Shown one piece after another: positions 1 through 64,000 of a stretch of DNA of 64,000 nucleotides. The translations under genes and the position numbers were made by a program. The number at the start of each line of letters is the position of its first letter. Position 1 is the stretch's first letter. The DNA is from Lophium mytilinum. Lineage: Eukaryota. Under the pieces are notes generated by a model. That model saw only the letters and a program-made list of their open reading frames with translations, ran no database searches and was not told the DNA's origin. The stretch lies in contig MU004181.1 in assembly GCA_010093605.1 (NCBI GenBank), forward strand, positions 2,356,001-2,420,000, written 5' to 3'.

Positions 1-1533
1 AAGGGTGCCTTCATGTGGCAGTATTACGGATAAGCCAGAGTTCCAAATGAACCTGCGTATACATATCCAGCCCTGCCCACGTCTTCAAGAGCCGGAATGT
101 ATTGCAAATTTAGCATATTAGGGGACGATACCTATGAGATAGTTTCCATCTCTGGCAACTCATTGAAGCATTCAAGATCATTAGCCATTGCCACCCTTTC
201 CAAAGTTGATGACTGAATCTTTTGATGATACCATGTAATGCCAAATGTTTAAGCAAATTCAATTGACACGGCTTTCCATACTCCTGACCTGAGGGTTGCT
301 GAAATTCCAAGCACAATGGGCGCCGGGCTGCTATTTGACTAGCCTGCTGAGCCACTCGTTGCAGTGCTGTCGAACGAGTATGAATAGAGCCCGAGCGATC
401 ACATATCCGATTCTCCAAACTCACTCTTACATATGCTGTAGAGATTAGACTGCATTTTGACTGATTGGCCAGCTGCTTGTTGGGCCACCCTGACAGTTGT
501 ATCAAGCGAGCAACGGTGAAGTCTTTTGGAGCCTAATTCGATATCTTGATGTATATAAAGCATAATGCACGATAGAGATAGAAACTCAGTCGTCGATGCC
601 TCTACGTTCCACTAAGGTTGAGGAGGAGTCTCAAACTGTCCAAGCTTCCTCCGATGGCCTCGATACGTCAAGATTTAGCCTGTTCTAGACCTTCGGGACG
701 GCTAATCTCCATATTTCATATTATTTCTGGGGCAAGGGTTCTGAAGCCTCCTCCAACAACCTCTTTCTCCTGTTCGACATCGCTAGTGTCACTTCGACAT
801 CCGGTCAAGTATCTTTTTCTTTCGCGTATCCAGTTTACCCCAAACAAGCCAATAATGTCGAGGCGCCACAGAATATATAAGCGACGGAGTACACAACCGA
901 TATTTTATCGATTATTTCTAGTATGCCAAACGTTCTCAGACTTCGGTCTCATTTTACTAACAGTAAACACTTCGATGGAACTCTGCTTCTCATCTCTTCT
1001 ATGGACCTTCTACTTTCACTGTGCTTCATTGTCACCATGTTATTATCACGCAGTCTCCTCCAGAATCCTCCGAATATGCATGGCGTTTCCCGTTGCCGAG
1101 GATGCATGGGATGCGGGACGGGCGGTGTGAGGCTAGGAGGGCCGCCCCGCCTAGAACCCGTTGCTGCCGGGCCTGTGGGACACGTTGATTATCTCTAGCT
1201 ATCTTGAACCCAGCTTAGTGAGTTCCAGGATCCAGTCACAGCTGGTGTGCCAGCAGCGAGGATGCACGAAGTAACGCAGATGGGCCTCTTGCTGCACATG
1301 CCCCGCGGCATGACTTCCTATTAGCACCTTTGTGCCACCCTGGGATAACTAAGTGCTTGGTCGAAAGACTTTCCTGTACAAAGATCGAGGGTCCAGGTGC
1401 CCCTCATCCTGTGCTGTCAATGCTTACCTTCTGTTCCCCAATTTCTTTCGTCAAGTCCCATTGAGAACCGCAGGAACGGTACAGCACTTCCAATTGGATT
1501 TTATTTCTATCATCAAAGTAACATCGAGCAACA

Positions 1534-3275
1534 ATGGCGCCCAAAGAGAGCGTCCTAGTGGACGAGAAGATGACCACAGCATCATCCGAGGACCGTGGCA
1601 TTGGAACCGAGTCCCTGGAAGCACCTCCAGTGGATCGTAGGATGATGCTCAAGCTCGATCTGAGACTTGTACCAATACTAGGCGCCTGTTATACGATCAT
1701 GTTCCTTGACAGGACCAACAGTACGTCAAAATCGTAGTCACTCATCCCTGCGCATCACTGCCGACTGACCAGCTTCACAGTTGCAAATGCACGTATCGAA
1801 GGCCTTGAGAAGGGTCTCAATTTCCCTAGTGTCGGATTTAACACCGCCTTGTGGATCTTCTATATTCCCTTCGTACTTGTCGAAATTCCTAGCAACTTGA
1901 TCATGAGTCTTCCGCGCGTGAAACCAAATTGGTTTCTGGGAATGAACGTCCTCATTCTCGGCATCGTATCCACGTGCCAAGGACTCTCTCACTCGTATTC
2001 CGGGTTCCTTGCGGTACGCTTCTTCATGGGAATATTCGAAGCCACCCTTCCTTCAGGTATGTTCGTTGTGAACCCAACTTATCAACCGTGGGGCTAAGAG
2101 CGGCATCTCAGGAACTGCATTTTTAGTAGCGTCGTACTACACCAAGAGGGACGCAGCAGTCCGATTCGGTGTATTCTTCGCGTTTGCTCAACTTGGGCCT
2201 TGCTTCAGCGGAGTACGTAGACCCCCCGCCTCCCAGTGTCGTAGGCATGAGCGGTCACTGACAAAGAATAGCTGCTAGCATATGCTCTTGAACATATGGA
2301 CGGTGTGAATGGTCTTGCCGGATGGAGATGGATCTTCATCATGGAAGGCATAATGACCATTATCATTAGCTTCCTTGTTGTGCTCATCGTCCCCAATTTT
2401 CCAGAAAGGGCCAAATTCCTCACATCTGACGAACGTGCCCGGCTTCAACAGAGACTTGTTGCCGACAAAGGAGTGGAGAGTCTCGATATGAAGAATATTC
2501 CTTGGCTGAAGGTCATTTTTGATTACAAGATCTGGATCCCGTAAGTCTCCTGTCGAGTGGCGATTATCTGGGCACCATGGTGCATGCTCATTCCTCTAGC
2601 ACCATCTTTTTCTTCTGCTCCGATATGACCGCCGCCTCTATGTCATCGTTCATTCCCACTATCCTCGTAGAGCTCGGCTGGAAGACATCTAGAGCTCAAG
2701 TCATGACGATACCGATCTGGGTCACGTGCATCGTCGTCCAGGTCGGTACCGCGTGGGTCGCTGGCCGCACAAGGACCCGCTCCCCCTTCATCCTCGGCGC
2801 TATCTGCGTCGTCATCGTCGGGTGGGTGATCCAAGTCGTTCACGTTCCCTCCGCCAGCGTCCGATATATGTCACTCTTCTTTCTCGGTGCTGGGACCTTC
2901 ACTCAAATGACCCTGATTGTTAGCTGGATGACTTGCAACTTGCGTGGCAGGGCGAGCACGGCAATTGGCGCCGCGTTGCTTCTCGGTCTCGGGAATTGCG
3001 CCAATTTCGTTGCTTCGAACGTATTTATCACTAAGGAGAGGCCCTTGTACCCGTAAGTCAACTTCTTATATACCTAATAAACCTAAAGGAAGAGACCATA
3101 ATAATATATGGCCAGGACCGGATTTCGAACTGGATTGGCTGTTACTGTTCTTGGGTTCGTATCGGTGGTAATATACACCGCAATTTTGGCGTATCATAAT
3201 AAGAAGCTGGATGGGAAAAGGAAGCAGACTGGAGATTGGGAAGATACTCAGGAGGTTTACCGGTATGTCCTCTAA
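1534..3275 (+). CDS. MFS transporter, Dal5/Tna1 (anion:cation symporter) family; 6 exons
   Basis: Hand-spliced: introns 1721-1780, 2057-2111, 2213-2271, 2541-2599, 3053-3115. Motifs KLDLRLVP, DRTNIANARIEGL, VEIPSNL, GLAGWRWIFIMEG, WMTCNLRG; stop TAA at 3273-3275. Confidence 0.92.
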
Positions 3276-3425
3276 GCAATGTGGTTCACGAAGGATGCAA
3301 CCGCCCGCTATGCTAGTACGGTTTAAACGACGTAATGACTCAGGAGAGCGAGACTGTAGATGGATTTAAATAGATTGGAAAGAACGGATTTTGCTTATAG
3401 TGTCTTGTTTCAAACCTAGACACAT

Positions 3426-3662
3426 GGAGATATCGCTTCTTGAGTGTCTCTTTTGAAAGCTAGATATCACTGTCAGGAGTAGCCCCGCTAGCACGTAGGC
3501 GGTTGGTTAAGAAGTAGTCCAATAATTGCTGCATGGGCCTTGAAATTGCGTTGAAGTAGCTCTGAGTTTAGCCATTTGGATATACCACTGCATTAGTGTT
3601 ACTTTGGAAGCTATTTACTACTGTCAGGAGTAGCTCCGCTGGCAGGTAGCCGGCCAACCAGA
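3426..3662. repeat. Degenerate ~85-bp direct repeat, two copies ~151 bp apart
   Basis: Cores CTGTCAGGAGTAGCCCCGCTAGCACGTAGGCGG (from 3470) and CTGTCAGGAGTAGCTCCGCTGGCAGGTAGCCGG (from 3621), each preceded by a similar TTT(T/G)GAAAGCTA-like stretch. Confidence 0.75.
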
Positions 3663-4406
3663 TGGCTGTCAGATATCTACTACGTGAACCTGGACATTAA
3701 CTTAGAGTAGCCATAGGTCTAACCACATGGATGTCAACACGCCTGAGTGTCCCCCGCAGGGTTTCGAAGACTCAAGGGCGATGTAAAGCTTCAAGCAGTG
3801 CAGATTAGACTGCCTCTTGAGTAATTGCCTGCTCAGCAGCCAGGCCACCCCCGACAGTGGTGTTGAGTGGGCAAATTGGAGCCGAGTCTGTATTGCCAGA
3901 CTTGTGGCCTGTCCATCCTTATGGTAAGTACACTTCACACCCCCCAGCGTCGACAAGCCAAATCATGTAAAGAGTATCGATTATAATCCCCGAAAGCCCT
4001 CCAAATATCTGCCGTAACCAAGCAGGCCGTTATGATACACTCAAATCCCACCAAACCCATCTCACCAATCCTCTCTATGGACAATCTGAAGCCACACCAC
4101 CTCGAAGAAGAGAAGAGTAAAGATGAGAGAGGAGAGTACACCCAAAGCCTCCCAAACCGCTTCGCCCCGGCCCACCTATCCAAACCCCCCGGTATTTGTA
4201 GCATAACGCAATTTAGTCGTAACCCATGTCTCGTAATCCTTTCGCTCGCCATGCCCATCCAACGCAATGCCGCAACGAGACTACAGTCTACAAAGAAGCC
4301 CGATCCGAGAATGATTCGTTGAAGTCGTCGAGTCGTCACCAAAGCGCCCTTTTCACGCTAAAGAAAATACGCTACTGCACTGGAGTAAGAATACCGTAGA
4401 GGGGGG

Positions 4407-7400
4407 CTAAGTATAGCTCCTCATAGCGTCCAGGTACCCAGTGCCGCCCTTCAGATCATGATCAAAGTCCTCAGCAACCTCAAGCACGCGCTTGATGTGT
4501 TCGAGGGAGAAAGATTCCTGTTCGGAGATGGCAAGGGATTGGGCGGTGCGGACTGCGTTTTTGATCTAAACCCCACGTTAGCAATGCTCTTCAATAGCTG
4601 AGTTAGAAAAAGGGGAGTTCTTACCTGCCGCCCATTCAGGTTGTTCCTCGCCAGCGCATCAAAGTCCTTCTCCCCGAACGGCGTGACCTCAAGCCCCTCG
4701 ACCACCCTCACCTTCTCCACGAACGTCTTCCAGATCTCCTTCTTCGCTTTCGGCGTCAGCTCGCCGTAGCGCAGCGGCATGTGGATCCGGCTCTGGAACG
4801 CGTCGTCGAACGTCTCAACGCGGTTGGTGGTTAGGAAGAGAATGCCCTGGAAGTACTCGAGCAGGCGCAGGAAGATGGAGACGAGGGCGTTGCGGTGGAT
4901 GTCGTGGACCTCGCGCTTCTCGAGGAAGACGTCGGCTTCGTCAAGGAGCAGGACGGCGCCCCAGGAATGCGCGATGTCCATGATCTTTTGGAGCTCGTGT
5001 TCGAGCACGCGGCTGTCGGTGCCGAGCTCGCCGGCGCTCACTGCGTAGAGGGGGCACTTGAGGTACTCTGCGATGCCTTCGGCGGTGAGGGTCTTGCCGA
5101 CACCGGGAGGGCCGTGTAGGACGAAGACGAGACCACGGCCCTTGCCTTGAACAACATCGTCGATGGTTTCCGCAGCGTGGAACTTGTGGCTTGACACCAT
5201 GCCCTTGACGATGGACTTGTGCGCGGCTGGAAGGACGAGGGAAGAAAACGCGCCCTCGTTCCACTCGATGTCGCGAATACCGCTGAGCGAGAACTCGAGC
5301 CACAGCTTCTCAGAGAAAGCAAAGCCAAGTACAACGGGCGAGGCGATGAGGAGCTCCTCTTCGCTGAACTGGTGGGTCTTGACGCCTTCCTTGGTTTCTA
5401 TCGAGTCAAGCTTCTCAACTTGGATCTCCTTCCCGTCCTCATCGACCGGGACAGTGATGACATGAACTTTATCGTCCTTGTCAAAGAAGACCTTCGTCTT
5501 AGTACGCTCCCGGTCTTCCTTGGCTTCATTGTAGTTCAACGGACCTTCTCCGCCCTCCGCGGGGCCCTCTTCGTCCGAGGAGTCACAGCAGTCGGAGCAA
5601 TCATCAGAGTCGCTGTCATTGAACGGGTCCTCGCTATCCTTGGGCTTGATCAACGAGATGGGGTAGTTGGGATTAATCCGCCGGAAGATCGCTGGATCCA
5701 CCATGACTCTTCCATTGATATTGACCTTTGCAACGGCCTTCTTCTTCTTCTGGAAAGCGAGTCCTTTGTGGAAGCGGTAGTTCATGCCCTGCATCGCGAC
5801 GAAGCGTTTCCCTCGCTCGATGAGCTGCTTCTTGAGGCTCTCGGGATCCTTGTGGTATGTTAAGGGATACGTGGCCAAGCTCGTGATCTTCCGCGGGCCC
5901 TTGAAGGATTCGACGTGAACCTCGAAGTCGCCGAGCCCGAAATGCTTGCCGTCATATTCCAAGTAGCGCCCTTCAATACAATACCATTCTCCACGGATGA
6001 AAGAGCTCTCCTTGTTGGCATAGTCGACCTTGAAGCAACGAGGGTCGTCTACGGATCCATAGGTGGCGGTGTAGGCAAGAGAATTGGGTTTGAACAACGC
6101 CCACAGAAGTTCGAAGGTAATGTTGCCAGCCTTCAGCATCGGGTAGAGCGTCTTCTTTGTCTCCTCGTAGTCCTCGTTGATATAGGTGACCAGGAGCTTG
6201 CAGTGGGCGATCTGCAACGACAGCCGCTTCTTTATTTTCCGCTTCTTCTCTTTCTTTAGCTGAGCCTTGAGTGTCTTTTTGTAGTGTACTTTGATTTCTT
6301 CGAGGTAGAGGAACAGCATATTGGGATCAACCTGAGTGCTATTAGCATCAATGTCAAAAAACAGAAGATCAGAAACTTACGCTAGGTTGCTCTTCTACCA
6401 GCGAGACGCCTTTGACATCCTTCATCACTTCAGCGAGAGCATCTCGGAGAGGCTTTGACTTGATATCAACAACGGTGTTGCGGTACTTGTTCTCCCAGTC
6501 AAACTTCCTACGAACAGTGAAGACCTAGAGAATCGTTAGTTTGAGAACTTGGACCGCAAACTTTGAGTAGTATATGCACATTATGATAACGGAGTGATAG
6601 CAGAAAAGATGACCACTTACGTATTCATTAAACTCGTCCACTTGGTCCTCGGCACTCTCCGTCAACTTGTAGTTGTGTATGGTGCTATCCCACAGCTGAT
6701 CAACACGCTTGAACTCTAGTGTCGACGCCCTCTTGCTCGCCTTCTTTTTGCCCTTCCTCTTTGACTTGGTGCCTCTCCTTCCAGAGGTAGGAGGGTCAAG
6801 GCCATCGGGAGCCGCAGCCCTCTTCCTCCTTGATCCTCCTATCGCAGCAGTCAGCTGCTGCTGCTGGAGTTGAATCTGCAAGGTCGCAATCTCATTGCGT
6901 AGCCTAGTCGCCTCATCCTCCTCCACAGCATCACCAACACTATCCTCCGTCTCGGAGTCCGTCTCAACAACTCTCCGCGACTTCTTCGACCGACGATGGC
7001 GGCGGCGCGGCTCCTCCTCAGACTCTGAATCCGACGACTCAGAATCCGAATCAGAGTCAGACGAGTCGGACGACGACGCATAGCGCTTGGCCTTATTCCG
7101 CTTCTTCTTCGCCGCAAGCTTTGCCTTCCTCTTCTTCTTGGCCTTGCGCTTTTTCCGCCGCTCCTCCTCCTCGCTGTCCTCACTGCTGCTGTCACTGTCC
7201 GAATCGTCGTCTGACGAGTCGCTGTCGGAGGAGCTGCTGGTGTCTATGCTCTCCTTGCGCTCCGCCTTCTTGCTGCTCTTGGAGTGCTTCTTGCATTTGC
7301 CCTTCTTCGCCTTCTTCTTCTTCTTCAGCGCCGAGCTGCTGGCGGCGGCTCCGTCCACGGCAGTCCCATTAACGTCCCCCAGGCTCGTTGTAGGAGGCTC

Positions 7401-7457
7401 AGAGGTGGGGTGCACCGTCACCTCGTCAGCCGCGTTCTCTTCCCTAGCAGTGTCCAT
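4407..7457 (-). CDS. Fungal AAA+ ATPase with Lys/Ser/Asp-rich low-complexity N-terminus; spliced
   Basis: Walker A GPPGVGKT, Walker B LLLDEAD, FLRLLEYFQGILFLTTNR, DDAFQSRIH, LNGRQ|IKN across the last intron; last exon ends MRSYT-TAG at 4407. Start at MDTAREE (7457) is uncertain; an in-frame ATG lies at 7697. Confidence 0.93.
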
Positions 7458-8781
7458 GCTCGCTTTGTGTAGTTTCTCGTGCAAAGACCCGCTGGACCCA
7501 GAGGGAGAGGCGGGGGTGGGTTGCGGGGTGCTGGAGGATGTGCTCGAAGCGGGTGTATAGACGGGGTTGCTCTTTGGTTCGCTCGTCGTTGCGGTTCTCG
7601 TGGTCTCGGAGGAGGTGGGCACAGAAGACGTGGCCGTGACGGAGGAGGGTCTGATTGTGGGAGAGAGTGTGGTGGTGCGGCGGTCCCGTTTGTTCATCGG
7701 AGAGCCAGCCGCGTCTATCAGGCAGTGAGAGTCTGCTTGTCCGTCCAGATCGGGACCGAGTCAATCAAGTCAAGAGAGCAGTTGTGTGATGGGGAGGACG
7801 TCGCCGAATGGACTGGCGGTGGTGGGTTGGTTCCGAACAGTGTTGCACAGCTTCACGAGGACGGCCAGTGAACAACGAATCCGTTGAGAGGCACAGCGGC
7901 GTCAGGACTGGGTACGTACCTTTAGTGAAAGGCAGCTATCCGTGTGGAGGCAATAAGGCGGAGAGAGCAAAGACGGGTAACGACGGACATATATATATAT
8001 TTATACAGCTGTGTACTATGGAGGGCAGACCTTGCGCAGCTGAGGCAGCTTCGCTGTGGACTCGAGGCCGGTGAAGGGATGCGTCTGCCTGCTGGTGCGG
8101 CCAACACATGCACCCTGCTCTGATGACTCCACGCGGCGAATATCAGAAAGGGCTGGAGGGCGGTTTAGCTATGCCCGAGCCTCGCGTCAGAAACGTCCAC
8201 TCCACCACGCGCATCGACCATCGCCCCGGATATAAATGTGGACCCCGCAAACGTGTCGCGCCATGCACTCGTCCGCTGCCGTCCCAAACACCCTCAGACA
8301 GCATCCACCACAGCTAGAGCAGCCAAAGACACAGTCCAGAATTGATGCGTAGAGGCCTGTTGCGCCCCGATTATACTGCACGCCGAACCCTCCAGCCCTG
8401 ACCCCCGGCGGCCTCACCGCTTTCTAGATCGAGGCACCAAGCAATTCGTGCATTGTGGAGTTGAGCAGGGGCGCCCTATTGCGCTAAAGAGGCTGCCTGG
8501 TGCATGGTTGGAATCTGCACGTGAAAATGGGCACCCACTTTTGCATATTCTAAATTTAAGATGTCATATTGTCGTACTGTGCAGTTCTAGCAGCCTTGTA
8601 GAATCTAGTTCGACGATCGCGCCGTGAACCAAAGTTACGCACCACAGTCCCTCAAGCGCCTATGCATGCTGCGTCCTGCAGTCCCCGTCCCAAATCGTGA
8701 CACGCGATCCCAAAAAGAAACACCTTCTCCTGCGCCATGCACTCATCCTGCCCTCCCGTCGTTCCGGTCCATGGACTCGGG

Positions 8782-10661
8782 CTAGTCTTTCGATCTCAGG
8801 CCCAGGTGGCCCAATGAGTGCCCGCTTGGCGTCTTGAGCTCAGATTCGGGTTTCCCGTCCGGGAGGTCGCCTGTTGAGACGCCTGTTATACCCATGGAGG
8901 GCTCTGCGGTCGTCTCTGGCGACTGCACGCTGGGTACTGCAGACGCTGGTGCGCTGGATCCTGCAGGCGTTGCTGCTGGCTGCGGGAGATCTTTCGATAG
9001 AGGCAGCGGCCCGGGTGTCGATGCGGATTCCGCGCTTGATGGTTCCTCAATATTCTCCTCGCCATTGGGTCCGTGGGCGCGGAGACCCTCGTGAACGTCG
9101 TCCTGTCCGTCGTGTGCTCCTATTGTGCCAGCTTGGCTCTTGACGTTGCTAGTTGTGCTGACGTCCGAACTCGATCCTATTGGAGTCTCTTTGCGTAGTC
9201 CAAGATCTCTCCCTTCGCTAGGGTCTGTGCTCTTCTGTCCATGCCAATCTGCAGGCGCGGCCTGCTTGACTTCTTCTCCTTCTTTGGGCTCGTGAATGAC
9301 GACCGGTGGTTGCTCTTCTTCTGGTAATGCCTTCCACACTACCGCAAACCTGTCGAAAGCCCGGGTGCCTTTTCTGCTACTACCCTTGATCCCGTCCATT
9401 TTGTCCCAATGTATTTCGAAAACACCAGAGTCATCTGGCTTCCCACCGTTCTCACAGCCATTGCCTTCGAAGAACGCGTTGAACCACACGTGTGCTACTG
9501 AAGTAACCATTGTGAGACCATACGCCGCTTTGTTCCGCCGTTCGACGTCGATGTTCATATCGTTGGTCGGAAGAACTACCCGTTTCGTGGGGCGGAAGAT
9601 AACGTCTCCGCCATTTGTCGTCTCATCTTCTTCCTGTGGCGCACCTTTCTCATCTTCGCTCGACGAGGACTGCCCATCGAGACCGGCCGGGAAAGTTTGC
9701 GCCCCTCTCAAAGCCTGAACGTTGCTCTTCTGGCTTCCCTCCGCCAGTGCAGACGACGACGATGACTTCTTCTCTTTCTCCTTTTTATCCTTCCCATTGC
9801 CCTTCCCCATCACCTCCGCGACCACACTCGCCAGCCCGGCACTCGGCTCAATCTCCCCCCTAACTAGCTCCCTCTCTTGACCCGAGAACGTATGGAACTT
9901 CTTAATTGTCTTCCCCTCATCCACAAACCCCTCCACAGAAATCTTGACCCCATCCCGCAGCCCCCAAACATGCACCTCCAGCACCTCCACCTGCCTCTCC
10001 ACATACACCTTCCCATGCTTTGCCCACCGATCCACATATCTGATCCACCGAAGCTGGCTCGGTATCGACACGCCTGCCCCAAACCCAGGCCGCATCCTCC
10101 TCTCCGTGAACCGCGCCAGCGCATCTTCCACCTTCCACCCGTCCTCACTGATTAAGTACGAGCAGCTCGCCGTGCCGCTCCGCCCCTTGCCTGCCTTGCA
10201 GTGCACCACAACAACCCTATCATCATTCGCGTGCAGCCAGTTGCGCATGCTAGCCATGATGTGCGGGATCAGCGCGAAGGGCGGCGGGTGGTGGTCCGGG
10301 AAGGGGTAGTGGTAGACACGGCCGTAGACCTCTGAGTCCGGGTAGCCGGTGCCCTCGGCGCGGAACTCCCATATCGCCCAATTATCCTTGTGCTTGTAGT
10401 CGAGGAACTTGACGAGCGCGTCCAGTGGGTTGCGGTAGGCGCGTTGGGGGTAGGTGCCCGAGGGGCCGGAGGTTGCGATGACTGTAGAGAGGCCATGTTG
10501 TCAGTAACTGTAGTATGGGGGCCCCTCGAGGAAGGCGAGAAAGGTTCGGTGGCTTGGATTGTGGTATACACACTTTTGTCGGTCACGTAGCAGAGGTCTA
10601 GGCCAGCTTCTGGATGTCTGGCCCGAGGGCCTGCGACGATTTGGCGCAGTAGTGAAGCCAT
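8782..10661 (-). CDS. TEP1: PTEN-like phosphoinositide/dual-specificity phosphatase
   Basis: N-terminal LRQIVAGPR..LDLCYVTD, YRNPLD, YPFPDHHPPPF, catalytic HCKAGKGRSG, GVSIPSQLRW; one intron near 10482-10571. Confidence 0.92.
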
Positions 10662-11058
10662 GGTGTAATTGCTTTCGTGTTATGTGCGGTGCGGAGTGTA
10701 TGCTGACATTTTCGAGAAGCAAGGTTGCAGGAGGTAGCGTTGGGATATCAGAGATGTTCAAGGTTAACAAACAAGCGAGACGTCATCGACACATGAGTTC
10801 GTGAAGGGCTCCTTGGCATGCACAGTTTCAGCTAGTCTACTATGGGAGGGCCCCTGATACCATTATCGGAAGTGTAGACTGAATGAAAGACGTCTGCTAT
10901 GTGAAAATCTTCATCAGAGAGAATGGAGATTGTATTTGCAGGTGTTGTTTAGAGAACTAGAAGGAATTACCAGCGAACGATAGTAAACAAACCAACGAAT
11001 TATTCTCATATACATGATCATACATAACATTAGATTCAAACTGCGTAAGCACCCAGTA

Positions 11059-12953
11059 TCATTGTCCGTAGCTAGAGACAGTGGCAGAGTCTTGAGGCCC
11101 CTCAAGAAGAGGCTCATAGTCCACTGTCTTGGAAGTCCCTCCCACTTCCGAGAAGCCTTCCGGTCGCATTCCCGCCTTTTCCAAAATGGCCAACGGCTTC
11201 CATAATTGTACATCCAGCCTGTTCATATCCGCGAGAACTTCGTACGCCCGCTCATCCTTGCTGCGAGCGCAACTTTGAATCAGTAACGAAAAAGAGCCGT
11301 CCCGAGGATGCCAACCCTGGTCTCTCATTTCATAGTAATAGCGGAAGGCATCGTCCAAGTCGCCACACTCGGTACAGACTAGGATAAGCCGGTCGTAAGT
11401 CAGGAGGTTGGGTCTGATGTTCAGCTGAAGCATCTCAGCCGCTAAAAACATAGCTAATTCCTTGCGTTTTGCGGTACGGCATCCTTGAAACAATGTATTG
11501 AAGGTCTCGGCATCTGGGCCTTTCGAACTGATTGTGTGAAGTGCTTTGTACACTTCAATCGCTTGCTCGAGATCTGGTATCGCGACGCATGTCTGAATTA
11601 TGGCGTTTACTGCTGCCGTTGGAACTTTCCGCTGGCTTTGGGCAAACTCTTCTAGTAGATTGAAAGCTTCCATGGGCCTAGTTGAATCCTGCCGGAGATA
11701 CGCAACTAAGGGGTTTGCGGTATTCAGATCAGCTTTCACACCTGCCTCTTCCATGACCACTAGGACCGTAAGAGCAGTTTTGAGATCTCCGGCCGTAATA
11801 TAAGCTTCCAGGAGCATTTCGTAATCCAATTGGCTGAAAATGGTTTTGCGATTAGACATGACTCGAAAGACGTCAGTAGCTAGATGGGCATCGCCGTTCC
11901 GAGCTGCAGTATTTAATACGTTCGAACAGATTCCGGAGGACGGAATGAAGTAGTTTGGCTCGACGCGCTCAGTCCAAACGAGCTTTACGAGCTCATGCTA
12001 GATACATCGTTAGCTACGCTCATAGTGCTTATTAGAAAGGGGCTTACGTGAAATGTTTCACTCCCCACATCCAGCAGCATATGCCACAGCGCGGGAGATA
12101 TATCCTCATTGCCAAGATTTCGCCGCCTCACCGTCAACTGATAAGCCTCTTCAACCTCCTTAACATCAAGAAGCATGAACGTAGCTTTGTCGTAAAGCCA
12201 CGTAGGTACTCGCCCTTGGCCCTGTTTCTCCATTTCCTCGATTTTATCTAGAGCCATCTCAAAAGAGCGTTCTCGAAGCAACCCTGCAGCAACAGCAGCC
12301 TGTCCGTTTTCGGACAATTGTAACCACCTCTCCTGCATATATTCGAGGACTTCGCTACGTAAGATAGCATTGGGATGGACTGCAAGCGCCTGAGGAGAGA
12401 GGTTAGAATATACGGAACAAGCGTTTCTCGGAGGGAACAATGGTACCTGGAGAACATCGTGGCATACTCCTGCATCTGCTTCAATCCCTTCATTCTCCAT
12501 CTCTAACAACAGTGCCGATACTCTTCCTGCATGACCATGTAGCGGATGAACGTTGGCAAGGATCATGGCTGAGTATAATCTAGCATTAAGCTTCTCTCCG
12601 CGACCTTGAATAAGATACTGAACAGCATCCTTGACTTCATTATAGTTTCCAGCGGCTGCGTACGTACGTAGCCTTCCGTACAACTGCTCGGTTGTTTCAT
12701 TGGCGTGGTGGTAGTCTTCAGGTCTACTCCCTTCTGGTCGCCATGGAGGTTCTCCGGCTCTTGCTTTTCTCGACTTGCCGTCAGGGAACAGCCCCGTGTC
12801 CGTAAATGGAGAGCGTTTCCTCTTCGAGTGAGGTTGCTGATATGCCCTGACCGATTGTTGGAAAGGTGTTCGGAGAGTTTTGGAGGGTGTTTTTAGTCGG
12901 AAGGCTGGACATAGACAACGCCATAGGCCATCGACTACCAATGGCCTTTGCAT
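11059..12953 (-). CDS. Pentatricopeptide-repeat protein, probably mitochondrial; spliced
   Basis: PPR-like repeats (PDAETFNTLFQGC, IRPNLLTYDRLILVC, NARLYSAMILAN); N-terminal VDGLWRCLCP; introns near 12389-12445 and 12000-12047. Confidence 0.88.
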
Positions 12954-13549
12954 TGAGGTGTGGTCGTAGAAAGATTGCTTTTGCGGGCATGAGAGCGGAG
13001 TCGCGGCGATAAAGTTGGCGTCGGAGGTCTTCAGGCGTATTTGTCGTGGCCAATCATCAGCCACTAAAATATCGAATAACCTCGAATTATATGATTGGAC
13101 GAGACTAAGCTGTATCGTAGTACAAAGGATATTCAACATTAACCGTCGATTTGAAGTGGGATAATGCGACTTCAGCGCGAGTTATACGCTGCATGCCTAT
13201 GTCTAGCCGCCTTCTCAGTTAAAACAGTCACAGCCTTAAGAGTCCAGGCGGGTAAGAATATACGAGAACACGACGAGGCATTGAATGTTTAGTATCAGGG
13301 TTCAGGTATCCTATTCACTGTAGCAACAGCTTGTCCTACGTAGTATCCCTCAACCCACCCTACCGATTCAAGCCAACGCCAATGTTGCAAGATCTCTGAA
13401 TATCCACCCTTAACGCCAGGCTATGCCGATAAATCCTAAGTGTGAAACGAACCTAAAGATGTGCCCTTTTAGTAATACCCTAACGCCTGACCTCTCCCAA
13501 GATAACCGCTCAATTGATACACACCGCGGAAGTTTGCCAAGAAGGCGCA

Positions 13550-15973
13550 TCAGCTAACACTCCTACCGCTCGAAAATACTTGAAGCAGCGCCTCTCCCTC
13601 CTCTGGACTTAGGTATTCATCCAGTAGCTGGTGTGCCGCATCTACCACCTCATCCTCAATGCCCGCCTCCAAGACTAAAGCATCGCTGAATGCGAGACGT
13701 GTCAAGGCGACAAGGTGTTTGTGACTTCCGCCTTGGATCACACTCAGCCTCGCCCTCATGTCAACCTCGTCCGAAAAGGAAGTCACCAGGTGGTATAGGA
13801 TGCGCATAGAAAGATTGATCGAAGAGACAATAACAGAGTGCATGAGTGTCCTGTAGTTGTAAAGAGCATCGATTTGATCATGCATGAAGCGAACGAGACG
13901 GCCAATGCAATGACGATGCTTCGCAAGGACTCGCCCACCATATTGATGAACGCACAGACCGCCTAATACGCGGAGCACTTGAATGCGTAGCTCGCAAATA
14001 GAAAGGGGGTGGTACGCATTGCTTTTGGTAATTGGAGTACGTGGATCTTGTAAGGATTCAGGAGTCTCGAAGAGCAAAAGAGTTAGACGATCTATTGTGT
14101 CGGTCTCTCGCTTGGCTTGTTGATCTGGCCCAGAGTCGGCTGGAACGATTGCACCAATAGTGCCCGGAAGTGAGCTAGTGCTCAGAATTCGGAGCATCAG
14201 CATAATTTGGTCCAATGGCTGCGCCTTCATGAGCATGAGCAACACAAAATCGTTCGGCATGCATTGCCAAAACTTGGAGGTAGCTTCCGAAGAGGTGACG
14301 CAGCTTGTGGCAATGGTATGTAGAAGAGACAAGCAATCCAAGACCTGAATCTCACTGCGAAGCTTCCTTTGTAGAGGCGCATCCCGGTCGGGAATGAAAG
14401 TTGGATTGGTTGAAGCTCGAGCAATTGGAATAGCGACGAGATCTACCGAAGCTAGAATCAGAGGTAGTGCCTTCTCAGTAATCGCAATTGCAGTTTGCAT
14501 CTTTTCCGTAGCCAGTATGAATCTCATTGCGTCTACGAGAAGGTAGATAGGCGTGTAGAAAGCTTCCTTCAAGCATTGATCCCACAAATTCATGAAAATG
14601 TGACAAAACTGCTGCGGAAAATGATCCACTTGCGATTCAGGATTCCATGTGGCTAAATCGTCGTATACCAAGGAGGATAGCATCTTGCTTGGGTTGGAAG
14701 GAAATGCGTAATGGGTGAGGCTTTCGAAGGTCCGGTCGTGTCCACTGCTCGGTCGATGATTAAGAAGCCGCCGCATGAACTCAAAACGATGCTCGTCTTT
14801 CTCAAGCTTCGCTAGCAGAGCGAGATCAAGCTCTTGATATGGCAATCCGTGGACCACTGGCGGCTTTGACTTTTCGCGGGGCTCGCTGAGTTGCAATGGC
14901 TGTATAGGGCTCTGGTCCATTGCGGGGCGTTTCCTTTTCCCTCCTTGTTTTGGCGTGACAGCTTTAGGGCGATCGCGAGCCTTCGAGGGGGAGACCATGA
15001 CAATGTCTTCGTCGTCGAAACCGTCTCTGAAAGGCAAAATCTTGTGTTGTCGCTTGGGAGTGACTGCCTGGCTCACAGGACCAGCCTTCGCTTTATTTGC
15101 AGCTCCATCTTTCAGGTTCTTCTTGGACTGTTTCGCCTTCGCGGCCTCTCTCGCCAAGTCGTGTTCTAGAAACAGATTGTTGGTCTCGATCACTTCCCTA
15201 TCTTTTTTGGTTTTGTCCAATTCGGCCTTTTGTCTCGCTACAACGTCCGCGTGAGCCTGCTGCATGACAGAAATCCTTCGCTCGTACTCTTTTGTAACCT
15301 TGTCGTGCTTGCTCCGGACTATGGCTATTTCTCCAGCCTTCGACATTGCAGCAGACTTGGCGTCCTCGACAGACTTGAGAAGTCTCTCTTTTTCGCGTTC
15401 AAGCTCCTGTATCCGTTCCTGAAGCTCATTGGCGGCTGGAGCAGCCTCATGTGCCTCTACATCCACGTCCATGTCGTCACCATAAGACTCTCCAACGTAT
15501 CCGCGCCCCCTTTCTGCTACTTGTTGTACCTCATGACTCTTCGGTGCCTGTTCAGAGCCCCCAAAGCTGTTCTTGAAAGTGTGAAGTCGACTCGGGTAGC
15601 CACCTTGGAGGGGGACTGCGGCCCTGTGAGTCCATTGTGCTGGGGCCTTGGGGACTGCCGCTCGGTGACTGGGTTTGTCTGGCACGGGCTCCTCGTCGAG
15701 GTCGACGACTATCTCGTCGTCATAGCCGTAGTCCGAAGAGGGCGGCTCAGGATTCGTCTTCGAAGCGCGATTGTGGGGGATTGTCTTATTGAGCGGGGCA
15801 CGATCCGACTGGAGAGGAGCGCGTTGGTGTTGAAGAGACTGTACCACCTTCGACTTGACAGCCTTCTGTTGCTGGGTGGAGAGGATCGCTGCCGATTCCA
15901 GGGCATAGAGATCGTTGTCGGGGAGGTCGTCCAGGGCATCGTCGAAGCCGAATTCGTCGTCGTCGTCAGCCAT
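13550..15973 (-). CDS. ATRIP / Rad26 / UvsD-like checkpoint protein
   Basis: 807-aa single ORF: acidic N-terminus, coiled coil with KAGEIAIVRS, LPFRDGFDDED, helical C-terminus ending AHQLLDEYLSPEEGEALL, as recalled for fungal Rad26/ATRIP. Confidence 0.82.
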   Translation of the reverse strand: MADDDDEFGFDDALDDLPDNDLYALESAAILSTQQQKAVKSKVVQSLQHQRAPLQSDRAPLNKTIPHNRASKTNPEPPSSDYGYDDEIVVDLDEEPVPDKPSHRAAVPKAPAQWTHRAAVPLQGGYPSRLHTFKNSFGGSEQAPKSHEVQQVAERGRGYVGESYGDDMDVDVEAHEAAPAANELQERIQELEREKERLLKSVEDAKSAAMSKAGEIAIVRSKHDKVTKEYERRISVMQQAHADVVARQKAELDKTKKDREVIETNNLFLEHDLAREAAKAKQSKKNLKDGAANKAKAGPVSQAVTPKRQHKILPFRDGFDDEDIVMVSPSKARDRPKAVTPKQGGKRKRPAMDQSPIQPLQLSEPREKSKPPVVHGLPYQELDLALLAKLEKDEHRFEFMRRLLNHRPSSGHDRTFESLTHYAFPSNPSKMLSSLVYDDLATWNPESQVDHFPQQFCHIFMNLWDQCLKEAFYTPIYLLVDAMRFILATEKMQTAIAITEKALPLILASVDLVAIPIARASTNPTFIPDRDAPLQRKLRSEIQVLDCLSLLHTIATSCVTSSEATSKFWQCMPNDFVLLMLMKAQPLDQIMLMLRILSTSSLPGTIGAIVPADSGPDQQAKRETDTIDRLTLLLFETPESLQDPRTPITKSNAYHPLSICELRIQVLRVLGGLCVHQYGGRVLAKHRHCIGRLVRFMHDQIDALYNYRTLMHSVIVSSINLSMRILYHLVTSFSDEVDMRARLSVIQGGSHKHLVALTRLAFSDALVLEAGIEDEVVDAAHQLLDEYLSPEEGEALLQVFSSGRSVS

Positions 15974-16024
15974 GCCCGGCAGCTTGGACGTCGGAGCCCC
16001 TCAGCATGGCTTGCAGGAGGAGAA

Positions 16025-16037
16025 ACGCGTTCGGCGC
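16025..16037. promoter_or_regulatory. MCB (ACGCGT) element plus adjacent CGCGT in the ATRIP/CDS1 divergent region
   Basis: ACGCGT at 16025-16030 followed by GCGCGT, about 50 bp upstream of the ATRIP-like ATG. Confidence 0.5.
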
Positions 16038-16429
16038 GTGTGCAAGCAGTGTGTATTTGCTGTGTTGTGTTGTATCTAGCTTCGTTGCTTTCACCTAGAT
16101 GCTGGGTGCCTGAGGTGCCAACACTGGAACCCTGAGGCGCTCAAATTCGTCCGCGTCGCGCCGACTCGCTGGGACAAGATGACGTCCAGCGAGCCTCCGT
16201 CTTTCACCAGCCCACTCCAACCTCAAATCCGGTCTGCGCTGCCCCCTCTGATTTTCCGTCCTTCTGCTGCTTACCCTCTCGTCTCCTCCTCAGTGCTCGC
16301 CCGGAGCAACCACGGGTCGTCCTCACAAGCAGCCCCTCTGCGGTCCCGGTTCTCCCGTTGTACTATCCAGTTAGGATTCACGCATATCCAGCATTTCTCG
16401 CGACAGTCCAAAGGGACCTGCGCCCGACC

Positions 16430-18009
16430 ATGGCACGACCGCGCAAAGACGTCAAGTTCCAGCACCGGAGTGGTAGCAATGGCAAGGCGCGTAGACCCAG
16501 CAACAGCATGTCTGAAATCAGTGAGAACGGCTCCGAGCCAAGCAGCCCGACGAGGAATGGAGCTATCTCGAAATCAGATGTACTCAAAGCCCGCTTGATA
16601 TTCCTTCTGCGCTTCTGACCTTTGTAATAGGTGCCGGAACCTCCTCCTCAGTCTGACTATGAGAAGAAGAAGCAGACTTTTGTCACCCGTACGATCTGGA
16701 CGCTTGTTATGATTGGCGGATTCTTCTGGGCACTCCTCGCAGGCCATATCTACATTATCATAATCGTCACTGCTGTGCAGATAATATCCTTCAAGGAGGT
16801 TATCGCCATAGCCAACGTACCCAGCCGGGCGCGAAGCTTGCGCTTTACAAAAACCCTGAACTGGTACTTTCTTGGTACCTTCATGTACTTTCTTTACGGG
16901 GAGAGCGTCGTCTACTACTTCAAGCATGTTCTCCTCGTCGACAAAATCCTCCTCCCCTTGGCTACCCATCACCGCTTTATAAGCTTCATGCTGTATCTCA
17001 TCGGTAGGCTTCGTACCCACTCCAGTGCCACAGGCGTCTGCAGCAAAACTAACTCTTTTAGGCTTCGTCTTCTTCGTGGGTTCGTTACAGAAAGGCCACT
17101 ACAAATTCCAGTTTACCCAATTTGCGTGGACACACATGGCGCTATTCCTCATCGTTGGCCAAGCTCACTTTATAATTAACAACATTTTCGAGGGCATGAT
17201 CTGGTTCTTCTTGCCAGTGTCTCTCGTGATTACCAACGACATATTTGCCTATCTTTGCGGCATCACCTTCGGGAGGACACCCCTGATTAAAATCTCGCCC
17301 AAGAAGACCTGGGAAGGCTTCCTTGGCGCTTGGTTCTTCACTATCCTCTTCGGCATCGGGTTCACGCATTATATGGCGAAGGACAAGTACTTCATATGTC
17401 CTGTCAACGTGAGTGTTCCACCTGTACCTGCGCTATGGCCTTTGCCAATCACCATGTTGCAGGATCTTGGGGCGAACTTCATGACGGGTTTAAACTGTAC
17501 CCCGAATCCGGTTTTCATCCCCCACACATACACATTTCCTGCGCCACCACCCTCGTGGACCCATCTGCCAAGTCAAGTCTCCATCGCCCCCATCCAGTTC
17601 CACGTTCTCGTTTTTGCGACTTTCGCATCTCTAATTGCACCTTTCGGCGGTTTCTTTGCCTCCGGACTCAAGAGGTCCTTCAAGATCAAGGACTTTGGCG
17701 ATTCAATTCCGGGCCATGGAGGTATGACCGACCGTATGGACTGCCAATTCATCATGGGTTTCTTCGCCTTCATGTACTACTCGAGTTTCATCGCCACACA
17801 TCAGGCTAGCGTTGGCGGGATTATCGAAGCTGCTATTACGGGCCTCACACCGGAGGAGCAGATGGAGGTTGTGAAAGGCTTGAGCAAACATCTCGTCAAC
17901 CAGGACATTATTTCACCCAAGGTATAACATAATGCGCACCTTCAAAAACATCTACTAATATATGCTGCAGGTTCTTGAGTACCTTGGCACTCAGCTTCAC
18001 CGAAGGTGA
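16430..18009 (+). CDS. CDS1: Phosphatidate cytidylyltransferase (CDP-DAG synthase)
   Basis: ISPKKTWEGF, SGLKRSFKIKDFGDSIPGHGGMTDRMDCQ signature; four introns; last exon VLEYLGTQLHRR-TGA. Confidence 0.96.
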
Positions 18010-18452
18010 TCTACCGCATATCTTCCCAAGTAGTGTTGCTCTTGGAGAGAAGAGGCGGGGCGACCTGCTAGTTTTTGATAAGGAGAATCATATGACCTGT
18101 AGGTGAGCGGATCGACTTTTTGATCGACCTGCACTTGACAGAGCCTGCACGCACTTCGCGAGTTTCTTTGTATATACCCCTTCGCTTCTCTTCTTGGGTC
18201 GTATAGGTGTCCCCTTTGTAATTTGCCCACGGGTGTGGCTCATTAGGTAGTGGCTCGGATGTAATCAGGAGGAGATGACCTGTCCACAAGTCGTCTAAGA
18301 CGTCTCAGGCGTCAAGTGACAACTTGGAACTAAGAAAAAGTTTACAAAGCGTCAATGAGTATTCTCCTTGTGGGGAGGTGTTCCGCAATGTCACAGTACG
18401 CCTGCGCGGTACACGATCATTCCGAACCCCAATATTCTATGTTCAACCATCC

Positions 18453-21272
18453 TCACCGACCGCCCTTCAAGCCTTCCAATGCCAATACCAGTCTTTCCCA
18501 CCCCTCCGTCCCCTCCCAACTCTCCTTCCCCCTGCCCATAATCCCTCTTACCGCACTCCTAGCCTTGAACCTCCAATCCTTCGCCACTAGTTCGCCGCTC
18601 CCTGCCGCCAACCCCTCCGTCCGCTCCATCTCACCAAGACTCTCATATGCATCCGCCAGCTCCACCGTCGCATCCACCACCCCTTGCCACTGCTCCTTAC
18701 TCCCCGTCTCCCATCCTGGTTGCCCCGTGACAGCACGCCACGCCTTCTCATGCGCCGCCAGCGCCGACGACGGCTGCCGCCGAAACAACGCCAGCCGTGC
18801 CACCACCTGCCACAACTTGGCCGACGCCGTGATCAGAGGCACGACGTGCTTGTCGACCAACTCGACCACCATGCGTGCGAGGCCCGGCTTTGCGGGGTCG
18901 TACGGCTCAGTCGCGACGATGGCGATGTGCCGCACCAGCGCCGCGAGGATCGACTCGTCCACGCACGTCTCGCCGTCCGTCGCCCCGCGTAGCTCGCAGA
19001 TGCGGGTCTGCGCGCGGATGATGTCGTTGTAGGCGGGCGGGATGGTCGAGGCGGCGACGGTGAGGAGGTTGGACCAGATGCGGTAGCTGTCGTGCTTGAG
19101 GGCGGCGGCGCGGCGAAAGGCTTTGAGGGCGTCGAGGCGAGGTTGTTGGGGGGTTGTGTGGTGAGCTGCGAGCGGGTGGGAAGCGGGGCCGTCTTCTTCC
19201 TCCTCCTTTTCTTCTTTTGGAGAGGAGGGTTCGGCGGGGCGGAGATGCAGCAGAGCGGCGGCGAGGTTGCTCCAGGCTTCGGCGTCTGTGTCGTCGAGTT
19301 GGACGCAGCGGGAGAAGGACTCGACGGCGTTTTTGAATTGCGAGAGCTCGAGATGTGCGCACCCGAGGGCGAACCAGCTAGATTGGTTTAGGGCGTTCAT
19401 TTTCAGGGAGGCGGAGTAGGCTGTTATGGCGCGATCGTAGTCTTTGAGGGTAAAGTAGTGGCGGCCCAAGGAGCGCTGGGCGCGGGCGTAGCGGTTGTTA
19501 GACACTATCCATGCGGTCTCGTACATGGCTGTGTCGTGGTCGATGTCGCCCAGGAGACAGTACAGTCGAGGCGCGTCCGCGGGAGCGGGTTCTCTTAGGC
19601 GTCCTTCCCATTTCTCCTCGTCTAGATCCGCTGTCTCGTCAGGCCCAGTAGTGGCGTGGAAGAGTTGACGACGGATGATCTTCTTGGCTTTGTCTTCCCT
19701 CTCCGTAGCGGCCCAGCATAGCGCAGCTTCAGCCCACATCTCGAGTCTCTCGTAGATTTCCAGCGCGGACCGGAGACCTCCCATGCTGACCCATCTCGAG
19801 GCCAACTCTGCCTCGAGCTCCCAGCGTGAGGGTGAGCAGAGTTGGAAAATATACTTCATCCGCTCGCTCACTGGTGCTGAATCGGTTTCGTTGGCCTTTG
19901 GGAGGAATGTAGTCGTACCAGTTGGAGCTGGGCTGTCAGAAGTGGTGTCTGCAATGACTTGATCGACGAGAGCCTGAAGCTGTAGCAGGCCACGCTCTAT
20001 TGTTCGCGATTTGTACCCTTCAATCCTACTTCGCACAAGGAGCGCCTGGGTATATACCTGCCAGTTTGAGCTTCCACCATCTAGCACGCGGGTGGCATAG
20101 GGTATAGTCTCTTCTCTCGTTAGGCCGTCTGATGGAGAAGTGTTTGTGATAGAAGAAGCGAGAGACAGGAGGATTATAGAGTCCAGAGGCTCCAAGAGTG
20201 GTTGATTCGCAGGATCCAAAGCGGTCAAGGAAGCAGGGAGTTTCGATTCGTCCTTGATATCTGTTGACGAAATTGATGTGTCGACAAACGAGATAGATTC
20301 AAGAAGCGTATCGTCATTAAGATCAAGGTTTTTAGGTCTTGAAGAATCGACCTTCACTTCTTCACTGGGCGCCTCGTTCGTATTTACAGCGCTTCGAGCT
20401 AATACCAAAAGCTGACTTGTGTCAAACTGCTGGAATTTGGTCCTCTTTCCAAGTAATCCGGTGAGAGCAAACTCAAAGTGCCGCTGTGAAGCTGCCTCGT
20501 CGAGATCAGAACGAGCTTTCTTATCTAGCCCATGATGTGTATGGATCGATGCACGTTCGAGAAGAAACAGTACTCTAAGTTCAGGAGTGGAATATTGTGA
20601 CTCAGAAGAGAGCAAATCAGCTTCCAAAACCTCTAGGGTTTCATAGATAGAAGATTGTAATGAGGGTGCGATCTCGGACAGCAATCGCTGGTGTAAGAAA
20701 GTGGTTCGAAGCTTTACCCAGGCAGCTGCCTTAACGTTCTTCTGAATTGGTGGGCTTGATAGAATTGTGTCCGCGAGACAGAGGAGCTCAATATTTGGGG
20801 TCAGTTTGTATGCAGCTTCTCCATCAGCGCCGAGTGAATGAATTAGATCCTGCCTCAGTTTGAACACTGCAGACGGATTCGAAGAGATCTCTTGAGGGAA
20901 GAGAAGCTTTGAAGAGGAGAACGCCAGAGGAGGTCCAGTGACATTAGACTGTAGGAAGGCGTATAAGCACGCGACAGCTACGACAAGAAAAAGGTGCTGC
21001 AGATACGCTGCGGAGTCTTGTGATTCTTCCTCGCGGTTCGCAAGAAGCAGTCCTAGACGGCGGAAAATGTAGTCGCTCCATAAGGGGAAGTCGCTCGTAG
21101 CTATATCTTTAATCTTCTCGTTATCTCGGAGGCCTAAGAGTATCGCAACTTGAGGTGATTGGAGAATTGCATCGTATTCGCCCTTCTCCAAGTGATTCAG
21201 AAGATCACCAAGAACAGACAAGAGATCGTCCGGAAGAGTGGTTCTCAGAAAGCCCAAGTAAGCATCCGCCAT
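18453..21272 (-). CDS. EMW1: TPR protein, EMW1/TTC27 family
   Basis: 939-aa ORF with AFLQSNVTGP, LTGLLGKRTKFQQFD, LNDDTLLE, RYARAQRSLG, TPR repeats (AEAWSNLAAA). Confidence 0.88.
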   Translation of the reverse strand: MADAYLGFLRTTLPDDLLSVLGDLLNHLEKGEYDAILQSPQVAILLGLRDNEKIKDIATSDFPLWSDYIFRRLGLLLANREEESQDSAAYLQHLFLVVAVACLYAFLQSNVTGPPLAFSSSKLLFPQEISSNPSAVFKLRQDLIHSLGADGEAAYKLTPNIELLCLADTILSSPPIQKNVKAAAWVKLRTTFLHQRLLSEIAPSLQSSIYETLEVLEADLLSSESQYSTPELRVLFLLERASIHTHHGLDKKARSDLDEAASQRHFEFALTGLLGKRTKFQQFDTSQLLVLARSAVNTNEAPSEEVKVDSSRPKNLDLNDDTLLESISFVDTSISSTDIKDESKLPASLTALDPANQPLLEPLDSIILLSLASSITNTSPSDGLTREETIPYATRVLDGGSSNWQVYTQALLVRSRIEGYKSRTIERGLLQLQALVDQVIADTTSDSPAPTGTTTFLPKANETDSAPVSERMKYIFQLCSPSRWELEAELASRWVSMGGLRSALEIYERLEMWAEAALCWAATEREDKAKKIIRRQLFHATTGPDETADLDEEKWEGRLREPAPADAPRLYCLLGDIDHDTAMYETAWIVSNNRYARAQRSLGRHYFTLKDYDRAITAYSASLKMNALNQSSWFALGCAHLELSQFKNAVESFSRCVQLDDTDAEAWSNLAAALLHLRPAEPSSPKEEKEEEEDGPASHPLAAHHTTPQQPRLDALKAFRRAAALKHDSYRIWSNLLTVAASTIPPAYNDIIRAQTRICELRGATDGETCVDESILAALVRHIAIVATEPYDPAKPGLARMVVELVDKHVVPLITASAKLWQVVARLALFRRQPSSALAAHEKAWRAVTGQPGWETGSKEQWQGVVDATVELADAYESLGEMERTEGLAAGSGELVAKDWRFKARSAVRGIMGRGKESWEGTEGWERLVLALEGLKGGR

Positions 21273-21831
21273 CTTTTGTAGCTCTTTGGGTGTCTTTGAG
21301 GAGAAGAGAAGGATCTCAAAGTATGAGTCGATAGAATGCCATGGATTAGGTGGTGGTCAGGGTGGTGGAGGCAAAATCAAATTCTCGCTTGCCATCTTCG
21401 GCCAAAAACCGCCTACGAACCAGAATATTCAGTCTTAGGAATAGCACTGCTCTATGTAAGACTGCTGTTGCACATATAAGGGGGTCTGATTTTGTAACAT
21501 CACTTTATCAAATTCGATCTCAAGGCTTTAATATCATCTTCCCTAAAATGATGCATTGCTTTACATGTGTCAAATGCGGGGAGACCCTAACTTTTAAATT
21601 ACGGTCAGACATAGTTCTTCATCATAGCGATTCGTAAAGTAATACAAGGATAGTTGACTAGTTCATCATCATAAAAATGGACACACAATAGAAAGCTCGA
21701 AGGAATCTCCCATTGAGCAGGTCATCTGCTCGATCCAACCCTAGGTAGCATCCAGCCGTAGCCGCCTTGTCAGGACAACAAAACACCGGTAATAAAACAA
21801 GAACTAATAACACTCTTAAACGACTCTCAGA

Positions 21832-22715
21832 CTAGTCAGAGTCACTGCTACTAGAAGACGAAGAGCTGCCGCCTCGGCTGCGCGACCTCTTCTTTTGCTT
21901 CTTCCCGCCGTGGCTGCCAGCATACAAGCCGCCCATACCAGCAGAAGCAGCATATCCGCCGCTGCCTTGTTTCTTGGACTTCTTTTCCTTCTTCTTCCTG
22001 CGGAGAAGTCAGTCACTGACGTTTCAAGCAATTCGATTTAGTTCCACTTACTTATCACTCTTGCTGCTCAACACATTGGCACCAATGGCGCCCGCTACAA
22101 GACCTCCAATCGTCCCGAGAGGGCCACCTCCTAGCTTGTGGCCAACGAAGGCTCCGCCGGCGCTGCCAATGAGAGTGGAGCCTAGACCACGATCGCCTTC
22201 GGCACCAGGGGCGCCAGGGGCTCCATACTGACCCTGTTGCTGGTGTGCTGGGTCGTAGCCACCGGGGGCAGCGGGAGCGCCGTATCCTTGCTGCTGAGGA
22301 GGATATGGAGACTGGCCACGACTCGGATCACCGTGCTGCTCGTAGCCTTGCTGCCCATATGGAGCGGCTTGATGTTGGTCATAGGGTGGAGCGTAGGCGC
22401 CCTGCTGGCCAGGCGGCGGGGATTGGTAGGGAGAATGGGCTGGAGGAGGGTATTGGCCCTTTATCTTGGTTAGAAGAAGCGCGAGAAAGCATGTGTATTC
22501 GCGCGCACCTGTTGCGGGGGGTAAGGACTGCCTCCTTGGGCGTACGGGTCATGGCCGCCATAGCCTGGAGAGGGCTGGCCATACTGTCCTTGCGGTGGAG
22601 CTCCGTAGCCCTGCTGTGGGGGCTGGTTGTAGCCACCTTGGCCGTAGTCTGCGGACGGTTAGTTGCAGTCCGTTGATGATTGTCTAGTGATAGACTTACA
22701 GTCTTGTCCGGACAT
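21832..22715 (-). CDS. Gly/Pro/Tyr/Gln-rich protein with glycine-zipper (2TM) motif; 4 exons, missed by the ORF track
   Basis: Hand-spliced: MSGQDY YGQGGYNQPPQQGYGAPP...GAEGDRGLGSTLIGSAGGAFVGHKLGGGPLGTIGGLVAGAIGANVL...KKKKEKK...SSSSDSD-TAG; GT/AG introns with branch sites. Confidence 0.85.
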
Positions 22716-23553
22716 TGTAGGGGTTCAGGGTCGATATCGAAAGAAGGCGGTCGGTTGCGTGAGGTTGAGGTTGAGGGTGAGTCGGCTTACTGTAGAGGTA
22801 TGATTAGGCGGGGGAGGCGTGTTGGTTGGAGAAAGGCAACACAGGGCCTCTTATACGAAACAGCGCGCATGGACGGGCGGCTGGCCGGGAAAGAGCGGCA
22901 GCACGCAACAGCTGAAGCTGACCAGCAGCTCAGCCCTGAGCTCCCCGCCAGATTGCACAGTCCGCGAGGGGCAACGCCACGAATCTTGGCCTCGGGGACG
23001 ACGTCCATTCCGAATCGGGCAAGGTGGACACCTGCGCCACTAAGGCACCGCCTCAGTCGGCGCCTCCGACCTCAACAACATCGCGTCGCGAGATCAACAT
23101 CACCGCCCTCCTCAACGTCATGCAACACGTCTGCTTCCTCTCCTCGCCCCAGCTTACGCGAAATCTCCTTGTCTGTGCTTGACGATGCTCAGTCATGTCT
23201 GGCCACGCCCCGGGCAGCATGAGGATGTGGTCGACAGCTGCCCTTTGTCGTCTTGATTGAGAACAAAGGCCTTGTCTTTGAGACCTTATGGCTTTTTATA
23301 TCCCTATTTTCTTTGACATATACAAATCAAAATCCAAAAGACCTCAGACCCCCTTTAACATATTCACGACTTGTCTACGTTCGGTACTTGATGCCTCTTG
23401 TCCATCGCACGCGTCAGTATTCAGACGAAACTGCAACCTTCACCAAGATTGAGCAGATACACGGCACGACGCATCCTGTCTTGACGACAGCGTTCCTGAC
23501 GTTCACAAGCTTTAGATGCCCCTCAACCCCACCACATAATCAAGCAAACAATA

Positions 23554-26241
23554 ATGGCGCAAGATAAGCCCTTTTGGGCACCTGAAGGAAGCGCAGCCTG
23601 GCAGGGCATCCGATATTCGACGAAGTTCGACAATCCAATTGATACTGGCTACGACCTAGCTACTGATTTTGTCAACCATCAAGAGCCATACGTGGCTATA
23701 ATCGGTCCGAAACCGATTAGAAGGCTTTTACAGCTCCAGGTAGAGGCTGGTTTCAAGCGTAGGCACAATGATGGAGGGCCGTATTGTGGCTTGCACTCTC
23801 TTGTATGGGGTCTGTGGCCCATCTATCAGAAATTCAGGAAGTCTCCTCCAGACTTCAATCGCCTAGTCAATCTTCACGCAATGATCACACAGGACTCTTC
23901 ACCTCTGAAAGAAAAGCTGACTCCATCACAGCTAATGAACACATTAGCGGTACTTAACAAAGAGGACTCGATGCGAATTGGCCTTGCTTACTGCATCAGA
24001 GGTCAGTTCGTATCTACAGCATCAATTGACAGCAAACCAATCGCATATTCTCTTGATTGGTGCTATGAAAGCATCGGAGATACCCTCGCTGATCCTCACG
24101 ATTACGTCTGGCTTATCGGCGATAAATTCGAAGACTTTTATGAAGTCTCAGGCTTTGGACCCGAGAAAACAGCTTTTCCTACTAGACGCCCCTCAGCATC
24201 GCCGTATACTGCGAACAGTACGCCTGCGCCCCAGAATCCTGGCCCTCCACGAACCAACCCTTCATCCCAGTATCCAACATCTCGGCCTGTTAGGTCGATC
24301 GATCCAGCACAATCAGCAGGTACTCCCAGTCCGCAAAACGGACATTCCACTAATCGCCAGGCTAGCAATACAAACGCGCCGATGAACACAACAGCCGCAC
24401 CTTTTGGAACAGCAAGTTCCAACCAAGTAGCAGCTGACGCCGGTCCCCAACACGCCCAACTCACCACCCAGCGGGCGAGTATCATAGATTCCCCGATGAC
24501 CGACAGCGACGAGCAGTCTGCAAGCACGACTTCTTTCGAAAACCTCAATGACTTTCACAGTCGCGCTGCAGATGACGATTTGGGCGATCCTATGGATTTG
24601 TGCGAAACATGGCCTGGCTATCAGCCTTTCCCAACAGTCCACCACGAAAGTTTCGAAGACTTACAAGTCCCGCTAATTGATGATGAGGACTACGAAGAAC
24701 CTGTGGAGTTCAAACGGGCAAGGTTGTCACGATCCACTATGGGTCCTGTGGAATGTGCACCAAAGGCAGATGTACTTCTACCTTGGAACGAAATGGGTGA
24801 TATCACGCTAGCAGAGTTCTTGGTTTACTTCCCTAATCACGCGCTTTGCTGGCCCCGATTCGCGGCCCTCATCCGCGAAACCGGTTGGCAGCATATGTTC
24901 AGTAGGATTACAACACTCATTAACGTATCGCGACTCGGTCCCTCTAGATTTAGAAACCCAACCCTTGCTACAAGGTTCATATACCAGACTACCTGTGAGG
25001 AGCTTATGGAAGTAGCGATCAAGCAGCACAAGAACGATCCAAGGTACTCCATTGTTCAGCGCCATAACTCTGTGGGACATACCTATATCTTGGAGGACGG
25101 CGATTTCTCCGAGTTTAACGAACTGAAGTATATTCCTCAAGCCTGGCACCACGAACCACGTTTTGTGGAGGGTCTAGCCACCATTCCTCTTAGTGAAGCT
25201 GGCAATTGGGTCGAATACCATCCCTTCCCTGGCCGCGTTTTCACACAGCGGGTACTTCATGCGATGAACCCGCAGTTACATCCCAAGGCTCCGTTTGCGC
25301 CTCCAGACGACAATCCACCTCCTGCTTTGGTCGCTACTATGATAGAGGAGCACAAGCAAATTCGGCCCAAAAATTCATTGAAGAGCAAATGGAGGCCCAG
25401 TTACCCTCCTCAAGACGATCCAACTATGACATTGGACACATTAAAGCGTAATTATCCACTCGATATTGAAGGGGAAGCCTACCTGTGGGTCCTCCTCACT
25501 CATACTAATCAGCAGATCATTAGAGAAAACTTTGTACCGGCCCATATCTTCCAGAGATGGGGCGGAGATAGACATGGCGGGATGGAAAGGGGGCTAGGTG
25601 ACCTCAGAAACAGATTCGTGAAAGCCATCCGAGAAAGGGCTAAGAATCGGGGCAGTACCTTCCAAATCCAGAGACGCGACTATCTTGATGAGGTCAACGA
25701 GCATAAAAGCAGGCCCGAACCAATTGACGATAATGACCGAGACTTCCCTAAAGATGATCCTGACGAAAAGAAGCCGAAAACTCATGAAGGCGGAAACCCA
25801 CCTCCAGCACAGGGTGCCCAAGGAAACCCATCCAGACAAAACCCCCGGCAAAACCACCGAGAGGGCGGCGAAGCGCGACCGAGCGCCGCACCAGCTGCCC
25901 CAGGTGGTGCTACCCCGCACAGTACGACCCAACCCAGTGGCAGGGGCGCCAGATCAGGAAGCAGTGAAGGAGCAGGCCGAGGGCGAGGCCAACCCAGCTC
26001 GAGAGGGCCTAGGGGAGGCGGTGATAGTAGAGGAGGAGGCGGTTATGGGGGAAGAGGAGATGCTAATGGTGGAAGAGGAGGCGGCCATGGGGGAAGAGGA
26101 GACAGTAATAGTGGAAGAGGAGGCGGCCATGGGGGAAGAGGAGACAGTGGTGGTGGAAGAGGAGGCGGTCATGGTGGAAGAGATAGAGGGAGGGGTAGGG
26201 GAAGGGGCTACGTGGGTAGAGGACGTAGAGGGAACACCTAG
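23554..26241 (+). CDS. Uncharacterised 895-aa protein; N-terminal YCGLHSL motif, C-terminal RGG repeats
   Basis: Long intronless ORF with A-rich start context; function not recognisable. Confidence 0.8.
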   Translation: MAQDKPFWAPEGSAAWQGIRYSTKFDNPIDTGYDLATDFVNHQEPYVAIIGPKPIRRLLQLQVEAGFKRRHNDGGPYCGLHSLVWGLWPIYQKFRKSPPDFNRLVNLHAMITQDSSPLKEKLTPSQLMNTLAVLNKEDSMRIGLAYCIRGQFVSTASIDSKPIAYSLDWCYESIGDTLADPHDYVWLIGDKFEDFYEVSGFGPEKTAFPTRRPSASPYTANSTPAPQNPGPPRTNPSSQYPTSRPVRSIDPAQSAGTPSPQNGHSTNRQASNTNAPMNTTAAPFGTASSNQVAADAGPQHAQLTTQRASIIDSPMTDSDEQSASTTSFENLNDFHSRAADDDLGDPMDLCETWPGYQPFPTVHHESFEDLQVPLIDDEDYEEPVEFKRARLSRSTMGPVECAPKADVLLPWNEMGDITLAEFLVYFPNHALCWPRFAALIRETGWQHMFSRITTLINVSRLGPSRFRNPTLATRFIYQTTCEELMEVAIKQHKNDPRYSIVQRHNSVGHTYILEDGDFSEFNELKYIPQAWHHEPRFVEGLATIPLSEAGNWVEYHPFPGRVFTQRVLHAMNPQLHPKAPFAPPDDNPPPALVATMIEEHKQIRPKNSLKSKWRPSYPPQDDPTMTLDTLKRNYPLDIEGEAYLWVLLTHTNQQIIRENFVPAHIFQRWGGDRHGGMERGLGDLRNRFVKAIRERAKNRGSTFQIQRRDYLDEVNEHKSRPEPIDDNDRDFPKDDPDEKKPKTHEGGNPPPAQGAQGNPSRQNPRQNHREGGEARPSAAPAAPGGATPHSTTQPSGRGARSGSSEGAGRGRGQPSSRGPRGGGDSRGGGGYGGRGDANGGRGGGHGGRGDSNSGRGGGHGGRGDSGGGRGGGHGGRDRGRGRGRGYVGRGRRGNT
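26029..26181 (+). repeat. 42-nt coding tandem repeat (GGRGDxxGGRGGGH) about 3.5 copies
   Basis: Repeated GGGGGAAGAGGAGA...GTGGAAGAGGAGGCGGCCAT units in the C-terminus of the 895-aa ORF. Confidence 0.85.
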
Positions 26242-26985
26242 GGGTTCCAGAAGTGGTCGACATAATGTAGGGGCTCCGCCAAATTGAAGAAACTCTAAGC
26301 TTACTTTCAATACCTCTTGAATTCGATATAAAACTCCAACTGATAAGCTCTTCGGTCCCGTACCTTGAACTGTGCTATATATGGCTAATCGAGGTGTAGG
26401 AGTGCCGGAGCTCTACTCCCAGCAAAAGCCTTGTAAGAGCGCGCACGAGAAGCTATCTTTATTAGCAATGCCTGTAGTCAATGGACAAATGCTTCGATTG
26501 CCCACGCGTAATTTTGCTCGTCGAACAAACTGCAATCAGTGTTTGTATCGTTGTTGAAGTTTCGAAGTCTCGAGGTCTATAACCTTCACTGTACCTTAGG
26601 AGATCACACCTCGCCCCTTTAGTATGGTACCGGTTCATGTAAGTATCGCGACAGTTTACGAGGAAATTCACGCCTCTAGCATTCACAATTGATCACTAGA
26701 AAGCACGACGCTGAACAACAGCACATCAATTTCTCACACCGGGGTGCATTCTACAGTCTGGGGAATTTCATTCACAGCAGAGCTCGCCTTTAGGGGTGCC
26801 AAAGAACAGGTATAAAGCCTCGACTCTCATTCTTGCAGAAACTAACTCCAGCACTTCTTCTTTCAACCAACCACACCACCACTAATCGACACTCGGAACG
26901 CTGGTGCACCATACTTTACCGGGTCTACCAAAAGTGCCTCAACTTCTCTCACTACCACCTACACTAAGTGGATCGTATTGTAACA

Positions 26986-27888
26986 ATGGCAGCGAATAAG
27001 GTTACCAAGTCCAAGGTTGCGAAGAAGACTTCCCAGTACAAGGCTGCGAAGTCCCCCGCGAGGAAGGCTGCCACGGGCAGAGTGTCCAGCCTACCATCAA
27101 GAGAACCCACTCGCCGCAATGATATCCGCCGGTGTCGCATTATGAACACCCCCTTCAACTTCAAAGGCCTGCCTGCGGAGATCCGCAATATGGTGTACGG
27201 CCATGTCCTTGAAGAATGCGACCACATGACAACGAGCAAGAAACAAATCAGGAGGATCACAAACACCAACATCCTGATGGTGAACAAGCAACTCCATCAT
27301 GAGGCTGCAGATGTGTTCGCTAAAGGTTCCGTTGTTACTATCCGGCCCTTCAACCGCCCAGAAGGTGTGACGCCAGTCTCAAAAACTGAAGAGAATGCAC
27401 TTCGAACCTTCTTGAAAGTAGAGTTCAAGCAATTGGACTTTGGAACATATGGACGTTACGGGTATCACGGGGATTACGGGTACTACTGCTCCAAAGACCA
27501 TGTTGTCTTGCGAATGGGCATGCTTGCGGGCCTCAAGGAACGACTCACGGTTTTCGTAGACGGATCTACTGTCATGGAACCGCACTGCAAGCGATATGCT
27601 ATAGTCGACGTCTCGGACCTCTTCTGGGTGAGCGATAGCGCCGAATTGGAGCGGCGGAAGGACGTCTTGGAGCAATGGTTGGAGTGTCTGCGGATCATGC
27701 GATCGGATACCCACACTCAGTGGAAAGTCATCACTTCTGCGCCAACCACTCGACTTTGCTCCTGGGCTAATTCGCAGAGTCAACTTCAACCTTCACCAAC
27801 CTTTGATTACTACTGGTCTCACCTTGCGGAATGGAATGCGGTCGAAACAGCCTACAACGAGGGGGGTTTCACGATTGTGAGGGTTTAA
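26986..27888 (+). CDS. Uncharacterised protein with F-box-like/2EXR-like motif and basic N-terminus
   Basis: PFNFKGLPAEIRNMVYGHVL...ILMVNKQLHHEAADVF; TATAAA at 26811; ATG in ACAATGG context. Confidence 0.78.
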   Translation: MAANKVTKSKVAKKTSQYKAAKSPARKAATGRVSSLPSREPTRRNDIRRCRIMNTPFNFKGLPAEIRNMVYGHVLEECDHMTTSKKQIRRITNTNILMVNKQLHHEAADVFAKGSVVTIRPFNRPEGVTPVSKTEENALRTFLKVEFKQLDFGTYGRYGYHGDYGYYCSKDHVVLRMGMLAGLKERLTVFVDGSTVMEPHCKRYAIVDVSDLFWVSDSAELERRKDVLEQWLECLRIMRSDTHTQWKVITSAPTTRLCSWANSQSQLQPSPTFDYYWSHLAEWNAVETAYNEGGFTIVRV

Positions 27889-28412
27889 GTTAGGGTAAGG
27901 GTTCATTTGGAAGTCTCGAACGCAAACGGGCTTGCAATATTACCGATTTGACGGATGATAGCCTTCATGATGGCTCTAGAATGGTTTCTATTTCCTCTGG
28001 CGTTTGGAGTTTGTTTGATTTCAGATTGAGGAAATGTTGGGGCTGCTGACATGGCCAAGAGGAGACGGCCTTTCTCTATGGTAATACTCTATACTTTTGA
28101 CCTTCAATATCTTGGTCAAGAACTTCACCTGGTGAGAATATTGATCAGATTATCATGATGCGGATTGAGTATTTGGGCTGCACTCATATGATAGTGAGGT
28201 TTGCCTCAGGGTATTTTTGTGAAAGTTTCAGTGTCTTCCATTCACCGCTATGCGCCATGCTGCTAATTCTAGGTCTTCCCAGGCCTTTATATATTGCCTT
28301 TATATATTTAGTTCTATCGAGTCACCAGCTACTTCATCCAACCCCCAGCCACACACCCACCAACCCTCACTCCTCTCGAATTTCCGACCCCCAGCATCAT
28401 CACTCCATCAAC

Positions 28413-29036
28413 ATGGCCTCCACTACCTCGCGCTCCCTACACTCGCAACCTGCATCAAAGCGTAGCCGTATCTCCATTGTTGTTGGGCCGATCTACGTCG
28501 AAGCCGGTGGTGCTCGATCCCCGCCAAACGCTCACATCGGCCGCCAGGGGCCCATTGGGGGATCGGGATCTCTTCGTCGAGTCGGCGCAATCCCTACTAC
28601 ACCATTCCGCAAAGTTTCCGGTATGGCCAAGGACTCTATGAAAGGTCTCCGTGCGCTCGGTCAAGACATGCACTCAGCTATGCAGGCCACTAAAAATGGC
28701 AATGGCAAGAAACCGCAAAAGACTTACAAGGTTCGCGCGGGTCCAAAGTATACGCATCTCCCGATGGTTTGCAACGGTGGAGCAGGTACGTATACATATA
28801 TCTTTCTACTGCGGCATATTTAACGTTCGATTAGCCATCACTCCCGCCCTGCTGGACTTCAGGAGCAGTGGCGATATCACGAAGGAGCTTCCGGCTTCCC
28901 GCAATGGCGGTACAGGTATGTCATGACGAGCTATCTCAATTGATGGTAGCATACATACTTATGACACGCAGAATTCGATTCCTCCGACGAGGAATGGGAC
29001 AAGTGCTCCGAGGACAGCGATTGGGACCGCGTCTAG
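28413..29036 (+). CDS. Small orphan protein, 3 exons
   Basis: ATG in CAACATGG context after TATA-like 28301; donors GTACGT (~28786) and GTATGT (~28916) with TAG/CAG acceptors give an open frame ending EEWDKCSEDSDWDRV-TAG. Confidence 0.6.
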
Positions 29037-29755
29037 ACGATGGGACGACGGTGGTGATGCCACTGGGTCCCCGAATGCATTGTATAATGCATTGTCAGAT
29101 ATGTTAGTACAGTACATGCAAACTCCTTGGATTAGGCCACGGGTCTGATCTTGTTCTTCGGTCTTCGTTAGGGTTGATGATTGGTTAAATGGGCTCCTTC
29201 TTACTCAAACTATCCACGATTAGCACGGCTTGAAAGTCGCTACAGAACTGGAGTTTCTTATCGTGTATTCATAAGTCGAATCCCCTTTCCATCATCTGCC
29301 GGGCTGATGTCCGTATGCCGCTTGCCTAAAAGTCCGTCTGCTAGCAGTCTCTCACATTGCAACCCATTCGCCATGATACCAGACGCTCGTTTCCGAAGGA
29401 CACCATAAACCCCCTAGACTCTGCTGCTGATACTAGCCAACATTCACACCCCCCATTGCGAAAGTGTCTCAGAGTCAGCCCCTTTCACAATGCTCAATGT
29501 ACACTCCACACGACCGTCATAACCGCTTTTACCTTGCCCCGGCGGTGACTGAAGGATACAAATCACTATAAAGATGATGCACAATGACTTCTAGACAGTT
29601 ATATAGATACCCTCAACCTTCATTCCGTATGAAGCATCATTCCCGAGTTTCTGAACGTGCCCACCACCAACACCGCCACCACACGTTCAGGCTCAACTCT
29701 CAGCTTCCGAAATCCATACGCCGCCGCCACCACCGCTCCCAGCCCTTACGTCAAG

Positions 29756-30184
29756 ATGGCATTCTTCTCTCTGCTCCCAAGCAGACGCGAGAAGCTGGGG
29801 CTGAAGCGAATCCCTGAATCAGAACCAAAGGTGCCCAAGCATTCCTGCTCCAATTCGCCCCGCAAGTCTTTAGGCGGCTATGTTCAAGGAACTAATATCT
29901 CGATTGGAGACGCGACGGCACATCGAATCGGCACCGCTAAGTATCTTACGAGCGTGGCCGAATACGCTGTGGACTCGTCCTACAGCAGTGTCAAGAGCTT
30001 GACCGCGGTGATAATACCACGCGCGGTGACCAGCATCCCGTTTAGGGGATTTCTGGGTTCGGGTGGTCATGCTGGTACGTCAGATGGCACTTCCAACTCT
30101 GCTTCGGCTATTCATGAAGAGCTAGAGCAGTTTGATACGACGGAGTCTGAAGAGGATGACTTCATCCTCATCACTAAGGCTTAA
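29756..30184 (+). CDS. Small orphan protein (142 aa) with acidic C-terminus
   Basis: ATG in CAAGATGG context, TATA-like near 29600; ends ESEEDDFILITKA. Confidence 0.55.
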   Translation: MAFFSLLPSRREKLGLKRIPESEPKVPKHSCSNSPRKSLGGYVQGTNISIGDATAHRIGTAKYLTSVAEYAVDSSYSSVKSLTAVIIPRAVTSIPFRGFLGSGGHAGTSDGTSNSASAIHEELEQFDTTESEEDDFILITKA

Positions 30185-30619
30185 CGTTGGGAATTTTGGC
30201 GATCATCCTTTGAGTTTGACAGTTCTGACGCATCGCGTGGGCTTTTCGGAGTTCCTTGAATCTATTTTTGGGCATCTCCAGCTTGCAATTGCAACCTGCC
30301 CTATATCGCGATAGATTAGCGGCTTTGGATTTAGTAGTGAAAATGTCATCTACTTCTTGAAGAGCGGCGACCTAATCTCCCATTAGATCTTTGGAAACAT
30401 CGAAGATTCACTGAACCATCCTATTTACCTCTCTAAAGAGAAGCCAATATGAACTTAACCCACTTACCCCTAACATAACTCTCGTTGCGTGACACCCATT
30501 CTTATACCAATACCACCGTGCCACTCCCCTACCCACAACCACCACAAGTGCCACTTCTCTAAAAGCATAAGCAACAATACCCCTCACCCACTCAATCGCC
30601 TCCCTAAAAACTCCACTAG

Positions 30620-31186
30620 ATGGTCCTCCACCTCACGCGCTCTCACCGAGCCCGCTCCGTCGACTCCGTGGACCCAAAAGCACGTTCGTACCATCCCCCA
30701 CTCCGCGACCCTAACGCGCCCACTCCAGAAACCCAGCCCTTCCCATCCGTCCTCGACCTCCCAGCCAGCGCCGTAGACTTCAAATCCCAGGAACCAATCT
30801 CAGTGGCCCCTCCAACAGCGCAGTCGACGAATGCGTCCAGCATCGGCGCCTTCACGTGGGCGGAGATGGCCAACAAGCTGAACGAGCGGCTCGAAGCAAG
30901 CGGCTCGGTCGATTACGATGCTCTCTTTGCGGAAATTGATCACGATTGTGTTCAGGAGCTCGAGGTCGGCGAAGGCAATCCACTGACGGCGGAGAATTTG
31001 GCGCGGTTGCAGGCTGCTTATGCGTCTGAAAAGGCTTTGGAGAAGCAGAAGCAGAAGCAGGCGAAGGGAGGTAGGAAGACGGTGGCGCTCTGCGGACCGC
31101 CGAGGACGCTTTCGCTGCGTAGTGTCCCGGGGACGCGGGAGGGGGAGGAGCGGGAGACGTGCTCGCGTCCTAGCACGGGGTCGTAG
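30620..31186 (+). CDS. Small orphan protein (188 aa)
   Basis: ATG-started ORF after a C/A-rich 5' UTR-like tract; GC-biased third positions like other genes in the window. Confidence 0.6.
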   Translation: MVLHLTRSHRARSVDSVDPKARSYHPPLRDPNAPTPETQPFPSVLDLPASAVDFKSQEPISVAPPTAQSTNASSIGAFTWAEMANKLNERLEASGSVDYDALFAEIDHDCVQELEVGEGNPLTAENLARLQAAYASEKALEKQKQKQAKGGRKTVALCGPPRTLSLRSVPGTREGEERETCSRPSTGS

Positions 31187-31553
31187 ATGCGGTGAATGTT
31201 GTTTGGGTGAATGTTCGGAGGCTAAATGGCTTCCAGGTAGGATGGTTGCATGAGCCCGTGGCCCAGAGAGAGTAGGCGTGGTGTACTTGTATACCAATTG
31301 GTACATATTAGGGCAGATAAGACTCTTCTTCCTAGGTAAATAGAGGAACGAAATTTTAGAAAACTAACGCACTGCGTCTTGAAAGTCTATAGTAGATGTT
31401 TCCGAGTGTAGGGCTTGCAAAAAAGATCAAAAGAGCAAAACGCCACCTTCCCCGATGGAAGGTGTAGAAAACCCTACGCGGGTTATTCTCCGTAGCCCGG
31501 TTCACATGCTCACGTGTCAGTCGACGCTTATTGCATGTACCGTAAAGGCTAAT

Positions 31554-31660
31554 TCTCGAGGTGGGATTCGAACCCAGGGGTCCTCGAGTTGGCGACGTCG
31601 GCCGGTTCGGTTGGACGACTCGACTCGGAGGGGGAGGAGAACCAACTGAGCAAACCTAGT
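31554..31660 (-). ncRNA. tRNA-like RNA polymerase III element (A box + B box), not a canonical cloverleaf
   Basis: Minus strand: TTGCTCAGTTGGT (A-box-like, 31653-31641) and GGTTCGAATCC (perfect B box, 31574-31564) in a TGGG/CCCA T-arm; D-stem and standard acceptor stem do not close. Confidence 0.55.
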
Positions 31661-32321
31661 TGTTAGTGATTAGTGGCCGAAATTAACTCAATCATGTACC
31701 CTGATTCATAGCGTCACCTGTTACGCTGTTGAAAATAGCGCGAGAGGAAACGTGCTGACCGTCCACTTCATCATCATTAGCAAAAGACGGCAATGAGCTA
31801 TCCGCGTGTGACTGAGAGTGTACGCAATTAAGCAACAGCGGCATGGAAATGCATTCTCTATGCCTTCGATCATACTTGTCTTCTTAGACACCTTCGATTG
31901 GCATTGCAGCGAAGGGTTTAGTCCGGGACACGACGTCATGTCGAACTACCAGGACATGTTTCTGGAGGCACATGGCGACCACATGAGAACTCACTAGGAG
32001 CTACTCCAAAACATTCACCACAGCTCGAAAAGCCCGTTCCTACCCGCGGAAGTGCGTCCGTCATAGGGTTCCGGGCGGCGTTGTGAGTTCACCTGACAAC
32101 TTTATGTAAGCACGTTGCCAACTCACTGCAGACTGAAGGATACACTTATGCTCTTACATTGTAGTGAATGCCAAAGACTCACCGGATGCATATAAAGCCC
32201 TCCACTTCTCATCTTCGGAGCATATCAACACCCACCTTGACACCGCTACCCACACTCACCAGCAGAACCACCAACATCCCAACTCAACCACAAAAACCTT
32301 TCTCAGCACCAAAGCCAGAAG

Positions 32322-33179
32322 ATGCCACCATCATCGGCCCTCGACACGGCCATGTCGATCTCAACGTACGACCGCGGCCAGTTACGGCACGGCCCACGCC
32401 TAGACATCCTGACCGCCGAAGGCCAGATAGTTTTGCAAGGACTGAGCGCGAACCTGGTCACGCATTACTCTCCTACTGTACGTCAGCACATGAAGACGGT
32501 GGAAAACGAGAAGGGTCAACCGAAACATACTTTCTATCTCCGACAGGGCGCGGCAGAACTTCAAGGATTGAAGCAAGTCATCGACTGGATGGTGCTAAGC
32601 ATGACAACTACTCCAACAGCAATCAAAGCGCCGAAAGACCTCGTCAGCGCCATATTCTTGGCTCGAGCACTCTTCGCTCTCGGAATGCGAGTCGATGCAA
32701 TCAATGTCAACCGCTTTGTCGAAGACAAACTCCGAAAGAACCTGCACCCGATGCATGTTAAAGAACTCTGGGAGCAGGTTCCGCGCGATACGAAGTACGT
32801 GCATATGCTCGTCGAGAATCTTGTTCGCTTTGGCCGAGAGGACAAGCTTTGCAAGGAGACGATCATCTATATCCGATCCCATAACGAGCTATTCGACCGC
32901 TTAAAGAACCCGGAACTGAACGATAGCGAACTCGGCAAGAAAGAGACGCCTCAAGAATTCCGCGCTCGGAAGGATGCACTCGAGGGAAAGGGAAAAGAAA
33001 ACAACGGTGGTCGGATCCAGGCACAGAAGGCCCGAGTGGCTCGCGACAAGAGGGCGAAGGCCGAGAAGGCTGAGGCTGAGAGCTTCGAGAATGACCCGAA
33101 GAACCACGCAGGCGGTGCTTGGGAGAAAGAGCTCCTACCTGGTCAACAGACCCGTTCCGGATTCCAATATCGAGGATAG
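32322..33179 (+). CDS. Uncharacterised protein, possibly divergent BTB/POZ-like domain
   Basis: 285-aa intronless ORF, TATAAA at 32191; GPRLDI..VLQGLSANLVTHYSP and LKQVIDWM pattern resembles degenerate fungal BTB domains (weak). Confidence 0.7.
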   Translation: MPPSSALDTAMSISTYDRGQLRHGPRLDILTAEGQIVLQGLSANLVTHYSPTVRQHMKTVENEKGQPKHTFYLRQGAAELQGLKQVIDWMVLSMTTTPTAIKAPKDLVSAIFLARALFALGMRVDAINVNRFVEDKLRKNLHPMHVKELWEQVPRDTKYVHMLVENLVRFGREDKLCKETIIYIRSHNELFDRLKNPELNDSELGKKETPQEFRARKDALEGKGKENNGGRIQAQKARVARDKRAKAEKAEAESFENDPKNHAGGAWEKELLPGQQTRSGFQYRG

Positions 33180-33483
33180 GCAACCGATTTTCGACACCTG
33201 ATCATGGACAGTTAGCGCACGTTCGCGACCGTCTGGAATAGCTCACGAGCCTGTGTACGACCACATGAGCTGATACTCTAGAGCAGTAGACATTCTACTT
33301 CTCACACACAATGAAATCATCCTCTAACATTACTTTCCAATCGACCGACGTGATTCGCGAGCTTAAAGAGAACCATGTGACTGACCTCTGTATTCTCCGT
33401 GATGCCGTTCGATTTGCCATCAATGCAATATGTGTTGCTGCGGGCGTCTAGGATGGTTCGTATGAAAGCAAACTCCAACCCCG

Positions 33484-35513
33484 TCAACGGCTGTTCCACT
33501 CCCAAACTTCTTCCAGCTGGGACCTAGCCGCTTTAGTAGGCCATCCATGCCGAGTTTCAGTTTTGATCAGCATTTCTCGAAGCTGTGACTGATCTTGACG
33601 ATTTGTGAAACGATCTCCCACTGATGGACGTTAGTGCTTGAATTTTGATGATACAGAATTCGAGTATACTGACCAAGCGCTATCGCAAAGCACGCGACCA
33701 AGCTAGCGGGAAATGCCCTCTCGTTAGAAAGGGCAACGCCAACAAGAGTGCGGACGTCCTCCTGAACTTGAATCTGAAATCTGATTTAGTGACTAGTTGG
33801 TTGAGGGATTGATCTGGTGGCAGGCGTACATCTACTTCCATCTTGGCTTTCTTATGCGCCGGCCCGAGTTGTGGAATGGTGGGATTGTGGACTACGAGAA
33901 GAACACGACCTAGGATGTTGTATTGCCGCCCCATGACTACCTCCGCATTAGCTTAGAATTAGCATTAAGAGTATGAGTAACTTACCGTGCGCATCGGCGT
34001 GGCAACGGATATCCGGAAAATTACGACCACTACCATCTCGATCTCGTTGATGGAAAAACTCGATGAATGAGTCGGGCCTCCGCCTCCTCCATGACTCATT
34101 CTCCTCCATAAGTCGGTTGAATCGTGATACAGAATGCTTTCCCTCGCCGAACGCAAAGTGTATGACGTCTCCAACGTGGGCTATCGTTCGGTCAGCCCAC
34201 GTGGAGTCATTAGCAGGTTCAATGGATCTGTCTGCTTCAAAGATATGCAGTTGAAAGGGTCTCTGGGTCATCAAAGATATCCAAAGCTCTTGCCGAAAGG
34301 CTGCCCAATAAATTGCTTGTCGAAAGCTCGTGTCGACTGGATTCAGATCATATCGCCGCTGGACTGCTCGAAGGATAGCGTGGGTGCCAAACAAATGACT
34401 TCGAGGATCATCACCAGTTATTGGGATATTGAGTTCCTCAAGAAGTCTGAGAATGATCGTAGCTGCAAGAAGAGATTCGTCATTGATTGCGACGCTGTCA
34501 TTTAAGGCTGGAATGAGTGTCTGGAGGCAGATTTGGTAATAGCGGTCCGCTACGAATGTGTCGAATGACGATGTTCGACTTAGGTGGCGAGCTGATAAAG
34601 CCATTATAGCGTTGAAGAGTGTAATATTAGTTCTAGCTCTTTGAGGAACTTCAAACGTGAAGTGCTTCTGGGCATCGCACATATCAAACTAGTCTTCTGG
34701 TCAGTCATAGCACATATGTTTCTACTCAAAGGTGATGTAGGCGTAATACGTACGAAAAGAGCAACATGGTCAATATAATGACCCATCAACATTGCTTCTT
34801 GATCATTTTCAAGAGGCCAAAATCCAGCAGGGGTAGTACTGTGGTGGCCACTTGGTGGACGGCTCCTTGCAAGGTGCTCATCGCTACCGTGACGTGCTAT
34901 TACATTCGCTGGGGAGTTTGAGATGGACGAAGGCGTTCTACTCAGCACGTCTAGCCGGATAGGGGACTCCGAATTGAGTAAAGACGAAACCGGAATGACT
35001 TCAGCAGATGTGACCGTGCCAACGGGGCTGTCACTAAAAGCTTGAAATCCGAGGGGTGGAGACTCTCTGCTTGGTGCCACGAATCCAGGCTCCTCAACCC
35101 CATGTCAGCGCAACTCAAAACTGGAGTCCCAAGCTACTGACATATTGCGACCGGACGTCGTCAGTCTCATCGAAGAAATCGACTCAACTTCATGTCAGCG
35201 TAGCCCAAACTGGAGTCCCAAGCTACTGACTGGTTCGTGGAAGCGCGATCCATTTCTGATCTTTCTTGAATGCCTTTTGAATGGAAGATCGCCTGATTCT
35301 TAGGCCGGTCTCGTAAACACAGCGCTCGCCTGCCTTCTGACATTGATTGCACTTTGGCAACTTGCCATTGCCTGATATTAGGAACTGTTAGCTTCAAAAT
35401 AGCCTAGGTGTGACGACTTTTTCTTACATTTGTGATGACGTACCCGACAACGATTGCTGAAAGAGTCAGCTGCAATAGAGCATCACCGGACGGGTTAACA
35501 CTGACCATGGCAT
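33484..35513 (-). CDS. Zn(II)2Cys6 transcription factor with fungal-specific TF domain; about 9 exons
   Basis: Hand-spliced: MPC|NRCRVRHHKC|NGKLPKCNQCQKAGERCVY...QKWIALPRTI|DFFDETDDVRSQY|EPGF...EAMLMGHYIDHVALF|FDMCD...LAATIILRLLEE...RHGWPT; introns 35457-35505, 35372-35427, 35183-35230, 35093-35141, 34689-34753, 33937-33985, one near 33770-33830, 33621-33673. Confidence 0.9.
35093..35230 (-). repeat. Two near-identical spliceosomal introns (35183-35230 and 35093-35141) flanking a 41-nt exon
   Basis: GTCAGTAGCTTGGGACTCCAGTTT-GGGCTACGCTGACATGAAGTTGAG versus GTCAGTAGCTTGGGACTCCAGTTTTGAGTTGCGCTGACATGGGGTTGAG; 43/49 identical. Confidence 0.88.
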
Positions 35514-35807
35514 CACGATCAAAGGATGAAGTTGGAGCGGGCGGCGTGAATTGCCCTTTGGACGACGAAAGAGATGAATCACGGCTATGGGGATGTCATG
35601 TACGTTGAAAAGTGCGGGGAGACCGAGCCAATGATCGCTGTGCTAACGCAATCGTGTCTTAGCGAGGAAATCCGACCCGCATGCAGGGACTGCATGGCGA
35701 TTGATAAGAAGCTCCGATAATCTATAAATGTATATGTAACATTCAAGAGTGCGAAGTATCGGTAGTGGTATTAAGTTGTAAAGTTCAGATTTCTTTCGCC
35801 TTTCGCT

Positions 35808-36937
35808 ATGCCTCACGCAGAGCAAGTCCCACGCACCCCTGAGTCGCTCTTCGTGAACGACGGTCCTCTAGCAGCGGACCAGGTAGGGTCACTACGAGAG
35901 TCAAACCCAGACCTCCCTCTGGAAGAGCTTCGTCGAAGATATGAAGAAGACGGGTATCTGTTCCTCAAAGGCCTGCTCCCCCGCCAAGACGTCCTCAAAG
36001 CCAGGGAAGAATACTTCAAACTCCTCTCCCCAAGCGGAGTTCTGAAGGATGGCACGGCCCCCGTTGATGGCATATTCGACGACCAGAACGATCCAGGCGA
36101 CTACCCTGGCATTGGTGCCGGCGCTGCAGATGGCAACGGCAAACCTGGCGGACAGAAAGCGGAGAAGTTCGTCGACCTCGCATTGCAAGCTCACTACGAG
36201 ACTTGGTACAAGGAGGACTTTTGCAAGCACCCAGTACTCCGGAATATGATTGCGAAGTTGACAGGATGGGGGGAAAGTACGCTTGGGGTCCGGAGAAGCT
36301 TGCTGCGGAACAATACGCCTGGAAACAAGGCGATTGGGGTTCACTACGACCAGATATTCCTCCGCCATGGCGAGCCAACCAGCGTCACAGCGTGGGTGCC
36401 CATGGGGGATGTGTCTTTGAGTGGTGGGGGTCTCATATACCTTGAGAAAGGTATGGTACGCTGCAAACATCCACACGGACGGTGTTGACTTTTACAGGAT
36501 ACACACTTGGAAGAGAAGTCGAAGACACCTTCACAAAGAAGGCTAGAGAATGTGGCATGTCAGAAGAGGAGGCCAGAAATGCCTTCAATCAGAACATGCT
36601 ATCAACAGGGTTGCTGGCCGATGGTCCTGCGGAATACGCACGCCGGTTCGATCGTCGATGGTTGGTAACTGCGTATGAGGCTGGAGATGTCGTGCTACAT
36701 ACGCCATTTGCGGTAGGTTCGAGAATTGGTTGCACGGAGTTGCACTGACGAGAGATCAGATACACGCTTCGACCATCAACCAGGATCCTCAGAATGTGAT
36801 TAGACTCGGGACTGATCTACGTTTCGTGGACTCCAGTCGGCCATGGGACACTGTATGTTTGCAAACCTTCCATCTCGTTAGAAGCTAATCGATCACAGCG
36901 ATGGGACAAAGATTACTCCTTCAATGATGGCGTCTGA
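35808..36937 (+). CDS. Phytanoyl-CoA dioxygenase (PhyH)-family Fe(II)/2-oxoglutarate oxygenase; 4 exons
   Basis: RRYEEDGYLFLKGLL, HYD iron motif (VHYDQIFLR), TAWVPMGD, YEAGDVVLH, IHASTIN..IRLGTDLRF. Confidence 0.92.
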
Positions 36938-37188
36938 ATACCGAAAGAGCAATATGAATTCTAGGTCTGAGTCATGCTGTTATACTCCGTACTTTTGCTC
37001 CCCGGGGATGAGAGCTCGCTTTCTAGTTAAATCAAGTAAAAGCCAGGTCGTAGTAATATGCAAACGCTCTAGACTCTAAGCATTTCTAACGCCGTTGAGC
37101 TGCAAATGGGTATCCGCTCCTCACCAAATAGTATCGCCTTGTTCCATAATCCAAAAGTACCGCCTTCATTCCAATGGGCCAAACAAAC

Positions 37189-38602
37189 TCATGGTCGACG
37201 CACGAGCATTGGTTGTCTTTTCACGTACTCGATCTTCGTCTCCTGGGTCTGCCTCATCGAAATTCCCCCTTGGCTGTTGTACAAGCTGCTTGTACTATTC
37301 TCGTCGTCCCTTGTACTGCCCCTCGACATTGTGTTCTGCCAATCCGCGGCCTTCTTCTTGCCCTTGAATTTATTCCACCTCCTTTCACTTTTTCTACTAC
37401 TGCTCACGTTGGTCTGCATGTGGCCTTCGGTGCCTGAAGGGACCAACTTCAGTGGCGGCTCATCCCGGTGTCGCGGGTGCTGAGTACGCGAGATGCCCTG
37501 CGAGGCGTCGAGCTCGAAATCCGTGAGACGCATGGTAATGACGCCGGCGTGAAGGCTCGCGAAGAAGTGATTTGTGCGTGGGATGGTTGCGCTGAGTACT
37601 GACAAGTTAATGACAGCTTGTGTCACCATGACGGGGATCCAAGATGCGCGGGTCTGGTCTTCTTTGTGAAGTGCCACTCCCACCAAGACCATCTGAGCGA
37701 CCGCCGTAAAGGAGACTCTGTAGGCATGTTAGCGACTTGGGCCCTGGCAAAATACAAGCGTTTGGATAAGGTATAGGCAAGCTAAAGGGGATCGTACAGT
37801 AACCGAGTGCCAAACAGGGCTATGACGGCTAAGCGCTTGTTCCTGTCGATTAGGACACGCCAGATAGTGGGAAGAAACCATAGAGCCAGAAATGCGTCTG
37901 TCAGAGCATTGCCAATGATAATAGGATATGCGAGATAGCCATGCGTTGGACATTCGCTGGGAGAATAAACCCAGGCGTTGGGTAAGTGGCATTGGAATGA
38001 GACGGCCAACATAGAGAAAATAGCCCAAACGGCGATCATAGCGATGATGCTGTAGAATGTTCGTGGGAATTGCGGAGCTACGCGATCTGCAAGCAGGAAA
38101 AATGATGTTTTTGCGAACGCCATGGATGTGATGCCGACGAATTGGCTGGCAAACATGGCCTTGAAAACAGGAGGCTTAGCATTAGTTTTTCGGTGGAGTG
38201 AGCTGGGAGAGATTACTTTGTAGTATGTATCGAGTTCATGTGGACTAAGGTCTGCGATATGACGGCCGAGGCCGCCGTTCGTGGCTACATGATAGCAAAC
38301 GGAAGTTGCTATGGCGAATACCTGCGACGTTGGCTCAGTACAAGAATAATTCCCACTCCGGTGGTTGCCGTAGTTGTTTGATCTATTCTTCTCGACAAGA
38401 AGAGAGTGTTCTAGGGGCTTACTGCAGCGAGGGAGAAGCTCCAGTCGTCGAGCTTGAACGGCAGGCGCTGCACACGGGCGAAGCTGAAGCGGATGAAGGC
38501 AATGAGGAGGGTCACAAAGGCCCAGGAGTACGCGGATATAATGACAATCGGACCGCGATCTTGGGCACTCAGACGATGCAGCGGTTGGCGGTCGCCGGGC
38601 AT
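37189..38602 (-). CDS. PTH11-like (fungal rhodopsin-domain) integral membrane protein; spliced
   Basis: FKLDDW, GGLGRHIADL, SMAFAKTS, AVSFQCHLPNAW, NALTDAFLALWFLPTIW, NLSVLSATIP. Confidence 0.85.
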
Positions 38603-39748
38603 GTTGTGTAACGCTCAATGGTGCATAGCAGCTGGCAGGCTACCTATCACCAGCCGGCCCAGGGCGGAAAAGGACAAAAGGGCAGGTCGTCAAGGTGTCG
38701 TGGAACACGAGGAATAGCGGTAACGGTACAGCAATATGCGAAAAGGGCACAGGGATGCCAGGGCATTGCAGACGCCGTCTCAGGGCGGGACCTGGGGATT
38801 TTTGGAGCTCGCAGTCGTCAGGCGGTCGTGATGCCCTCCCGGCAGGTTTCGTCCCCCGCTCGGGTCCAGTAGAGATCTTCGCGGGACTCGAGGGAGGGCA
38901 GCGAATAGAAGGGGCCCGCTTGCGGAACCGGATCCGATCCTTCTGCCCTGCGTACGCTATACGCTAGGAAATAGACCGTCGCGAATTCTGGCGAGCTTCG
39001 TCGCAAGCTCCTCGTCCCGGCCCGCCCCTTGAGTGCTCCGTATGGGGTCGGCAGAGCTACTCGTAGTCTCGCCGTGGAAGCGGGCGTGCGCTCGAGGCCT
39101 GAATACAGAGGGCCGTTGGCCGATGGCACAGTTGCAAACTGCACAGAGACGCTCAAGAGAAGAAGAAGACCCTCCCGGCATCCCAAGCATCTGGAATCAA
39201 TCTCGGTAAGCTCCGCATGGCCGCGACAGGCCACGACAGCTCCCCGGTGCGGCCCTTTTTAATTCTCCCGTCTGCAGCTGCAGCGCCTTTGGCGTTCTTG
39301 AAGAGCTCGAGAGGACGACTCTGCATGAGAGTGTCAGCCCATCATTGACAGCAGCCGCGGGAGCCGTGTTTCGAATGGCAGCCCTCCCTGCCCGTCGGGA
39401 TGGCGTGGAGGGGACGCCTCCCGAGCCATGGGCGCGGCCATGGGAACGGCCCTGGCCGCCGTGGCGAGCGCTGAAGAACCTCTCAGCGGGCACTTTTCAA
39501 CGGACTTCGTTCCCCAGCGGTTCTCAGTCGCCGGGACGGTGTGCACCAGCTCGAGCCGTGCATGAGCGCGAGTCCGTCGGCTCGTCTGGGGAGACGGGAG
39601 GCCAGTGTTGCAGTGACTAACGATTTCCGGCTTGCCGGCTTGACTCGTGGGCGTTGGTGCCGCTTATCTGGAGCGCAGTTCTTCTTATTGAACCTGCTGA
39701 TCCTGAACTCTACCACTCCGCTGGAATTCTCGTCTTTTTTTTGGAGCC

Positions 39749-41567
39749 ATGGCGGATGGAAAGGGTGACATTGAATTGGCCACGCACGCCGATGGCGACC
39801 GCACACCGCCCGAGCTCGCCGGAGCACAGGAGACTATATCAGGCACACCTATTGATGCCGACGAGAAGCATGCGCAGCAGCACAACGGCGGCGTGCTCGA
39901 GGTAAGCCCAACGTCAATGGCCCCCAGGTTGCTCCCCAGACACACTGACACTGCTGCAGAGATACATCAACCTCATCTCGGCCATCAATTTTGGCTTTAT
40001 CCTGCAATGTTCCTGGGAAGCAACCGCAGTGACTTTCCAGTTCTCCCTCTCCAATGGCGGACCCGCCGCCATGGTATACGGGAGCTTGTTTGCCGGTATC
40101 GGCACCACCACAATCGCCATGTCCTTGGCTGAGATGGCGTCAATGGACCCTGTGGTTGGTGCACAGTACAGGGTACGTGGACTCTGCACTGCTGTCAACG
40201 CCATCTCTCCATGCTTCATGCTAACACGAGCTGAATAGTGGAGTGCAAGATTTGCCCCTGGGTGGAACGAGTTTTGGGGTTTGATGCAGGGTGTGTACTT
40301 CTCTTCTCATCTATCGTCTGAAACACCGACTGACATCACAAGGCTGGATCACTATATTCGCCTGGATATGCTCTTGCACGTCGAACCCTGCCATTCTCTC
40401 AAACATCATCGTCGGCCTCGCCATCTTCAATTATCCCGACTACGTGCCTGAGAGATGGCACACCACCCTCATCATGTGGGCGTTTACCATCCTGCCGTTC
40501 GTCGCAAACTTCTGGTTCAGACGTCTTCTTAACCCGCTTGAGGCCGTTGGTGCAATCTGTCACGTGCTCTTCTTCATCATCTCCATCATCACCTTGGTGG
40601 TACTAGCAGAACGGAGCACGGTGAGCTACGTGTTCGAAACCTTAACCCACGATGCCAGCGGATGGAACAATGCCGCTGTATCGTGGGGAATAGGCCTACT
40701 CTCCGTGACCTACCCTCTCACAGGTAAGCTTCCTTGATTCGTCGTGACTTGATAAAACGAAAGACTTGCTAATCGCTACTAGGTTTTGACGGCGTTCTCC
40801 ATATGAGTGACGAAGTCAAGCAGGCTAAGACCCGCGTACCCCGTAGTATGATTGCTGCGGTTGCCATGAATGCCATCATGCAGTTCGCATATGTCGTCTG
40901 CCTCCTCTTCACCATCGGGAACATCGACAAAGTTACCAACACCCCAACCGCTCTTCCCATCATCGAAGTCTACTACGAGGCGACTGGCTCGAAGAGCGCC
41001 ACAAACCTGTTCATTGTCATGATCGCCATTATCATATTGATCGCCTTCTTCAATGTATTTGCATCAGTTTCGCGACTAGTCTGGGCCTTCTCAAGAGACA
41101 AGGGACTGCCATTCTCGGGCTTCTTTGGGAAGGTCAACACCCGCCTCAAGATGCCCCTCAATGCGCTCGGTCTTGTCGGACTCGCTATTTGTCTCCTCGC
41201 CATCATCAACATCGGCTCAGCCACCGCTTTTAACGCCTTTATCTCGCTACCCGCGATGGCCCTCTACATATCCTATTTCTTCCCAATCTTGTTCTTCTTC
41301 TTACGCCGATTCTCATCGAACAAGCCCGCCCCTGGTCCATTCAGCCTTGGAGTAGTGGGTCTCCCAATCAATTTGTTCGCCATGTCCTATATCATCTTTA
41401 CCTTTATTTGGATGCCGTTCCCGACCGTCTTGCCGGTCACAGGGGATAACATGAATTATGCTGGACCATTGGTTGGCGCGATTATTATTGGAGCATTGAT
41501 AGACTGGTTCATCAGCGGACGGAAGAGGTTCAAGGTCCCCGTTGCCCGCGAGAGGCCGGACTACTAG
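39749..41567 (+). CDS. Amino acid/polyamine/choline permease (APC superfamily, HNM1/UGA4-like); spliced
   Basis: NGGPAAMVYG, SLAEMASMDPVVGAQY, GFDGVLHMSDEV, SRLVWAFSRDKGLPFS, NMNYAG. Confidence 0.93.
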
Positions 41568-42341
41568 AGGAGTTTGTGTTCTCAGCTCATCTCATGTACA
41601 CGCTCAGACAAAGATCTATGTAGATGTCACGAAATATACCAAGCGAGCTATTTAACCTTAAACTTAACGAAATTCTCGAGTCCAGTCATCGTTGCCGCCT
41701 CCAACTTTCAGCATACTTCTAAGTTCTAGGAAGCGAAATGCACAAGAGCACTCGACTCCACCATCAGGTTTGTTCTTGTTACATCGAGCCGCCCTTTGAT
41801 TCATGGAAGGTGCTCAAGATTCATTGGTATATAACCTACAATAAATAATGCGGGTCTTCACAAGCAAACAAATAGCTGTACGCACATATGAGAACACTAC
41901 CCTCACTCTTCACTTGTCGCGCAACAGCTCTTCACTTCATCACTAGCCAAAATTTGGCCCACGCTGCTGAGTATCAAGGTCACATGACTCTTCTATATTC
42001 GGCTAGGTCCACGTGACCGCCCCATAGAAAATGCAACTACCCGCAGAGCCTCGAAACCTGTGCACATCCACCTATCAGTCTTATCACGGGCTACACGAGC
42101 AGTCTCTTCCGATGATGCGGGGTACCACGGAATCCGCTTGCCACCGGAACGCTCCCACGGTCCCCGCATTGTTCACTATCCGAAGTCGTTTCGCATTAGA
42201 GAAGGGTATAAAGAATGAAGAGCCCGAGCATATTGGTTTTAATTTCCTACATCGTTAGCAATTTCTCAAGAAGCCTTTCGTCAAAGAGGATACACCAGCA
42301 ACGCACTTCCATTCCAATCCAGTTCAATCCCATCACTCACT

Positions 42342-43148
42342 ATGCCCTTCTTCCAACCCTCCATCCTCTCCCTCTTCTACACCGACGACGGCCCCAACAC
42401 AACCACCACCCCACCCCTCCTCCTCCTCCACGGCTACCTCTGCGACTCCCACGACTGGAGCGCCCAAATCCCCGCCCTCCTCACAGCCGGCCACCGCGTC
42501 CTCGCCCTCGACCTACGCGGCCACGGCCGCTCCACTGCGCCCCCGCCCCCCTACTCCCCCCACATCTTCGCCGCCGACATCCTCGCGCTGCTCGCCCACC
42601 TCGCCATCCCCGCCGTCGTGCTCGTCGCGCACTCCATGAGCACCATCACCGCCTCCATCCTCGCGGTCGAGCACCCGGACGTCGTGCGCGCGCTCGTGCT
42701 CGTGCATCCGATCTATGGGATCGTGGGGCCGGCGCTAGGTAGTCTGCTAGAGGAGATGCGTGGCGAGCCCGCGCAGGCGCCGGAAATCGCGGCAAGATTT
42801 TTCGCGGCGGGGATGGAGAGGGATGGGACGCCGGCATGGGTGAGGACGTGGAATCGGCGGAGGGCGTTGGGGTCGGGGCCGGAGGTTGTGGTGGGGTGTA
42901 TGGCCGGGCTTGTGGCGCTGGATGGGACGGTGACGGGGCAGGGTGCTGAGGCGAAGGGATATATGCGGCGCAGGAGGGCGCCGAGGTTGGTGGTTTCCGG
43001 GGTGGAGCTTGCGTTGGCGTGGGAGAGGGAATTGGGGTTGAAGGAGGGAGATGAGGTCAAGGAGGTTAAGCAGGGGACGTTTTTGCATGTGGTGGAGGCG
43101 GCGGTGGTTAACGGGTATATTATTGAGTGGTTAAAGAAGATTGTGTGA
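42342..43148 (+). CDS. Alpha/beta-fold hydrolase, intronless
   Basis: LLLLHG, DLRGHGRS, nucleophile elbow VAHSMS, C-terminal TFLHV; TATAAA at 42207. Confidence 0.9.
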   Translation: MPFFQPSILSLFYTDDGPNTTTTPPLLLLHGYLCDSHDWSAQIPALLTAGHRVLALDLRGHGRSTAPPPPYSPHIFAADILALLAHLAIPAVVLVAHSMSTITASILAVEHPDVVRALVLVHPIYGIVGPALGSLLEEMRGEPAQAPEIAARFFAAGMERDGTPAWVRTWNRRRALGSGPEVVVGCMAGLVALDGTVTGQGAEAKGYMRRRRAPRLVVSGVELALAWERELGLKEGDEVKEVKQGTFLHVVEAAVVNGYIIEWLKKIV

Positions 43149-43216
43149 ACGTCTATAGAAACCGTCGCGGGTCGGTGGCGGACATTCGTACGCATTTTTC
43201 CCGTGGCCCTTTAACT

Positions 43217-45329
43217 TCATTGGGAGGTCAATTCTCGTGTGTAGTAGGCTTGTATTTCTGGCGAGATCGTAGGAAATCTTTCGCTGTCCCGAATGACTTT
43301 CTGCAGCCATAAGAGATTCCAGATGTTATCTTTCTTTGTCTTAGCAACAATTTTCTCGATGTAATTCAACGATATGACTTACCAAAAAAGAGTGGCGATT
43401 CAGTGTTCATGAAGACGGCAAGCTGGCAAACGAGCTTAAACCGCGCAGCCGATCCGGGAGCAGATGCAGCACTGCCCACCATGAGACTTCAGATAAGAGT
43501 CAGCTAGTGATACCACACAGTCCAAAACCATTCAAAACATACATCCACTGATACACGAACGGCATCCGCATCCATGTTTGACTGAGAACCTCCCATCGGT
43601 ATTCGTCTTGGCCCCATAGCAAATCACCCAACGCTTCCACGTCGGCAGTGTTGCTATCACTCTCAAATGGGACAAGTTCCACAGTTGCTCGGTAGAATAT
43701 TTGCGCAGCGATATAGCAAGCTTCTGTTACCTCACGCGGCGTCGTGGTGTCAACGACCTTCGCAGCAAATATCCGGTTTTGCCAACTGACTGGTGACGAC
43801 CCGGGAGGTGAATGGTAGGCGCCTTCTAACCAACACCGGTGTTGGAAGCATGAAAATGCATCGGTAAGGAGGTCCACGAGTCTTTCTGGAAGCGCGAAGT
43901 TGCGCTGCTGCTGTCCTTCGATCGGGCGCGGTTGATACAGGAGCGGAGACCCCAGAAACGTCAGGTTGTTGAACGGTGCTCGATCTGCAATATGCTTGTA
44001 GGGTTGAGGGCTTTCAAAGTCGCTTAGAAGTGGAATGTCGTTGTTGGAGACCGCGTACATGAGGTCGTATCTGCCAGATGAGAATTAATTTAGCCCACCG
44101 TCTTGAATTTGTAACACCACGAAGGCTGCAGGAGTCGGATTAGATCTTACTGGCTAATAGCTCTTGGGAGAATATCTAAGAACAAGTTGCATTCGGAGGT
44201 GTCGGCGGTGATGAGTCGACTGATCTCGCCCAAGCCTATGATGTGTAGCCTGACATCTGGAGCACCTGCAATCATCTGTGTCTAGTTAGACAGTGGACTT
44301 TATAGTAAGAGCGTCGAAGGCTTCGCATGTATACCTCATACCCAGTGAGTTGCATGATAGCAATGACATTGTCGGGGCTCAAAGACTTGGAAGTGTCTGC
44401 GAGATTCTGATTCACCCACCCCAGCAAAGTGCTTTTTGCCTTCAGAACATGCTGTTGTCGAGGCACGCCTTCACCATCAGAATCGCCTAGCTTCAGTGGC
44501 CCTAGGCCTATATGAAGGGTAGTCCAAGCATCAAGCAAGTCATCTCCAGCCTTTGCTAACTGTGGTACTACCGTAGAATAAAATCCTAGCTGGTGCGAGC
44601 GATGAAATGGGAGTGCTCTTTGCCACGGCGTATGCCTAAAAACTGTCCGGTCAGCGTCAGGGGGTTTCCACTATTGGAGGAGAAGGAAGGCAAAGCGCGG
44701 GCGTACATTTATGGAACGAGAGCTCAGTCTTTCGCGTTGGGCTGTCTAAGTGTATGATGGGCGAACTGAAGCGTTGTCGCCCGTGAGCCTGCTCTTGCGA
44801 CCGGCCCGTCGCGGATCGTTTCCGGTTAGGTGCCATAACAGTTTCACGTGGCGTGGCGGGCGATATGTATGGCGTTACGCTCAATGGTTCCACAAGCTTA
44901 TCGTCATTAAGGGCACGCTTTTGGATTAGACAAGCCTCTCCCATGCCAATCAAGTGGAACTCCGCGGGCACACCTAGGCATGAACTGTGCCTTTCTGCAT
45001 CAGGCCATGTTCTAGCCGTCTCAGCTAGTCGTAGGTCTGTATTGACCCGTGACGGTCCACCACCAAAGTCTCTCGGGACAGCACCACAAACTTGAGGATT
45101 AGTCTTTCCCTTCCTTGCTGCTCTTGCCACTTTCGAGACATCGTTAGCGAGAACGGCCAGATATGTGTAAGATGTCGACCCCAGTAGTACCTTTGCAAGG
45201 GGCTGTAGACCAAGGATTTTCCTTTCTGGCACCCCGCATAACATGAGAGCGAATCGTCTGGCGCGTGCCGTCGTCGTCTATACGCCCACTTGACGCACTG
45301 GCGCCCATGTTAATGAATTGGCACTCCAT
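43217..45329 (-). CDS. Fungal-specific transcription-factor-domain protein without an evident Zn cluster; spliced
   Basis: MECQFINMG...TIRSHVMR N-terminal motif, KAKSTLLGWVNQNL, NVIAIMQL, EACYIAAQIFYRA, MPFVYQWI|LMVG; several GT/AG introns; 3' end approximate. Confidence 0.72.
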
Positions 45330-46133
45330 CAAGCCGTGATCGTAGCCGGGTTCTTTCAGCACCCAGTCGCCGTGTCTAAGATCTATGCAAGTGCTAGAAG
45401 CTATCGATTGCGCGTTAAACTGATAGTAGACCCGCAGAAGTCCGATCCGTGGCTTTTCGCGGTACTGTCGAAAATCCTATGCGAGGTTTCCCTTCGAAGA
45501 CGCGGGCCTCTTTACTACATACAGTTATTGGGGTGGTGGAATACCTAGACGTTGGATGGGCCCCACTTTGATCTTGGCAGCCCTTTGCCGCTTTGCCGTT
45601 TTGGGTTTGTATTAGTTCTATAAATAGTGCGATTAGTATCGATCTGAAGAGGTTCTCAGGGTAGCCTGAATGAGGACGTAATCTCTTACTAACCGCCTCT
45701 TTGAAGAGGTGTTATAGCGCGCAAGGTTGCCTGTCCGTACGATCAAGGAAGTCTCTCCTGCTGCCGTCTCTCATATTACATCAGCAAAAGTCACGTGGGA
45801 AGAAAAGAAGCACCTGTCGAAAGTGTTGGAAGCCTTGGGGATGGATGCTGTAAACGTAGATGATTGTGCTTATATACGTGATAACTAGGGCAGTAACTTC
45901 GCGTCACCGGAGGTCTCTCTGTTTATCAGGGTTATAACTTACAAACTCCTAGTGTTAACGCCGTATAATCTACGTTAAATGTGAATTGATAGGACGACAC
46001 TCAGGATTGAGTTCGCGGAGTCGGGGCCGCGGAGTTGAGGCCGATCCTATAAATCAACGCAGAACTATTGGGTACAGCTTTAAGGTGGAAACCAGAAATT
46101 AGAAAACTTAGGTGTGATGCCTGATACTACACC

Positions 46134-47200
46134 TCAGATGCAGTTACATAGCATCCCTTTTTGACCATGGCGCCCGGGATCACAATCTAGAATGAACCTC
46201 TGTTGGTCTCCATGTAACAATTCCGTCATCATAACGAACAACTCAGCTGGGTCACACCGTGAGAGCGCATCGCCACTCCATCGCTGTAGAACTATGCTAG
46301 GCAGGATATCTCATTCTCCCTACATTCTGCCTCTGCTTGTTTTCCACTCGTTCCAAGAGGGCAATGTCCATGTCCGGGAAAAACTCCAAGAAGGCGAAGA
46401 GAACAGGTTTATTTACCTGTAGAAGTGGTGCTTGGACAAGAGAAACTGCAGATTAGCCGCGAAGATAGTAAATGCTTATCTATGCCGGAAATCTAGAAAC
46501 TTCTAGGCAGCCAATCGCCTTGGAATGGTCACGCCACACTCGGGCTATCTAGAGCTCTTTGATGTCTTTGAATGACGCAAGAGCTTTCTGCTACGCGGAT
46601 AGTTTGACTTTCCAGAAGAGCCTTGAAAACGTTGCTAGCTCTCCAGGATCTCCAGCACAGTCGTAGCCTGTAGAACTGTTCCCTCCGCGTTTAAGGCGTG
46701 GCATACTGAATAACGTCAGATGCAAATCAAAGGAGTAGCAGAGATCCGGTTTCCTTGGTTTGGCATGCCGTGTGTATAATAAAGCCCCTGATATGGCCGG
46801 AATAGAAAGCCACTTTGATTAACAACCATGTCCCTAAAGATAACAGAATGCGAATCTGAGCTCCTGATCCAAGTGACGTTGAGTAGACGATTGGAATAAG
46901 ACTTGACATATTCCCACATGGTGTGGTTCGCAGGGTGGTCTAGATAGAAGTTACCGCAGCAGACTTTGGCCCAGTGGTAACTACCCAGCAACTTTAGGAT
47001 CAGAAGACCTGTGATTTTGGAGTACCTCAATTGGCTAGATGAGATAGGGGGAGACTGCTGGTAAAACATATGTTCCAGGACTCGATGCCGCCATAACTTT
47101 TTTAGATGGCCCTCACATTGGCTACAGAGCTCCCAGGAATGTCCTTACGTATAGAGACTTAATACATAAACGACGTAGCGCGTGGGTAGTGCTTTTAGTG
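46134..47200 (-). pseudogene. Possible decayed F-box-type gene
   Basis: Fragments across frameshifts: LKALPT..., DIPGSSVANVRAI, KKLWRHRVLEHMFY, RLFWKVKLSA*QKALASFKDIKEL*IARVW, KPVLFAFLEFFPDMDIALLE; interrupted by TAG stops. Confidence 0.35.
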
Positions 47201-47423
47201 TGGCGGCCAGCTAGGTTTCCGGGCAAAGAGGGCAAAGCTAAATGCAGTCCGAGGTCCGACTCTCGAGGAATATTATCGAATAAGCCTGTGAGGGGACGCG
47301 GCTCTAGGTGAAAGAACAGTAATCATGTCGTGTGCCTCCTTCGAAGTAGAGGGTAGTGACGGAGAAGCATCGTAGAGGCAGAACGCCGTGGAGGTGGAAT
47401 GTCTGAGAAACAAAAGGCTTTCA

Positions 47424-47484
47424 GGGAACTGCCCTAGAGGTGGACTGTCCTAGAGATGGACTGTCCTAGGGGTGGACTGTCCTC
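47424..47484. repeat. 16-bp minisatellite, about 4 copies
   Basis: GGGAACTGCCCTAG AGGTGGACTGTCCTAG AGATGGACTGTCCTAG GGGTGGACTGTCCTC. Confidence 0.9.
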
Positions 47485-50400
47485 AGGGGAAGAATGCTGA
47501 ACGCGAGCATCCGAAAAGTGAATAGCCCTTGAAGGAGACTGTGTTTCGCACGAAATTCCGTAGAAGCTAAGAGTCCGAGTAATAAAGTGATCCTGAACTT
47601 AACAGACCTAGAAAAGACTGTTCCGGAAGCTGACCTGTTAGATTGAGATTACAGTAACGGCCCAGTGTTGGAGGAGTGATCACATTGAAATCTTAAGCGA
47701 CGATTGTCTGATATGATACGAATATATTGGCTACAAGCAGAACTCCGGGTGTTCCAGGAAAAATATGCGATTAAGCAGCGGTAGATCGTTCCCGACTGTA
47801 GACTACTTTCCTCATGTACGGACTGGCTAAGCTTGTGCTTAGATTTTTAATGAAGGTACGGTGTACAGCAAGACTCCAAGCCGGGAGGATTGTTTGAGCG
47901 GTCCTGGAGGAGATAGATGTCGAAAGAGTACAAGTGGGTCGTTGCTGGTATGAGATCTCTTCACCACGCAGCGAATGAATGGAACCATATAAAGCAAGGG
48001 GATGCTCCAAGATCGGAATCCGCTGAGGATCAAATCGAAGGTTAAGAAAGCTGGTGGCATCAATCTCTATGGAAATTCATGCACAAACAAGAAACTCTAA
48101 TCAAGTGAAACTATCGCCATAGGTGTGAGGAAAAGTCCTGGAGCCTGATTAACACAGAATTGGACAACGATAGTGCGCTACCAAGCTAAAGCAGACGTGT
48201 CGTGGGTACAGGTAGGATGGCTGTCCATTTGAACACGGGGGATAATCGCGCAATACTGAGGTCCGACAGAACATCACCAACGGGACAGTCCGGGAGGGCA
48301 GATCCAAAAGGCGAACACTAAGCGAAGGCAGAAAGGAGCCCGGACATGTAGGAGTCTCTGGGAAAAAACGCGGTATCATGGGGAGAGCGCGGTCGATATG
48401 TTGCGTCAAGAAAGTCCACGAGGAGGATTCGGCGGGATACGAAGATATCTAGCACGGTAAAGTTCGCAGGGAGCATTCGAAGAACAAGTGAAGAAACGAG
48501 GAGTACACCTATAGAGATTAGTAGTAATGGAGGGGTACTACTGTATACTCTCGAGGGGAACCGTGAGGCCTCCCCCAAGACGTTGCACTATCGATTGGGT
48601 CCGGTCGACAAATACAACGAACTAGCCAACCGAGATGTCTACAGCTCTCACAAGGGCATTGAAAAGAGAACCGGAAGACGATGATGGCGAACAAAGATGT
48701 TGAAAAGGTGGACGATGTCGAAGACCTCGAGGGTCGAAAAGTCCCCTGAGGGTCATGGCTTTCTCGAAAGCACAGAGCACAGCTAGTTTAAGGATGTTCC
48801 AGAGACGGAGCCAAGAAAGCTTCTCGCAGCTCGGAGATGGCCAGGCGCGGCAGGACGGCACAGATCCACCGTGCTGATGCCACCACAACCATGGCGACTT
48901 CACTGGCCAGATGGTGGGAAGCGAGCGCAATGAGCGCAATATTGGCGCGAGCGGTCGAGGTCTTGGCGTCAGGGCGGGTGTTGACTCGACGTGGCAAACG
49001 CTGGGATGGAACGACCGCAGCGGAGATTCAAAGACGGTGAAGAGCCGCCGAATGACGCATGGGAAAGCGTCAAGCAGGTCGGAAGGCGGCATCCGGCGCG
49101 CGATGGCGAATCGGCAGTGAATAGGGGCGCCGGAGTGGCAGCCGGACGCGTTCTGGACGTGACAGTGGTGAAGAAAGCGTGGTGAAGGGGCTGCAGAAAT
49201 GCGGCACAACGAACAGCGCAGCGACTCTCCCCGCCTTTTCCAGGAGCAGGGGGTGAGGCTATTGAGGGCCCCAAGCGGGAAGGCGTGCTCGCATCTCGTC
49301 AGGCGAGATGAATGGGTGCATTTTTGGAACAAGAGGTGTGGGGTGAGGCTTGACGTTGGTGAGAGGCCGCTGCAGAAGAAGAGGCTAACCGAAGCAGGGG
49401 CTCAAATTTCCACTCTGGACGACGCCATGCACACGCGATGGATGCTTTTGCAGCGTGAAGAGGTCAGACACCAGGCCTTGGGCCCCGAAGCGCCGCGGTT
49501 TTCCCAGGCTTTCAAAGATGACGGTGGCAAGGCGGCCAGCGCGCGCGAAGACGGTGGGACATCGTGCTGAGGCGGTGGTGTTTTGCTCGGGCTGACAGAG
49601 ACAGGCTGCATGGGCGCCCCGACGCTGACAGCAACGATGCCGGCGACGCTGCCGGAAGAGTCGAAAATAGGATCGCCAGGACCGGGCCCAGTTGGTCGCA
49701 GGCGGTGGATAGCGATGCATGGCCGTCGGGGCGCTTTCGCCTCGTGCGGCATCAACGGCGCACGCTTCGGCCATGCGCCAGCTCGAAGGAGACGGGAGAG
49801 CGTGTAACCCCTGAGTCTGCCACAGGGTCGACCACCCCCATTTGGCGGGCCATGTGCGTGCTGCTGCACCAACCGGCGCCGAGGAAACCTTGGGACTGAC
49901 CGCCACGCTGTCCCGTGACGCTGCGGCGGGCCGGTGAGAGAGACTGCCACTGCTTCTGCTTCTGCTGGCCCAAGGGAGCGCGCAGGCCTTCCAGGCTGCA
50001 TCACATCAGCACATCAGCGTCCACAACGGCCGACTGCGAGCCGGCCAATGGCCTCGTCGGCACGCAAGGGCGCAATAGCCGCTGGACAAAACGGTTCTCA
50101 GGACTCCCCGTCTGGTGTGCCAAGGCTGCAGTAGCAGGGGAGCCCAATCTCGACAATACGAGGCGCTGTCACGACTTGCCAGCTTTCCTCCTCCCGGCTC
50201 GGGCTAGCACAGGGGAAAACAACAGGATCGGCTGGTACCTGCGCTAGTTGCTTGCCAGGCCTTGCCCCCAGCGGCTCCGCTGGCGAGTCCGCCAAACAGA
50301 CGCTGCAGTGGTCCCCCTGGCTCAAGCCCTCCTTTCACCGACTGGGCCAATTGTTTCGACGGTGCAGGCCGCCGCTGTCTGGCCCCCCGTGCGGTAATCT

Positions 50401-50605
50401 CCCTCTGTTGATACATAAGACCTTCTCTGCTCTGCCCTTCTCATTCTTCATCCAGCCCAACTTTTCAAGCTCCAGCAGATCATCTTGACTTCGGTCGTCC
50501 ACTCGTTGAAACTCCAACTCACTTACATTCTTTAATTCCAACTCCGCCTCACCCTCACCTACTTCAACTTTTTTAAGTTTTAGCCAACCAACCACATCAA
50601 TCAAA

Positions 50606-51497
50606 ATGCGTTCCTCCATTGCCATTGCCGCCGCTATTGTCGGTGCCGTCAACGCTGCCCCTAACGGTGGCTACGGATACGGTGGATACGGTGCCGAGTC
50701 CTCCTCCGTGCCGGTTGTCTACTCTACCTCGTTAGTCACCGTCTACTCGTGCGGTCCCGAAGTCACGAACTGCCCGGCTAAGTACCACTCCAGCACGCCT
50801 GCTCCGTACGTCGCCTCCTCCACCGAGGCCCCCGTCTACAGCGCCCCCGTCTACACCCCGGCTCCCTACAGCAGCCCGGCCCCGTACTCTGCCCCGGCCC
50901 CTTACTCGGCCCCGGCTCCGTACTCTGCCCCGGCTCCCTACAGCGCACCCGCCCCGGTGTACTCTGCCCCGGCCTACAACGTCTCGTCGGCTGCTCCCTA
51001 CGGCTACATCACCAAGACGGTGTCTTCCACCGCCGTCTACGCTGTGACCACCGCTGGCACCACCACCGAGACCACTGAGGTCTACGTCTACACCACCGTG
51101 TGCCCTGCCACCGAGACTGAGGTCTACCCCACCGAGACCCCCTCTCCCTCCGCCCCGGAGTCTTCCGTCTACTACCCAGTCGAGAGCACCTCCACTTCCT
51201 GCACTGAGTCCAGCACCGTGACCGTTGTCGTCCCGGTCTCGTCCGCCTACTACCCAACTGGCACCGGTGGTGCTCCCTACCCGTCCGGTGCCCCATCCGG
51301 CACTGGTGTCTGGGGAACTGCCTCCAGCTCCGGGTAAGCATTCCTCTCACTCCAGTATCATAATCACTACTAACAAGTTCTCTAGCTACGGTGCTCCCTC
51401 CGCCACCTACCCACCTGAGTTCACTGGCGCTGCCAGCCACGCCAACGCTGGTCTGGCCGTTGCCGGTCTCGGTGCCTTCGCCGCTCTTTTCTTGTAA
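50606..51497 (+). CDS. GPI-anchored Ser/Thr/Pro-rich cell-wall protein; 2 exons
   Basis: Signal peptide MRSSIAIAAAIVGAVNA, SCGPEVTNCP, YTTVCP, C-terminal FTGAASHANAGLAVAGLGAFAALFL; strong codon bias. Confidence 0.92.
50828..50977 (+). repeat. Coding tandem repeat of APAPYS / APVYS
   Basis: About 8 units of 15-18 nt with synonymous variation. Confidence 0.85.
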
Positions 51498-52887
51498 ATG
51501 CCCGATCTCAATTGACGTCTCTTACCCATTCCGGGTTCGAGGCTATGGCTTTGCATGAATTCGGAGCAGGGGATTTGGTGTTTATATTTTCTTTTGTGGT
51601 CTTGAGTCTTGGGTTGCCCATGGGAGGGAGTGGCATCTAACGAACTGTCATGGGGGCCTCGACGGCAAAAAAGACGATGATCTCTGTATATTTGAGTGGA
51701 AGAGACCCTAATTCTAATCGGAAAGCTGTCGGAGTGTGGATAGGGGTGGTGGTTGTTGTAGAGAATTCAAAACTTGACTAAAACATTTGTCTTCTCTATC
51801 TGATGTCTTTGTGATTCTGGTGAATACTTGGTGTCCTGCGGTGATGACTTGTGTTCTGACTTCAAGTTTATCTTCTCAACAGCGTTGAGGAACTTCAATC
51901 CTCACGCTGCTCTTTCCACGCGTATTGTATATAATTCCCTCTGTACTTTCCATCTCATCTCCCTTCAGCCCTCCTCCCACGCCAACCCAGCCGATCAAAC
52001 CCACCCCCTGTCCGCAATCTTGCATCTCACAGCCCGCATCCCTGCCGTGTGCCTGACGCCCCCCTGCACCACCGCCTTTCTTTTCTAATTCGGGAACTTC
52101 CACCGCTGCCTGCTCCGGGTAACTCTTTGCTGCTTCTGACGCCGCCAGCACGGGATCGATGTCACCCTCGTGTACGTGAAACCTTGAAATTTAGACCTTC
52201 AAGCGTGGCTTGGGCAAGGCGCGAGGATAGCGGCGCATGCGGGTGGGTAATTTCCGAGATTATGGCGGCGTGGGGATGGGTTCCAGAGTGATGACTGGAT
52301 GGTGTGACTGATTTGGGAAGTTGTGCGGTGAATTGGCCGGTTTGTGGAGTTCCGTGTCAGTTCAGATCTTGGGGTGATGTCAGAAGTGTCTTGGTGTCAG
52401 AAGCGCCTTGATGGCTTTGGGATTGATTTGGGTTTCAGTTTGATAGGTTTTGACATGTGTGATGCGAGACCCTGAGCTGGAGTTGCGTGCCGGGTCCCGA
52501 GGAGAGACAGGGCGTTTTGTGTGCAACAGTGGTTGCTCCGATCTGGACAACGTGGGTCGGCTGAGACAGGCTCGGGATCGTTTTGTGCCTGGGCTGGTTT
52601 TGAGGACCCTGAGATCGATTTGCTGGGAGGGTACTGAGTGCTGGAATGGCTGTGTGACATTTTCGAAGCTCGTCTTCTAGCTGGGAGCGAATTGAAGTCT
52701 GACCTTCATTCTAACGTTACTGTCGACTCGAGGTCGAGCAACGCAAGTAGATCTGACTATATGTGCATTTTGTTGGGCTACTCTTGTGTTTTATGCGAAC
52801 AGCATCTTATAGAAAAACACATGCTTTTATATACCAGGCCATGGCCAGCTAGAAGTACAACATATAGTACAGTCTACTTTGGACTTC

Positions 52888-54198
52888 CTACAAACCGCCC
52901 ACCATCCCTTCAACGCTTCCAACCGGCCTCTCCACTAGGTTGATACATCCCTCAACAACGCTCTTCCTTGCCTCCTCGGAACTAACGTTCTTCCCGCCGA
53001 GATATAGTTCCCATACGAGCCGGCTAACTCGCTCATCCTTAACCTCTCCAAGATGCACAAACTCCCCATCCTTCTTCCCTTTCCTCACGTTCTGGTCCTG
53101 CGGTTGTGACTGGTACAGCGCACGGAACACGCCCTCTGCATCCCGAGTGAAGATGATCACAGACCCCTTGGCCGCCTTGCCACGACCGGCGAACAGCGAC
53201 CTAAACGCCCTCATAGACTCGCCAAACGACTCATCCGCGAACTCTGACGGGTCAACCGGCTTCGGAAGATTGATCTTCTTTGCCTGCTCCTGCTGCTGTT
53301 GCGCAAGTAGCTGCTGCTGCCTTCTCTGCGTGTCCTGGGTGCGGTTCGTAAGACCCCTCATCCACCCATCTTGCAGATGTTTGAAGTCTGTTCCCCGCGT
53401 TGGAACAACCCTGAGCGCCATTTCGATGCCGTCCAGACCGCGGCGCTGTAGCACATCGTCCCATACTCGCTCCGAGCTCTCACCGTCCAGTAGTACTCTC
53501 CGCAGGTGGTCTTTTTCGCCGGGTATAAGTGCTGACGCGGCGGGGTTGACATGCTTGATGAGAGCGGACTGTAGGAGTGGCAGAGAGGAGTTCTTGACGT
53601 ATAGTCCCACGACGTAGACTTGAACGCGCAGGAAAGACACTTTACGTATGCCGAGCCCTAGGAGAGTATATTCTTCAGAGGAGGGGGCCGTTTCTGATCC
53701 GCTGGTCGTGGGCAGCTGGATGCTGCGCGGGAAGAAGGGTACATAGGATGTCCCAGTGGGTACGAGCTCCTCGTTGCTGTCGGTCACTACCACAGGCTTT
53801 CCTTGGAAATCGCGGGTTGCAGAGGCGGGAGCGTCCGCGCGGTCAGACGGAAACCAGGAAGAATTGCTACTGCTGGTGGACTTGGACTCTTTCTTCTTGT
53901 TCGATAAATCGTCGAGGTCGTAGAACTGTATGATTACAATTGGGAGAAGCATGCATAGCGCAGCACCCAGCGCAGCGCGATTTCTTCCTTGAATGAGCTT
54001 GCGTCTTTCGATCTCTTCCCTACGTAGCGGGTCCTTCATGAAGGCATCCGCGTTGCTGCCATTGTAGTCCTTCGTGAGGGCATCCCGGGTGCTATTGTAG
54101 CGGCATCTCTGCGGCGTGCGAACGGGAGTGCGGGGGAAGTTGAGGCAGCGGTAGATGGGGCGCTTCGGTAGGAAGCGGGTTATTGGTGCGGGATTCAT
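52888..54198 (-). CDS. AIM18: Mitochondrial chalcone-isomerase-fold protein (Aim18/Aim46 family)
   Basis: Arg-rich presequence from MNPAP, YTLLGLGIRKVSFLRVQVYVVGLYV, RVVPTRGTDFKHLQDGW, YLGGKNVSSEEARKSVVEG. Confidence 0.82.
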   Translation of the reverse strand: MNPAPITRFLPKRPIYRCLNFPRTPVRTPQRCRYNSTRDALTKDYNGSNADAFMKDPLRREEIERRKLIQGRNRAALGAALCMLLPIVIIQFYDLDDLSNKKKESKSTSSSNSSWFPSDRADAPASATRDFQGKPVVVTDSNEELVPTGTSYVPFFPRSIQLPTTSGSETAPSSEEYTLLGLGIRKVSFLRVQVYVVGLYVKNSSLPLLQSALIKHVNPAASALIPGEKDHLRRVLLDGESSERVWDDVLQRRGLDGIEMALRVVPTRGTDFKHLQDGWMRGLTNRTQDTQRRQQQLLAQQQQEQAKKINLPKPVDPSEFADESFGESMRAFRSLFAGRGKAAKGSVIIFTRDAEGVFRALYQSQPQDQNVRKGKKDGEFVHLGEVKDERVSRLVWELYLGGKNVSSEEARKSVVEGCINLVERPVGSVEGMVGGL

Positions 54199-54332
54199 CC
54201 TGAGAGACTTGTAGTCGGTGATGGAAGCTTCAATGCTGGTGAAAGCTGGCGGCCGTGCGGAGAAGCACTCCACAAAGCTTGCAGGTGGAGTTCACGATGA
54301 CGGCTTGCGATTTGCCGAGCACTTAAACTTCA

Positions 54333-54351
54333 GCGCGTCCTAAAGACGCGT
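54333..54351. promoter_or_regulatory. Tandem MCB-like elements (GCGCGT, ACGCGT) upstream of NSE3
   Basis: GCGCGT at 54333-54338 and ACGCGT at 54346-54351, about 90 bp before the ATG. Confidence 0.55.
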
Positions 54352-54441
54352 CCCCCACCAAACAACTTGAGCGCCTCCTAAGATAACACACACAGCCGCG
54401 AGTCCTCAGCAGCCGCAGATTGATCTACTCACCGCACAAGT

Positions 54442-55625
54442 ATGCCTTCTGGTCGTAAACGCCGCGCCGAGGTACGTCTCCCCTCACTCAATTTATGCGC
54501 ATATCTAATCTACGATAGCCCGTGGATGACTACCCCGACAGCTCTCCAGCTCCAGCAGCCCAGGCGACGCAGCAAAAGCAGCGAGGGACACAGCAAACAC
54601 GTCGACAACAGTCCCCAGCCTCAGATGCAGAAGACTTTGTCGACGGAGAGGAGGGCGGGGAGTCGGACGATGCGAGTATACAGCAGCTCGCGAAAAATCT
54701 CGTGAGATATGCGCTCTCTTGCGAGTACGCTCGCGTTCCACTCCGGAGGCAGGACATCAGCACGAAAGGTACGAGTAGAAATCGTCTCGGACGAGCATTT
54801 CCCACACGTCGAATCGGCGCGTACACTCGCTAACGTCTTTCTCTAATCAGTACTCGGCTCACGTTCAAGAGCCTTCAGAAAGGTGTTCGACGAAGCCCAG
54901 GACATGCTGCAGGATATATTCGGCATGGAGCTAGTGGAGCTAGAGAAGAAGGAGAAGGTCACAATATCACAGAAGCGAGGTATGTCTGAGCACTGTCATT
55001 TTTTACTCGCAGTCCGCAGCTAAGCATTTGATCTCCAGCGGCGCAAATGTCGCAGAACGCTTCCAAAAGCAGCGGACAATGGATACTGAAAACGGTCCTG
55101 CCCAAAAAATACCTCAACGACCCCCGCATCCTAAGTCCTCCACGAGCTCCTACGATAGAAGCAGAGGCGCAATACGTGGGCCTCTACTCCATGGTTGTCT
55201 CCCTTATCTTGCTAGCGGGCGGCACTCTGCCAGAGGCGAAGCTGGACAGATATCTAAAGCGCCTCAACGCAGACCAGTCCACTCCACTCGACAAGACGGA
55301 CAAGGTGCTGGCGCGAATGGGCAAAGACGGGTATATTATAAAGGTCAAGGAGAGCCAGGGGGGGGAAGAGTCGATTGACTACGTGGTGGGACCGAGAGGG
55401 AAGGCGGAGGTGGGCGCCGAAGGTGTGGCAGCGTTCGTCAAAAGGGTATACGGCGAAGAGGCGGACGACAGCTTGCATCAACGTCTGGCGCGCAGCCTAG
55501 GAATAAGTGAGCGAGGTGCTGGGGAAGCGGGTCCTGCGACACAGAAGAGGAATCGCGGAAGGCCCCGGCAACCAGACAACAACGAGGAGGAGGAGCAGGA
55601 CGAGGACCAGAGCGAGGAGGACTGA
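54442..55625 (+). CDS. NSE3: MAGE-domain Smc5/6 subunit Nse3; 4 exons
   Basis: KNLVRYALSCEYARVPLRRQDI, FRKVFDEAQDMLQDIFGMELVEL, WILKTVLP, YVVGPRGKAEVG. Confidence 0.9.
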
Positions 55626-56089
55626 TGCGGCTGAGAGTTTCGAGGCGTCTGCGGTGTCTGGAGGTCAATTTCTGAGCGTTGTCATATTAAAGGGATCAGT
55701 GAAAGGCTGGACAGCCAGCCTCGGGTGCATCATGGGCAGTTCGCGCAATGCAGCCTTCGGCGTCAAAGGACGGGATAGGCTGTTCATATAGGCAGTGCAG
55801 CGGTGGAGTTTATTCGGCGGCGCAGATTGGAGGACAGGCTGAAGGGCAATATTGGATGAAGCCTTTCGGTCGAGTTGCATTGCCGGGCCCATTCGAGTTA
55901 CCCCACATCGGATTGATCAGCGGTGTGGAAGGCGTGGCTGGGCAAGAAAGAAGCTGGCAACGACCCAAGGACGGCGAGTCGACGCAAGAAGTCTGCAACT
56001 TGCGACCGCACCACCATGATCCCCCCAACGCCCGCTAGACGACTACTTGACTCGTAACATCGCCAGCGTCACGCTGCGACCCGTCCACC

Positions 56090-58483
56090 ATGAGCAACAT
56101 CTCTGCGCTCCTCAACCCTGAGCCCGCGCCACAGAAACCATCGCAGCCGTCGTCACACCCTCCCTCGCGCGTTGCCTCCATGGACAGCTACATCCCGATC
56201 ACCACCACCTTCGAGGCGGCCGACGCCCTGACTGCGCTCGCGACGGGCGCCAGCAATCCATTGTATCCTGGCGCGCAAGACTCGTACCCTCCGGTCCCAT
56301 GCCCCGACGCGCGCCGGCACAGCAGCATTTCCTCTCTGATCGCCCCCGTGGAGCCCTTGCCACCCATCGAGCAGGCCCAAGCATACTCGCCGACACTCGA
56401 TCAATACCATCACAGCTCGAGGTCGCCAGACGAACAACGGCGGCCATCGATAATCTCGAGAACCTCGTCGACGAACGTCCTGGCACCCATTCACTCCTTG
56501 AACAGCATTCTCAATGAGCAGGTCAAAGAAGAGCCCGAGCAGGCAAGCCCATCGTTCGGACACGATGTTTCGCAGATTGTCCCGCCTCGGTCGAGTGAGG
56601 CCAGTGAAGAGCGCGTGGTGGACGGGACACAATATCGCGAGCCAGGCTTTGTGCGCGACAATCCAACCACTGCGCAGATTCGCGAGCCTTCATTTGGCCT
56701 CCAAGACTCTCCTCACCCTATTTCTACCGCTGTCCCTCTCACTGCGAGCCTGCAAGACACACAACCCTCCCCTCTACCAGCCATAAAGCCCGAGCCGAAC
56801 GGCACACCGCGAGAAGGCACACCACACTCCCTTGTCCTTGAAAGAAGGGGATCCGTTACTGACGCATCCATGGACACAGAAACCCTGAAGGCGATTGAGG
56901 CTGTCAAGCAAAGTGAATTGGGACTTCGCGCAAAGAGTCGCGACACCGTTACTCCAACCGGGGACACGCTCAAGCCAGTAGCACCCCCCTCCAAGAAGCG
57001 CCCTGCACCTAAATCGGCTGCCACTAAGAAAGGCACGGCATCGAAGAAACCTGCGCCCAAGAAGCGCAAGCTTGACGCAGAAACATCCAGCGTTGGAGGC
57101 ACACCTAGCATCCGACGATCCGAAACGCCCTCTTCTCGTACTTCGAAAGCTGCGCCGCTCAGTAAATCTCAAGCGAGATTAACGTCCCAAGCCGGAACTC
57201 CCGTTGGAAGCTCACCAGCGCCCGATCGCTCCTCCCAAGCTCCCGTCTCCGACGTCGAGGACTCTGACGGTACAAATGAAGACGATGATGCCATCTTCTG
57301 CATATGTCGAAAACCGGATAACCACAGGTGGATGATTGCATGTGATGGCGGCTGCGAAGACTGGTTCCATGGCTCTTGTGTTAACATGCGCCAAGACGAC
57401 GAGAACCTGATCGACAAATACATCTGCCCCAACTGCGAGACTGCCGGAAAATTTACCACTTGGAAACCCATGTGCAGGAGGGACGGCTGTCGGCAGCCTG
57501 CTCGGTTGACCAAGGGTGCAGTCAGCAAATACTGCTCTGACGAATGCGGCGTGCTGTTCTTCAAGAACACCGTAGGTAGGCATAGCAAGAGGAAGTCCGA
57601 CACTGGAACGACCGGGCGGCGTACGAAGAGGAAAGCACACAAGGATACGGACGGGGAAGCGAATATGGATGATGATGAGGAGGAACCATCACCGCGCGGC
57701 GGCGTCCTCAGAACTCGAGACCTCAAGGCCCTTGCACACTCGTCGGAGGATATCGAGTCTTTCCGCAAGTTGGGCTCCGGAGTACTATCGCCGCCAGCCA
57801 CAGCATCGCCCACAAAAGCATCTTTCTCAGATTCACCGAAGCTAGTGAACGGATTCAACCATGCTGAAATAAATGGGACTATGTCGGCGCCATCAATTCC
57901 TCTCAATCGCGCCGAAACCGAGCATCTCTCGGCGCTCAATGTTGAGAAGACCGGACTACAGTCTCGTCTATCTCTCCTCAAAGACCGCGAAAAGTTTGTC
58001 TCGCTCACCCGGGAGCATGCCGTTCGATACGCCGAGCGCGAAGGACTTAAACCGAAGGAATTGTGCGGGTACGACCGCCGTCTTGCGTGGAGCGAGACCG
58101 AATTTGCTGGTTGGCGTGCATCCAAAATCGGTAAAGCATCTCTCAAGCACAATACGCTGGAGCCCGCGGACGATGATGTGGCAGCCGAGTCTGGTGCGGA
58201 AGAAGAGAGTGCCGCAGAGAAGGATGCCGGTGACGACGTGGACAACTCCGCGTTGTGCACAAAGAAACGGTGCGCTCGTCACACGAATTGGCAGAAGATC
58301 AACCTGCAGGACGCCCGGCTTGAAGAGGTGGAGGTGTTTGAGAGCATCAAGCGTGTCGAGCAGGAAGAAAAGGAGGTACGTGAGAGAGCTATGCTTCGAG
58401 CGCGAGCAGATGCGGCGGCAAAGAAAATCGATGCCGTTCCTGGACGTAGGGCTGAAGGCTGGGTGGAGCGCGTGGGCGCATAG
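56090..58483 (+). CDS. SPP1: COMPASS/Set1C PHD-finger subunit Spp1 (Cfp1)
   Basis: PHD FCICRKPDNHRWMIACDGGCEDWFHGSC...YICPNC, CRRDGCRQPAR..SKYCSDECG, LCGYDRRL, CTKKRCARHTNW. Confidence 0.9.
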   Translation: MSNISALLNPEPAPQKPSQPSSHPPSRVASMDSYIPITTTFEAADALTALATGASNPLYPGAQDSYPPVPCPDARRHSSISSLIAPVEPLPPIEQAQAYSPTLDQYHHSSRSPDEQRRPSIISRTSSTNVLAPIHSLNSILNEQVKEEPEQASPSFGHDVSQIVPPRSSEASEERVVDGTQYREPGFVRDNPTTAQIREPSFGLQDSPHPISTAVPLTASLQDTQPSPLPAIKPEPNGTPREGTPHSLVLERRGSVTDASMDTETLKAIEAVKQSELGLRAKSRDTVTPTGDTLKPVAPPSKKRPAPKSAATKKGTASKKPAPKKRKLDAETSSVGGTPSIRRSETPSSRTSKAAPLSKSQARLTSQAGTPVGSSPAPDRSSQAPVSDVEDSDGTNEDDDAIFCICRKPDNHRWMIACDGGCEDWFHGSCVNMRQDDENLIDKYICPNCETAGKFTTWKPMCRRDGCRQPARLTKGAVSKYCSDECGVLFFKNTVGRHSKRKSDTGTTGRRTKRKAHKDTDGEANMDDDEEEPSPRGGVLRTRDLKALAHSSEDIESFRKLGSGVLSPPATASPTKASFSDSPKLVNGFNHAEINGTMSAPSIPLNRAETEHLSALNVEKTGLQSRLSLLKDREKFVSLTREHAVRYAEREGLKPKELCGYDRRLAWSETEFAGWRASKIGKASLKHNTLEPADDDVAAESGAEEESAAEKDAGDDVDNSALCTKKRCARHTNWQKINLQDARLEEVEVFESIKRVEQEEKEVRERAMLRARADAAAKKIDAVPGRRAEGWVERVGA

Positions 58484-60259
58484 GGTAACAAGTTTTGGTA
58501 CACCGTGCGACGATGATCCGGTACTTTCTGACCAGGAATTTAATGGCGGCTTAGCGAGCCGGTAGCATTGGAAGTCTTATGGACGATACCTACCTGAGTT
58601 CGCGATTTTGATTATCTTGCGTCAGCAGTGTGGGCAGAACAGGAGGTTTTTTATCTCTTTGGCCAACTTACGGGTAACCAATGGTATCAATCACATTTCA
58701 TGTTATCGATGTCGCATATCACAAGTCCTCCCGTCTTAAACTCCTGACCTGGCCCAAATTGCACGCTGCCTTCATACAGCAACCCCCAGCAGAGTCAAAA
58801 GGACGTCAAGCCCAGAGACTGGCATTAAAGCTTCAATCCTCCAGATCCAGACTCCGCACTTCCTAGTTTCATCTCTGCGATCTGAAGCCTGTTTTTCATC
58901 GCAAACTTACCCGGGTTTGATTCTAGTCACTCGGAAACCCCCATTTCAAACTCTGTGAGGGCCAGGAGCCCTTTGATGTGGGTTTTGATGCGTCAAAGGA
59001 GCGGGCTTGCAAGATAAAGGTGCGCTGCGTGGACAGTTATTGAGGGGTCTTTTCCTAAATCGCATTCGCCGTCGCGCAGATCACGAGCAGTTTAGGAGCT
59101 TTGGGACCCTTGAGAGCCCAGAAAAGTCCCACACGACACGGCACTAAGCGATCAACTCCGATGAAGCCCATTTCCGAAAAACACTAGGCCGATCTCACAG
59201 CTAGAAATACCGAGACCCAGAACCACGGTCGAGAAATCGAGATAATTGTCCCAGGACGTTGTCGATCTGTTCGATCAGCCAGGCCAGCTTTGAACAGTCT
59301 CGAACCAAGTCTCATCGACAAGTTTCTATGTTCGGAATCAACGGATGACTTCATGTGACAGACCTTACTATGACACCGCTTGACGTAAATTCGTGGGGGC
59401 ACGGCGCGTGCAGCGCTTCTTTTCAAAATCACTTCAACAAAGGCGCCGGTCATGTTTACGAAGCACGGCTCTTGAAGCCACATACCTCACGGCATACAGC
59501 AATAGAAAAAGCATGAGTGGTTTCGTTGTCAGTCTCCTGTGAGCCGAACACTAGTATCACCACCGGCGTCGCCTTTAACTTTCAATGGAATTGCTCGACG
59601 TGTGATTTGACCACGGCTTGATAATGATAGCTTTTAATTGCCATTCTGGGTAATTCCTCGGAGAGCTTAGGAGTCCAGGGTCTGGGTCAGAGTGGATACA
59701 GACACGCGACTGGTAGGTACTATGGCAGTCATGGGACTCACTCGAACCCTAGGAAAAGGCCGTGAATATGTGTCTTGGGCTCGGTTCTCGGGCTCCAGGC
59801 AACGCCACGGGTTGTTCGATCCATGAGGTCAATGGTCTCGGCTAGATCAGGACGTTCATCCGATGTACAAAGTGAGGCGCAAATGGTCTGACACACTCCA
59901 GACTTCTCCTCTGAGGCCCGGGAAGAACCGTGAAGGGACTCTTAGCTAATATCACTAGTGCCGCGTTCCCCATGGCGCAGATGATCTTATGAGATAATAG
60001 ATCTCTTGGCACACCCTTAGCACCGCGAAAGAGCCGGAGGTCTGGAAAGGCGTCTGAAGTGACTTCGGTTCACGCAACGTGGAAGGGGAGAAAAGCAACA
60101 CTTTTGGCTGAAAAGCGCGAATTATCTGGCCTCATTGTATCGGATCCTTGAGATTGCATATGCTCCGGCTTCTCCAGGTCTTCCTGTCAGTACGTAGAAT
60201 AGATGGTGGTCTCCGAGGTCGGAGCCCCAGGTGGATATAGATCCCTGTAAACAAAGCGG

Positions 60260-60285
60260 ATCAGATAACTCTAAAGTTATCAGAT
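60260..60285. promoter_or_regulatory. Inverted pair of SreA-type iron-repressor GATA sites
   Basis: ATCAGATAA (60260-60268) and TTATCAGAT (60277-60285) both match ATCWGATAA, about 820 bp upstream of a ferric reductase. Confidence 0.7.
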
Positions 60286-61099
60286 TTTTCTAGCGAAGCG
60301 CGCCATCCACGATCGCGGGTTAGCACCATGCGTCTCGTTCGACTCCCTCTCGTCCCATCCGTCGCTTGGAATTACCGTCTTTCAGCGCAGCCTTAACAAA
60401 CGTATTCGGTGTGGTGTCTCTAGGGCCTTCTGGCTGCTAACAGCGACAGTCTTTTTTATCAAAACTCTCATTCTGCTCCAGACGCTCATATACAGTCAAT
60501 CTTGCAGCTGTATTACTTTGCTTTGTGCTTAAAGCGTATCCCCACCCCGATGCGTGAACGGCATTATGCTCTATTCCATACTGCTGTTGTGTCACATCGC
60601 TCGTATATCGGAGGTTCTGCATGCGCTAGAACCCAATGGCTGGCTCTCGGTCACAACCGATCCTGCTGTCAAGCCATGCGAAGCATCACTTGGGACGCTT
60701 AGAGCAACCTTGGCCGTTAGCTTGGTAAACGGTCCCCACCTCTCGCTACCTGATTCCCGATTGCTACATGTTTTGCTCATCTGAGGCCGGCCTGGCCTGA
60801 GCATTGGAGTACTATTCTCGCCACTTTTCCAGAGCTCCACCTGTTGACATCGTCTAGGCTTGGGTATCTCTCGTTCAATTCCCACGCTAGAAAGAAGAAG
60901 GAATTTCGCGTCCGAGGCAGCTGGAACGGCTCTGCGGGATGAGGGTGCTTGGCAAAGGAGGATCAAATAGGGGAGGGGTATGAAAAGACCCTCTTCCCTG
61001 GCCTTTAATCCCATCAACCAGGTCGTCAAATACATACAACCTTCTTGGGATCCTTCTTTCATCACTTTCTGTACCATTTGGAAAGAACCCCCAGAAGCA

Positions 61100-63819
61100 A
61101 TGATGTTGCCCCTGTCTCTCGCCCTTGTGGCCCTTTTCTGGTCTCAAGGAATATGTGATTTACTCAAGAAGAACCAGGTCTGTGTCGACGCCATTTTTGA
61201 AGCCTTTGGCGACCTCAACTTTGAGGGAGTAGGCTACGGCGAGTACTATGTGTCCATCTGCAACAACTCCCTTAAAGTAAATTCAATCTATGCAACGGCA
61301 AAGACGTATTGCAAACCAGAAGATATCGAGCCTGGTTTCGCTATGCTTGCAGAGTATTGCACAGACTATGCCGAAGTCGAGCTCTTGCCAATGTCTGACT
61401 TCACGGAAAACTTGACCGATAGCTACATTAGTAGCATGAGGGTGATAGACTATGAAGAAGTAGCGGAATTCGACAACATCACCACGACGGTGTTGTTATC
61501 TCGCGCGTACTACCGGGCATCATGGCGGACCGTTGTCAGTACTTCCAATCAATTACGTGTGACTATCCGTTTTGCTTACCCTTATCAGACTACCTGGGAT
61601 TTTGAAACATGGTCTCATCACACATTTGGGTATGTCTTTACAATTCACTTCACCCTAAGAAGATGCGACTGATCCTGTCCTAGGTTCGCATTATACGGTT
61701 TCTGGGGCGGTATATTGCTGCTTGCAATGATCAACCAGTTCATCAACGTGGTTTTCCACAAACGACAAAGTCGAGTCAGTACCGATCCAGAGCACAACGC
61801 TCCTTTGCAAGATTCTTCGTCAAGCAAATCCCTCGCTCCGATCCACACCGTGAACCACTGGATTCGAGCAAACATTATTGTTCCTGCTCCTTTCGGATCC
61901 CACCACCAGCGCCTCTACTACTGGTGCGCTGTGCCAACACGTCTAGAAGCAATCATAGTACTTTCGTATTGGGCTATCAACATTATTTTCTCATGCCTCC
62001 ACTACCGCGCTTTCATTGGAAACCTCTAGTAAGCATTCCTTGTCGCCAAATTCTCATACCTGCTAATGGATTGGGTAGTTGGAACAATATTTCCCCACAA
62101 GTATGGCGCTATGTCGCTGACCGTACCGGCATCTTGTCCTATGCCAACCTTCCCCTCCTTTGGATGTTCTCTGGCCGCAATAATATATTTATTTGGGCGA
62201 CGGGTTGGAGCTTCTCTACTTTCAACATCTTCCATCGTCATATTGCTCGGATTGCTACCCTGCAGGCCATCGTTCATTCCATCGCATACACAGAAATGTA
62301 CTTGATAGGTAAGCTGACATCATATGTCGAGAGCGAGACACTGGCTAATCATCTTGCTAGGGGGTTACTATAAAGAAGAGTACGATGAACTCTGGTTCAT
62401 CATGGGAGTAGTAGTCAGTGCCTTCTAATGCTACATGCTATCCTTAAAGTGTTCGCTAGCTAACACTAATGCTTAGGCTACTGTTCTGATGAGCTTCTTG
62501 CTTGTATTCTCATCGGTGTGGCTTCGGAAGAGGTACTACGAGGCCTTCTTGCTGATCCATATTGTGTTCTCGATCGTGGTCCTTGTTGGCCTCTTCTAGT
62601 ACGTGCAGATCTTCTCTCCATGTAAAGCTAGGCGGCCAGTATCTAAACTTTATGTAGTCACACCGACATTTATGACGGAGAATACGACCCCTACCTCTGG
62701 CCTCCAGTTGCTATCTGGGCCTTCGACCGATTCCTTCGCATTGTCCGCCTCGTATTTTGCAACCTCAATCTAAGATTCAGCGGAAAGAAACTACAGCATA
62801 CCAATACTATTGCAAGCTACAGCAAGGAGACAGACGCTGTTAGACTGGAGATCATCCCCGGGTCTGCATTCCTCAAACCTAATCCTGGACAACATTACTT
62901 CTTGTACCAGCCATTGAGCTGGAAGGGTTACGAAAACCATCCTTTCACATTAGGGGCCTGGACGTCCGCGTCCGAAAACGATGCCTCTACACCAACCCAC
63001 ACAACCTCATCAAAGAAAATGGAAAGCGACATCATAGTCTCCACCGCCGCCGTCTCATCCGGTTCCGGTTCCGCCTCAAGCCACTCAGACCACTCCCCAA
63101 CCTCCGCCCCAAGCGACATCAGCCTCATCTTCTGGGTCCGCCCCTTCAACGGCTGGACGCGCCGCATGCGCAACGCCTGCCTAAACGCCCCCAACGGCAT
63201 CGTCACGCGCTCCAACATCCTCATCGAAGGCCCCTACGGCGAGCGTGCGCCCGTGCACAACTACGAGACCGTCATCCTGATCGCCGGCGGCACCGGCATC
63301 GCCGCCGCCGTGCCCTACATCCAAGACCACATCCGCCGCTCTTCACCCCGCCAAAAGGACGGCCAGCTCACCTTCTCCACCCGCACGCGCCGCATCGAGC
63401 TTGTCTGGACCTGCAGGCAGGCCGGCCTCATCAAGAACATCGCCAACCGCGAGCTTGCGCCTGTGCTGGCCCGTGATGACGTGCATGCGGCGTTCTTCTG
63501 CACGCGGGATAGTGGCGCGATGACGACGACGGCTTCGAGCGAGGCGGCGTCGGAGATTAGCCCCGTGGAGGATAAGGAGTTTTCGATGGCTGCGGCACGC
63601 GATTGCGATATCAAGATTGAGCATGGGCGGCCGGACGTTAGGGGGACTATTCTGCAGACTGCGCGTAGTATCACGGCGGAGGGCGCGAAGGCTGGGAAGA
63701 TTGCGATTTTGGTCTGTGGCCCGGCTGGGATGGCGGATGAGGCGAGGGCTGCGGTGCATACTGCTATGAAGGAGGGGTGTCGGTCTGTTGAGTATATTGA
63801 GGAGGCGTTTGGGTGGTAG
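61100..63819 (+). CDS. Ferric/cupric reductase (FRE family); about 8 exons
   Basis: Signal peptide MMLPLSL, Cys-rich N-domain, [73 protein letters not shown]. Confidence 0.95.
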
Positions 63820-64000
63820 GTGGAGTCGGTTGGACTTTGGGATTGAGGAAGGGTTGAGTTTGGATCTTAGATAGATCCGATGAAGGGAACATTTCGTAAA
63901 TGTTGCGAGATAGTGGTGTTCAATGCCATACTCACTACCTCTGAATAGCCCCGGCATACTCCGCAGGTGACGGCTTGCATACACCTCTACTAACCAATCC

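Follow-up and report, generated by a model that had tools for sequence, protein, structure and literature searches.

A Near-Identical Intron Pair in a Fungal Zn2Cys6 Transcription Factor Gene: Probable Gain of One Intron by Copying of Its Neighbour

Introduction

A fungal gene for a Zn2Cys6 transcription factor contains two near-identical introns separated by a 41-nt exon, and the second of them is very probably a lineage-specific gain made by copying its neighbour. The origin of new spliceosomal introns is debated, and few gained introns are traceable to a source. Here, the source and the copy lie side by side with base-exact boundaries. Both undergo splicing, and no relative that is readable at the new position has an intron there. 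The case adds resolution in having confirmation from RNA, an ancestral donor position, a recipient position that is absent in 23 of 23 orthologues, and a very short distance between the two. Since the donor has been retained 41 nt away, the locus places a concrete constraint on models of intron transposition, and it argues against the simplest route from spliced mRNA through cDNA to recombination. The locus also lends itself to experiments as a naturally occurring substrate. Should the 48-nt sequence prove to have further copies spreading through the genome, it would count as an introner, unusually short and of ordinary intron size.

Throughout, the window is the whole stretch of DNA that was analysed, 64 kb in length, and all coordinates are positions within it. 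The two introns are referred to as twin A and twin B in the order of transcription. Contigs assembled from the read sets of runs X1 to X4 were compared with the window, and the splice joints below are those of the X3 contig.

Structure of the Twin Introns

The features of the locus are as follows.

33484..35513, minus strand: coding region of a Zn2Cys6/Fungal_trans_2 transcription factor, with nine coding exons and eight introns by the X3 joints
35231..35371, minus strand: upstream exon, carrying the second half of the Zn2Cys6 cluster and a linker, and ending in ...WIALPRT plus the first base of an Ile codon
35183..35230, minus strand: twin A, a GT..AG spliceosomal intron of 48 nt in phase 1; X3 joins 35182 to 35231
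35142..35182, minus strand: mini-exon of 41 nt, encoding DFFDETDDVRSQY and retained in the spliced X3 contig
35093..35141, minus strand: twin B, a GT..AG spliceosomal intron of 49 nt in phase 0; the X3 joint is 35092/35142
34754..35092, minus strand: downstream exon of 339 nt, starting with EPGFVAPS and containing a variable linker toward a conserved LLNSESP stretch
35457-35505, 35372-35427, 34689-34753, 33937-33985, 33774-33829 and 33621-33673, minus strand: the other six introns of the CDS, GT..AG, by the X3 joints

Read on the minus strand, an exon ending in CCACGAACCA is followed by 48 nt (35230-35183), the 41-nt exon (35182-35142), 49 nt (35141-35093) and an exon beginning with GAGCCTGG. 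The twins are in direct orientation with a start-to-start spacing of 89-90 nt. In a global alignment, they are identical at 43 of 49 columns, with five mismatches and one one-base indel, and there is no difference between them in the first 24 nt. Both start with GTCAGT and end with TTGAG, and a likely branch site, GCTGAC, is located 10-11 nt before the 3' end of each. Both therefore look like U2-type introns, which have GT..AG termini and a CTRAC-like branch site near the 3' end. The similarity extends exactly from GT to AG and is confined to the introns. The exon flanks, compared over 41 nt on each side, are unrelated (6/41 identical upstream and 12/41 downstream), and the bases adjoining the twins differ (A vs. 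T upstream and T vs. G downstream). Apart from one ambiguous G, no direct repeats, filler or microhomology were found at the twin junctions, and no inverted repeat was reported in 34500-36000.

Within the window, the two sequences have no other relatives. With up to three mismatches allowed, the 24-mer of the twins has two sites in the 64 kb, which are the twins themselves, and none of 100 dinucleotide shuffles had two or more matches. Searched with an nhmmer profile built from the pair, the window yields the twins alone (E = 2e-14 and 6e-14), the next match having an E value of 1.1. A third copy was not found in the 64-kb window by the 24-mer, repeat or nhmmer profile searches. The twin pair is confirmed as real to the base and beyond chance.

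The differences between the twins are not spread evenly. All six of them fall at aligned columns 22-43, in the 3' part. A run of 21-24 initial columns free of differences has a probability of 0.013-0.027, so simple neutral decay after a single copy event fails as an explanation. The clustering of differences toward the 3' end suggests either a later partial gene conversion or a constraint on the 5' half of the twins.

The window contains a few other repeats. A 51-nt direct repeat at 3452-3502 and 3603-3653 (82% identical, 151 nt start-to-start) lies downstream of a membrane-protein-like ORF. It was considered as a second intron pair and rejected, there being no long ORFs there and nothing intronic-looking. 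A coding-looking tandem array with a 21-nt period occupies 26011-26220; it is purine-rich, has at least seven units and would be Gly-rich if translated. Another coding-looking array, CCCCGGC-rich with an 18-nt period, is found at 50856-50956.

Splicing and Contig Support

Run X3 comes from another study and carries a different organism label. It yields one 6,142-nt contig over 32000-37000 with zero mismatches and 12 joints. Since all 12 are minus-strand GT..AG joints, X3 must contain spliced RNA. The contig excises 35183-35230 and 35093-35141 and keeps the 41-nt exon. The cut for twin B is ambiguous by 1 nt, and the GT..AG placement is 35141..35093. Because X3 belongs to another study, it is independent evidence for a 41-nt exon between two joints. 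No intron-retaining X3 contig was found, and the depth over the twin introns is fully explained by the single spliced contig; being at the contig level, this evidence establishes that the spliced form exists and says nothing on the efficiency of splicing.

At the DNA level, a contig of X1 covers the whole stretch without differences, and a contig of X2 covers the twin pair. X1 and X2 are DNA from one sample that may be the source of the window, and hence they are not independent of it. X4 (a moss metagenome, small share) covers 33670-33919 only and is uninformative on the twins.

The X3 contig extends far past the transcription factor CDS on both sides (32000-37000, minus strand). It is unspliced through 35506-36866, where it is antisense to a plus-strand PhyH-like ORF at 35775-36488 (PF05721, E = 1.7e-4). 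On the other side, it covers 32158-33197, where a plus-strand ORF of 312 aa without a Pfam match lies antisense to it. Further minus-strand GT..AG introns in this contig are at 36867-36916, 33198-33385 (188 nt), 32473-32530 and 32093-32157. Long UTRs, antisense transcription or the joining of separate transcripts during assembly could each account for the overhang.

The Host Gene

The spliced frame is open for 534 aa, from an ATG at 35513 to a stop at 33484-33486. Its translation has an N-terminal cluster of the form C-X2-C-X6-C-X6-C-X2-C-X6-C, and the large exon matches PF11951 (E = 1.4e-7). The exon at 35231-35370, searched alone, has no Pfam match because an intron splits the Zn2Cys6 cluster. 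The relatives found by a search with the large exon are Pleosporales proteins of 64-70% identity, several of which have both PF00172 and PF11951, and the best full-length relative is 70% identical. The mini-exon peptide DFFDETDDVRSQY aligns with a conserved orthologue motif, QFLDESxEIRSQY, and the junction region of the spliced protein aligns with full-length orthologues.

Twin A follows CDS nt 178 and is in phase 1, and twin B follows CDS nt 219 and is in phase 0. By the sequence and the ORF list, retention of twin A brings in a TAG, and retention of twin B brings in a TGA. Since the mini-exon is 41 nt long, skipping it shifts the frame. With both twins now spliced out normally, the mRNA codes for an intact transcription factor.

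Much of this structure had been proposed in an earlier note on the same DNA. The alignment agrees with its description of 35230-35183 and 35141-35093 as segments 43/49 identical from GT to AG between unrelated flanks, and the CDS positions bear out its phases of 1 and 0. The open frame that it had seen on removing both segments runs to 534 aa, and the consequences that it had given for retention (TAG and TGA) and for skipping of the 41-nt exon (a shift of frame) are as described above. It had pointed to RNA junctions and to the DNA as checks. The X3 contig removes both segments at the predicted boundaries, and two copies are present in the DNA contigs of X1 and X2, which may be the window's source.

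Most orthologues have a linker after RSQY that exceeds that of the window protein (34754-35092) by about 14 residues. Linker length varies among the orthologues, so that the difference need not mean a deletion alongside the insertion of twin B.

Ancestral and Gained Positions

Metagenome contigs were scanned with an alignment of the large exon, and 44 loci were returned. The mini-exon motif was located in 21 loci by pattern search and in two more, L007 and L026, which have variant motifs, by ORF layout. The resulting 23 orthologous loci comprise 17 distinct sequences on Pleosporales-like metagenome contigs; this count leaves out seven loci that end before the site and six weak matches (L039-L044).

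The orthologues give a uniform picture. A phase-1 intron of 48-52 nt is present at the twin A position in all 23 loci, each of which is readable at both sites, and it always interrupts an Ile codon (A|TN) immediately upstream of the motif. An intron at the twin B position is present in none of the 23, and in every one of them the frame stays open for more than 40 codons beyond RSQY into a conserved ..TVLS.. stretch. Tblastn segment breaks in the orthologues occur near codons 13, 57-60 and 186, and none occurs at codon 73. The distant homologues also have no intron at the twin B position (0/7). Five of the distant homologues (L025, L027, L029, L030 and L031) have an intron at neither site. In L036 the A site alone is occupied, by an intron with a GC donor, and L038 seems to share this arrangement; L032 is partial and open across B. 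With an intron at A in 23/23 orthologues and at B in 0/23 orthologues and 0/7 distant homologues, it is clear that the twin A position is ancestral and the twin B position is lineage-specific. It is from position only that we infer the direction of copying, from A to B.

Truncated orthologue models independently back the twin A position. Many of them start with ..VQFLDES because read-through of the end of the intron (..AG|TC) gives that peptide.

A quick maximum-likelihood tree built from the large exon places the window gene as sister to the Pleosporales orthologue clade as a whole (SH-aLRT 98). Since it is sister to all of the sampled orthologues, the gain of twin B is dated only to some time after that split. 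The earlier note had called the gain recent, and that holds in a relative sense only, the copies differing at 6 of 49 columns. It had also named an alignment of orthologous genes as a check, and here the first position proved common to 23/23 and the second to 0/23 and to 0/7 distant homologues. Its central proposal, the gain of an intron by precise copying between an adjacent donor and recipient in one gene, is supported by the RNA, orthologue and DNA-contig evidence.

Two further observations were made on the orthologues. About half of the deposited models (P0001-P0038) are without the Zn2Cys6 domain and start inside the intron at the twin A position (M..VQFLDES); the short 5' exons of this transcription factor gene family are often mis-annotated. 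The orthologues also differ in which downstream introns are kept (codons 186, 421, 456 and 490), L005 and L013 differing from L014, L015, L024 and L036, and L005 aligns unbroken from residue 60 to 520. This pattern of alignment suggests that several 3' introns may have been lost in some Pleosporales lineages.

Probable Mechanism of the Copying

Our reading is that twin B is an exact copy of the ancestral twin A, made in this lineage, and that spliceosome-mediated intron transposition is its most likely route; we hold this with slightly better than even confidence. The excised twin A intron would have been reverse-spliced into a nearby intron-less site, the recipient being either a transcript of the same gene or the transcribed DNA strand. 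To become fixed in the genome, it would then have been reverse-transcribed and brought in by recombination or repair along a short tract. The new copy would have entered between two codons, directly behind the conserved RSQY motif, 41 nt downstream of its source and with its orientation unchanged.

The unit copied is exactly the excised intron, on the same strand and in the same transcription unit. Because the copy extends from GT to AG without target-site duplication, filler or flank homology, reverse splicing fits best. It is from the exact boundaries alone that we infer what would be an RNA-based mechanism. Counting against reverse splicing, the sequence at the point of insertion, ..TAT|GAG.., does not conform to the classic MAG|G proto-splice site, and precise copies made at the DNA level would be enriched as well if selection favours products that splice in frame. 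Of the two routes offered in the earlier note, the ILE-like one (that of an introner-like element) is not supported, given the ordinary length, the insignificant fold and the lack of a third copy in the window, whereas reverse splicing is retained as the presumed and best-fitting one.

The classical route, in which mRNA is converted to cDNA and then recombined into the gene, tends to erase neighbouring introns. Here, the donor twin A, 41 nt away, and all six of the other introns have been retained, which excludes a cDNA of the spliced message acting through a long recombination tract. To reconcile RNA-based copying with the retained introns, one must assume that the conversion tract was very short, that the recipient RNA was unspliced or that the intron went directly into DNA. 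Insertion into transcribed DNA is discussed in portions of PMC10996645 and PMC8469720.

The locus could hold both the donor and the product of an intron re-inserted into its own transcript or locus and be a base-exact natural footprint of intra-gene reverse splicing, a tentative reading that we would place just short of an even chance. The perfect conservation of the 5' half may point to a sequence that favours re-insertion or to ongoing conversion between the copies.

Alternative Explanations

The twins could instead have come from a local copy made at the DNA level, which we consider unlikely, though a serious contender. A double-strand break or a replication template switch at B would have led to the copying of 48 nt from 89 nt upstream, and only a product that matched the intron boundaries and was spliceable in frame would have survived. 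The distance of 89-90 nt between donor and recipient and their direct orientation are as expected for local template switching, and such a process requires neither reverse transcription nor loss of neighbouring introns. Break repair is among the mechanisms of intron gain listed in the part of PMC3443670 that treats them, and end-joining models proposed for seamless intron duplication in Hypoxylaceae appear in a section of PMC8469720. However, the 5' junction is without microhomology (A vs. T), the 3' side has at most one base, and short direct repeats and filler are absent. There is no reason for a DNA process to match both splice sites to the base. It is doubtful, and would come as a surprise, that the twins belong to a dispersed family of near-identical introns, either introner-like or low-copy, such that twin B and perhaps the present sequence of twin A came from a third copy elsewhere. 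In favour of it, the fungus is related to the Dothideomycetes, the class for which introner-like elements are described in the portion of PMC3609843 that deals with them. Most suspected Mycosphaerella reverse-splicing events are at previously intronic positions in the account excerpted from PMC3443670, and so twin A could have been overwritten. The twins also fold lowest of the eight CDS introns, at -13.6 and -15.3 kcal/mol. Nevertheless, the z-scores of these folds are just -1.07 and -1.41, and in length the twins (48-49 nt) compare with the shortest of the gene's other introns (49-65 nt). The 64-kb window is without a third copy, and two independent insertions 41 nt apart would be a large coincidence.

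The identical 24 nt at the 5' end, beside a diverged 3' part, resemble a partial conversion tract, and two old introns could have been homogenised by gene conversion in this lineage. We regard this as highly improbable. The earlier note had named it as the case that would speak against a gain, and the absence of the B position in relatives (an intron in 0/23 orthologues and 0/7 distant homologues) removes it in that form. It would call for the arrival of an unrelated intron at B, followed by a conversion bounded exactly by its GT and AG; alternatively, loss everywhere else followed by homogenisation would take several losses plus an exactly bounded conversion. The idea of an assembly artefact, or of an unspliced repeat in a dead gene, can draw on the DNA runs X1 and X2, which as a possible source of the window are not independent of it. 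Its probability is nonetheless negligible, since the RNA contig from a different study has the 41-nt exon between two exact joints and the 534-aa frame is open and conserved with respect to orthologues.

Several other candidates were tried and rejected. By eye, the twins are faintly like the orthologue exon after RSQY, as would be expected from intronisation of exon sequence, but the alignment of twin A is no better than with shuffles. In local alignments of twin A to 11 distinct orthologue exons, 40-260 of 300 shuffles were as good. Twin A also scores weakly against the orthologous intron-A regions (19-244 of 300 shuffles as good). A driving role for RNA structure was set aside, the twin hairpins being not significant (z = -1.07 and -1.41). 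A transposon-type introner or DNA transposon was rejected on the lack of a direct repeat at the junctions and of an inverted repeat in 34500-36000, and intron gain by tandem duplication was rejected on the unrelated flanking exons. A stwintron, in which one intron is nested in another, does not fit either, as the 41-nt exon between the twins stays in the mRNA. The "twin introns" of the earlier note's title are therefore not to be taken in the stwintron sense, the introns not being nested.

Comparison with Known Intron Classes

For same-gene intron duplications in fungi, the underlying study is reportedly that of van der Burgt et al. 2012. The near-identical introns of fungi are divided into three classes, same-gene duplications, low-copy introns and introner-like elements (ILEs), in the classification section of Collemare et al. 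2013 (PMC3609843). The ILEs as characterised there are, like the twins, near-identical, seamless and in sense orientation, and they occur in a related fungal group. However, by the same section of PMC3609843, ILEs have tens to hundreds of copies in unrelated genes, and the twins are two copies in the 64-kb window. ILEs are also about twice the regular intron length in that account, as opposed to 48-49 nt for the twins in a gene with other introns of 49-65 nt. Their predicted folds are given there as significantly more stable, while those of the twins have z-scores of -1.07 and -1.41, with 29/200 and 17/200 shuffles having predicted folds as good. The hairpin predicted for the twins is mostly a pairing of the 5' splice site GUCAG with the branch-site CUGAC.

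The sister (stw)introns and symmetrical "cropped" introns of Hypoxylaceae, in the parts of PMC8469720 that present them, resemble the twins in being low-copy and seamless, in occurring in an ascomycete, in lacking target-site duplication and in having a predicted hairpin. As presented there, they have long terminal inverted repeats and are in different genes; the twins have neither of these features, and their hairpin is insignificant. Tandem duplication of an AGGT-containing exon segment, from the list of mechanisms in PMC3443670, also repeats sequence within one gene. By that route the new intron is made of exon, whereas here it is the intron itself that is repeated.

Intron transposition by reverse splicing is a model reviewed in a section of PMC3443670, and the reversibility of the spliceosome and two captured yeast events are cited in a passage of PMC10996645. 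As in the twins, the model has an exact GT-AG copy on the same strand, at a transcribed intron-less site and without target-site duplication. It is a mechanism and not a family, and the donor kept 41 nt away limits which of its variants are applicable.

The closest class is that of same-gene duplications, for which the relevant section of PMC3609843 counts 82 introns in 24 species, half of them segmental. The non-segmental ones are described there as near-identical introns in one gene with unduplicated flanking exons and with ordinary intron length and folding energy, as in the twins. For the class, the authors of PMC3609843 proposed, in the same section, transposition within the same transcript. 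Table 2 of PMC3609843 places almost none of the same-gene duplications at single-gain positions, whereas twin B is at a lineage-specific position. The class is further defined by having no copies in unrelated genes, and in the 64-kb window examined for the twins there are none. In comparison with this class, the polarity of the twins is resolved, both are seen in RNA, and they are 41 nt apart. The twin pair fits the non-segmental same-gene duplication class on every testable feature. It is a known, uncommon kind of event and not a new kind of element.
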